Below are positions 1 to 64,000 of a DNA stretch of 64,000 nt, in pieces. How positions within the stretch are numbered: the stretch's first letter is position 1; the number at the start of each line of letters is the position of its first letter. The notes below the pieces were generated by a model. It was not told the DNA's origin and ran no database searches. It saw only the letters and a program-made list of their open reading frames with translations. The translations under genes and the position numbers were made by a program. The stretch is from Trichosphaerium sp. ATCC 40318 (taxonomy: Eukaryota; Protista; Tubulinea), in the NCBI GenBank assembly GCA_038496445.1, contig JALMLS010000368.1:186001-250000 (forward strand), written 5' to 3'.

Positions 1-2110
1 AAATCTCCAAACTGACAAAACACTAAATGTGGTATGAGCGACACTTACCATGGTTGTTTGCGTTTTGTAGTACCTATAGCTTCAAATATTGTAGACTTTC
101 CAGCACCGTTGTCACCCTCAATCAACCACACGCCATTGGGCATGTCAGATAACGGGATCTCCATGCGACCGTTGATACCGAGGAAGTTCTCTATTACCAA
201 GTATCTAAGGGATGCATCGAAGATTTCATCGCCTTTTTCTACAGACTCACCAGCTCTCTCAAGGATATCTCCTGCTTTTTCTAGTAGTTCCTTACAAAAT
301 AGAGGATCTTGTAGGGCTATTTGCCATTCTGTTGCCTTGATCGAGAGTTCGTCCTTCTTTAGATGCTCCAAGAATTTTTCTATGAGCTTTCCCATATCCC
401 TATCTTGCACTTCCTCGTCTGTTGGATCAGCCGGAACCTGCTTTTGCATCATCTTGTCCAGGGTAATCCTTGGTAAAGTAAGTTGATGCGCTCTTTTATA
501 GGCTAGAAACATACCTCTTTTGAACACCTAAAGCACCAAGCTTTACTAGATTATTCTTATATTTATCATGTGTTGTTGGTGCTATGTGTTCGTTGTACTA
601 ATCCTCATGTTACGCGTAATTCTCTATAATAAGAAATACAGTAAAGTGTTGGTGGGTACCTCAATGGAGACAAATGCGTCACGGAACATGTCAGGTTCCT
701 TTTTAAGCATATAAGGTAGGTCGTCTTCATTCACTTTGATAAACTGGGAATATGTAGGTGAGTTGTTTTTAGCTTTGAGAGTAACACTGGTTTACCTGAT
801 TCGCCAATGGATTTTCGTGGTAGGCAATACGATCGTTATCTGGTGTGTATACAGCTATGCCACGTGTTTCACCTATTTCAGCCACCAAATTATTTTAAAT
901 ATTGTTGTTGGTACAAAAACAAGAAACTAGTGCTTGCCTGCATCTCCGAAATTAAATTGCATTGGGGCACCAATATAAACAATGTCGTGCTTGAGTTCTT
1001 GGTACTACAGCCAGTGAGCAATAGACGTCAACTTCATTCCGTTGGGAGTGTATGTATGCAAGGTACCTGATGAAAGTGTCCAGAGAATGTCCGCTTGAAC
1101 GGTTTAAACGTTTTAGGAGCTACCTGACCTTTACATCTAGATTTGGAGTTTTGCATCGCTCCAGTTATTGCCAAGTGCCCAAAAACAACAGTGTTGTCAG
1201 CTTCGGTAGTGATCATTTCAAAGACAGCGTCTTCTATTTCTTGCGGATCCTCGTGCTGTAGCAATATACTCAGTTATACTAATGTAATAGCTTGTTCACT
1301 TACGTAAGGCACCATGATGGCTGGGTGATCACCAAGATCAATCGCTGCAGTTAAATGTCAGTAAAAAGTTTGACACAATTTCAATGAACCGTCACACTAT
1401 CGTGATGTGCACTCACAATACGGGACATTGTGACTTGCCTGTTATCTCCTTATACAGATTGATTTTGTCGTTTTCTTTCAAAGACTCCAACGTGAGGACA
1501 TCTACAATAATGAATGTTGTTATTTTGATAGATGCATTTTTTGAGGTATGCAATTTAACGCAAACAACAACAATTAACAACCAACTAACCAAGGGAAGAG
1601 ATAGCTCTACTCGTTTTCAAGTTCATATCATGATTGCCAAGAACGATGTGGATTGGTACTTTACACGTCTGTGACATTCTTTGCGGTTGGGCGTGAGTTT
1701 ACACATTATGTAGAGGTCACTCAACTTGCGTTTGTAACGTACTTGTCAAAAAATGAAATGGCTGCAGACTGAGCCTCCACACTAACTACCTCGCGCGTGT
1801 TGAGTGTGTCTATCCAGAGTGTAAGCGAGTTAGGGCTTTATTATCGAGCTAGTACCTCCTAAGCATACAATGGTATCCACGCGGGCTTTTTTAAACTCGT
1901 CAATCACCCTAGAAACTGTTACACCATTTGCGTAACCCTGTAGATGTACCAATCGCCTGTTGCTTTTATACGCGGTAATCCTTTGTCTTGGAAGTGAATG
2001 TCACCGAATAAACCAATTTTCTGCGACGCATAGCGTTTTGATGACCGTGTATGTTCCTTACGACGCTCTCGAACTGCACATGTACTACTTCTACGTATGG
2101 CAGCGAGCAT
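1..2110 (-). CDS. SbcD/Mre11-like metallophosphoesterase fused to an SbcC/Rad50-like ABC ATPase; multi-exon, 3' end outside the window
   Basis: Spliced exons give the phosphoesterase motifs GDIHF, CLGD, LGNHD, FGHL, FSGHFH and YIGAPMQFNFGD. Linker exons then lead to YLVIENFLGING...LIEGDNGAGKSTIFEAI, the SbcC/Rad50 N-terminus with Walker A. Confidence 0.85.
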
Positions 2111-2269
2111 ATTCGCTAACTATGCCTGGTGCGTAGATTAAACGATGTACGTGTGATCCAGGTGCTTTGAGGTTGAATCTGGTGACTCTTTCAATCAATA
2201 ACGCTTTTGACTGGTTTTTCCTGATTTTGGGGGTTTCCACATTTCAGAAAATATACTTTGTGTAAGTAA

Positions 2270-5200
2270 CAGCAACAAACACACGCCTCAAAAATGACAC
2301 ATCGATTGTCAAGGGGTATGAGCGTACTGGACAGGTGATTTTGACGCGTAACTTTTTTTACCTTATTGTTTACAGCCAAATAGCGTAGGGGGAGACCAGT
2401 ACGACGATGATATTATATTTGCTCCAGGGGTTGAGAGGTATTATGAGCGTAGTTGGACCGCAAGAACCAAATCCTTCTTATTGCGTGCGTGGAAGAGGCT
2501 GTGGAACGAAAATTGGCTATTCTTGATCGTTTTGGGGGTTGTGGGTGCATTGACATGCTGGGCAGTTGATTTAGGCATTGTCTACGTCTTACGTGGTGCG
2601 TATTTGCATCTACGGCATAAACAGCCGCTAAAATGGTTTTGTGAAATTTTTGGGTGACACCTTGTTTAGGACAGCGCCTTTTCTCCGGGCTATCCAGTAT
2701 TTACGCCGTACAGTGGATATTATACGTATTGTACGCATTGGTCTTTGCGCTGATTGCTGTTTCTGCTGTACAATGGATAAGCACTGACGCAGGAGGTACA
2801 CCAAACACCACCGTGCATTTGACACCTGAGGTTGTTTTCAAATAAAAAAGTGCTGATGACATTCTAGGTTCTGGCATACCAGAAATGCGTTGTATTCTCA
2901 GCGGTATAGACATGCCTCACTACCTTTCTATGCGTACGCTAGTGGCAAAGATTATAGGGCTGCTGGGGGCATATGGAGGCGGTAAGTCAGCAAAATGACA
3001 GGTAAGAAGACAGTTACGCTGACATTTTGTACAAGGTTTCCATATTGGCAAGGAAGGCCCTTATGTTCACATTATTTCTGCGGTGGGTACCCAATTAACG
3101 CGGCTCCCTTGGTGGCGAAACATCAAAAAAGTACGTTGATGTTTCCCCCTTTTTAAGCTATGCTAACACCATTAAAAGAATGACGCTGTGCGACAACAAA
3201 TGTTGGCTGTAGCTTGCGCTCTTGGCGTAGTGTGCGCGTTTGGTGCACCAATTGGAGGTATGCCAAAAAATTACAAACCGTTTGTTAACACGTGATTTAA
3301 TCCAGGCGTTTTATTCAGTGTGGAAGTAACCACGTCCTTTTACTTGGTGGATAATCTATGGCGGGCATTTTTTTGTGCAGTTGTTGGGTCTATTGTCCTT
3401 CAAGTCACGCATGAAACCGGATTGGTTCAGCTATTCAACCCACCTTACGACTTGTCCTCGTACACTACTCTTGAACTTTTTTCATTTGCGCTTCTTGGTA
3501 TCATCGCCGGTCTATTGGGTGCAGTCTTCGTACAGCTCTTGCTCGGCACATACAAGTTAGGTCGGTCTTGGAAGGGATTTCAAACCAAAAAAGGGTAGGT
3601 GTCTTCATTTATTGTTTTATCTGTCCAACAGACTCAAAAATATCCGCTAACTTTGGTCAGTGCATACTTTAAAGTAATGATGGTATCCATGATTCTGAGT
3701 GCCATTGCCTTCCCTACAACGTTCAGACTCCTTCGAAACGACGCGCAATGTATTATAGACTCCCTAATCGGTATTGAAGGCCAGACACGAACCAACTGTA
3801 GCAACAACAGACCTGATGACTTTTGGATAGAGCTCATTATCCTCTTTTTTGCAAAGGTATTTATTTGATGGATTTCTGGTAAACTCACATCCGTTAGGTG
3901 ATATTCACAGTCACGTCGGTTGGTTTTACAGGTCTACCAGTTGGTGTTTTTGCACCTGCCTTTATTTCTGGAGCAGTGTTGGGTAGATTAATGGCTGAAC
4001 TCATGGTACTTACTAGCTTGTCATTTGCGCATGTGGTGACGTTCGTATTTTAGGTTGTGTTGTTTCCAGCGATTAAAGCAGCCGGCTTGGACAGCACAGC
4101 CGCACCAATACCTGACATGGTACCAATGGCTCCATCGCCGCTGCCGCTGCATCTCGTCTACTCCAGATACGCTATTGTTGGTGCAGCTGCAATGTCTGCA
4201 GGCGTAACACGTACTGTGTCCACAGCCGTGATAATGATCGAGCTTACAAAGCAAGTCACTCTCATGCTTCCCATATTGGTAAGTGGCTTAATTTTAATAG
4301 TAGCACATGTATCTAATACGTTGTCTAGATTGCAGTACTGGAGGCAATTGTAATCTCGCGTTTGTTTGCTGACTCTGTGTACGATGTGATGATTCGCCAA
4401 AAAGACTTGCCTGCAATGCCTAGGTTCAAGTTATACAAAAACTCGTACAACAAAGGCGCCGCTGAAATAATGAAAACGAACCTATCGTATTTGACTATAT
4501 CAAGCACATATCAAGATGCTATAGACTTGCTTGAGAAGTCATCTCATCAATCCTTCCCTTTGGTATCTGCTGAAGATTTTGTCTTCTTAGGTTCTGTAAG
4601 AAGGCAGAGTATTGAAACGCTAATACAATCAGCTGGACTCCTGTACCAGCTAGACCAAACAAGTCAGCGAAAAGGCAAAATGTGTCAACGGTACCCTACA
4701 TTATTGTAAACTGTGTTCTAATGTCGTGTTAACATTAGATGACTTCTGCCGAGTTATTGACACGTCCAGGTCAAGATGACCAGAATGGTAACATGTTATT
4801 GGATAGTGATGATGACGATGACTTTGATGTGCGTGGTTCTGGCGACGACGATGGTAACGGCGCTGGGACTGGTGAAAATGACTTTGACACCGGCGAGATT
4901 CAGATTGATAGAGAAGCCCTGATTGACACACTCGTACGCCAAGCGACCTCTTATACCTAGTATTTAACGCCATGTAGGATATACTGACGCAGCCAATACC
5001 ATACATTTTCAAATCCAACGACAGAGAATTTTCAGACCGTGCAGTTGTAGAAGTAGATCCAGCAGCCTTCCAAATCAGGTAAATTCACGTTTTTGCTCAT
5101 GTGACTCATAATCTGTAGCGATCAAATGTCACTCCACCGTGTACACTTTTTATTCGCTATGCTTGGGATGAATCACGTGTTCGTTACATCTCGTGGGCGA

Positions 5201-5284
5201 TTACGTGGCGTTGTTACAAAGAAACTGCTCATCAAGAAAATGAATGACATAAAGGTTAAAAAATCTGGCAAATCTTTACTGTAA
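2270..5284 (+). CDS. CLC-family chloride channel with C-terminal CBS domains (multi-exon; start codon uncertain)
   Basis: Motifs GSGIPE (~2870), GKEGP (~3047), FGAPIGGVLFSVE, PVGVFAP, AMSAGVTRTVSTAVIMIELT, VYD; CBS segments SFPLV and DPAAFQI...VHFLFAMLG; stop TAA at 5282-5284. Confidence 0.93.
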
Positions 5285-5708
5285 AAAAAAAAAACTAGTT
5301 CAATAGAATTTTTATCCATCTCTCATGTGCGCCGTCACTGCCTCAATAAGGCCATAACTTTCCTAAAAATATCGCTTGTTATATTGCTAAACACCACACG
5401 TGAACTTAGTCTGCGTTCGTGTATACGTGGAGATTTAACAAATTACAAAACGAGATTGCAACTCAAAATATCAATAAGATGGTGAAATTACCACTGAAAG
5501 AAGCAGCGCAAAAAAAAAGGTACTTGTGTTTCTGCTTGTTTGCAAGTTTACTGCTGTCTCTTTTTACAAGTATAATTTACAGTATAATACAACGCAAGGT
5601 TAATGTAGTAACCAAGCTAAATAAAACGTCCAGTTTCTAGCTCGGTGACGCATAGTGGGGTATGGTAGGTGAGATGAATGACAAAATACAAGTTGCCATT
5701 ATCCACCC

Positions 5709-8700
5709 TTACATGGTAATGTTTTGTAGGTTTTCGTGTTGTGTTGTTGGTTGTTTAGCCAACTGCCTCTTCAGTCTGAAAAGGTTTTTTTGTTGTGTTG
5801 CTAGCTCCTTTTGTAATCGACGAACTTGCTTCCTTCGTGTTGACAACATATCAACAACATGCTTCGTTTGTTGTACAACAGTCATTTGATGATTATGAGA
5901 GATATTTCGATTTGAAATAACTGGATGCAACAGAGCGCTAACCTGTTGAATGGTGGCAGCCTGGTCTAAATTCTCTTTCTGTTTACGAGCAGCAAATGAT
6001 GGCGCTGGAGCACCACGTGTTGTGTTATTGCCTTGAAGCTGACGGAGCTGATGTTGTTGGATGCGGACTTCCTTCTCCATCTCCACAATACGCTAAAGAG
6101 AGAACACGAGGGTCAGTAGATGGTGATGAAAGGTAATGTTAAGCGAAGGTACCTTGCGAAGACTGTTATTCTCTGTTTTGATTTTGAGATGGTGTTGTAT
6201 CTTTTGTTTAATGTTGTTGTGTCCTATCAACTTTGCAAGTTTATCACGCAGTGTTTGATTCTCTTTCTCAAATCCCACTGCCGTCTTGTTCAGCAAAGCA
6301 CTCTCTTCACGCAAACTAAACGAGTCATCAGCAAAACAATCACAATAATAGAGGGCTAGGTCAACCACCCAAAGAAGAAAACAACAATTTTGTGCGTACC
6401 CAGAAAGTGAAACAGTCAGTGTTTCGATTTGTTCTTGTAAGCGGGCAGTCGTGGCAACTTGATGTTCTTTTGCCTTGCAACATTCGGATTCCCATTGAAC
6501 AGCGCGAACTCTAGAAGGGGGGTATTAAGTCAGAACACTGCAAAAAGGGCAAGAGCGCTAAGGACGTACTCGGCATCACTTAGAGCATGGCGCACAGTGC
6601 TCTCTTTAGCAGACAATGTGCTCAATTGGGTCTAGAGGTAGAACCAGGTAAGCATGTGTTGGAAGCAGAAAAAATAACGGCTTACCTCCAAATCGCGAAT
6701 GCTGACTTCCAAGCGTTCTACCTTATCCTTCCAAGTACTGTTCAAAGCTTCCAACTTCTCGGCCTTTGTTTGTACGTTTGTAAGCTGACTGTTGAGGGAT
6801 GTGATCTCAGTAGTCAATCGCTTATTGACTGCAACTTCTTGCGAAGGAGAGGATGGCGTGGTCCTGGTCTTGGAGGCCTCTCTCAACTGAAAATTAAAAC
6901 AGACATATAAGAACAACAATGACACATTGAAAGACGTACGTTGTGCTGTGCAGTGTCTAGACGTGCTGTAAGTGCTTCCACTTGGTCAGCCATCTTTTGT
7001 CGCTCTTTTTCTGACAGTTGGAGCTCGTGTTGGGCTTCCTTATGACGGGCAACCTCATCTTCAAGCTGTTGTTTGCCATCTTCAATCTCGGCGGTTAACG
7101 CCGTTATCTTGTCCTCAACTTGACGCTTTACATCATGTACAGCCTTGTAAGGTGTCAGGAGGATCAGATCATAAAATGGAGATGAGATTGTACCTGAGTC
7201 TTTGCCTTGAGCTCCTCAACAAGCTCCTTGATCTGTTCATCGCTCGCTTTCTGCAATTGAGAGTTGGCAGTCGTCAATTGATCGACCTCAGCCTAAATGC
7301 AACCATTAATAGAGTTCAACTAACAAAGCTGGTGGCTTTACCTTAGATTCTTTGAGAGCATGCTGGAGGTCATCACATTGCACAGACAACCGCTCTGCTT
7401 CTTCTGTCTGTTCTTTGAGATCCTTAACGCTTTTTTCTCTCCTCTCCTTTGACAAGGCGAGGCAATTCTCAGTATCTATTGTACGTTGTTTTGCTGCTTC
7501 GAGTTCTTGCTTCACGTCTTGCAAATCATTTGTGATTGCCAACGATTGCTCTCTCTCAAGTGCCAATGCCTTTTCAGACTCGGACAACGATTCGCGAAGC
7601 TAAGAACAAATTGTAATTAGTGGGGACCCACAAAACAATGTGAAGATTAACTGGGGTTTTTTTTGACGTACGATTTTTTCTTGCTCTATCAAGTCGTTTA
7701 TTTTATCATCTTGAGAGTTCATTTCAAGCATTTCTTGCTTTTGCTTAACGCTCAAAGTCAATTCGGCAATCTTTGTCTCGTTACCAATGATAACATTTCT
7801 CAACGAAGCAATTTCTTTAATTTGATCATCAACCTCTTCCTTTAAGGACTCAACTTGCTCTTCTCTGTGCTTCACCTCTTCAATAATATTATCCAACTGT
7901 TCTTGGTACTCTGCATTCTCTTCGAGAAGCTTCTCTTCTTGCTGTTGCAACGAGGCTACTTGGCTCTCAAAAGCCAAAGACTCAGTTTGCTGTTCGTGCT
8001 AAAAATCACGTGTTAGCTTTGTGAAAGAAAAACAGGGACTTGTTATTTTCATACCAATCTCTCTATTTGCGTCTCTTGTAATGCGACACGAGATTCTGCA
8101 ACTTGAAGTTTATGTTGACATTGCTCAAGCTCATCTCTGAGTCTGTGCTTAGCCTTACGGAGTGAAGCAATCTTGCTGTCTACTTTTGGACTGGCAAGAC
8201 ATAGACTGATACGTCTGTTTTCACCCTCTTGCTTCTTGAGTGTACAGCTCATTCTCCGCATATCCTTATCACGTGTTTTCAACGTGTTCTTTAGACCATC
8301 ACGCTCTTCCGTAAGTTGTTGGACTTGTGCTTTCAACGTCTATAACAACATTTAGCACAAAGGCCTTTTGATAATAATAAAAATCAAGGGAGATCGCACC
8401 TCTACTTCAGCATCATACATGCGTAGCCTCTCTGTTTTTGGGCTAGGCATATTATTATCAGCATTCTCGGTAATAGCAGAATCTATTCCTTTCTTGAGGC
8501 TGGCAACAACAGACTCGTGATGAGACTTGAGTTTGTTCAATTCCAACTAGAGTTAAAAAAACCGAATTAATACAAGCACAACATAAAGCTCCTTAGTCCT
8601 TACCTCGTGACTGAGCTGGCACACCCGCAACTCTTCTGCAGCCTCTAGCTCGGCATTTTTCAAAGCCTCAAGCTCCGATTCTAACTTGATCCTATCCTGT

Positions 8701-11238
8701 AAGGCTTGTCGCTCTTGGTTGCTTGACTTGGCGTGGGCCTGTTCTAGCTCCGCTTCTAATGCGTTTATTTCCTGTTGGTGCTTGTACTTCAAGACATCCA
8801 CATTGACGTGTAAAGCCTCTTCACCTTCGCTGCCGCTTTCAGCATCATCAGCACCAGGTGTGGGTTGTTTACCAGCCGAGTAAATATCCAACAGCTTGTG
8901 TTTCTCTTTGATCATCTGACGGACTTGCTCGCTGAGATCGGTAGCATGCCTGACGCAACACAAAGTGAGATTTCAACCTAAACAACAAGAGAATGAAATA
9001 ACGTACTGCCGGAGTTTGACATTCTCTGTATTGTATTCCTCTTCCTGTTCGCCATACCTCTGTTGATACTTCTCCAACTCACCTGAGACAAAAGTTAAAC
9101 CTTTTACAATACAAACGGAACGGGGTTATAAAAATAGGAATCATTTTCTTTTACCTTTGTGGTTGGCACTCTCAATGTAATACTTCAAGACTTCAGGATG
9201 ATGATCCACCTTGTACTTGAGGTACTCAATCTCTTTTTGCAGCTCCTCCTTTTCAGGATCACCTTCCTACATTGTATTAGCTTATATACAAGACTGTACA
9301 GCCCACATCCTGACGTACCACGTTGTCATCGGAAGCTTGGGTGAGTCTGTTTATTCTATCCTCTTTTAACTTCAATATAAACTTTGTAGCTTGCATGAAA
9401 CTCTTTCCTTTCTCCAAGAGCTCCATGAGTTGTGTGACCTTGTTGCGCATAACCTCTCGCTCATCTGTCACGACTTGTACTTGCTCAAGTGCTTGAGCAA
9501 GCAATACTTCGCGTTTCCTTTCAGTATCAGGAGACAGATCAATCGCGATTGGAGCATTCATAGGTTGTTGTGATGCTAGCTGGCTACGGAGCTTTGCTAT
9601 CGTTTGACGCATTTGACTGACAGTCCCGGATTCGTCCTCATTAACAACCGCCTATGAAATGTGAGCCACAAAACGTGCCTTGCATGCATTCGGAAATGAA
9701 ACAAAGAGCGTACGTTATTTCTTATCAACTTGGCACGCTGGGCAAACTTGAGAGATCCCAAAGTCTCTCTGAAGCAATTGTCAGCACCTAGAAAAACGAG
9801 GCATTAATAAATTGCATCACAGAGTTTAGCTGTAAAAGGTTAGGTACCTGCAATTGTTGCAATAATAGATGTCTTTGAGTTACCACCCAGAGAATCCTGT
9901 GTGGAGTAAGCAAGACCGTCGTATGAGAACAAAAATAAGTACCTTCAAAAGATATGTCAGCTTAGAATCACGGTAGTGTACGTGACGCTGTAATCCACGC
10001 GCTTTGTCTGTCAAGGCACGAATAACACCTCCAAGAGATGTGAGAGACTTGTTAATATTGCCAGCCTACAACATACGTGAGCGGAGATACTAAAGCATTT
10101 GATTGTTGTGTACCTCCTTGAGACGTATGCCACTTGCTTGTGTATTCTTTTGTCGTTCACTTCCGGCTAAATCGATCATATGGAGCCTAGATGAACGCAC
10201 TTTTGTGCCGCTCTAGATAGGACGTGAGATTTGTACAAAATAAAAGACATGTCCATACCTTGGATTGCAGGTAAAACGTGAATACTGCGTGTGAACGAGA
10301 ACTTCTAGAATTCTTTGCAGTCTCGCCAACGCGTCTGTACTGTGCTCCATCCTTTAATAAACTGTAGGCCTCTTCGGCACTAGTCACAGCAGTTTCTGTC
10401 ATGTTTTGAACGTATACTCCCTTGTTGATATCCTCACGAATGACTGATGACAACAGTTAAAACAAGACAGACTATGAGATCTTCCAATACGTACGAAGGT
10501 TACTAGACTCTGGAGACAATAAATCAATCACATGTTCGTTGTAAATCTCAAGGTAAGAACATTTTGTCAAGAAAGTTACATCAGGATCCTGTAATAAGTT
10601 AGAACAAAACCTGACTTGGTACAACTTGATGAATGGTACCTGTTTTTTCTCTCGGTTAATTTTGGAGAAAATATACTCTAGCACACGTGGTATTATACCA
10701 CGCAACTCGTGAATCTCTTTTCCAGATGGCTCGAGCCCTCCTTGTATCGTAAAGGTCTTACCTTTAAACAAAAACGTGAATAAAGTTTGTAGATTGGCAA
10801 GTTTTAAATTTAACCGACAAAACAAAAGGAGACGTTTGTTACCTGAGCCAGTTTGTCCATACGCGAATATGCAGCCATTATAACCCTCTAAACAGCAATC
10901 TACAAAATTTTAACCGCAAATGTCAATAACTCGAGTGTACCGGCAATAGGCAGTCCAACAGCTTGAAATATCTTCTCTTGGCCGACTTGGTGGTCTATGA
11001 ACGGTAAGACATTATGTTTAACGCTTTAACAAACCAGCTGCGAAATCGTATGTAAATTGGCGTGTTTCTTGGCTATTTACGCGCATTATGACAGTACGCT
11101 TGTCATCTAACACTTCTAGTAGCGTCTGTGTTTCATTTTCTTTTTTACTTGGCGGTCTTACGCGCACAAATACTTTGACGTTGTCGAAGGCTAGCACTGT
11201 TTAGGTTGGAGGATGATTGTAAGTTATTTACCGGCCAT
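5709..11238 (-). CDS. Kinesin-12/KIF15-like motor with long coiled coil (multi-exon; 3' end approximate)
   Basis: N-terminal motor motifs [73 protein letters not shown]; C-terminal [25 protein letters not shown] matches the KIF15/HMMR tail motif. Confidence 0.9.
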
Positions 11239-11574
11239 ATTAGGCTATTGTTATGTTCGACGTGTATTACTATTCTCTAGACTGTAACTTGGCGCTACTG
11301 TTGAAAAATTTAAAATTTAGCGGGAAATGCGAAGGTTAAGTTAGTACACCTTGCACAATACCAAGGCGATCAGAACGCTCATAAAACACATGCGATACCG
11401 TTGTTTATTAAGCGTTACAACAGTAGCACGTGCCATCAACACCAAAAACTCAACTGTATCTGTCTACATACTCAAATAGCGTTGCGCAACGCCAATAGTT
11501 ACGTGAGGCATGTTCGCTTAACAAACAAGTCAAAACAGATAGCCTCGCACAATACGACGACAAAAGGTCTTACT

Positions 11575-12257
11575 ATGGCTTCAACCAACTACTACGATCA
11601 AATAGCATTGGGTTATGACAGATTACACAGAGGTAAAACATGTGCTCGTATTGGTCAACTAAACAAACTCTAGGCGAACAACGTGGCAAGTTTAGAAAGT
11701 TTGTAACGCTGTCAGGTACATTCATGGCAAAAACACTGATTAACGCGTAATTAGGTTGCAAATTGGGCCCTACAAGCATGTTGTTAGACGTTGGTTGTGG
11801 ATCAGGTGTTGCTTGCGAGTTTTACAAATCACCAGTAGTATTTGGTATTGATCCATCAGGTGGCTTGTTAGAAAGATCCCCAGCGCACGTAGTTAAAGGT
11901 TAGGTCACTGCAAGGTGTCAAATCAAGTGCTTACGCGTGAAAGGTGGTGGAGAAGCGCTACCGTACAAAGACAGCCTCTTCGAACTCGTCATAAGTGTCA
12001 CAGCATTACAAAACTTTACAGATCCGATCTTAGGCACGTTTGCACGCCGTCAATCTCACGTGCTCACTTGCAAGCACATAGGTCTAGAAGAAATGCTTCG
12101 TGTTGGCCAATCTAAATTCGTTATCACAATATTGAAGAGAGGGAAAGATACTGAGAAACTCCAACGTGTTAGAGACCACATCGCAAAGCGATTTGTTATT
12201 GACAAGGAAATCGACGATCAGCACGATTTCATTTATGTGTTGACACGCAAGAACTGA
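11575..12257 (+). CDS. Class I SAM-dependent methyltransferase (multi-exon)
   Basis: MASTNYYDQIALGYDRLH..., motif I LLDVGCGSG, FGIDPS, EALPYKDSLFELVISVTALQNF. Confidence 0.85.
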
Positions 12258-12495
12258 AACCACTTCAGACCTCGCCCTTGCTATCACAGTTGAACTGACG
12301 ATGTGATAGTAGCACCACAGATCTTAGGAAAGGGCCTTGCTTCATAGCAATGCCAATCATATTTGAGGGCTGTGAAGGAATGTTCTAGAACCGAAATGTT
12401 ACTGAAATTTCATTGCACTGAAAGTAAAATACTTTTATTGACTGTTTATCCCTGCCTTCCTCGCACTAAAGTTTTGTTAAACCAATTCATCAACA

Positions 12496-13262
12496 ATGTC
12501 TGAAACTGCAATTAAAAACCCACAAGTTAACGTAGACGAATCCGAAGTAGAGGAGGAAAAACCTGTGCAGGCAAATACTGGCCCTGTCACAGTCACTACT
12601 GGTGGACAGACCTTCACGCTCGAGATTAAAGAGACCAAAACAAACGAGGAAGACGAGGATCCAATATTTACCAAGTGCGTGTTTATTACCTCGCCTACAA
12701 CTTGTGGGCTTAGTATTTTTCCCGCTACGTATTCTAAATTCTATTAGACGCGCCAAGCTTTACCGCTTCGCTGCTGAAGCCAACGAATGGAAAGAAAGAG
12801 GTAAAGGAGAAGCTAAATTGCTCAAACATAAAACAACGGGCAAAGTACGATTCCTCATGCGACGAGACAAGACATTCAAGATTTGCGGTAATCATTACAG
12901 TACGTAAAGTTGAAAACGCACAGAAAATACCCTACCTCGCTACAAAACACGACTAACGCGCGCTTTTAGTTATTGATAGCATGAAATTAGAGCCACACGC
13001 TGGTTCAGACAGAGCATTTGTATACACATGCCCTGCTGATTTTGCTGATGAGGAACAAAAGAGCGAGGTATTCTGCATTCGCTTTGGCAATGCTGAAAGT
13101 ACGTCACAAACTGACCAAACAATTTTTTCTGGTTTCGCGCCATTCTAACTTTTTTTGTGATTTGCAGACGCTCAAGAATTCTCCACACAATTTGATGAAG
13201 CCAAAAAATGTAACGCCTCCGCTCTTGCTGCTAAGGCACCAGAATCAGCCACTGCTGAATAA
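12496..13262 (+). CDS. RANBP1: Ran-binding protein 1 (RanBD)
   Basis: [76 protein letters not shown]. Confidence 0.93.
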
Positions 13263-13438
13263 ACCTTTTTTTTTTTTTCCTATTTTTTGATATTTCAAAT
13301 TCTTAAATCAACAAGCGAACAAACTGAGCTAATAAATCATGTGTTTACTTATTTTACAACGAAGGTTATTTTAGTGGTTTTTTCGCTTTTTTGATATGTG
13401 TTTGTTTTTTGGGTGTTTTTTCTGTTTTGTAGTTGATG

Positions 13439-14376
13439 TTACAGGGTAGAGTTCTTGTTGTGCGTTTTGAAAGACGAAATGATGGCTTGAGTGTCAATTT
13501 GTGATCGTGTTCCGCCTTGTTTCTTGAAGAGACGGGCCACTTTTTTCATATTGAACAAAACTATTTGTGCATGCTTGTCTACCTTTTTGGCCCAAACCTC
13601 CCAATCGTCACGTGTTATTTTCTTCTTTCCATCTTTGCTAATTTTATCAAACACTTCCTTTGCTTGTGCAGCAAGATCTGCATCGCTTGTACTATCTACA
13701 CAACAGCCGTGAGCACACATTGCAACAGAAGAAAACAAGACAAAAACAAAAAGAGGTTTGACACTAAATGTGGAATGTCTTGGCCGTACCTGGTATTCTA
13801 CGCAGCGCCCGGTAACCTTTCATACTAACCACATAACGTGCTATGAACTGTTTCTTTCTGAGATAGGGTTTTTCCTCCTTACGCAACATGCTGTCCCAAA
13901 AGACTACAAAAAAACATGATTAGACACTAATTTTGTGACGATTGCACGCACACATTAGGCAGTCAATGTCAGTGCCTCTTGTTAGGGTAGATAAAGATAT
14001 GCAAAGCTCCTTGAGAGACAGTATACCATTGTCATTTAAATCAAATAGCTTGAAAACAAAGTCCCACGCCAGCGCTGATAATTTTAATGATCGCACTGCC
14101 CTTTTTCGTGTTAGTTAGTGTTAACAAACGAAATATGACGAGTTAATACTTTGTTCCAGTCTTAAAATCTTCCTCGCTTATCTCCGCTGTGTATTTGCCT
14201 CCAATCTCTTGAAACAAATCCGCAATTTCGCGTATTTCGTGTTTGCTGTCTAAAACACGTCATCAATGGCGTATTAAACGCAATTTCGACGCACATCTAG
14301 TGTCCCAGGTAATACTTTCAAGTTCCATGTCCCAATCTCTCCGTTGTCGCTCGCTGGGCGTCAACGAGTTACCCAT
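13439..14376 (-). CDS. N-myristoylated EF-hand calcium sensor (NCS/calcineurin-B-like)
   Basis: Starts MGNSLT (myristoylation-compatible); EF-hand VFKLFDLNDNGILSLKEL; later degenerate EF-hands (VFDKISKDGKKKITRDDW). Confidence 0.8.
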
Positions 14377-14566
14377 AGATTATTGTTGCTCGCCGAGGAG
14401 TAAGGGGTTGTTTCTGTGATGTGGGTTCTTAAAAAATGAAAAGAAAAAGAAAAACAACCCGAACAAAACACTACTTAACACTTACCCAAAACACATAATG
14501 ACCTTGTAACTGAAACACTTTGCTGCACGTAGTATAACGTCAAATAACCAAGCGGGTTATTAAGGA

Positions 14567-14939
14567 ATTTCGACTCGTAAAAGCTGAGCGTAAAAATTCA
14601 AAGAATGGACTTAGACAGAGTTGTGCTTTTCACTCGTAAATCGTAACTCATTCAAAAACACTTTATTTATTGGTTGCAACAAACAAAAAACGATCACCAT
14701 TTGTTATTGGTCCTACAAGCTCTTCGGATACATTGAAACGTTGTTTAACGCTGCTTTGCAACGTTACACTAAAGTCATTAGTGCTCAGTAGGCTCTCATC
14801 AATGAAGTGAATCAACAATTGTGCCAGCACTGTCATTAAACAGTAAACTGGTTAAGCCTCAGTAGTTCACTAACATTTACATGTCGATTATGAAAAGTTT
14901 TGAGCAACCATTTACGAAAACTTTTGCACGAGTCGAAAT
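14567..14939. repeat. ~370-bp intergenic element bounded by inverted repeats (MITE-like candidate)
   Basis: ATTTCGACTCGT at 14567-14578 and its exact reverse complement ACGAGTCGAAAT at 14928-14939, with imperfect inward extension (AAAAG...CGTAAA). No clear target-site duplication. Confidence 0.35.
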
Positions 14940-15011
14940 ATTTCATCCGAAGGACCACTTACCTTTCAGTGATACCTGCTGAATAAAGTTAAGCGAACAG
15001 GTACAGCCACA

Positions 15012-16564
15012 ATGTCCAGGAAGCTCGTTCACATACTTGGTGGAGGAGAATTTGGACTTACGACCGCTATTGAGCTAAAATCAAGAGGCAACAGATAGCA
15101 CAAGTTAAAGTTTTTCATAAAACACTAACAAAACGTTATTAGGACATGATGTGAAGGTTTACGAGCGCGATGAAGTCCCATCACCAAAAGCTTCTTCTAC
15201 AGACATCTCCAAGGTGCATAAACAACTCTAGGACCATCAACAAGCATTATTGCTGAATCACATGCCTAAAAAAACAAAAAAAAATTGTTAATGCTTTCAG
15301 GTTGTACGCATGGACTATGGAGGAAACAAAGCGTAAGACCTGCTCCTCAACAGAGATAAGATTTTTAAGTTGTGCACTAGATACTTCCGTATGGGAGAAG
15401 AATCGATAAAACGCTGGCGCAAATGGAACGGCTTTTGGGGAAAGAACTGTATCACGAGACTGGCGTAGCGTACTTATCTACCAAGCCAATGGAAGAAAAA
15501 TCGTTTGAAATGCAAAGTGTCCATGACCTACAAGAAAGTGGATATCACGTGGACAGATTGGACGCGTGCGTTTTTGTTGTCACGTGCAGAGTAACGACAA
15601 TTAATAAGTGAGGTAGACAAAGCATCAAACATAGATTTCCCAATTGGAAAGAGTCTGACTTTGTCGATGGGTACTACCACAAGAATGGAGGATGGGCAGA
15701 AAGCGGTGAAGTATGATACAAGTAGACATGTCATTCAAATTAATGAAACATTTAACTCATTTTTAGGTAATCCGATACCTTGGCAAAACTGCTCGCAATA
15801 TGGATATTACAATAGAGGAAAATGCTGAAATAGATCGACTTGCTGTAGAAAAAGGCAAGTTGCGTGGATTTATCATGAAAGATGGCAAGGTAGTTGACAG
15901 GTGCGAATGACGAACCAGTTTAATGTTTTACCGTTTTGACAACCCCTTTTCACAGTGAAAATGTCATCGTTGCCTCAGGAGCGTGGACTCCAGATATAGT
16001 ACCACAATTGCGTGAATATATCAAACCAACAGCGCAACCTATTATCACATTCAAGAAAGGAATCAATGCATCAGAATTCAGCGATTCTCTCCATCCTGTA
16101 TTCTTTTCAGATCACGATGTGGGCATGTATGGGTTTCCTGCTACTGCTGATGGTACTGTCAAGATTGCAAATCACGGTACTGGATTCACTTATAAATACG
16201 GTGAGCCTCTGGTCGAGACAGAAGAGATGAGAGCCATGTTTACAGCTTGGATAAAACAAAAAATACCAAAGTTGTTAGCAGCTGAACCGTCATATCGCAT
16301 TTGCCTCTACTGCGACACACTTGACAATAACTTTTTTATTGATCACGTGCCCGATATTGAGGGTGCCATGATAGCGTGTGGTGGTAAGTATTTAACAAAC
16401 TAACATGTTGTTTTCTAACAACTGAACAAGGCAGTGGACACGCTTTCAAGTTTGCACCTGTGATTGGTGACATCATTTCTGATGTCTTTGAAGGTAAACC
16501 AAACGAATACGCGCCTTTGTTCAAATGGAGAAAAGGAGGGGAGGTCAGCACATCAAGGAAATGA
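15012..16564 (+). CDS. FAD-dependent amine oxidase (sarcosine/pipecolate/fructosyl-amine oxidase family)
   Basis: ILGGGEFGLTTA Rossmann motif, ASSTDISKVVRMDYG, VIVASGAW, YGFP...VKIANH, RICLYCDTLDNNFFID, GGSGHAFKFAPVIG. Confidence 0.88.
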
Positions 16565-17087
16565 TCACTCTCTTCATTGTAATCAAAATTTAATCCATTG
16601 CCACTAAAAATGCGAAATACTCACGTGATATACGCTACTGACCTGTGGAATTGGTTTTCTAATGTCTACGTTTGGTTGTAGCTTGCGTATACGTGAATTC
16701 GTACAATTACACTTCAACATTCACAAAAAATCGCGCGGCGCTGTCTACTTTATAAGAACATAGTAATGAACGCCATAGGCGTATTGTTTCTCCGCACATT
16801 ACGTATGTCAAATAAAGTTGACTGTTTGATTTACAATCACTGCCTACACTACCATATAGTGCGTAAAGGACTTATAAGGCATCTTTTAGCCATCTCGTCA
16901 CATTACAACCCACAAACGCTTACAAATTCGCATACAACACTGCGATATTACGTAAAAGGCAACGTACAGCTTCATAGTCACTTTTTGTGGCTCTTCCTAA
17001 GAATATCACCCGTACTATTCTGAACAAAAATCCGGTGGAAAATTACAGTAAAATTCAATTGAACTAAAACACCAAGCAACAAACACT

Positions 17088-18079
17088 ATGTTCGGTACTT
17101 TGATGGATATTATGCTCGCAGAAGGTGGTATTGAAGCCTCAAACGCTTTCTTCGGATTCATGGGCTCTGCCTCTGCTCTCATTTTCGCGTGTAAGTTTTA
17201 GTGTGTTTGTACCTCACAAAGCGGTTTTTGTCCGGCTAGGGACCTAAACCAGAGATTTGCTTTTGATCATGCTCACAACCGCTAATTTGACCCTTCAGGC
17301 ATTGGCGCAGCTTACGGTACAGCTAAATCCGGTGTCGGTATCGCCTCAATGGGTGTTATGCACCCTCAACTCGTGATGAGGTCTGTCATTCCAGTAGTTA
17401 TGGCTGGTGTTATTGGCATCTACGGTTTGATTATTGCTGTAATTATCGCAGTCGGTAGTACGTAGTTGGCCTCTTCAATTGAAAAAAACCCAAAAAATTA
17501 AGCCTTCGAACGAAAAGTTCTTTCGTGTTTGTGACGCTTACTAACCGTTCATTTAGTTTCTAACAGCGATGAGTTTAATTCTTTCAAAGCTTTCTCTCGT
17601 TTGGGTGCTGGTTTGTCTGTAGGTCTTTCCGGTCTCGCTGCTGGTATGGCTATTGGTATTGTAGGTGACGCTGGAGTTCGCGCCAATGTACGTCAGAAAA
17701 GAAAAGAAGAACCTTCAACTCCAAGACCCCAAACTTTCAAAAAAAACAGAAAAAAAAACTTTCCCACGCCTACCAAAAACCTAAGTGCCTTTTGGCTTTT
17801 TTTTATTGCCAAGGGCGCCTTGCCACGTTGTTGGCGATCTGCCTTTCATGTTGTAGATTGTTATTAGACATGTCTTGGGTCTTTTCCCATTTTTTTTTTT
17901 TTTTTTTTTGGTTTTTCTCGCTTTTACAATTTTACGACTACCTTTTGTGAAACAAACTGACCTTGTACGCTTAGGCTCAACAACCTAAATTATTTGTCGG
18001 TATGATTTTGATCTTGATTTTCGCCGAAGCTTTGGCTTTGTACGGATTGATCGTTGCCCTTATCTTGGCCATTAAGTAA
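17088..18079 (+). CDS. ATP6V0C: V-type H+-ATPase 16-kDa proteolipid subunit c (4 exons)
   Basis: [91 protein letters not shown]. Confidence 0.97.
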
Positions 18080-18360
18080 ATATGTCGCACCACATGCGTG
18101 CATTAAAATTGGGTTGTTTTTTTTTGCACATTGCGATCATCAATTGTTCCCTATTCCCACTTAACCTTGTATTCGAATAAAACCCAAATTTTCGTATATT
18201 TCTGCGTTTAACGCTTCTTATGGACTGTTGTTGTTTTTTTGGAGGGGAAAACATATTTTTTTGAAATTATTTTAACGTTAGATAGGGGAGCTAAGCGGCA
18301 TTTTGATTTTATCCACAAAGTATTTACAGGTCTCTGCTAGTAGTACATATTTACAGTTGT

Positions 18361-20923
18361 TTATCTTTTTGTTGTTGTGTCGTCCCAATTTTGAGACATT
18401 AGGTCATCCAATTCTCGATCGACAAACTCTTTCAGTAAGGGTAGCGTCATGCTGAACGGGTGATCCACAGGTAGGATTAGATACATTCGTTTCGCCTTAT
18501 CCCATGATGCCAGCATACGTAAGACATCGCTGCAACCATTTGTAAGGTTCTCTTTGTGTGGTTCAGACATTTTAGTCAAATTTTCATCAATACTGGCAAG
18601 TAAATCGCGCCTCAATAAAAAACTCTTGCAATAAGCAAACGACCCAAGCAAGTGTCTGTGAAAAAAAGCACATTAATTAATTTTTAACTTATCGTTGGTC
18701 ACAAAAATATTTCTCAAGGTGGATGGATAGTGACGAAGGAAAAAAAAAAAAACCATTTCGTACGCTAATGCCGAATGTTTCGGCAAATTGCCCTTTCGTG
18801 CCAGATCTGCTGCGTATTTTACTAACGCTCCTAAGCTCCTAAAATTATCTTCCGCTTTCTGTCTCTGTAGGCAACAGGTCGTTAGAACAAAAACAGGAAG
18901 AACAAAGACAAATACTGCTTTTGAACGAGATCGCGGACGTACGTTTGCCGCTTGTAGGTGAAATAGTTCAATATACTTCATTATGGCGAATAGGTATGAT
19001 GTTACAACGAATTTTGCCGGTTTCTTGTCACGAAGCTCACCATCCGCTTTGTGTTTCCAAAAATCAGCTGCTTTCTTCAGATCCGCTTCAAGGAGCAATA
19101 ATGTAAGCTCGAGAAAACAAATTGCTAGCTGGCTTACCTTCAGTTAATGGCACTCGAGATTTTACTGGTTTTGGTTTGGGTTCACGCTTGACTTCATGTC
19201 TTGGTTTTGCAGAGAATGGATCGTATGTATCCTCTGATTCATCAACTGGATCCACAGGGCTAGGTGTTTTGCTCTTTTCTCTGGATGAATGTCGCCTTGG
19301 AGAAGTCGTACGCTGTCTTTTGCTAGATCTCTCTGGTGATAAAGAATTTCTGGATAAACTTCGTTTTCTTTGTATTGGTGCTTCTGACACTGTAATCTTT
19401 GCAGGAGGTACGCCAATCTCTTTTATCTGATAATATAACACTCAGTATTAAATAAAAGAGAGAGGAGGGGGGTGGGGTATTTCTTTTGTTGAATAAAGTT
19501 TGAACGTACGACTTGGTTAACTTTTGGTTGCCGTTTTTTAGGTTGTTCTTGTTTAACCCTTGATAACCTATCACCTGGTCTACGTTTAGGAGACTTTCTC
19601 ACCACATCCATATCGTCAATTTCAGCTTCACGTTCCATGTGCATATTCCTAGGTGACGGACCTAACGATAACAGAGTTAATTAAAAAAAAACTCCAACTT
19701 TGGCATTCAAAAAACTGCTAAGATGTGATATTTGAAGCTCTGCCTATCCCTCATAGTTACCTCGTTTTCGTGTATCTTCGCGCTTAGGTTCATGAAGTGG
19801 CACGTGTCGCGGTGGTGTGCGTAAGGTGACCTTAACAGGCGCTACCTCTAGCTTTGTTTCAACTGGTCTAACGACTTCCTCGAGCATGCTGGTATCGTCT
19901 CCATCGTCTTCATCGAAGGACACATCATCCTCATCGACTACCATGCCATTTGTAGCTTTGCTTGAAGGATCAGGTTGTACGATTTTTAAGCGAATTTTAG
20001 CAAGAGCTGGAGATTGTTGTTTCTTTGTAGGTGAGAGGGAATCCTCAATATCCATTGAATCATTTTTACTACTTGCTTCGCTCTGAGCTGCGAATGCTTG
20101 TTCAAAATTGCTAAGGTAATCTTCCTCATCTGGTTTAGCTGTCCATATTTCCTAGTACAACAAACCATTTAAAATGTATCCATACGGGAGTAGGGGAGGG
20201 TCCAAACATTTGAAGTTCATCTTGTCGGTTGACAAATGTCTCTGTTTCGACAATTTTTTTTTTCTTTGTATGTGGGGGTAGTGCTTACCTCTAAGCGTTT
20301 TATTGTGGCGTCGGATATGTTCAACTTGGGGACACTTGGAATTTCTTTTGTCATTTCTGCTACAAGTATGCGGGGATCTTGTAAAGGTGGCTCTTCGGGT
20401 ACATTCCTTGGCGGTGGTTCAGTTTTTATTTCGGTCCTTTGTGCTGTCGATTCGTTGTTATCGCGTGGCGGCCGTTCATGAAGATTGTTTGTACTTTCAG
20501 TAGGCGGAGAGCCACTGTTATCTTTAGTTTCTGTACGGGTTCGTTCAGTCACTTGAATTGGCTCGTTTTCGGTGTCTGTGGGCGCTTGGGCGTCTTCGTG
20601 TGCGTTGTCTGCCATATTGTCTCCTCTAGGAAGATTACGCAATCTAATGGCGTTAAAATATGTTTAAAAAACCTGTTGAGTATGTAGCAGTGCTACTTTC
20701 GCTCAATAGGCAGTTTAAGTTAACAAGTAGACAATCCAAGGGATGTCCTAACTTTTCGAGCTGCTTTCGTTAGAAATACGTACTGTCTGAGTTGCTCCCC
20801 TACAAACGAGCCATACTCGCCATTGCGACCGTCTCCTTCAAGATTTATTCGCTCAATCATATTATTTGTTGTCTGTTCATCAAAGCTTGGTAGCTTGTGC
20901 ATAGCCTCTACCTTTGATGTCAT
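18361..20923 (-). CDS. Low-complexity Ser/Pro/Arg-rich protein with a C-terminal helical domain resembling the AF4/FMR2 (AFF) C-terminal homology domain
   Basis: Multi-exon charged, disordered ORF fragments; C-terminal KKAADFWKHKADG...SYLFAIMKYIE resembles the AFF motif AKxxKHxAD...YxxAxxxFIE. Confidence 0.5.
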
Positions 20924-22006
20924 GCTTTTTTATCTATTATGTCCCTTTGAAAATTATATATCGTCAAGGGTGCATGTCTACGGTTAAATAATACGATGGT
21001 ACAATGCAATAGCGTAAAAAAGGATCGCTGCCCAGTAACTTGGTTCAATAAACGCGAATCGTTTTTCTGGAGATTTGACTTTAAAATACCTGAGGAATTT
21101 TTACAACGTTTGTTTTTCGCGCCAGTACTCTCTTTTTATGCATATAAACCCATTTTGATGTTAATTAAGACTAAAAAACAAAAAAAATTGTTTCCGATTT
21201 CTGTACTTCTCAATATAACGTTAGATTATCATTTATTTGTACTGTAGTTGTTTAACGTAACAAATATTGTAAATTTTGGATTAATTGGTGCACTGTTTGT
21301 CAAAAAAGTTGTTTTGACACTAAAACAGTGGTTTGCCTTGTTGAAAGGTAGGACTAATACAACACCTCCCTCTATCAATCTCCATACTATTATTTAATCA
21401 ACATTTATCGAAAATTATTTTTTGACACAACTTGCCCGCTTCCCGATTTAGACCTAGCCAATAAAATATGTTCAATGCGAATTTGGCTTTAGCAGACTTT
21501 CCGTTGCAAGCTCGTACAAAACTGCACTGATTGGTTGCATCTCACTTGTTAAATAAGCATCTTACTTCAAAAATACATCTGTCGCCCAATTAATGATATA
21601 CAGGCAGCTCTAAAGACCTAGTTGTGCTTATGGTTTTAGCACGCGTTATTAATTTTGTACATCGATGACAGGTAAATAAACTTCGATATGTCGATTTACG
21701 CTGAAATGTTCCCCCCTCTGTACAGCTTTTAATTGTGTACGAGATTAGCTGTGTGAGTATCAGGTGTAAACAAGAGGTAATGGCCGGAAAGCAGAATCAT
21801 TTGTGAATAAATTATCTATGACAAGGAGTAATGGTGTTCCCACAAAATTATACATAGGAACACCTCTTGAAAAGACGTGTTTGTAAGACTGTTATATTCT
21901 CATAAAAGTGGTAGCAATTGCTCGCAGTTACCTCCAAATGTAAATAGAAACCAAGGCGTTGTGATTTGGATATGCTCGTGTCAACTTAAGTATTACTTGA
22001 CATTGA

Positions 22007-23839
22007 ATGGAGAACGTAGAGCTTCCTGTGGAGGTGTGGCTGAATATTCTATCAGATACAGCCATTAAAGACTTGTTGTCACTGGCACAAGTTAGTAAGT
22101 ATGTAAAAACTGTTGTAGAGTGTGATTACATATGGTCGGACTGACTCATAGCAAATGCACGTTTATTTAACCTCTCAGTGACAGTTGAAGATTTTGCCTG
22201 TACAGAAGCTAAATTACAGTTGTTTATACTCATTGTAGCACGTGATTATACTTATTTACTATTTTTTCAAATTAGGAACCAGCGATTAGACACGGGAATA
22301 AGTATTGGTCCAGAAAACCGCTTATACTTAGTGAAGCAGGATATGAACGAATTGGTAGGAAAATGACGTTCAGCTCTGCCAAACTGCAGTACTTTTTAAC
22401 TTTGTACAATTTCAATCTGTTATGGTTGTTTGCTTATAATGTGTGCAGCATCAACACTCCCAAAGAGCATGCTGAAGATGCCAAAGTTTGCTCGTGGCTA
22501 AAACCAAGACTAATACAGCTGTCCAGCGGAAGCTGCTCACCTACAAAGGTAGCAAAGGTACATAGCCACTGCACCCAACTGAACACCTTATTAATAAGTG
22601 ACAGCTTAAAAAAATAGCTTGGAAAGGCTTCCCTAAACGTATCAGAGGTAGGTAGTCGGGATAGAAATGTAGATTAATGTCATTTTAAAGGGCTTGCATA
22701 TTTTCACTTATCCGGAGGTTACGAAGCAATGCATTTATCCACCACAAGTTATCGGGTGAGTATTTGTTTCGGCTCAGTTTGTGATTTTATATGACTTGAT
22801 AAAGGAATACCTCTATCAATATCAAAAGAAGGCTGGTAAATATGCGTACATCTTAAGACAAATACGCACCGATACCCAACTCATGTTTGTTGATCATCGT
22901 TATTTTGGTACAAACTCACAAGGGTATACAGACTTTTACTTTGGTTTTTTCAGTCTAAGCGTGTTTGTGGATATTTCAATCTAATTGCATTTAGAAAAAA
23001 AACAATGATGCTAATCTATTGTGCATACTTAGCAAGCACTACTGATGTTAGTTATGCAATAGGTAGTAGCAATCTCATAGTCAAAGATACCTATGTTTTT
23101 AGGCAATGTGTATTATGTAGCATTGTTGCTGACAATTATGCCTGACGATGTAAGCATAAACAATTTCTTGTGTTGTATTAAAGCACCTCTAAGCATGCAT
23201 TTTGGACAATGAAGTGTATCTTTGAAAGGAGTAAATACCTGTCAAAAGAGCAGGAACAAAAACAAATGAAAATGTTCTATTGTAAGAAAAATACTATTCC
23301 CAACCAGATAGAATGGATTCTATTCTATTCAATCTCCTTCTTATCTTACACAACTAGTAGTTTCACAAGATGATAAAATACTAAAACAATTGTTTCAAAA
23401 ATATTTCCCAAACAATAAGGCACAATGGAATAACTTAAACGTTTCTTACTTGTTATTTTCTTGCTCTTATTTTTTCACTTAGGCATTCCAAGATATGTCA
23501 ATTCACTTTGCTCCTGCTCGACTATTACGTCAAAACATACCAGTTGCTTTAACACTATTCGATAAGTACATTGTAGAAGGTACAAAAGGGAGTGAAATGA
23601 TGCTTGTAAAAGGGCGTTTAGCACTCTAAAAAAGTCCACTGAAAATCCAATTTTCTTCACTTCTTAAGTGTCAGTGTACTTCTGAATAATTTTTAGGAGT
23701 ACTTGTATTGTATGCATTCATATTGGCACACGCAGACTTAGCTTGCAGTATGTAAATTTGTATTTGATTCTTACGCCCTGTAGCTGATAAGAAAGCTGCG
23801 TATCATATCTTACAACCAAACCTATGCATACAAGCCTGA
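22007..23839 (+). CDS. F-box plus degenerate TBC (Rab-GAP-like) domain protein; may be a pseudogene or contain sequence errors; end approximate
   Basis: F-box MENVELPVEVWLNILSDTAIKDLLSLAQVSK; TBC blocks LKKIAWKGFPKRIRG, RQIRTDTQLMFVDHRYF, LIYCAYL...VSYAIGNVYYVALLLTIM, HAFWTM, LTLFDKYIVEG. The early exons could not be joined in phase by eye. Confidence 0.6.
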
Positions 23840-24222
23840 TGAAGTATATTTTATGTTTGCTCAGTCAATCTGGAAGTCCAAGAAGTTTAAACAAATAGCC
23901 TTGAAGAATAAATAATTCCCTTTTGTTAATTTTTTCACCTGTCCCGACCCTACGTTTGCAATTCAACATATTAGCGAAGTTGGACATTTCCGTCAGAGTA
24001 TAGTGGCAATATGTCATGAAAAAGTCAACATTTTTCGCGTGGAATTTGTAGCTATCAAACATACAAACGTTTATGTTCTGCTTTGCTATCAACTTTTCAT
24101 GGTAACTTGATCGGCTGACAGTGTTTTGGGATAGGAAAATAAAAGTAGTAAGGAAGTACTGGCACAAATCTGATAAGCTAGAATACGACTATGAAGTTGA
24201 TTTATTGTACAAAATCTATTAT

Positions 24223-27200
24223 TTACATAATAACAGTGGACACGAGTATAACGATGAATATTAACATGCCACCAAATAATGTCATGCTTTTAGTGGTGAT
24301 ACCATGTGACTGTTTAACAATTACACCATGGTTATCAGGAAAAGACCTAGCATCCTCATACAGCGTATTATCAAAGGAGAGTTGAGGATCGATAAAAATA
24401 CGATCAACAGGAGAGTTAACACAAACCGTCAGATTATTTTCAGATCGAGTCCATTCAAGATCTATATCACGAGAAGTACCCACTACAGATCCCTTTTGCT
24501 CAAGACCGAATGATCCAAGGTACGTCGTCTGAGTCACATCTAAAATTCAACAAAAGTAAGAGAATTGAACACGTGATAAATCAATGTGAAACCAAGAGTT
24601 GTTCTTCTCTTGCAGCGTACCAAGGATAGTCAAACGAGATATTGTATCATCCTCGCTCACTTCTTCGTCAATGATAACACCCTCACCAAGTATTTCTGAA
24701 GCGATACATAGTTTCGAAGTAGGATCAGAGTAAAGTGCAGGGTCGAATTGTACTTCCAAGAAACATTCCAAGGTATTCGCAGTGACATAATCGCCTTGAG
24801 TGTTCCCACCACTGGAAACCTGACATATAACAGATAGAACTTCATCTACCGTTGTAGATGAGAATGAAACGACTTTCAAACCGTTATTCTCTGTGGTCTC
24901 CCCCTCTAAACACAAGCAAGTTAACAAAAAAACAACTACTTTTTTTTTAGGGTACCTATGGCGTTCCATTCCCATTCGTTATCTACCTGCAATCTCTCGT
25001 CTTCTGGAGACAGTTCAAACACCTCTTTAACGTATAGGCACCACTCAGGTATCCTCAAGAATGAACGGGTGATTGTAGGGCTTATACGTTCGCTTAACAA
25101 TCGAGAAAAGCAAAGTAGAGCACCTGATGTCCTAACTTCCATATTCACCTATTTTTTGTTAAATAAATGAATTGCTTTGTACTTGATCAAGTGTTACCGT
25201 AATCTCATCTATTATTGTTTCGTTCACTGATTTCAAGCTATATTTACGGCTTGTTTTGGGGTTGGATGATGGTAACTGTTTCAAAGTACGAGTCTGTAAA
25301 AGAAAGAAAGAGTGAGTCCACCAACACAAAAACCAAAAAAAATAAAATGACAAAAGGTCTTTTGTAGACATTAAAAAGTTGTAACGGCTCGTTCTACCTG
25401 TTCGATGCTACTCTCATAACATCTATTGCCTGGACCACATTGCTTCTCACTTTCCTTATGACCAATTCTTGGTACGTTTCTTCTAAACATTTCAAGTCAA
25501 ACTTTTTTTTGTCTTGTTCATCAAGCATATCGTCAACACGTACAGTGGCGCCGGCCTGCATCTATCATTGTCTTGTCTGTGAAATACAGGGCACGTGCAC
25601 TTAGGACCATCCCCAGTGACTACACATTGACCAAAAGGGCAACCGTTTGGTAGGCTATCTGCACATACATTGTTACCACAGTTTACGCCCTCTGTTGGGT
25701 TGAACCCAGCATTGCAAATGCACTGAACATTACCTACATTGGGCGTAATGTTAGATTTGTAATAAAATAGGATTTGTTATAAATTATAATAAGTTACCAT
25801 CAGTATTAGTCTGCAAAGTACTGTCAGGAGGGCACTGTATAGCTGAAACTCTCAAGTCTTGCTCTTTAAAGTTACAGATATTACCCGACCACCCTGGAAG
25901 GCATACACACTCCCCATCGCTATTAAGATATTGATTAAAGTGTTTACAGGCACATTCAAGAGATTGTGTTTCAGCGTCAGATCCCGTGTCAACGATACTG
26001 TTGGAGGATGGTAGTCCTGGGAAAATGATTAAAAAAGATGGCTTGTCCTTCGTTTTTCTGCGGCGTACGTGCGCGACTGACTGCTACACAGTCTTGTGGG
26101 GACTCACATCTAGGATTGCAATCCTTTTTACGTCGTTTTTCTGCGCAAACACGCCTTCCATCTGAGCCCCTAGCGAAAAAATGAATAAATTTACAAACTA
26201 GGGTATAGGCTATCTTGTAAATGCACTTACGTTATCAATCGGTATTTGTTAACGCATTGGCAGCGCACACCCTCCTTGTGATCAAGAACACATACTGAAT
26301 TAGGACCACAAAAGGTACCTAGTAACACGTGATTAAAACAGAGAAAAGCACCAAGAAAAAAAACTCCCAAAACTTTATGTAACGTACGGTTACAGGCTTC
26401 GTCACATTGTCCTGTTTCCATATTCCATGATGTACCAAAGCGCTAGATAACAAATAAATAAAGCGGTTCTGCACATTGAGCCCAAAGAAAAACGTAAAAA
26501 AAGATAAACAGAGTCACACTTACAGTGCAGGAGCAACCTGTTGTAGGATCCCATTTTTCTCCTCCTGGACACGCACAATAGATCTCTGCCGAGGGTTGTG
26601 GTGGTGCAGTAGCTGCGAGATGACATCGCGTCCCTATTGGACATGCTATGCGAGCACAAGCCCAAGGATCAAATACACCAAGTCTAGAAAAATAGTTGGT
26701 AAAAAACAAACTGGTTATTTCACTTACTGTGTGCAATTATTTTGCGCGTATTCCTTTGGACAAATAGAACACGGTTGTACAGCACCTGTTGATGTTTCAC
26801 GGTCTTCATAGTTGCCAGGGCAACCACATGTTCCATATCTATTTACAGTCTGCGTCATAACATTCAGGTAGAAATTACTAGAAATAGGTATGTCAAAACA
26901 AGTAAAAAACTACAGGCAATTCTCAAAGAGAGGGATGTACAGTACCTTCGGCAAACGCGATAATCAGGGCATGCCCCTTTACAAGGCATAGACTGATTAA
27001 CTGGTACGTCACATATTGCACCACCCCAATTCACGTCACAGCTGCAGTAACTCGTTGTAGAGCCTGAGCTTGTTGCAGTTAAACAAATACCATGAAGGCA
27101 ACCAGCTCCGTCTCCACATGTAGATTGAGTGCAACCAGGGCCTACAGTACCGTATAATCAGCAATGTCGAAGACTTTACTAAGAAATGAAAATCGTACCT

Positions 27201-29217
27201 GTATAGCCAGGTCTACATAGTGTACACTGTCCGTTTTCGTCTCTTGTGAGCTCTTTGCGGCACTCACACCTGACTTTAACTGTCCGCCAATTGAGGATGT
27301 CATGTCTATCAAAGGATACTACACATCTTGTACCAGGATCAGATTGGCGGCATCGATCATTGCATTCCATAAGGATATTTGGCTCAACTGAGTTATCTGT
27401 CTTCATTCTAAACTCTTTATTATTAATATAGTTCTCGCATGTAGTATCATTTGAGTTCAGAGGGCTACTACACTTTGAGCATGGAAGTCCACCTTCTGGT
27501 GTCACCCTAAAAACAGATTATGATTAATTTATGAAGAAGGAGTATCACAGAGTTTGAAGATTCGTACCATCCTTCATGGCAGAAACAGAAAGGTCGGTTA
27601 TCTATAGTTGTTATGCAGTTTCCATTATCTCCACATGCTACAGGACAAGCTGTAGGGGGCTTAAAAGTAGGTCAGTGAGCGCTCTAAGATTATTAATAAT
27701 CCTTGAAGTAAACGCACCCTTAGCTGTGATACGCATATGCCTATTAAACGATCACGTGTGTATGTAGGTGCACATTCAGTACAAACGCCATGGTCAGAAT
27801 TGACATAACCTATTCTACAATCTCCACACAGTTGCCCTTGCCTGTTTAAAACGAAATATTAGGTTACCATAAAAGTACTTGTTGATGAGCACGTGCCTGC
27901 TGTATGGACAACTACAGCTTGCAAAGTCGCCACCCCTAAATACGCATTCACCACCATTTGCTCTACAGGTAGGACAAGCGGTTTCTTGAGGTACGCATGA
28001 TGACTCGGTTGCCTTAACATAACCTGGAGCACAATCCGAGCAAGCTTTGACATACTAGAAAATAAACGTTTAAAAAGAATACCTATGATACTGTTTTTAT
28101 GACGTACTGCGACTGCAGATTTGTCGACTGGGATCACAGCTAGTGCGTGTCTCCAACCTTCGTTACAAGAGCAATTCACAAAGGTTTCGTTAAAAATATT
28201 ACAGGTTCCTTGACCGCAATACTCTAGCAAAAAAAGTCAGAAAATAACGTGATGGTAATTACAATCTTGTTTGTTACCATTTCTATCGCAATTTTCAGCT
28301 GTTATCAATTTACATTTTCCATCAGAGTAAGTATAACCCTCATCACACTCACAATCGTATGATGCAGGATCTGGAATACAGGTGGCATCTAGAGACTGAC
28401 AGACTAAAAAGATACACACGTAAATAAATAAGAAAAAATTGTTTTTTTTTTTTGTGTCTATCTAACGCACGTGTACAATTAGATTGGTTGTTAGCATTTG
28501 AAGTCAGAGCGCGTTTGCATACACCTTGCTATTGAAAGAAAAAAGATAAGCATCTACCGTTACAACTCGTTATAAAAAAGGTATTTCTGAGCGCACCCCA
28601 AATACAAAGGATGACGCGCACACGTCGCATTTATCTGACGCCTCAGAGACTTCCCAACCAGGGAAGCAAATGCATTTTCGTTCGCCTTCTACTACGGCAC
28701 AGTCACCATGACCACAATCTGTTGGTTCTCCATTGGTTACACAAGGATCGTCCGCTGCTTGTGCAGTACAATTGTCTACCGAGAGATAAAAGGGTCAGAA
28801 CATTTTAATGAACTTGTTTTAACGCGTTTAAAATTTTGTACTAATAAGTAGCCTCGCTATGCGGGTTCCCACGCGGTCTTAAGGAGTATAATGGGTATAT
28901 AATATTGTATATAATATTGTATGTAATTAAATGAACCGTTACCTGCTAGCTGGCGCCCTGAAATACAATCTGTGCATGTTTGTGTTGTTGTGTTCAACTT
29001 AAACGGTACAACGCATACACAGTATTTACTGTACGTGCAGCGCGAGTTTCGACCATAATCACACTCGTCTAATTACGAATTAGGAACAATTTTTAGTTGG
29101 AAGACCTAATAACGCACCACCAGGTATTCTACAGCTTTTTATACCACTTGCGAGAGAATTACACAATAAAAACAAGGACAGCGCTAGAAGCCTTAATAAT
29201 TGCCTTGTTTCGTGCAT
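24223..29217 (-). CDS. Large type-I membrane protein with many EGF-like repeats and a C-terminal beta-rich extracellular domain
   Basis: Signal peptide MHETRQLLRLLALSLFLLCNSLASG; repeated Cys patterns (CGQGTC...CSCNEGW, CECDEGY, CRPGYTG, CGHGDC...CICFPGW); C-terminal hydrophobic TLFGGMLIFIVILVSTVIM. Confidence 0.85.
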
Positions 29218-29368
29218 TTATGCGCAATAATACGCCTAAGCTCCCTACAAATAGCTCGGCCGATTGTATCGGCCCGATAAGTCACGTAGTATGCGGCTTA
29301 AACAATAAAAAAGTTGAAAGTAGTTTGCCAGGCAAACAAACATCGAGTTTATATGTACAGTCTGCTGT

Positions 29369-30686
29369 TTACACTTTTACAAATTGTTCCGTTTCAATGG
29401 GTACCCAAGCTTTGTAAAGTAAAAAAACGTCAGTATACAATATCACGTGATAATAACGTGTACCTGCAGCAGGATGCATGTGCTTTGTTTGCTTATAAAA
29501 TGTTGCTGTTACAACCTTTGCTGGTAGTATTTTAACGCCATCTACCTCGTCTGTATCCCAGTACCATAGAGGTCTACCGTTTTTGCCTTTTTGTAAAAAA
29601 GTTAGGGAAGGAATGGATAGTTCAAAGTCTTTAAATTGTAATCACGTGATATAAAAAAAACGTGACACTACTGAAAAAGTACTTGTTTGCGAAGTGCGCA
29701 CCTTTGGCTTTTATCTCACACAACTCGTAAAACGTGTGCGTATGTGGAATTATTGTGTCCTCCTAAACATTTGTGGGTTAAGTTCAAGGTGAAAAATATT
29801 TTTGTTCTTGTTACCTTTACTAGTATTAATTCGCTTGTACTCATGTCCTCAAGTGATTCTGACATACGAATAACTGTGTCAAGAAATTCCCTAATGGTAG
29901 CTCCAAACTTTATCTACATTGTTGTCAGTACGTCTGTCAACGAAATGATCATTCTGTCAACAAAAAAAAAGTTTTTCATTTTTGACGTACTGTTAGTTTA
30001 TGAGTGTTGCTTACTCCTACTTTATTGAACAAGCACCAGTCCACTATAAAATCGGCATCTAACTCAGCAAAGTTAGCTAACTTTAACAAAATCTGATTTT
30101 TTTGGCATGTCATGACACACGTGGTCATGCAAGGTTCATTATCTTTGGCACCTACTTTGTAGTTGTCGTTGCTTCTCTAGCCATTGTAACTTTAAATGTC
30201 CTCTAGCATCCTTCTCAGCTCGTTCACGCTCCCTATCAGGAAGGAATGTAGCATCCACCGTAGGGTCCTTTGGCAAAAAGGTAAGTCAAGGAGAACAACT
30301 AAGCAACAACAATGAACCTTGCCAAGTTTCTTTTTTTTTGGTATAAAATCGTCCTCTTCTTCTTCTTCGTCCTCTGTTGATGGTAAGCATACGTCACATA
30401 ATACATATACGTACCGTCATCAGCAAATGACAGCTGTGCGCGCATTTTATCCAATTTTCTTTTTTTCAATTGACGCTTTTTCTGTGCTTCCTCTTCTCTG
30501 CGTTTGTAGGTAAATAATACGAGTCATGATGCGTGCGTACGCCCGAATATCACTCTCCGTCTTTTTGTCGGTAATAGCAACTCCAGCGAGCGCTTTTTTA
30601 CGCCTATAGTCGTCTAGTGTCACCAAACCCCTTGTTTCTTTGCTAAGAAGCTCCTCGCTATTGTTTATCTTCGAAGAGAAGTTCAT
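29369..30686 (-). CDS. FAM50: Divergent FAM50/XAP5-family protein
   Basis: TRGLVTLDDYRRKK, GKDPTVDATFLPDRERE, GRPLWYWD...AKVVTATFYKQTKHMHPAA..W follow the XAP5 conserved blocks in order. Confidence 0.8.
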
Positions 30687-30863
30687 GGTGTTACTGAGTG
30701 GTGTCCGACGTTCAAATGCTTACAATTTGTTGAATTAGCAACGCTCAAATCTTTTTTATAGTGACAGTCGCGTAAAGTCATCAAACAAACAACTCTGCAC
30801 ATCACACGGCATTGTGCTTGCGCGTAACGCCGTTTGACGCTTTTTTAATTCCATGTTTACGGG

Positions 30864-32125
30864 ATGTTGTCCACAACGCGCAATTCTGCGATCAAGCGCA
30901 TAACAACCAGTAAATACGGTACATGCTGTACGTATTTCGTCGTGGTTACTACTGTCAACTAAATTAAGCTGTATTTGTAGTACTACGCTCTCGGACCGTG
31001 TCAACTAGCGAAAAACAGAAGGAAACAAAAAAAGAACGACCAAAACCGGTTAGAAACGTTACTTCTTACTCAAGAAACCACTGGGTGAAGTTAGAGAACC
31101 AAAAAGAGTATATAGAACGCGTTATAGGTCCTCAAATGGGTATTAAATCATTGACAGATTGGTACAATGTCAGAACAAAAGATATACATAAACTAGGAGG
31201 AACCTCCTTCCTTACACAGTACGTTAAGTTTTTAATTGCAAATCACGTGTTCGTAAACGAACACCAACAGTTTTTTTTTTCCCAACTTTGCGTTGACATG
31301 TTGAAGCTACTACCGAGATTCCTTCGCTGCAGCAATCATGGCGATTTATCCAGAGGTTCTATGGGATCCTGTAAAGTTCAGGCACGTTTTATGATTAAAT
31401 CAAGGCATAACAAAAGGTGTCAAGGAGTGCACCAAGAGGATATTGGAACCATGATACATTTAAACAAAAACTAGAGGAAATTGGCGTAACACTACGTGTA
31501 ATGATAGTTTCTGATTGGGAAAAGATAAGAGTACATGAGGTCATTGCTCGTGGAGGATACTACATTGTCAAGAGGTACTAACAAGACAAATCGGATACTA
31601 ACATTTCACCTTCTAAATATTTTTAAAGGGCATTCAAAAGTTCTCTTACCAAAGCCCTTGAAATAATGTACCCTGATTATGATTGGTCCCAACGTTACCA
31701 AAAGAGAGCAGGTGGGTTTTGGAGCGATGATAGCCATGTACTAGATTTTCTGAAGAGTAAGTAACTGATGTCTCTTTTTTCCATTTCCACCTGTGAGGTA
31801 TTTGTACCGGTTAACATGATCTTTAAGAACTTGAGAAGAAAGTACATATATCCTGCGCTGAGCAGTGGTATAAAGTATCTCACCTTCAAATACACCAGTA
31901 TGGAGGCGCAGCAATACTGAACGAAAGGTACCCAAATTGTTTGGCATTGTTGTATCCAAACTATAAATGGAAGTTCTCCGGATTCAAAGAGGAATCCGTT
32001 AAGAAGAGATCTAATCAATTGTACGCATCACCCTTCGTCTACTTTATATTTCTTATGCACTTAAAGCGCACTCAGTAATGCCATAACACGCTTGTTGATG
32101 TAGTATAATTCAAACAACTTTGTAA
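30864..32125 (+). CDS. Uncharacterised protein with tandem W..YP..W repeats and a mitochondrial-like presequence
   Basis: N-terminus MLSTTRNSAIKRITTSKY (basic/hydroxylated, no acidic residues); three repeats of the type HW...NQKEYIE...LTDWY...IHKLGG...YPE..W, then YPDYDW...GFWSD, then YPNYKWKF. Confidence 0.6.
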
Positions 32126-32344
32126 AGATAGAAACAAAATAGGAAAGCAAACATTGCTTAAAAACCAAGCCATAGGTTGAGCGTAATTATGCTGATGATA
32201 AGCGTGATGTAGCTAAATCTTAACTCTTTGCTATATTATTACCCAAACGTGTACAATATAAAAATAGCACATTTACTAGCTAAGAAAATTGCTTAAAAGT
32301 GTTGAAGTGATCATCTTTTTCGATTGAGGTTCAACCCTTTTAAG

Positions 32345-32536
32345 AATTAACTGTTTACATCAAAATCTGCTTCATTGGAGATTGTGGTGTTGGAAAGAGT
32401 TCTTTGAGTGGTAGATTGACTGATAACGGAACCACTTACAAGGAAGATCTTGATTATGTATGTTAATTACCACTTGTGACACGTGTTGTTGATAGCAGCT
32501 AGATAATGGCTCTTGTATATACCTTGAATTCTATGG
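32345..32536 (+). pseudogene. Ras/Rab-like small GTPase fragment
   Basis: YIKICFIGDCGVGKSSL (G1 P-loop) followed by a short IYLEFY segment; no G3/G4 boxes and no start codon found. Confidence 0.5.
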
Positions 32537-32732
32537 GTACACGTCATAGAAATCCGTGATTTGTATTCTACAAGCTATTGCCTCACATAGCACAGGTATA
32601 AGATGTGCTTGTTGTGCGTAGGTATAGCTACTAGTGGCATTTTAGTGACGGTGTGGAATTTGTTAGCACGTGCTCTATCTATCACAACTATTGAAGTTCG
32701 CGAATGAGTACTAGTACATTTGTTTGTTTTAT

Positions 32733-35700
32733 TTAAGTATTAAGTAAATCAATACGTTTTGCTCTGTGCCATACAAGTTCTCCATTCCTTTTAAAGTATC
32801 TTATACGATGTTGTGGAAACCAATGCGTATCGTCTATACCAAAGTCATCAAATGGCATTTCTTGAATACCAACAAATCTATCCATGTATCCGATTACAAA
32901 CTCTGTTGAATCTAACGAAGGATCCCATTTTATCCTTGACATAATGTGTTTTGAGTGCTTGAATACACCATCATCTTCCATGTCTTCTTCCTCCTCTGAT
33001 TCTCCATCAGATGATTTATTATTATTATTACCCTTTGCTGCCTCTGCAGCAGCCTTGGCGGCAGCCTCTGCAGCTTTTTGTTTCTTGGCATTTTTTCGTT
33101 GTAATTTCTGCTGCTTTCGGAAATCTTTTGTGTCCTGTTTTGTAACTTGCTTGATTGCTGGCGAAGATACAACTGGCGATGGTCGCGGGTTAGGCGTGTA
33201 TGTTTTAGCTTTAGGAACTTGTGCTGTTTGTTGCTTCTTAGCGATAGTACGCGCTTTTGGAGGTGAAGGACTATCCAAGCGAGCGCTTTGTTTTGAAGAT
33301 TTTTGCAAGTTGTCAAGCATGTTGGCTCTAAAACAAGCATGAGGTTGAGTATAAATAACAGTTTGTACCCTTTGGTAATATTCACTTGTATTTTAAAATT
33401 TGGTTGACTTAGAGCAGTATTGAATAGTGCTTCCACTTGAGGAATGAAAGACTTAAGAGCAACACTTTTTTGGATTGTTTTGAGAAGTCCAAATGTAAGA
33501 ATGCAAATGTTCTTCTTTCCATTCAAATGTATAGGCGCAGGATGGACTAGAAAAATTAAGTTAGATTTGAGAAGCCTTCCTGGGTAAAATAGTACCAATG
33601 AGAGGCAGTTCTGTGGATAGCAATTTAACAACATTTGGTGTGACGCTTTCGATGCTATCAATGTTGGATTGACTTATGTTATCTCCAGTCACTAAGATAG
33701 ATCTGTTAGATACTATTTGATACTTTTAAGGGTCGTACTGGATACTCTCATATATCTTGGATACATAGAAGAGAAAGGAGGTCCGTGGAATATGTTCCAA
33801 TCTCCCTTCTTGACTTGTTTAAAAGTTCGTTTGACTCGATCTGAGAATACAGCAACACTGGCTTTTGTAACGTTTTCTGCCAAGTTTATGACAGGGTGAC
33901 ATGGGGAGCCTACGAACATTGGAAATTCCTATTGATTTATTAGTAATCAAAAACGTTAGTAGCGCGGAGGCGCACTTGGTCGGTTTGATGTTCTAGATCG
34001 TTATCTTGTGACAGATTGATTTGAGATGTCCAGTCTATCGTTGAGAAGAACTCAAAAAACCTTAGAATAACCTCCCATGTCTCAACACTATGTACACAGT
34101 CAGTTAAACGCACTGGAAAATAGGACCTGTATGACTCACCCAGAGTATTGCTGGCATATTTTGGCTACCATTACACTTAAACACAGTGTTGACGGGAAGC
34201 AAGTACCGGTCATGACATACTCTAAATTTAGTCTTAGTACAAAAAAAACCTGCTCAATCTCATACCTCTTGCCCAAAGCAGTAAACATTGTACAGCTGTT
34301 TTAAACACTTGATAGTCTGGTACAGACTTTCTTATTGTCAAGGTGTACAACCAAGTGTCATAATGTCCTCTCACGGATAATGTGTTTGATGTTTGCATCA
34401 TTGCATCACATGATTCTCCAACTGTTTGTGCGTAGTACAGTCGAAAGCACATGTTGTTGAACTGTATTTCTACAAACGGGCAAAGAGTCGCTTGGTCAAC
34501 CTACAACTTTGTTAATCAAGAACCATGACTAACATGAAATATTTGTGAACCGTACGTTAACAATGGTGATGTCAGGTCGAGGTTCAAAATGTGTTGACAC
34601 AGTGTTTATAAAGGACTGTGGTGAGCACTGTCCTATGACACAAATATCGTATATTTTGGATGCAAATGAGATGTCCCCTGAAGGTTCACCAGTAAAGTTA
34701 GGTTCACCATCCCATTTCATTGCATTGATTTCGCCCATCAAGAAGTTGATGCTATCCGTAACAAGTTTTACTTCTGTAAAAACGAATTAAGAAGTTGTGT
34801 TTGAAATGGAGTTGTTGTTGAAGCAGTAAAAGCTATTGTTTATATTTCTTACCTTGAGATGTATTATCAATACCATTGGTTCTTACCAAAGCTGTAAGAT
34901 CTATACCACAAGAATGTTCTTGAGTTACGACAAGCTGTTTGGATGTTACTTTTGGTTCTCCAATGTAACTCAGTGTGCATCTGTACAAGTTTCCAATAAG
35001 ATCAATGAGCACGTGGTTTTTGCGTACCTCAGTCCATTGTGATCAGAAGCAAATGTAGTTATATTCTTCCCACTGGGTGTTGTGATAGATAAAGGATCCA
35101 TACCAATCATCTGTATGTCATCACATTGCCAATGGCTTGCCCTGTTATATGTAAGAAAAAAACAAGAACAAGTAAACTCAAGTTCGTTGAAATATACCGT
35201 AGTAGTATCCTATCGAGTCTTCCAGGTTCGCCTGTTTTAGAGTTCATCTTTGCAAGCGTATTTTTACTAGGATCAAAAGTAAAACCAGGATCTTTTGGAT
35301 GAACTGATTTCCAAGCATCTGTCAATCCACTCTTCTTTACCATGAATGTATTAAACGTATCACCATCTCTAACATTGAAATCTCCCAATATAACGGCATC
35401 AGCTATAATCAAATGATCAGAACAACAACCCAACAAACTCAAAGACGAAACCACAATACCACACGGGTATGCCATTACGTCAAGGGAAAAAACAAGTACC
35501 TGACCCATGTAGTACGCGATCATACACCAGACTTAAAGTTCTTGTACGCTTTTCATCAATCACCTGGCCAACGATTAGTACCAAATACAACACTGTAAAA
35601 TTGCTATTGCTATTGTTACGTACACGCCTTGCATCAGCGTCTTTAGTTGGGGAGTTTGATAGTAGATGAAGCACAGGCACATATAGATATCTGTTGTTGA

Positions 35701-37301
35701 TATTGAACTGTCCAATTATAGCTGATTTGTGTGTTGTGAATGTATGATACAAAACTCTAAATAGAACACTTAGTAAACACAACATTCACAGTCTAAAAAA
35801 AAACCGCAATGACGCTACCTGAAAGGAAACTTTGAGAGTATGACTTGACCGTAAGGGCAAATTGTGAAACCAGCTTCAAAGCAAGGAGTTAAAACGATAA
35901 AAACAAGGTTGCTTGTACCTTTGTCTGAGATGTAGTATCGTTGCTGTACCCATGGTTGTTTCAGCAACTCTTGTAAGAAAGAATGTGTCATCTCCACGAG
36001 GCCTATTATATCAGCATCGCTATCACGCAAAGTGTTCATCAGTCTGACACGCCTAAAAGTCACGTGATTGTAAGCATCAACCTGGAAATAGCGTATGTCT
36101 TAATACCTTTCTGGTGTATAGATTTTATCAGCATCGTATAGCTCAAAGAGTACATTGTATGATACTATTGTGAGTTTATTTAGACGCTGGCTTTTGTGTG
36201 TAGCAGTAGCATAGTCACACATGCCCCACGCATCATTGTTTTTGTGCGTGTATGAAGGCAGGACTCTGAAAAGCGTCTTATCTTGATCAGAACATCCTTT
36301 CTCGAGCCTCTTTTCTTCTGAATAAGCCTACTCTCAATGTTACCAATAACTTATTATCGTGTATACGAGTACCTTACAGACGCTACCAACGCGAGAGAAT
36401 ATAAGATTTGTTTCTGGTTTGGCAAACCCCTAAAAAAATAGTGTCAATTTTAAACGTCGTGGAGTGCACTATCATGTTGGTAACGTACACGAAGTGGAAT
36501 AGCATGACGTATTTGGAAAGGAGTATCTATCCCTCTTGAAATTATATACACGTGCGTCAACTTCCATTTTAGTGGTTTAAAAGATGTTTCTCTGAATTTA
36601 TGAAGCATCTCATTTGCGTAATCCTGAAAAAAATGTAAGTTGTTTTCTAACACTAATTCGAGCTTTTGTAGGATTTTTTTTGACTTACCTTTGCTTTTCC
36701 AAATGAAGTTACAGATAAATGGGGATTCCACTGACCTCCAGAAATTTTATCAAGGTCATCACATATCGGAAAAGTTTGAACAAGTTTATCATGTAATTTC
36801 TTTATCAATCTTCTTGACTAGCCGAGTTGTTTAAGTGAAAACTTGTCCTTCAAGTGAAAAGTGAAAAGTAATAGTTACCTGTATAGCTGGTTTATAGTAT
36901 ATAGTTGAACTCTTTTCAAAGTGGAAAATGTCAAGTGAAGGAAGGTCAATGTAGAAAGGAGCAATATTTGCCAGAGCCTAAAAACCAAGTTAGAAATACA
37001 ATTTAATTTGCGACACTAGCAAATGCTACTGACGCCTACAATCGCTTGGGTTGAGTAATATTATGACATTTGGTGGCGTTTTGAGGTTTTTAAATACATT
37101 TTTAAGTAGTTGTACCTCTTTTGCTTTTTCAGCTGCAGAATCTATGTGTACATCCTCCAGAAAGGGGTACACGAGGTTCATATGTGGCATCCATCGACAA
37201 ATACCTGATTTGTCATAAACTCTTCTTATCTTCTGTATATCCTCCCATGGGCCAGATACAGGTGGTATTATAACGATAGATGTTTGTACCGTCTTCTTCA
37301 T
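32733..37301 (-). CDS. Multidomain RNA end-processing protein: 2H phosphoesterase + EEP phosphatase/nuclease + poly(A)-polymerase-like domains (degenerate) + MJ1316/DUF504 domain
   Basis: 2H: SIVIIPP...RWMPHMNLVYPF and WNPHLSV. EEP: SYNVLF, IIGLVE, LHL, ILGDFN, GFTFDP, RLDRI, ASDHNGL. PAP-like: DICVIG, PFVEIQ, FKTAVQCLLLWARG, VMVAKICQQY, SPCHPVINLA. MJ1316: SRIKWDP...IGYMDRF.G...PQHRIRYFKRNGELVWHR. Confidence 0.88.
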
Positions 37302-37314
37302 TGTTGGTGATTGT

Positions 37315-37489
37315 AAAAATAGCCAAATATAAAAAACTGTGTTTTGAGAAAGAAGCGATAAAAAAGTGCTCCATGTTCACCGAATCGAATCATACATACC
37401 TTTAACAAGCTTAATAGAGTGTCTCACGTACTATAGAAGGTGAAAGAATAGAATTATTACTTCTGTAAGCCAGAAATTTGGCTATTTTT
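37315..37489. promoter_or_regulatory. Symmetric bidirectional promoter/5'UTR region with a 14-bp perfect inverted repeat
   Basis: AAAAATAGCCAAAT (37315-37328) and ATTTGGCTATTTTT (37476-37489). Each copy reads ATTTGGCTATTTTT(A)CAAT toward the adjacent ATG and ends 13 or 16 nt before it. Confidence 0.6.
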
Positions 37490-37505
37490 CAATAAGGAAA
37501 CACAG

Positions 37506-38788
37506 ATGGCAGCCAAGGCATCCTTTCGCTGTGAAATATGTAATTTGAGCTTCAACAAGGCCGTACAACTCAAAAAGCACGAAAAGACAATTAGTCATGA
37601 ACGAGCTATTGCTAGACAGGCAGAAATAGCCCAAACAAAGACGCAAAGCACCTCACATATAAAAGCGCTTCGCGTACACGGTGAAACATTTCAAGAAGGC
37701 ATCTATTCACTAAATAAGACAGTAAATACGCCTCAAATACGTGATACTAACACAATATAGCTCTCTGATCATAAATTTCCGAGCAATCTGAGCTTAAACG
37801 ACGCGCTTGCCTTGTACTATACGAAAACAAGGCCTAGAAGAACAGTAAAGGTACCAAGACACCTATAACGCGTTATCCGCTAAGAATCTACGTTTATAGA
37901 ATAGGCGAAAGTGTATTTGTACTTTTGTTCAAAATGTCGTTACTACTTTGTTCCAAAACTCTCGAATTCGATTGTATGGATCTATATCTCTTAATCTAGA
38001 CTCTGAAACAAGTGATATCGATGCAAGTATTCAGCTAAAAGATACCAAAGCTGATCACGTGGAAGTACTATCAACAGTTGCTTTGGGCATCTCACGTGCT
38101 TCTGCTGCAACACTATCAGTGCGCAAAGCGTTGACAGCGAAAATACCTTGTGTGACGATATTTGATGAGTTTTCGAGGTTGTCTGTTGACTTGTCTATGT
38201 GGAACGCAAACAAGAAGAAAGCACAGGACATAGTTTCTATATTTCTAGGGTAAGATTCTTCTTGAAAAAAACACGTGTTTTTGGTGTGTTGACATAACGT
38301 GTAGGTTTGATAAACGAGCGACTGTACTAGTTTGGAGTGTTAGGCAGTGGGCTAAAGCAAATCAATTGAATCATACATACCAACAAGGAACTGTTAATAG
38401 CTTTGGTTGGACCCTTTTAACAATTGGTTTTTTGCAATCTGTTGTAGTTCTTCCTCCATCTCAATCAACTTCTTCAGATTGGTCTAGTGATAATGAATCA
38501 AACCTAGGGGACTTATATATTAATTTTTTCGAGTGGCTTAGTGCTTTTGATGCAGAAACAAGTGTTGTCAGCGTCATAAGAGGTGGTGTTGTTGAAAGAG
38601 ATGGTAATTCCTTTTTGGAAAACACAACTTTCATTGTTGAGGATTTACCACCCAGACCTCCGCCACATGGGAACGTGACACGTCATGTTACAGATAGATC
38701 ATTAAAGAAAATACAGAGGATCGCAAGAGGGACTGCAAGTGCACTTAAAAAAGGCGGTAATCTCTTCGACATTTTAAAGGATGCTTGA
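37506..38788 (+). CDS. C2H2 zinc-finger Cid1/TUTase-like terminal nucleotidyltransferase
   Basis: CEICNLSF...LKKHEKTISH zinc finger; LYGSISLNLDSETSDIDASI (GS plus DxD); AKIPCV...SVDLS (third Asp); RQWAK...GTVNSFGWTLLTIGFLQ; NLGDLYINFF; FIVEDL...NVTRHV (PAP-associated domain). Confidence 0.88.
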
Positions 38789-39325
38789 AAAAAAAAAAAA
38801 TCAGTCTTGATCAAAACGCCTTGATACAAGATTAAGATGACATGCCCATTTGTAAAATACTGATTCACGAGAACTATCGCGTGTATAGACACTACTTACA
38901 GTAACAAAAGTAAAAAAAATTAGAACCCAATTGAGTTATTAAGGCAGCACTTGAAGGTAATAAAAAATAAAGGAAAAAAAAATGAACAATATCAAGATTT
39001 AAATTGTAATGTCGGTGTTTGTCATTGTACATTTTTTGAATGTCCTACTGTACATTGTTTTTTGTCTCGGTCCCAACAGACTTTTTTTTTTCCACATGTT
39101 TTTTTTTTTTTGGTTTGTTCAACAATTCGTTATCATGACCACTTCGTCTTTTTTTTTTTTGTATTATTTACAAATAGCCACAAAAATAAATCATCACCAA
39201 AAAATCACGGGAAAAAATAGTATCCATGGAGAACCACCTCGATTACAAATCGCGGTCTCTTAAGAAAGAATGTGAGCATCAAAAAAAAATCACGTGAAAA
39301 AAAGCATGAAATTTCATGGTTCTTA

Positions 39326-42300
39326 CTATTGTTTGTCCTTTGCCCACTCCTTCAGTTTTGGTGTTGCAGGAAGTTTTCCAGGGCTCATGCCACTCTTGAA
39401 GTAAGCTTCGATACCTTCTTTGGTCAACATCCCTTGGGTGTAATAGTGGTCGAATGGCATTGTCAAGCGCTCTAATTCAAAAAGTCAATTTAAACAAAAA
39501 CAATTTTTTTGATTTGTACCTTTGTTCCTGGACTTTGAGTGTCTGTACCAGTAGATTTGAATGGCTGTGCATAGGGCAGCTTGTGCTTCTGGAGTCTTAA
39601 AAAGGAGTTGAGACAAGGAAAGGCAGAAAGAGAAAAAAGAAAAAAAAGAGTTGTTGTGATTTGTATGTACCTTCAACACAGTAGCAATAAGTGCATCGTA
39701 TTCTTTTAGAACAGCGACTTCATTATTTGCTAGCTCAGCATCATCACTCTTAGCATTTTTACCAACTCGGTCATCAAGGACATAAGTCAATGCATCAAAA
39801 ATGTTGGTAATAAAAGAGCTGTCTTTTCTTGACGAAGGTGAAACATTCTTCTAAACAAAAACTATTAGAAGCTAGAAACAACACAAGGTAGGTAGTATAC
39901 TAATGCAATGCCAAGGCACGACGAAAACGATGGAGAATCAAAAGGTATATAGATAGAGGTACAACAAAAAGCAAAATGAATACAGCACCCTACGTTCCCT
40001 GGTCCTCACGGACCCAAGTACTGGCAGGGCCATACCATGCTTATCTTCGCGGTTCGGAAAGAGACACGGAGTTTTCATGGTTGTATGGCCGTATCCATTA
40101 GTAAAGGCGAGATTTTTGAAACTGGTTTGGTCGAAATTGCAAAAAAACAACTTTTGTGCTATCGCTGCAAATAAACGTACCATGATCCATTCGATGACAG
40201 CATCCGCACTTTTTCCTTGTTTAAGGAGATCAGCAGCTGTTTCTGTTGGTTCTTCTGGTGCTGCATCACTTGCACTATCTAGAATACCATCAAGCTCAAA
40301 CTCTTCAATGAGTTGATCCAACTGTGAAGGATCCTCCATGAACGCCTTCAAGTCAATGCCTTCTTTATTGAGTACTTGTCGTGCAAAATCGAGACCCTAT
40401 GAATAAATATTAGACCATGGTCACAATACAGCACAAAAACAATGAGAGTGTGTCGTACCTTAACATCATAAAGTCGTGTGAAAAATTGGAAAATGTACTT
40501 TTGAGATTCCTTAGTTTTGATGTAAGGTTTAAGTTTTGCTTGTAAGAACTGAACATCAGTAAAAGCGCCAGAAATGTAAATATGGGCATGTGTATTAGCA
40601 ACTTGCTTCCAAGCCGTTGGTGTGTCCATACGGAACTCAGGAAAGTTATCAATGAGCATATTCAATCCCTTTAGCCAATTTTCTTTCTTGAACAATGACT
40701 GAGATGCAATGTGCTCAAACAACTTTAACACTTTGTCTGTATCTGCTCTGCGCTTCATTTCAACCATGAGAGACACGGCTGTTTTTAAAAACTACACGTG
40801 AAAGTCAGTACGTTAACACGTGAAAAAAAAATCATGTGTTGTGTACCAATCCATAAAATTTGGCAGGGATTGTCTTTAGCGTTGTAACAGCACCAGCGTT
40901 ATCCTTGGCAATTATTTCTTGTACAACAGTTCTGAATAAATGATTAGTCTTTAACAAATAAAAACCAAAAAGCAGTGAGGGCGACGTGACTCGAACACGC
41001 AACCTTCTGATCTGGAGTCAGATGCACTACCATTATGCTACGCCCCCTGCTGGATGATTAAATATTGGCCTGGCATAATCCCGGTACCAACTGAAAAGCA
41101 TTACGAATGCCGTTTTGGTTGTACACCAGTGATTTACCCTGCACAACACGAACAAACAACGTACCCAAATGTATCAGCATTAAAAGTGAACTCCTTTTTA
41201 CGGAATTGTTGACTCTTAGACGAGCCTCTAACTCTTTTACGACTCTTTTGGCTGTTGGAGCGTTGAGGCCTTGATTGATTTTCACGAACATCTCCTCTTG
41301 GTTGTTGTTGGAAATTTCTCTTCTACAGGTTGAATAAGAACACAAAAATGATAAGTTTGTGCTTACCGAGCGCGCATTACCAGTACTTTGGATGGTAGTC
41401 CAACCAGAACCATCATTAGTCTTTGTGCGCCTATTTTGACCGCCACGACTATTACTTCTTGATGCTACAAAAGAAGTTTAAGAAACATGTCAAAAAAAAA
41501 CCAAAGAGTTAAAAAAACTTACGTTGATTGTTACGTTTATCACGGCTATCATTCCTCCTCATAGAAGGTAATTGTGTGCCACGTGAATTAGCCTTTCTCA
41601 TGCTTGTTGAGGAAGATTTCTTTGTAGGATCGCACCAGTTATTCTTACGCAAGGTGATCAAATCATCAAGCATAAAAATAAGACGCTGACAAACAAGTCG
41701 TTGGCTGACTAGTTTATTGATGCTTTCAAAGAATGTAGGCATACGCTTAGAGTACTTTGTTTTGTTGAGACGTTCACCTATAAAATTAAGAGTATAAGTA
41801 ATTTTTACCTTAAGTAAAACGTGTCACGTGAAAAAGTTTTCGTACCAATTGCAGTTAACAATCTACAGAAATTTTCTATTTCATCTTCATTTGGTTTTTG
41901 CCAATCACCCAACAAGCTTCTTAGACAAAAGTCCATAATGCTAGGCTGTAACATATCCTGCAAGTACAATTGCCCAATAAACTTTACATTTCCAACATTA
42001 CGTTGTCGGAATTTTACTGCCTGTTCCATGACAGCCAAACGTGCTTCACCAGTTAATGAATCATCCAATTTTGGTGCAGCTTTTTTGTTTTCAAACTCAG
42101 TTTGACATCTGTTAAGCAATAAACGTCTAAAGTCCATAGCCTAGGAAACAGTACATTAGAAGCTTATTTCTACAAAATTAACGAACGAGTACCTTAGCAG
42201 CTGGATCTGCCTTGGCACTATCAGTGACAATCGTCTTGTTTTCTAATTTTTTACATAGTTCGGCATATAATACACCATACGTTGGTTCAGTAACGGCCTT

Positions 42301-45300
42301 ATCGTACACAAGGTTGATAATGATTCCAAGCCTGAAGAAAACTTTATCAGTATACCGGCGAAATTAAAAAAAATCAAAAAGCAGTGAGGGCGACGTGACT
42401 CGAACACGCAACCTTCTGATCTGGAGTCAGATGCACTACCATTATGCTACGCCCCCTGCTGGATGATGAAACATTGGCCTGGGACAAACCCGTTACCAAG
42501 TGAAAAGCCATCGTACCTGGTCTCATTTTCAATGTCAATGTTGAGTATATCTTCGCTCAACTTTTCAAAATTATCCTTTGCCAACTTGTTCAAAATAACT
42601 TGAACTTGTCTGGTGAGTTTCATATTATCATCCATATTTTTTGGCCTTGGATTCCATTCTCCTTCACCTGGCTCACGACGTTCTTGAGGGCCTCTACGAC
42701 CACGTTTGCCTTTGCCACGTGGTGTTTTCCAGCTTCCTCCACTCTCTTTGCGACCGCGCTTATCTTTATTTCTCCATCCGCCAGAGTCGTTATTTCTTCC
42801 TCTAAAGAACAGTCACTATCAAAAACACGAAATGGAGATAAATAAGTTTACAACAAGAAAAAGGTTCAACGCACCTCCTTGATGATGTTGGTCGAGAAAA
42901 GTCTGTGCCAACGATATTTTTGATAGCCTCAGTCTTCAACTCTTCGGGTTGATCAGTGCACAACTATTGAAAAAAAACCGTTAGTAACCAAACAAAAAAA
43001 AATGAAAAAAAAATTAAACCTTGGCTAATCACATTGACTGTTTTAGCGCGTACCTTTTGGAATTGCATCATAAAATTTCTAGAGTACATCTGGCGACCAT
43101 CACTCGATACTTGAGCACCAGCAGGCGCATCAAAAGGAGAAGTACTACTCAATAAAGCATTATTAGCAGGTGTTTGATCATCTAGATTAAAATCTCCATC
43201 TGCCATTGCTTCCCAATCGTCATCATCTTCTTCTTGCTTATCTTCAGCCTTTGGTTCCTCTTTAACAGGAGCAGGTTTTGGCTCTTCTTTTGGAGCCTTG
43301 ACTTCTTCCTTTCTAGCACGTTTTGGCTTATCAGAATACGCATCAAATGAAGCTGCAGAGTACTCTCCCTTATCAGCTGCCTTAAGAATATCCTTCAACT
43401 TTCTTTTCTTAACTGGAGGAACATAAGGCTCAACCTTAGGCTCGACCTTTGGCTCAACCTTTGGTTCTTCCTTTACAGGCGTAGCCTCAGCTGGTTTAGG
43501 TTCCTCTTGTTTTTCAACAGGCTTCGCTGAAGCAGGTTCAGGTTCAGGCTCCTCTGTAGCTGGCTTAACGTCCTCTGTCTTGACAGCTTCAGGTTCAGGC
43601 TTCTCTTCCTTTTGCTCGTCAACGTTTGGTTTTGGTGCTTCTTCTTTCTTTGGCTCCTCTACCACTGGTTCAACCTTAACTGGTTCTTCAGGTTTTGGTT
43701 CTACCGGCTTCTGCTCAACTGGTTTTGGATCTTCAACCTTTGGTGTAACCTGTTCTGGTTCAGCAGGTTTTGTAGGTTCAACAGTAGGCTTGACAGGTTC
43801 AGGCTTCTCTGTTGATACTTCCTCAACTGCCTTAGGTTCCTCCACAACTGGCTTGCTAGGCGCTTCAACATTCTCTACTGGTGCAGTCTCCTTCTTTGGT
43901 TCAGGTGTAGGCTCAACTGGTTTGCTAACAACCTTTTCGACAGGCTCCTGTGCCTTTGTAGGTGTTGGAGTAGTATCCTTGACTTCCACAGGTGGTTTAA
44001 CCTCTTTCTTAGGCGCTTCTTTCGCTACTGGCTTAACAACTTCTTTTGGTGCCTCCTTTGCAGGTGTAGGCTCAGCAGCAAGCTGTGCAACAGCTTCTCT
44101 GAACTGAGCAGCTACCAAAGACGGTGAAGCTTTTGGTGCAGCAACAACAGGTTTAACACTCTTGGCGACACTATCCACCGGCATACCAATAGAAACAGCA
44201 GGAGACCGTTTAGATCCGCCATTTGATTCAGGTTTATGACCATTCGTTTGCTTTCCTCCTTGGCTTGGCGCTTCAGGTCCTTTTTCAAGACGAGGTTTAA
44301 ACGTTGAAGCTTGTGAACCATTGCTTGCCTTGTTGGCTTTACCTGATAGTTCAGGTAGTACACCTATAGTTATTTTAAGTACGTGGGCTTTTCGTATAAA
44401 TAAAAGGGTACCTCCTGGCGTGCGTGGTGAGTTTTGCTTGTTATCTTTTTTAAGATTTGCAGAATCAGCAAGGTTGATGGATTTACCAGTTGTAGGGTCT
44501 ATAATTGGTATTGCTTTGCTCTTTTTTCTGGGTTTTGGTCTAGCAGGGGAATGCGGCTGATTGTACGTTGTATTACTGTATGCAGCGCTATACCTTAAAG
44601 TCAGAAATAAAATGGCAACATACAGTGATAGTAATTGCGAAATGGATTGTTTTCTTCACTAATAAAAAACTCAAGAATCTGTATGGTGTTACAAAACGTA
44701 CCGAGCTCCAGCTGCGTAAGGGTTACCGTTATAAGCTGCTGGTCCACCGTAAACCATTTGCTGTTGCCAACCACCTTGTGGGTAGTACTGGCGACCATAT
44801 TGTCCATAACCATAACCTGGTTGAGGTGCACGTGCTCCTCCTGTATTTTTAAAGTTAGGAAATGTAGAGACGATAATTACAAGCAAAAAAATTAGTTATG
44901 TACCAGCCATAGGTTGTGCTTGAGGTCGAGGATGTCCACGCATGTTACCTGTATCACAATGAGCAAGAGTTGGTAAAAATAAACGCAGTAGCCACAGTAA
45001 AAACCCACCCCCCTTTAAAGCTAAATCTGTTCGCTTAACGTACCAGCTTGGTTTCCACCATGGTGTGGCACAGCTTGTGGATTACCCTGATTTTGATACT
45101 ACAAAGATGTTAATAGCCTAACGCGCAACAAAAGGAGGATGTTCAGATTTAAAAGCTTGTCAAAAAGAGTACTGTAATAGGAAAGAAAATTCAAACGATG
45201 AATCAGCGAAGATCGTTCATTTAAAAAGAAAAAAACGATTGGACCATCAAAGTGTAAACTCAGATTATACCTGATACGCTGGACGATACTGTTGATATTG

Positions 45301-46684
45301 TTGAGGGTATCCTGGATAGTTTTGTGCAGGGTTACGTTTATATGGAGCGAATGCCTTTAAAGTGAGTGAGATTACAAATTAAAAAAATCGATTACAAATC
45401 GAAAAACTTTTTTATATTTTGATGCTGGTCAGACATCCAGAATAATCAAAAAAAATATCCACAAAATAAAATATTTTTGGCTTAGATTTCGCCAAATTAA
45501 GAGAATATTGATTGCATCATAATCTTGAAGGGAATATTCGCACACCTTTGTTTTTTGCTGCTCCTCAAGTGATGGTGGCGCTGAACTAGGGCGGTGCATG
45601 CCTGCTGTATGAGAATTCACAGCAGGTTGCATGGGTTGTGGTGATACTGGGTTAGAACCTTGGCCTGTCACTTTTTGAGGAGCTAATTCTTGACCCATTG
45701 GAGCATTAGACCCACGAGCAGGCGTCATACCAGCTGTAGGCGTATTACGAACACCCTGAGACGGCCTACCGCCTTGTGGACCACCCATGCCGTATTGAGG
45801 CTGTGGTTGACGACGACCTGCGTGAGATGGCGCAGCAGCGTTGTAACCCATCTGTTGAGTTGGTCTCATCGGTCCAGGATCTTTAAAACAAGGTTAGAAA
45901 AGCATTTTTCACTTTCTTTTTTTTTGGTTTTTTTTTTTCATGTGGTCGTTTTGTACGACGGTTTTTGCAATCGCCCATGCAGTAGTAAAGTTGTACGAAG
46001 GCGTATGAATTAATTTTATGTTTTTCCCAAGAGGTTTGGTTCCTGTGCATCGAAAAAATCGCAAAAAAAAACTGGCGATAACAGGTGGTTTTAGTGTTGC
46101 GGTGTTGAGGTTTAAAAACAACCAAGGTTTCGCGTTTCAACAAATAATAATTTGTACGCTTGGCGCTTTTTCGTACTTTGTGGTGATGCATGACGATGTG
46201 CGTTGCTGCCTCTGCCTACTCCACCAGGGAAATGAGTTCCATGTTGTCTAGGGTTTACGCCGCTACCTGCATTGAACACTCAGCGATTTAAAAACAAGCC
46301 AGGGCGGAGATAAAAGAGAAAAGCAAGATCGTACGCGTTTTTCCGTCGCGTGTTGTTGTATGACGAGGTGGGGTCGCTCCGCGGGATATGTGGTTGTTAA
46401 GTGTAAATAAAAGAAGGTACAAAGCCCAAGAAAACTGATTAAAGGGCAAGAAAGCAAAATCTCTTAAAAGTGGCTGAAAGCCTGTGTTTATCACGTATTA
46501 ATTGACCACATATAATATTGATCACCGTAAATCCCACAGGTCAACCAGTAGTTGAGAATTTGCTGTTGGGTAAATTGAAAGGATACTTATTGTTACCAGA
46601 ACCACGTCCGACGCGTTTGTTAGCGTAACCGCCAGATGCCCTTGGTCCTCGTGTTGTTTTTTTTCCTTGTGTGGTATTTGACAT
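39326..46684 (-). CDS. EIF4G: Eukaryotic translation initiation factor 4G (4E-binding motif, MIF4G, MA3, W2-like); possible frameshift or sequence error in the last exon
   Basis: YSRNFMMQFQ (YxxxxL-phi-type 4E-binding site); VQVILNKLAKDNFEKL, VYDKAVTEPTYGVLYAELC, FRRLLLNRCQTEFE, GNVKFIGQLY, IENFCRLLTAIG, RLIFMLDDLITLRKNNW; PEVK-rich linker. Confidence 0.93.
39978..40096 (-). rRNA. 5S rRNA gene inside an eIF4G intron (39851-40180)
   Basis: Minus strand reads GGATACGGCCATAC...CCGAACCGCGAAGATAAGC...AGTACTTGGGTCCGTGAGGACCAGGGAA...GCTGTATTC (119 nt). Helix I GGATACGGC/GCTGTATTC, helix II ACCATG/CATGGT, terminal hairpin GGTCC-GTGA-GGACC, followed by TTTT terminators. Confidence 0.95.
40976..41047 (-). 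tRNA. trnW: tRNA-Trp(CCA), copy 1, inside an eIF4G intron (40932-41164)
   Basis: GGGGGCGTAGCATAATGGTAGTGCATCTGACTCCAGATCAGAAGGTTGCGTGTTCGAGTCACGTCGCCCTCA: 72 nt, cloverleaf, anticodon CCA, GTTCGA T-loop, TTTTT terminator 4 nt downstream. Confidence 0.97.
42385..42456 (-). tRNA. trnW: tRNA-Trp(CCA), copy 2, inside an eIF4G intron (42332-42516)
   Basis: Identical 72-nt sequence to copy 1 with the same CTGCTTTTT trailer. Confidence 0.97.
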
Positions 46685-47110
46685 GCCACAGGATTGAAAG
46701 GACGTTATTAGATTAAAGACTGGGTCTAGATTGCAATATCTCCCTTTTTTGACAAGGAAGATTGGTGTAGTGGCGACTCGTCCTTTATCCTAAAAATAAC
46801 GAAGATTATCACTTGCTAGAAAAGTCAGAATTTGTTCAATCGCCTCCGCCATTTCACTGCTTTTCGGTTCTCTAATTCACGTTAACGAACTGTGCATCTA
46901 TGCTTGTGGTACTAAACGCAGATATAGTAATACTGCACACTACTACAACGATGGATATAGATAATTTTGGGGGTCTGGATTAGTAGATTTAGAAATTTCT
47001 GCTTCAACTTTGCAACAAAAATAACCAAATCTAATATTTGTCTGTACAATAGGGGGGTTTTAGTTTTTTATTTGTTTTTTTTTTTGTGTGTTGTTGGCTG
47101 GCGGGTTTGT

Positions 47111-48258
47111 TTAAAACATGAGTATGAACAACATAATAAATACACCCATGATGAGTACCATACGTGAAAGCATTTGCCTTTGTTCTTCGGCTGGTGTTAA
47201 TGGTTGAGCATTTTGCATACCATCCTTTGTAGAAAGAGTGAGTACAAACGAAGAGTGCGTAAGAAAATTTTAACGACAAAAATAAAAAATAAAAAAACAC
47301 GTTAAAATTATGTCAACGGTAATCGTCGGAAGTATAATTCCGCGATGAGGCCCTTTTGGCGATTTTGATGACTGTATAATTTTTTTTTTGTTTGTTATTC
47401 CCAAAGATTTAGTGCTCACACAGCGTCATCGGCAAGTACGAGCGTTGAGAATTGCGGTAGGAGGTTTTTTATCAACGCGTAAATGTACTTTTACAAACGG
47501 TTTTTAGAAAAGGCAAAACGTACAAAAGCCATTTCAAAGCCTGGGAACAGTCCTGCAGAAAAAGATACATTGCCAAATTGTATCGTTGGACCATTATAAG
47601 TGAATCCCAGAGGATGAACAAAGTTACCGTGCTGTCTGCCCTTTTGTAGCGAAGCAATCAGTATTTGGTAAATCAACGTAATAAATAATTATAAAATACC
47701 CTGTTTGGAATGGCTCTTGGTGCTGGTGGTCGTTGTCCAGTTGGTCTTGATGGTATTGTGTCCCTGTTTAGGTTTGATGAGCACTCGAGTTAACATGTTC
47801 TAAATGACAGCCAGTCACTTGGTATTTTTACACGTACCTTGGGTCCTTCGACGCTGACCCATGTCCGTATATTGGAATTAGTGTTGTTTTATCTGGAATA
47901 CCCGCTTTGCATACGGGACATGTGGCCTCTCCTTGGCATACTTCCGTCCACTGTAAGTAAGTGTAAGAATAATAAAATAACAAAACAGAAAATTAACTCC
48001 AACGCTCGCTCACCCGATATATACACGGCCAACTATTAAACCGTTAGTTACCGACAAAGAAAGTTACAATTTAAACGTGTACCAGTACAAATGACCACAA
48101 ACAGTCACAACTGGATCGCAAGCTGAATCCAGGCATATATTGCATACGAAAGTAGTGTTTTTTGGCTCTTCACCTTCATCCTTTTTTTTCTCGTTTTGAG
48201 GCGTATTACGACGTTTCAAGCCATTCGCGTTGGCATCTGTTGGTGTATGTGCTTCCAT
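47111..48258 (-). CDS. RNF5/RNF185-like tail-anchored RING E3 ubiquitin ligase
   Basis: [38 protein letters not shown]...IPIYG, FSAGLFP; final exon EEQRQMLSRMVLIMGVFIMLFILMF* (C-terminal TM). Confidence 0.9.
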
Positions 48259-48382
48259 GTTACGCTGCCAAACACGTCATCACGGCGAATTAACATTAAG
48301 CGACTTTTAATCTGATTTGACTGCGAAATCGTTTGTGGGAAAAATCCCCAAAATATTTGATTGACCCCAGTCTTCATTCACA

Positions 48383-51190
<2,808 letters not shown>

Positions 51191-51398
51191 TTAATAAAAT
51201 AAGAATACATTTTGTCAAAGTTGACTATTTTCTCGACCATGGTTTTTGTGTTTCTCAAGACTTTTTTTGGCATAAAACTTGTTGGTTCTCTATTCACACC
51301 ATTGGCTTATTATCATACAGGATGAACTCTATCACTCTTGTTTGGTACTAAAGAAATACCACACGGCCCTAAATTTTCGAACAACATGTGTGAAATTA

Positions 51399-51525
51399 AA
51401 GTCAAATTAGACAACTTGAAATGGTAACAGTATCACGATTATAAGTCAAATTAGACAACAAATACGTTATAACATTGACCTGATAATACCCAAAGTGGTC
51501 AAAAGTACGTTATAACATTGACCTG
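51399..51525. repeat. Two adjacent short direct-repeat pairs (A-x-A-B-y-B)
   Basis: AAGTCAAATTAGACAAC at 51399 and 51443; TACGTTATAACATTGACCTG at 51463 and 51506. Confidence 0.85.
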
Positions 51526-51758
51526 TAAACAAAGTTTTTCACAAAGTCCGATTCTTCAAATTCCATAGTTTGATGCCTATTGTCTCGATTGTATAGTTAC
51601 TTTAATACACAATTGACATGCAATGCTGCACCTTTAAGGTCACGTGCTCTATTTCAATTTCTGTCAAAAGAAAAATGGATCAAATCTTGGAGTATTTTGA
51701 GTCAAGAATGGTACACGAGTTTAGACAATTGTAATTTGCGTTTAAAGCTCATTCTTGC

Positions 51759-53547
51759 ATGCTTACTAGGGGTAATCATTGTTTAGAAACGTTCTAAGCG
51801 TGTTATAATTAATATTTGTGTAGTTGGCGTTCGGCGCAGCAATTATGCGTACAACCGCAATAATATTGCAATTAAAAGCGTACAGAAACGTAAAACGTCT
51901 CCTGTAGTGGTTTGTAGGTATTTATCTCTAGAACAGAAGCAACGGCTAAAACAAGAAAGGTGCAGTACTCGCATACGCTCATAATAACCGTACATAGAAT
52001 ATTAGACAAAATCCACCGCTACTACAAAGGCTTATATCTCATTCCAATAGATGCCTATCGAGCTAGAAAGTTTAAAAAAAAGCGTTCACGAGGTATGCCA
52101 GTACGCTTGTTGATGTACAGTGTCAACAATATGACATAAAGCCAAATCCAACTAAAACGCTTAAAAGGTGAAAAACTAAAGTTTGCTGAATTCCAGACAA
52201 TACGTAAATCGAGTTTAAATATAAAAGTACGCTCAAAATGGCCACAGGACCCTAAAACGCAATGAGAGAAAAAATTTACCAACCAATTTTGATTCTTGAT
52301 TTTTTCTGATGTTGTTTAGTACTCCATACCATTCTTTCTATTATTCCCACTTATGTTCTCAAAACTATCGCCAGGAATAATAGCTGCATTACCTATGATA
52401 CTTACATATAGATTTGTATGGCCAGAGTGTATGCCGACAACTCTTTGGTCATGGAAAGTTTGGTTCAGAATATTAAATCGAGATATTTCCAGAAAACACA
52501 AGCTATCTTCCACTGTATTACCTACGCTTCATAGTGCGATATCTAATATATTAGTAAAAAATACACCAAATAACACCGAGGATGATACGCTTTTGGTTCT
52601 TCAAAGAAAGTTAGAAAGAGATACTGACTTAACTGATTTTGAGATGGATAAGTTAAAGACACTCTTGGGTAGTCGTGCATCTAAGAATGTGATCCTTGCT
52701 TCAGCGACAAAGTTTCAAGAAATACTAGAAAAGGTACATATGATTGCGTTTAATCTTTTGAAAGCACGTGGCATTTTATTAATGGTTTTCTTTAAGGTCG
52801 AAAATGGTTATGCTATCACTGAAGAAGATGTTAAAAAAAGTGTTTCTATAATCAATTTGATTGGCTTGGATTCTTTTAATTTGAGCCAACTAAGGAAAAT
52901 ATGTCGTTCATTGAGGTACGTTATAAATACAAGTTCAATGTATACGATTAATGTCATTTTGGTTTTTTTTTTGCAATCGTAAACTTTTTCATTTCGCTCT
53001 TTTTTATTAACACCTGTTGTAGGCTGGTGCAGGTATATTGATTTGGCAGCTAAGCTCTTATATTTTCTTACTACTTTATATAGATTTTACCTAGTAAGAA
53101 GTTAGCGATAAGGCGTATTAACAAGCGGTTAGTAGAGATGAGAGAAGCTGATAAGGTACATTACTTAAAAAAACAATCTGCGTTCTGTTGTTGATTATTG
53201 ACGGTTTCTTCAAGTTGTTAGTTGAAAAGTTAAAAGGTGAAGGTGTTGTAGAAAGGTACCTCCAAGAGTATTCAATGGAACGTCTCTTGAGAGTAGATCG
53301 GGATGGCCAGACATTGTCAGACAACATTTCAACATATCTACACTTATCTCTCCATAAAACCGGATCTCAGTCAACACTTAAGGACTCTTCTCTTGTTATC
53401 ACATCTTTACTATTGAACAATGCTGTAGAGCAAGTACCAGAAAAAAAAGAAGAAGATGAAGAACTAGAGCGTCGCGAGCAAGCTATGGAAAAAATAAATA
53501 AGGAGGTTAAAGCACTCCAAGACACTATTGAAATAGAAAACAAATAA
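51759..53547 (+). CDS. LETM1/Mdm38-like mitochondrial inner-membrane protein (start approximate)
   Basis: Presequence-like MLTRVGVRRSNYAY; KRLKGEKLKFAE; TM segment SPGIIAALPMILTYRFVWPECMPTT; LDSFNLSQLRKICR; RLVEMREADK. The order matches the LETM1 ribosome-binding domain. Confidence 0.6.
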
Positions 53548-53931
53548 AAAAGTTTCTCGTCTTTTAATATCTATTGTCATAATAAGCAATCTGACCAAAT
53601 AAGCATCTAGCTCAATACTGAGGTAACATTTTATGACGCACTTGTGCATTCAAAAGGGTCCAACAATCACGTGGTAAGGGGTTGAAACTTATTTCTAAAT
53701 TTGCTTTTTTTATTTAAAAAGCCGGGCTCTATTCACACCAGCGGACATTATAGGCTTAGCTCAACGAGTACCAGCGTTTGAGTTGTTGTAATTCAATTAA
53801 GCGATTAAGAAACAACATTTTTCAAAAATTAGTCAGTACCGCCTTTGAACAAGTTTTATTAAAATTATGAACTCATGTTTGGACTCTAAGCTCCTTGGTG
53901 GACCTACGACAACAATATTGTTTGGTAATTT

Positions 53932-54397
53932 TCACGTGCAACAAGGTAAAGGCATACAATTGTTTTTTGCAGCTCTTGCCTTTTTCAGTTTGCCATACCT
54001 CCATCTCTTGGTATTATCTAGATCTATTTGAAAAGTAAATGTTGTCGTTTTGTGTACGTGAAATATGCTGTTTTCACCTTTTTTTCGCATTAGAGTTATT
54101 ACACTAAGTCTATTCTCTTCTATCAACTAACCAAAGGAACTCAACTTAGACGATGTTGGGGAAGACAAAATGTCTTGTGGCTCTAGGGCAGCGCCAAGCA
54201 TTTGTTATCTATTATACAAGAAACACTTGGAAAATAAACAAAAGTTTTACAGTATTTTTCACAAATTGAAAAGGAAATTTTTTGGGGGATGTGGGTGATT
54301 GCTGCTCGCCATGTTCTTTATAAGCGTTGTAGGCTGTTTGTAGTTGATTTATGTGAGTCTCACTAAGTCTGTAACGGAGAAAAACACGTACAGCCAT
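53932..54397 (-). CDS. Small hypothetical protein (multi-exon, boundaries uncertain)
   Basis: ORF fragments MAVRVFLRYRLSETHINQLQ... and DLDNTKRWRYGKLKK..., separated by GT-AG-like introns and divergent from the next gene. Confidence 0.35.
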
Positions 54398-54504
54398 TTT
54401 GCTACACTCGCTTAATTGGGAACACAACTTTTTACCCAATTGTCTAAAACTGTGCTGAGAGCAACACTAATACTTGTCAAGTATAATACATTACGTTATC
54501 ACGG

Positions 54505-56702
54505 ATGGCGGAGGAATTTAGCATAGATGAGCCGTGTACGCTGTTTTTAGATCATAGATTGTACATTGAGCTTACGTCACGTATTACAGTCAATCCGTAC
54601 ACTAATAAGCAAAAACTACCGCTAAACGCTTCGTTTGAATCAAACGATGCTCAAAATGATAATCAAGCACCCCACCAACGACGTAAACACCAAACACGGG
54701 CAACAACACAAGAAATCTCAACTCCAGCGCCTAAAGTCGGCGATACTTCTCATATTTACTGTGTACCTCTTGAGTGCATTGTTGAAGTACTTGGGTTCTT
54801 ACCAGTGTCAAAATGGCGAGACTTCGAGTATGACTGGACTAATACAGACTATTGTCTGACTTTTCGACATTGAGCTGTGTCAGCAGTACTAAGTGTTTAC
54901 TAGACTTGTTTGCCTGACTTGGTTCAATATCCTTCAGGATGAAAGGCTATGGTTGAAGACACTGCCTCAAGATATTCAAGTGAGGTATAAAACTAATAAA
55001 GGTGGGATAAGGGTAAGACAATCTCCAAGAGGCTTGGCATTATCACGTGCAGTTGGAAAACAATGGGAGGCGTAAGTGTTTTTTTTATTGCTAGGATTTT
55101 CTCGTTTTTTTCTTAATGATGATATTAGGCGTTTCAAGAACGCCTCTACTCTTGCTACTGTTCTTGGTGGAGAGAAAGTTATGCTAAAAACGAGGTCTAA
55201 ACACGAAGATTTATTAGGGTTTATTTCACGTAAACCTGGAACAGTGTTTTCCTTGGACCTTAAAACATTGAAATGCTCTGGTATTTCGTCGTATTTTGAA
55301 GGAGATATAATGGCTGTTTACCAAGACTGTACGTACGATACATTCGTAGCTATTGACAAATATTAACTTATCTTAACAGATAACAATGATACACTAACAG
55401 TGGCTTCAACCCGGTTAGTAGGCAACAAGTGTAAGGTGTACACGATGTCTGGAAAAAAGAATGTTCGGCATAAATACACACTTGAGTATACAGGACAGGT
55501 CAGCTCTATTGCTGTTTACAAGGATTTCATAATTTTGGTACAATAAAACTTGTTATGTTAATATACTTACAAGGATACTAGGAATTTGGTAGTTATCTTC
55601 GCAAGTCGTTTATGTACTATTCACTTGTTGGATTGAAGAAGCAAAAAAAGTATTTTCCTTATTTTCCAAGACTATTCTGTTAACGGGTTGACTTATAGAG
55701 CGATTGTAATCAAACCTACTGAAGTAGATCATAGAGTATTGGACTATAATTGTGAATATATCGGTGTAACATCACAAGGGTTGATATATCAAAAGCAAAC
55801 CCAGTTATGGCTTGTCAGCGAGGTATGCTTATTGTATTTCTAATTGTTTACCATTTACCTATTTTCTCAGCCTTCAAAATGTGATGTTTTGTTAAATGTT
55901 GGATTCAACCCACAATTACAAGTTTATAGATCTAAAAATGAAGACTTCATTTGGTATTCAAGTTTTAAGACACCAGGTCAAAGATTGTACTTTCTCAAAA
56001 CAGGAAAATCATATCTTATTACCGAAAATGTAGTATCTAGGTTCTCTAGTACACGGGTATACTACCCAGAACAAGGTATGGTCAATAAGTTTATACAAAA
56101 TCTGAGATTGCCTTTTTGTTTTTCCAAGAAAAGCTGATCTGTACAGCTCAAATCATTCATATTCTCAGTTTTTTCTCCCTTTGCCTTGAAATATTGTTTT
56201 TATAACCTAGCTTGCAAAAACGTAACGTGTTTCTGTGGGACGGGGAAGAAAAAAGTAGGATTGAACAAATTGTACTACACTAAGCTCTGCTTTTCTTTTT
56301 TTTTTTTTTTTTTTTTTTTTTTGTTTGCTTCTGCCTCTAATTGTTTTTTATAAAGGTTATTTCTTTACAATGTCGCCTGAAAAGAATAAGAGTGTATCGC
56401 TTTATAATGTAAGAACAAAGCAAAGAGTATGGATAAGCAAAACAGGACCTGAAGTACCTCATATTAGTTCCTTTGTGAATTTCTTTGACTTTGAAAACAA
56501 AGTATGGCTTGGGATTGCAGCGAACAGAGGTAAACTTGTCAACGTGAATGTTCATTGTGTTAAGACAGGTTTGGTGTTGTATACTTTCACCAAAACATTG
56601 CTTCTTCATAAGGGAGTAGATGTTGTTAACGGTAAACTGTTTTTTTATGACAAAAGTCATACCGTAAAGAAAGGCGCAGTCATGGACCTTAAAGTCGCTT
56701 GA
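54505..56702 (+). CDS. F-box protein with a beta-rich C-terminal region
   Basis: VPLECIVEVLGFLPVSKWRDF-LVCLTWFNILQDERLW F-box; multiple downstream exons. Confidence 0.75.
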
Positions 56703-57042
56703 GATAAATAATAAAAAAAGTGATTTTATCACTTCATTCTTCATCATAGAAACTAAATGTTGAGGCTCAATTGACGCCATTCTACAGATTGTACACTTTA
56801 GTGTCAATGCCACTCTAACAAATTACAACACAGCTGAAAGCACGATTACATTGTGTTTTGCATAAAACAGCTCATTTTTTTTTATCATCATGTGGCGTTG
56901 ATAATATAATTGAACACTACAACTTGCTATTAATAAACTACTTTTTCTTTTATTAATTCTCTTTGTGTTTTCATTAAAGACTAGTCAACTCGAGGTATGT
57001 CGCAGGTATCCAATATGTCCATGTAGTAATGCTATGGGTTTT

Positions 57043-57909
57043 TCAGAAAACAATGTGCAACCTTATGCCTAATGCCTCAATAGCTTCTATTGGAAAATTA
57101 TTCCTCATACTAAAATCCAGGCTAAGTGTTTTGAGAGAAGTCAAGTATGTCAAACAAACATGTGTTAGTAAAGGACAAATATAAATTGTCACGTGCTCAA
57201 GATTTATCAAGTTCTTGAACCCTAAGTCAGTTATCAGGCAACACCTATTCAAACTTAACTTCTTGACATTGGTCAATGATTTAACTCCATCATCCGTTAT
57301 TGGTAGTCCAACAAGTGAAGCCCTGCCATAAATAGTAATAGTGTGTACATTACTAAGGTGTTTGAGCCATGAGTCTTTTGGATCGCTGATTGTAACATCA
57401 TGAACATCTTTGAGTGCCTTTATTCCTTCTTCACTAATATTCACACAACCACAAAGATTAATTGTGTGTACACCTCTGAGTGCGATCAATGATGCATCTG
57501 TTATCTGTCGTGACAAGTTAATGGTGTGAATGGTGTGCTTTCCTCCTTGTAGTAATGTAAGGATACCTGAGTCTGTAATATTTGTTCGAACGAGGTTTAT
57601 TGATTTAACACCAGAAAGACAACACAACTCATCAGGTGATAGATCCATATAACTACAATCAATATACGTGTTTTTCAGAAGCGGGCTGCCTTTGAGTGCT
57701 GGCAAATCTGATTGTGTTATTGAGAGGCGATGAAAGCCAATATTACAACGAATGATGTTATTAAACACGTGAGAAACTGTAGACGTCTTAATAAGGTGTT
57801 CTCTTTTTAATTGGCGTAGAATAATGGTTAACGTCTCTGGTGGTAAATCTTCAAGTGATTTCTCTTTGTTAACTTGAGGACCGGATGTGTGAAGTTTGTT
57901 GGTTGCCAT
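57043..57909 (-). CDS. Intronless F-box/LRR protein A
   Basis: LEDLPPETLTIILRQL F-box; LRRs GVKSINL..TNITD.GI, GVHTINL.GC.NIS. Confidence 0.9.
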   Translation of the reverse strand: MATNKLHTSGPQVNKEKSLEDLPPETLTIILRQLKREHLIKTSTVSHVFNNIIRCNIGFHRLSITQSDLPALKGSPLLKNTYIDCSYMDLSPDELCCLSGVKSINLVRTNITDSGILTLLQGGKHTIHTINLSRQITDASLIALRGVHTINLCGCVNISEEGIKALKDVHDVTISDPKDSWLKHLSNVHTITIYGRASLVGLPITDDGVKSLTNVKKLSLNRCCLITDLGFKNLINLEHVTIYICPLLTHVCLTYLTSLKTLSLDFSMRNNFPIEAIEALGIRLHIVF

Positions 57910-58250
57910 CGTATTACCTGTGCTTGCCCTCTTGTGAAGATTTGTTTGTTTGGAGAATTATCAAGAATTGAATTCATAGGACTGAGATTCATGTTATTAG
58001 GGAAGCCCTTTAGAAGGTGCCTTATTTATGGCAAAAATGCAATAAAGGATTGTTCAAACACGCAAGCTTAGCTGTTGTGGCTACTTGCCACTCTTCAACA
58101 ACAATGACGCCATGGCACCCGGCTACTTATACTAACCTTGAGTAAGAAAAACATGAAATGTTCGCTTGGCATTCATACACCTCCTGTAAATAGCATTGTA
58201 AAGTGTAAGTTAATAACACCAAAAAACCAAACCAACAATTTTTTTGGGTT

Positions 58251-60563
58251 TTATTTTAAGATCTTTGCCTCATTGTTAACATGAGAATTCATTAAGTATA
58301 CGTGTACATCGAGTGGTATTAAGTCTCCTTGTAATTCGTTACCATCATCCAAATCTGTTTGTGTATCTTCTGTTGTGAACAATCTCTGGAAAAAACAAAA
58401 CTATTAGTTTCAAAGTATTTTCAATGAAGGCTTCACCACTCCCTCCCTATTTACGTACTCTTATGTTCTCTACTTGAATTGGAAGTGTAATTTTGAAAGG
58501 AAATCTCGTATCAGTTGGATTTGTTACAATCAGCATTACTTCATGTCCCACCTTCCATGCTCTAAAAACAAGAAAATTTTAAGAATAAAACAAAGCATTG
58601 ATGCTCCTTTATCGTTTTAAGAACGCACCTAGCATCAACATAAGGTATCTTCCATACTTCTGTTGTATCTTTAGGATAAACATCAAGGGGTATATCTTCA
58701 CCAAGAAGTATAAAAGGATAAACAACAGGCATCTAGAAACAAAGATCAATAAGCGGAAAAAACACCGAATACAAATGTTGCTTCTTTGAGTCAAATATTT
58801 TGGCTCTCTTACCTCCTTTGCAATTTTAGATGTCTCTATGTACAAAGCCGGATTCACATCAGATGGCGCAGAACCTTTCATAAAATATAAAAAGCCATTA
58901 ACATTGCCATGAACGATCATTGAGTATGACATGTATCGGCCTTGACTAGGATCTGGTTGAGTTGACCACCACTCACTGGTACCTATAAAGATGAATGTTA
59001 GCTTTGTGGACATGATTAATAATAACTCGTAATACCAAATGACTGAGGTATCATCCACACTGGCTTTGTGTTAAACGTGTCACCATGATAAATATCCACT
59101 CTTTATACAAAAAATGAATTCACGATATCACATGTACGTTGATATTTCTTCTATTCTTTGTACCTGTGCGGGGCATCTGTTACATCACCAATACAATCAT
59201 CGCAACCACATACACCGTATGTTAGATTACAAGGAGTCATGTCAACGCCCTAGATTAAGTCAGGAGGAATTTGTTCAAAACATCATTCAACTAACAATAG
59301 GATAAGGATCTGCCATTAAAACGTCTGTTGTGTGCCAATACGCTTGTGTTGATGTTAGGCAATTCAACACAACTGTTGTTGGGTGATAAGGGTCTAGTTC
59401 TTTAATAAGCTTTTGAGCTTCAAGGACAACAGAAGGAGCAACGCCAGGACCATCAGGTTCGTCAGCAGTATACCTAACAAACAGAAGGCTTAACAACCCT
59501 CTTGGTTTTTGGCGTAATATTACCATGCAAATATAGCAGGATGATCCTTCCACCTATTGATATGATACCTAACTAGATCGAGGTCTTTATAGTAGTGTTC
59601 AAGAGACCAATGAACTTTTATTCCTAAACAAATATCAGTAACAAGTTTTTTATGGTTTATTCTTCGCACCAAGCTCATGTGCTCTATTCATGAACTGTTC
59701 CCATAAGCTCTCAGGCTAGATAAAAGAATGAATATACAGTTTATACATGTATATTTGATTATGTTGGGTACTTACTAAGAGCGAAGGCCTTGCTTGAAAG
59801 ACATTAAATCCATCTAGCTTCATCTGATCAAGTATTGTTATATTCTTTGAAAGGTAGTTATCCCAAGAATAGAAATAGCCAACAGGAAAGAAAGGTTCAT
59901 CATTAACTTTCAAAAAAAAACGTTATCACGTGGGTTGTTTGTGTTGACATTTTAAATTGAGTTGATGAAAAACGTACCTAGGTATCCGTGAGTCATGTAG
60001 TCTACTTTGGCAGTCTCCTCTCGATGCGGAACACGATATAAATGTACAGTTTCTGTTGCTATTGGTGTCATGCTATCACTCTCAATCAGCTGACAAGATA
60101 CATCAGTTTTTTTTGTGCTTATAGGCAGCTTGTTCAGGTCGAATGGTATAAACAACTTCCCGCCTGCTTTCACTTGAGTCTATCCAGAGTAAGACAAACC
60201 AAAAAGGAAAAAATATTTACGGCAAAAAACTAACCTCGACCAGAACTTCACCTGCTTGACCTTCTATAACGCCACGAAAAGTGTAAGGAAAGTTAGGTAA
60301 ATCTTCTTTAATAGTAGCGACAATATGACCCTCAGTTTCTCTGTCGTACGGTAGTAACCCTTTAGAACACGTGAATCAGATTTTACGGTTTAAAACGATT
60401 CATCGGACTTACCAGGCGTAACAATCATCGCCTTGTCATCCAACGGTCTAGGAAACGGTACATACGGACCTGGCGCTTGATAGTGTTTACCACACCAAGT
60501 TGGATCAGCTGACATCACGTGATAAATAACAAAACATAATAAAACGCAAACCAATCGCCTCAT
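58251..60563 (-). CDS. Secreted glycoside-hydrolase-like (TIM-barrel, clan-A-like) protein
   Basis: Signal peptide MRRLVCVLLCFVIYHVMSA; WCGKHY; EPFFPVGY; YTADEPDG; DPYHPTTVVLNC; DVLMADPYPI; CNLTYGVCGCDDC; KPVWMIPQSFG. Confidence 0.7.
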
Positions 60564-60638
60564 GCTTCTTTTTGTGTTAACGCTCAAATAATATTGAAAA
60601 AGTCAGCATATTTCAATGTTTGTTGACTTGAGTTACAT

Positions 60639-61224
60639 TCATACACCTGTTACATGAGTATTCTTAAGACCTCCTACTCCTTCAGGTGTAACCATAGTGT
60701 CTTTTAAATGAAGGATCTTAATACCAGCCATGTACTCCAAAGAAGAGTCGTTGATTGAGATGTTCTTTTGAATGCTTAACTCATGCAACCCGTCCAACGC
60801 TTGTACTCCGTGTCCATTAACACAAGAGCATCGATCAATATATAATGTATGAATTCCTGTTAGATACTCAATACCTGCATCCATTATACAACCGGAGCCA
60901 TTCAACACAAGTGTATGTGCTCCAGCCAAGGCTTGTAAAGTTTTGTTAAAAATAACAAAATCAACTTTGTAATTTATCATTTTCTTCAAAACTAACGTAT
61001 GAACACCAGCTAACGCCACTATCCCCTTGTGCGAGTAATTACAATCTATCAGTGACATAGTATGTACTCCAGCCAATGCTATAATCCCCTTATCTGACAC
61101 ACTTGTGTGATCAAGAAAAATAGTGTGAACTCCAGCAAGAGCAATGACACCTTCATCACCTACAACAGTTCTTCGAAGATCTATTGTATGGACTCCAGCC
61201 AATGCTTTGACACCTTCATCAGAT
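60639..61224 (-). pseudogene. 5'-truncated copy of F-box/LRR protein B
   Basis: AGVHT repeats; where both are visible it is the reverse complement of 63524-64000; truncated at an ATCAGAT junction. Confidence 0.8.
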
Positions 61225-61832
61225 TTTACGGTTTAAAACGATTCATCGGACTTACAGGCGTAACAATCATCGCCTTGTCATCCAACGGTCTAGGAAACGG
61301 TACATACGGACCTGGCGCTTGATAGTGTTTACCACACCAAGTTGGATCAGCTGACATCACGTGATAAATAACAAAACATAATAAAACGCAAACCAATCGC
61401 CTCATGCTTCTTTTTGTGTTAACGCTCAAAATAATATTGAAAAAAGTCAGCATATTTCAATGTTTGTTGACTTGAGTTACATTCATACACCTGTTACATG
61501 AGTATTCTTAAGACCTCCTACTCCTTCAGGTGTAACCATAGTGTCTTTTAAATGAAGGATCTTAATACCAGCCATGTACTCCAAAGAGAGTCGTTGATTG
61601 AGATGTTCTTTTGAATGCTTAACTCATGCAACCCGTCCAACGCTTGTACTCCGTGTCCATTAACACAAGAGCATCGATCAATATATAATGTATGAATTCC
61701 TGTTAGATACTCAATACCTGCATCCATTATACAACCGGAGCCATTCAACACAAGTGTATGTGCTCCAGCCAAGGCTTGTAAAGTTTTGTTAAAAAATAAC
61801 AAAATCAACTTTGTAATTTATCATTTTCTTCA
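61218..61832. repeat. Direct duplicate of 60376-60988 (GH gene 5' exon plus LRR-B 3' end) with small indels
   Basis: Near-identical sequence; differences seen are 1-2-nt indels (TTACCAGG/TTACAGG, AAAGAAGAG/AAAGAGAG, A-run lengths). Confidence 0.92.
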
Positions 61833-62515
61833 CTAATATTCACACAACCACAAAGATTAATTGTGTGTACACCTCTGAGTGCGATCAATGATGCATCTGT
61901 TATCTGTCGTGACAAGTTAATGGTGTGAATGGTGTGCTTTCCTCCTTGTAGTAATGTAAGGATACCTGAGTCTGTAATATTTGTTCGAACGAGGTTTATT
62001 GATTTAACACCAGAAAGACAACACAACTCATCAGGTGATAGATCCATATAACTACAATCAATATACGTGTTTTTCAGAAGCGGGCTGCCTTTGAGTGCTG
62101 GCAAATCTGATTGTGTTATTGAGAGGCGATGAAAGCCAATATTACAACGAATGATGTTATTAAACACGTGAGAAACTGTAGACGTCTTAATAAGGTGTTC
62201 TCTTTTTAATTGGCGTAGAATAATGGTTAACGTCTCTGGTGGTAAATCTTCAAGTGATTTCTCTTTGTTAACTTGAGGACCGGATGTGTGAAGTTTGTTG
62301 GTTGCCATCGTATTACCTGTGCTTGCCCTCTTGTGAAGATTTGTTTGTTTGGAGAATTATCAAGAATTGAATTCATAGGACTGAGATTCATGTTATTAGG
62401 GAAGCCTTTAGAAGGTGCCTTATTTATGGCAAAAATGCAATAAAGGATTGTTCAAACACGCAAGCTTAGCTGTTGTGGCTACTTGCCACTCTTCAACAAC
62501 AATGACGCCATGGCA
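61826..62515. repeat. Direct duplicate of 57427-58117 (5' half of F-box/LRR A plus upstream), giving the truncated ORF 61805-62308
   Basis: Identical translation MATNKLHTSG...CVNISEE, then an abrupt switch at TTCTTCA. Confidence 0.92.
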
Positions 62516-63147
62516 GTCATTTAACGCGCTTCATACCAGTTTGGAACTTAATTAATATAAGTCGACTTGCTGTATTTGAAGTGCTGAAATACGAATGGAA
62601 ATTTAGATATTTTGACGTCTTTGCAATTTTTACAATCACCTAAATCCCCTCGTCTGTCTACTGACAAAGAACGTCCTCTATGGGCTTTTACTAATTGCTT
62701 CAAAGGCATTGACATAATCACAGTTTGTTAGTCTTATTCTTAAAAAAAAAAAAAATCAGTTTGTTAGTCTACAATAAAAAAAATAAGGAGCACCGTGGTA
62801 TGAGCTTAAGTAAAGTTACATTAAGTGAATGTGTTTGCATACAAAACACTAGTTGCAAAAACAACAAGTCCGGTTTGGGAAATCTGAAGTTATTCTCATT
62901 TTTAAAGAAACAAGTTCCAACGCTATAAAATCTAATAACATGAAGTGTTTTAGCGTGATTTGCAGTCATTGTTTTTCGGCGCAACCCAAAAAGTCAACGG
63001 TTTTGTTTAAACACACATAACTCAGTATCAACGCAAAGAATAGCATATCTAGGCTTACGCCAGCATAATTAGAAGTTAATAAGGTATTGTTCGCCGCTAT
63101 CGTCTTTAAAAAACGATTAGCCGTCTTTTAACGCATGTTAGAGTACC

Positions 63148-64000
63148 ATGTCTCACCCAGAAACATCCTTTATGCTAGATTTACCTCGCGAAATTCTTTG
63201 TGCCATTTTTGCACTTCTAGAGTCACCTTCAACGTTTAACGTATGCGCATCATGTTGGCTGTTCGCTAATATAATACGTAATAACGTTGGATACGGTAAC
63301 GTGGCTCTTTGGTGCTCTGAAGACTATAACCAGTTCGTCAAGTATAAGTCTATGCTTAAAAATACAAGAGTGCGCATTGAAACACCTCTCATGTTGGAGG
63401 ACATTGACATATCTTTGTTGGCTGGTATCCATACTATTGATTTATCCATTACTACAATATCTGATAGTGGAGTTAAAGCCTTAGCTGGGGTTCATAGTAT
63501 TTGCCTATCACGTTGCCGTAACATATCTGATGAAGGTGTCAAAGCATTGGCTGGAGTCCATACAATAGATCTTCGAAGAACTGTTGTAGGTGATGAAGGT
63601 GTCATTGCTCTTGCTGGAGTTCACACTATTTTTCTTGATCACACAAGTGTGTCAGATAAGGGGATTATAGCATTGGCTGGAGTACATACTATGTCACTGA
63701 TAGATTGTAATTACTCGCACAAGGGGATAGTGGCGTTAGCTGGTGTTCATACGTTAGTTTTGAAGAAAATGATAAATTACAAAGTTGATTTTGTTATTTT
63801 TAACAAAACTTTACAAGCCTTGGCTGGAGCACATACACTTGTGTTGAATGGCTCCGGTTGTATAATGGATGCAGGTATTGAGTATCTAACAGGAATTCAT
63901 ACATTATATATTGATCGATGCTCTTGTGTTAATGGACACGGAGTACAAGCGTTGGACGGGTTGCATGAGTTAAGCATTCAAAAGAACATCTCAATCAACG
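63148..64000 (+). CDS. Intronless F-box/LRR protein B (runs off the window end; absent from the ORF track)
   Basis: MSHPETSFMLDLPREILCAIF F-box, open frame through LAGIHTIDL, LAGVHSICL, LAGVHTIDL repeats. Confidence 0.88.
   Translation, partial: MSHPETSFMLDLPREILCAIFALLESPSTFNVCASCWLFANIIRNNVGYGNVALWCSEDYNQFVKYKSMLKNTRVRIETPLMLEDIDISLLAGIHTIDLSITTISDSGVKALAGVHSICLSRCRNISDEGVKALAGVHTIDLRRTVVGDEGVIALAGVHTIFLDHTSVSDKGIIALAGVHTMSLIDCNYSHKGIVALAGVHTLVLKKMINYKVDFVIFNKTLQALAGAHTLVLNGSGCIMDAGIEYLTGIHTLYIDRCSCVNGHGVQALDGLHELSIQKNISIN

What the first reader, a model, noticed from the sequence alone, without database searches (positions are those of the whole stretch)
32733..38788. Head-to-head RNA 3'-end healing and tailing module: repair polyprotein with a dead polymerase next to an active zinc-finger TUTase-like enzyme
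Seen: the left gene fuses 2H, EEP, PAP-like and MJ1316 domains. The right gene, with its ATG only 204 bp away and divergent, is a C2H2-ZnF Cid1-type NTase with intact GS, DxD and third Asp. Known: 2H enzymes open 2',3'-cyclic phosphates, EEP domains can remove terminal phosphates, MJ1316 (as in LENG9) is a predicted cyclic-end recognition domain, and Pol-beta-family NTases add tails. Similar fusions are described in fungi and other eukaryotes. Inference: here the tailing step has moved from the fused PAP module to the neighbouring gene, giving a co-regulated two-gene pathway (recognise, decyclise, dephosphorylate, tail) for cleaved tRNA/rRNA/U6-type ends or for defence against ribotoxins or viruses.
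Basis: partly seen in the sequence, partly recalled or inferred. Interest (0 to 1): 0.8.

Follow-up and report, generated by a model that had tools for sequence, protein, structure and literature searches.

The report
Dead-polymerase RNA repair gene beside TUTase
An amoeba carries a spliced, expressed gene that joins three RNA-end repair domains to a poly(A) polymerase that has lost its catalytic residues, and this gene sits head-to-head with an intact tail-adding enzyme. The same genome keeps a sister copy with a working-looking polymerase, and no relative shows the same gene pairing, so a two-gene repair-and-tail pathway remains an untested idea.

Summary
The minus-strand gene (37301 to 32733; 19 exons, about 1140 aa; 10 introns seen in spliced RNA contigs) encodes 2H, EEP, a degenerate canonical PAP and MJ1316. 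In the PAP module, GS has become GE, DxD has become IxD, the third Asp is Arg, and the RNA-binding domain is not detectable. The EEP and MJ1316 domains keep nearly all family-conserved residues. The divergent plus-strand gene starts 204 bp away (37506-38788; about 377 aa). It is a C2H2-finger NTase of the Cid1/URT1/TUT4 type with GS, DxD and the third Asp intact.

New here:
- The four-domain fusion is a widespread eukaryotic family found in Amoebozoa, a probably fungal clade (inferred, not looked up) and permuted forms.
- The same genome holds a sister paralog on contig C7 with an intact-looking PAP and no NTase neighbour.
- Catalytic PAP residues are also replaced in other family members.
- None of seven related loci, nor the NTase's own paralog on C14, repeats the pairing.

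Both genes differ from a related strain mostly by silent changes. Best reading: a healing-only paralog that arose by duplication in this lineage and lies next to an ordinary terminal transferase. Functional coupling is possible (about 0.2) but has no comparative support. The scan flagged this same stretch before (s1-411315, s1-411402), not on other DNA.

The parts
32733..37301 (-). Left gene, coding region from ATG to stop. The model has 19 exons and about 1140 aa, in the order 2H, EEP, degenerate PAP, low-complexity linker, MJ1316.
   Evidence: Ten introns come from spliced RNA contigs. The remaining introns were inferred from the reading frame and from the family profile. The model has no internal stop. 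One intron between 35403 and 35581 is unresolved.
36489..37301 (-). 2H phosphoesterase domain (exons 1-4). Motif 1 reads PHMNL (HxN) and motif 2 reads PHLSV (HxS).
   Evidence: Pfam 2_5_RNA_ligase2 at 2.4e-7 and 5.6e-4. The HxN plus Hx[ST] pattern recurs across the family.
35028..36210 (-). EEP (endonuclease/exonuclease/phosphatase) domain with catalytic N, E, H, D, N, D and D-H retained.
   Evidence: Pfam Exo_endo_phos. The window keeps 37 of 40 family-conserved columns.
33739..34773 (-). Degenerate canonical PAP nucleotidyltransferase and central domains. The RNA-binding domain is not detectable downstream.
   Evidence: Collinear family-profile hits. Collinear tblastn hits to the genome's own canonical PAP and to the C7 paralog. 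Only 13 of 28 conserved columns are kept, and 0 of 8 in the RNA-binding-domain region.
34646..34690 (-). Former PAP active-site strand. GS reads GE (34690-34685). The first Asp of DxD reads Ile and the second is kept (34654-34646).
   Evidence: Alignment to the family profile, with the spacing between GS and DxD (G, then 12 and 14 residues) identical to the C7 copy.
34441..34443 (-). Position of the third catalytic Asp of PAP, here Arg (FRLYY against the family's DLQY).
32748..32963 (-). MJ1316 domain, the predicted recognition module for 2',3'-cyclic phosphate ends.
   Evidence: Pfam 6.3e-21. It is 62% identical to the C7 copy. The window keeps 23 of 31 conserved columns.
37302..37505 (.). 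204-bp spacer between the two divergent start codons. It is presumably a shared bidirectional promoter.
   Evidence: Read directly from the sequence. An RNA contig of the left gene reaches 37311.
37506..38788 (+). Right gene, with a 4-exon model of about 377 aa: a C2H2 finger followed by a Cid1/URT1/TUT-type nucleotidyltransferase.
   Evidence: Frame-consistent model. RNA contigs lie over 37933-38789. The first two introns are inferred only.
37524..37598 (+). C2H2 zinc finger of the zf-met / JAZ (U1-like) type.
   Evidence: Pfam zf-met 2.8e-5, zf-C2H2 1.3e-4, zf-C2H2_jaz 2.5e-4.
37900..38249 (+). Pol-beta palm exon with GS (37978-37983), DID (38014-38022) and the third Asp (38188-38190).
   Evidence: Pfam MTPAP-like_central 9.1e-13 and TUTase 7.2e-6. 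Alignment to TUT4/TUT7.
38305..38785 (+). PAP-associated (PAP/OAS1 substrate-binding) exon.
   Evidence: Pfam PAP_assoc 5.8e-4. URT1 2e-6, GLD2 and Cid1. Atlas clusters are all PAP_assoc.

Best explanation
The left gene is an expressed, selectively maintained paralog of a widespread eukaryotic fusion enzyme with the domain order 2H, EEP, canonical PAP, MJ1316.

In the family's inferred reaction, MJ1316 docks on an RNA 3' end that carries a 2',3'-cyclic phosphate. The 2H domain opens the cycle to a monoester. The EEP domain removes the phosphate. The fused PAP then adds a tail.

After a duplication in this amoeba's lineage, the window copy kept end recognition and both healing steps. It lost two of the three catalytic carboxylates, the Ser of the GS motif and the recognisable RNA-binding domain of its PAP module. 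It therefore most likely works as a healing-only enzyme that turns a cyclic phosphate into a 3'-OH. Its PAP remnant probably serves as a structural spacer or RNA-contact surface.

The right gene is a separate, catalytically intact terminal uridylyl/adenylyl transferase of the Cid1/URT1/TUT4 family with an N-terminal RNA-binding C2H2 finger. The two genes share a 204-bp divergent promoter region. On present evidence this is an ordinary head-to-head neighbourhood and not a conserved functional unit.

Shown: the domains, the residue states, splicing, the paralogy, and the absence of the pairing elsewhere. Inferred: all the chemistry, and the independence of the two genes.
For: - Domains and residues.
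- Splicing and an intact 1140-aa frame.
- Selection: against a related strain, the listed exon differences are 22 silent and 6 replacing in the left gene (4 of the 6 lie in the low-complexity linker), and 7 silent and 1 replacing in the right gene.
- Live paralog: the sister copy on C7 has PAP_NTPase, PAP_central and PAP_RNA-bind hits and GS, DxD and D.
- Duplication: the window and C7 copies are sisters (94/90 support) with equal branch lengths on EEP plus MJ1316 columns, inside a clade that holds the three named amoebozoan members. On PAP columns the window copy is at most 23.5% identical to any member, against 27-34% for C7.
- Family breadth and repeated replacement of catalytic residues in other members.
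- No NTase beside seven related loci, and no healing gene beside the NTase paralog.
Against: - The one copy that lost its polymerase is also the one that has a polymerase gene 204 bp away, while the live copy does not. That pattern is what the coupling model predicts.
- With roughly ten Cid1-like loci in a 70-Mb genome, having such a neighbour by chance is uncommon.
- None of the relatives examined is an ortholog of the dead copy, so the absence of synteny is weak evidence.
- No enzymatic activity of any family member has been measured, as far as the held literature shows.
Confidence: 0.6

Rival explanations
1. One reading: the pair is a co-regulated two-gene pathway. The left protein recognises, opens and dephosphorylates cyclic-phosphate RNA ends. 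The neighbouring zinc-finger NTase then supplies the tailing step that the fused PAP can no longer perform.
For: - The lost and retained activities are complementary, and the arrangement is divergent with a 204-bp spacer.
- The live-PAP paralog on C7 has no NTase neighbour.
- Both genes are covered by RNA contigs of the same run.
- A precedent exists for a separate EEP phosphatase that heals 3' ends so that an MTPAP-type NTase can tail them: ANGEL2 and MTPAP in animal mitochondria (PMC9525292).
Against: - The pairing is not repeated at any of seven related loci, including three members with a replaced catalytic PAP residue.
- The NTase paralog on C14 has no healing gene nearby.
- None of the 150 listed MJ1316 proteins shows a significant match to this NTase's palm exon or zinc-finger exon. 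Only its PAP-associated exon matched, weakly, the PAP central region of several family members.
- Gene order in eukaryotes seldom tracks pathway membership.
- The genome still has a complete fused enzyme.
Confidence: 0.2
2. The dead-PAP copy acts as an antagonist or modulator of the live C7 enzyme. It would bind and heal the same cyclic-phosphate ends without tailing them, diverting RNAs from a tail-dependent fate such as decay marking. Alternatively, its pseudo-polymerase domain could pair with an active polymerase, much as the inactive N-terminal NTase domain accompanies the active domain in TUT4/TUT7.
For: - The sister paralogs have near-equal conservation of EEP and MJ1316, and only the PAP differs.
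- About half of the conserved PAP core positions are kept, and the gene is under purifying selection.
- The right gene's palm exon aligns best to the inactive N-terminal NTase domain region of TUT4.
Against: - There are no data on expression of the C7 copy.
- There is no interaction evidence.
- The PAP region supplies only three strain differences (2 silent, 1 replacing), too few to show constraint on that module by itself.
Confidence: 0.12
3. The left gene is a decaying pseudogene, or a chimeric mis-joining of separate genes.
For: The PAP module is highly diverged, and Pfam does not detect it in the exons.
Against: - The open frame is continuous across 19 exons.
- Spliced RNA contigs include one that links 2H and EEP exons.
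- The silent-to-replacing ratio is 22:6.
- The gene is collinear with full-length single-ORF homologs such as P0068 and P0020.
Confidence: 0.03

Closest known systems
Eukaryotic 2H, EEP, PAP, MJ1316 fusion proteins. These are MJ1316-linked predicted RNA-repair proteins. PMC6514570 states that MJ1316 shows diverse fusions to RNA-repair domains across eukaryotes and cites Burroughs & Aravind 2016, which I could not read here. Examples are Pelomyxa schiedti KAH3767389.1 (P0087) and the metagenomic P0068 and P0020.
   Same: The domain order and collinearity are the same. The 2H motif pair (HxN and Hx[ST]) is the same. The EEP catalytic set and the C-terminal MJ1316 are the same.
   Different: The PAP catalytic residues are lost (GE, IxD, R). 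The PAP RNA-binding domain is not detectable. The PAP region is at most 23.5% identical to any member.
The sister paralog in the same genome, G000:C7 about 167800-171900 (+).
   Same: It has the same four-domain order. It is 49% identical over EEP plus MJ1316 columns and is the sister in the tree.
   Different: The C7 copy keeps GS, DxD, the third Asp and the PAP RNA-binding domain. Its divergent neighbour looks by eye like a CLU/eIF3_p135-type gene (not run against Pfam) and is not an NTase.
ANGEL2 (a CCR4-family EEP) acting before MTPAP in animal mitochondria.
   Same: An EEP phosphatase clears 3' phosphates so that a Pol-beta-type NTase encoded by another gene can add a tail (PMC9525292).
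   Different: ANGEL2 is a stand-alone EEP without 2H, PAP or MJ1316. Sequence similarity to the EEP here is not significant (E 0.38). No gene linkage is involved.
LENG9 (CCCH finger, AKAP7-like 2H, MJ1316). This description is from my own knowledge of the family.
   Same: It combines a 2H phosphoesterase with MJ1316.
   Different: The window gene has no CCCH finger (none was hit), and LENG9 has no EEP or PAP. The 2H here matches the 2_5_RNA_ligase2 model.
Cid1 / URT1 / GLD2 / TUT4-TUT7 / TUT1 non-canonical nucleotidyltransferases (comparison for the right gene).
   Same: The right gene has a palm with GS, DxD and D, a PAP-associated domain, and an N-terminal C2H2 finger as in TUT4/7 and TUT1.
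   Different: It is short (about 377 aa) and has no RRM or CCHC knuckles. Its nucleotide preference is unknown.

Membership tests
2H, EEP, PAP, MJ1316 fusion family | N-terminal 2H phosphoesterase with two His motifs | tested here: met
   Pfam 2_5_RNA_ligase2 at 2.4e-7 and 5.6e-4. PHMNL and PHLSV match the family pattern W-x-P-H-x-N and P-H-x-[ST].
2H, EEP, PAP, MJ1316 fusion family | EEP domain with the full catalytic set | tested here: met
   Pfam Exo_endo_phos. The window keeps 37 of 40 family-conserved columns, including N36, E69, H140, D174, N176, D229, D265 and H266 of the profile.
2H, EEP, PAP, MJ1316 fusion family | Canonical PAP nucleotidyltransferase and central domains present | tested here: met
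   Pfam does not see them on the exons (PF04928 genome scan). The family profile sees them collinearly, and so does tblastn against the genome's own canonical PAP (2.4e-5, 0.008, 0.014).
2H, EEP, PAP, MJ1316 fusion family | PAP catalytic residues (GS, DxD, third Asp) | tested here: not met
   They read GE, IxD and R. Several other members also lack one or more of these residues, so this feature is not universal in the family.
2H, EEP, PAP, MJ1316 fusion family | PAP RNA-binding domain | tested here: not met
   0 of 8 conserved columns are kept, and there is no profile hit between positions 633 and 755. The C7 copy has PAP_RNA-bind at 1.8e-5.
2H, EEP, PAP, MJ1316 fusion family | C-terminal MJ1316 domain | tested here: met
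   Pfam 6.3e-21, above the cut-off.
2H, EEP, PAP, MJ1316 fusion family | All domains lie on one transcript | tested here: inconclusive
   One spliced contig links 2H to EEP, and others link the linker to the PAP and the last three exons to each other. The EEP-to-linker and mid-PAP junctions rest on the open frame and on collinearity alone.
Cid1/URT1/TUT-type non-canonical NTase (right gene) | Pol-beta palm with GS, DxD and the third Asp | tested here: met
   MTPAP-like_central 9.1e-13. The alignment to the active domain of TUT4 places D-I-D and the third Asp.
Cid1/URT1/TUT-type non-canonical NTase (right gene) | PAP-associated domain | tested here: met
   PAP_assoc at 5.8e-4 with 20.5 bits, against a cut-off of 22.6. 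URT1 at 2e-6. All ten best Atlas clusters are PAP_assoc.
Cid1/URT1/TUT-type non-canonical NTase (right gene) | UTP-selecting His in the nucleotide-recognition motif | not tested
   A His precedes G-N-V-T-R in the last exon, and the C14 paralog has Tyr at that position. No alignment to Cid1 covered this stretch.
LENG9-type proteins | CCCH zinc finger with an AKAP7-like 2H and no EEP or PAP | tested here: not met
   No CCCH hit was found, and EEP and PAP are present.
Conserved functional gene pair (healing enzyme plus NTase) | The adjacency is repeated in paralogs or relatives | tested here: not met
   No NTase lies within 6-10 kb of the C7 paralog or of the loci of P0068, P0087, P0020, P0134, P0089 and P0070. 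The NTase paralog on C14 has no 2H, EEP or MJ1316 gene nearby. No close relative was available.

The most novel reading that the evidence does not exclude
The catalytically dead PAP module has become a docking pseudo-enzyme that recruits the neighbouring zinc-finger TUTase. A fused heal-and-tail enzyme would then have been split by evolution into a healing subunit and an exchangeable tailing subunit with a different nucleotide specificity, for example U-tailing in place of A-tailing of cleaved RNAs. The live C7 paralog and the dead window paralog would send cyclic-phosphate RNA ends to two different fates.
Probability: 0.12. Interest if true: 0.75.

Novelty: new variant of a known kind. Interest (0 to 1): 0.42.

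Why it matters
No member of the 2H, EEP, PAP, MJ1316 family appears to have been studied biochemically. It is the most complete predicted single-chain machine for reading, opening, dephosphorylating and tailing 2',3'-cyclic phosphate RNA ends.

This genome offers a natural experiment: two sister copies that differ essentially only in whether the polymerase is alive. Comparing them should show what the tail is for. It could mark cleaved RNAs for decay, stabilise them, or prepare them for ligation. The comparison should also show whether MJ1316 really recognises cyclic ends.

If the neighbouring TUTase does complement the dead copy, it would be a rare eukaryotic case of a fused pathway being resolved into a linked gene pair. 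If it does not, the locus is an ordinary example of subfunctionalisation after duplication.

Tried and rejected
- **Word search:** The search for homologous proteins with the MJ1316 exon found nothing because of its length bracket.
- **Solved-structure search:** the PAP-like exon gave no hit against PDB sequences. An EEP exon gave only ANGEL2 at E 0.38.
- **Pfam PAP_central genome scan:** it hit the canonical PAP and the C7 paralog but not the window.
- **Metagenome scans:** the NTase exon and the MJ1316 exon found no close relative, so synteny in near relatives could not be tested.
- **Fusion (Rosetta-stone) test:** among the 150 best MJ1316 proteins, none shows a significant match to this NTase's palm or zinc-finger exon. 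Only weak hits of its PAP-associated exon to PAP central domains were seen.
- **Intron enumeration:** brute-force search with strict GTA..YAG rules failed in the PAP region. It was solved only after the family profile fixed the exon blocks, and one donor is GTGAGT.
- **Literature:** the Burroughs & Aravind 2016 paper is not held, so what I say of it rests on PMC6514570 and on memory.
- **Expression level:** RNA depth could not be used to rank expression, because only contigs were available. One right-gene contig carries 16 unmatched letters that look like a retained intron end.
- **Pseudogene reading:** rejected (see rivals).
- **Complex prediction:** not sent, because only single exons could be given unaltered and the report does not claim binding.

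Full report
**What is in the sequence**

The region has fragmented open frames typical of an intron-rich eukaryote. Earlier notes of the scan call the organism an amoeba. The assembly is 70 Mb in 642 contigs, and the window is C81:186001-250000.

On the minus strand, exon-by-exon Pfam scans give:
- 2_5_RNA_ligase2 (2H) on the first and third exons
- Exo_endo_phos on two middle exons
- MJ1316 at 6.3e-21 on the last exon

On the plus strand the scans give a C2H2 finger (zf-met 2.8e-5), MTPAP-like_central (9.1e-13) and PAP_assoc (5.8e-4). The two start codons are at 37301 and 37506, which leaves 204 bp between them.

**Gene models and expression**

One public run of a related strain is 90-99% identical to the window and behaves as RNA. 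Its contigs skip ten short segments that all read GT..AG on the minus strand. One 712-nt contig joins EEP exons to four 2H exons. Other contigs join the EEP-PAP linker to the first PAP exon and join the last three exons to each other.

I placed the remaining introns using the reading frame and a family profile. The result is a 19-exon model of 3423 nt (1140 aa) with no internal stop. One intron between 35403 and 35581 stays ambiguous.

The right gene fits a 4-exon, 377-aa model. RNA contigs cover its last two exons, but its first two introns are inferred.

Against the related strain, the listed exon differences are 22 silent and 6 replacing in the left gene, with four of the six in the low-complexity linker. 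In the right gene they are 7 silent and 1 replacing. Both genes are therefore under purifying selection.

**The family**

An exhaustive search with the MJ1316 exon found 1286 proteins at E up to 0.001. Among the best 150, many are long proteins that match the window in several domains. Pfam on nine of them shows the following:
- The full order 2H, EEP, PAP_NTPase, PAP_central, PAP_RNA-bind, MJ1316 occurs in P0087 (Pelomyxa schiedti KAH3767389.1, named only 'RNA 2',3'-cyclic phosphodiesterase') and in P0020.
- P0068 has the same order without PAP_NTPase or PAP_RNA-bind hits.
- Forms without the 2H domain occur in P0148 (Pyxidicula), P0066 (Clastostelium) and P0021. These may be truncated models.
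- A PAP plus MJ1316 form occurs in P0123.
- Permuted forms occur, such as RWD, MJ1316, EEP, 2H, PAP in P0043.

Sources are listed, and the collinearity map is. PMC6514570 states that MJ1316 recognises 2',3'-cyclic ends and is fused across eukaryotes to RNA-repair domains, citing Burroughs & Aravind 2016. That paper is not held, so I could not check whether this exact architecture is drawn there. The kind is therefore known from comparative genomics. No biochemical study turned up in my searches.

**The PAP module of the window copy**

Pfam and PDB sequence searches do not see it. A profile built from 27 members hits five consecutive minus-strand exons at profile positions 371-404, 407-490, 499-518, 522-547 and 566-633. 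These are the same positions and the same order as in the C7 paralog. The best hit on the opposite strand has i-E above 4. tblastn against the genome's own canonical PAP (contig C26) gives collinear matches at 2.4e-5, 0.008 and 0.014. Homology to PAP is therefore established.

At the catalytic positions the family has G-S, then D-x-D twelve to fourteen residues later, then D in the next strand. The window has G-E, I-x-D and R.

Counts of family-conserved columns kept:

| Region | Window copy | C7 copy |
|---|---|---|
| EEP | 37 of 40 | 36 of 40 |
| MJ1316 | 23 of 31 | 20 of 31 |
| PAP NT + central | 13 of 28 | 22 of 28 |
| PAP RNA-binding region | 0 of 8 | 7 of 8 |

The polymerase is dead and partly eroded, while the healing and recognition domains are fully kept. 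The 2H first motif is HxN and not HxT/S, but this pattern recurs across the family, so it is not a sign of decay.

**A sister copy with a live-looking polymerase**

Genome-wide Pfam scans found three MJ1316 loci. They also found PAP_central hits just upstream of the one on contig C7. Reading that locus shows the same four-domain order, with GS, DDIDVV and DIDLL intact. It has Pfam PAP_NTPase, PAP_central and PAP_RNA-bind hits.

On 289 EEP plus MJ1316 columns, the window and C7 copies are each other's nearest relatives (49% identity). They are sisters in a maximum-likelihood tree (94/90 support) with equal terminal branches (0.60 and 0.56). The pair sits inside a clade that holds the Pyxidicula, Clastostelium and Pelomyxa members together with metagenomic ones. 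On PAP columns the window copy is at most 23.5% identical to any member, against 27-34% for C7.

The simplest history is a duplication in this lineage followed by loss of polymerase function in one copy. Other members also have one or more catalytic residues replaced (DIN, SHVE, SNMD and the like). From their clustering I take most of these to be fungal, which I did not look up. Loss of the polymerase therefore recurs in the family.

**The neighbour**

The palm exon of the right gene aligns to TUT4/TUT7 (5.4e-6). The alignment places D-I-D and the third Asp opposite those of the active TUT4 domain. The last exon aligns to URT1 (2e-6), GLD2 and Cid1 and resembles only PAP_assoc clusters in the Atlas. 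It is a small, intact Cid1-family terminal transferase with a U1/JAZ-type finger.

The genome has about ten such loci. One is a 38%-identical paralog on C14 with its own DxD and third Asp.

**Is the pair a functional unit?**

I looked for the pairing wherever I could.
- The divergent neighbour of the C7 paralog looks by eye like a CLU/eIF3_p135-type gene.
- The neighbours of P0068 are a CRCB channel gene and small ORFs. Those of Pelomyxa P0087 are a FYVE gene and unknowns. P0020 has an RNase P/MRP p29 gene upstream.
- Three members with a replaced catalytic PAP residue (P0134, P0089, P0070) have no NTase annotated nearby.
- tblastn with the right-gene exons finds nothing in any of these loci.
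- The C14 NTase paralog has no 2H, EEP or MJ1316 gene within about 8 kb.
- Among the 150 listed MJ1316 proteins, none shows a significant match to this NTase's palm or zinc-finger exon.

The limits of this test are real. None of these loci is an ortholog of the dead copy, no close relative could be found, and contig depth cannot rank co-expression. What remains in favour of coupling is the pattern itself: the dead copy has a polymerase next door and the live copy does not. There is also a mechanistic precedent. ANGEL2, an EEP phosphatase, removes 3' phosphates so that MTPAP can polyadenylate (PMC9525292). I put coupling at about 0.2.

**Verdict**

Its inference is one possible reading, but the tailing step has not moved in any strict sense, because the genome keeps a complete fused enzyme.

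The best-supported account is a healing-only paralog, produced by duplication and loss of the polymerase, that lies head-to-head with an ordinary terminal transferase. This is a new variant of a kind known from comparative genomics. Its interest is moderate and lies mainly in the natural live/dead pair, which makes the function of an unstudied RNA-end repair family testable.

The joined frame was used only inside local scripts, for a stop and frame check, for counting silent and replacing differences, and as profile-column rows for the tree.

Noticed in passing
G000:C7 about 167800-171900 (+) (L016 5800-9900, L002): A sister paralog of the left gene with the order 2H, EEP, PAP, MJ1316 and an intact-looking PAP (GS, DxD, D; PAP_NTPase, PAP_central and PAP_RNA-bind hits). 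Its upstream divergent neighbour looks by eye like a CLU/eIF3_p135-type gene (not run against Pfam).
   Followed up: yes
G000:C52 about 165500-167250 (-) (L017 7490-9250): The third MJ1316 locus of the genome appears to be an RWD plus IMPACT (UPF0029-like) plus MJ1316 gene. It resembles the Thecamonas 'impact protein' P0003, which also ends in MJ1316. This would link a translation-control protein to cyclic-end recognition.
   Followed up: partly
L018 (Logan SRR33375165 contig, 16 kb), gene 1448-1723: The best database match to the window's MJ1316 domain (57% identity) is a stand-alone 91-aa MJ1316 protein. It lies on a densely packed, intron-free contig that also carries a DUF5757 giant ORF and an RNA polymerase Rpb1 fragment, which looks like a giant virus.
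   Followed up: no
P0043, P0002, P0031, P0047, P0053, P0115, P0058, P0022: A circularly permuted version of the same fusion exists, with the order (RWD), MJ1316, EEP, 2H, PAP. The four modules have therefore been assembled in at least two orders.
   Followed up: partly
window 37158-37172 and 36710-36724; family members: In this 2H clade the first catalytic motif is W-x-P-H-x-N-x-x-Y-P (HxN) where the textbook 2H motif is HxT/S. The second motif is the usual P-H-x-[ST]. The pattern recurs from amoebae to the permuted forms.
   Followed up: partly
G000:C14:293999-294851 (-) (L028, L029): A paralog of the right-hand NTase (38% identity over the last exon) with DxD and the third Asp intact. It has Tyr where the window protein has a His before the N-V-T-R motif. 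No RNA-healing gene lies nearby.
   Followed up: partly
window 33022 and 36852: The related strain in run X1 lacks 6 nt in the Lys/Ala/Glu-rich linker of the last exon (in frame) and 7 nt inside the intron 36818-36878. The two are 90-99% identical, so they are different strains or sibling species.
   Followed up: no
L022 11567-15661 (Pelomyxa) and L023 6761-7558: In Pelomyxa a Dis3/Rrp44 exosome nuclease gene lies about 4 kb downstream of the fusion gene. In the P0020 contig an RNase P/MRP p29 gene is the divergent upstream neighbour. These RNA-processing neighbours differ in every genome and are probably there by chance.
   Followed up: no
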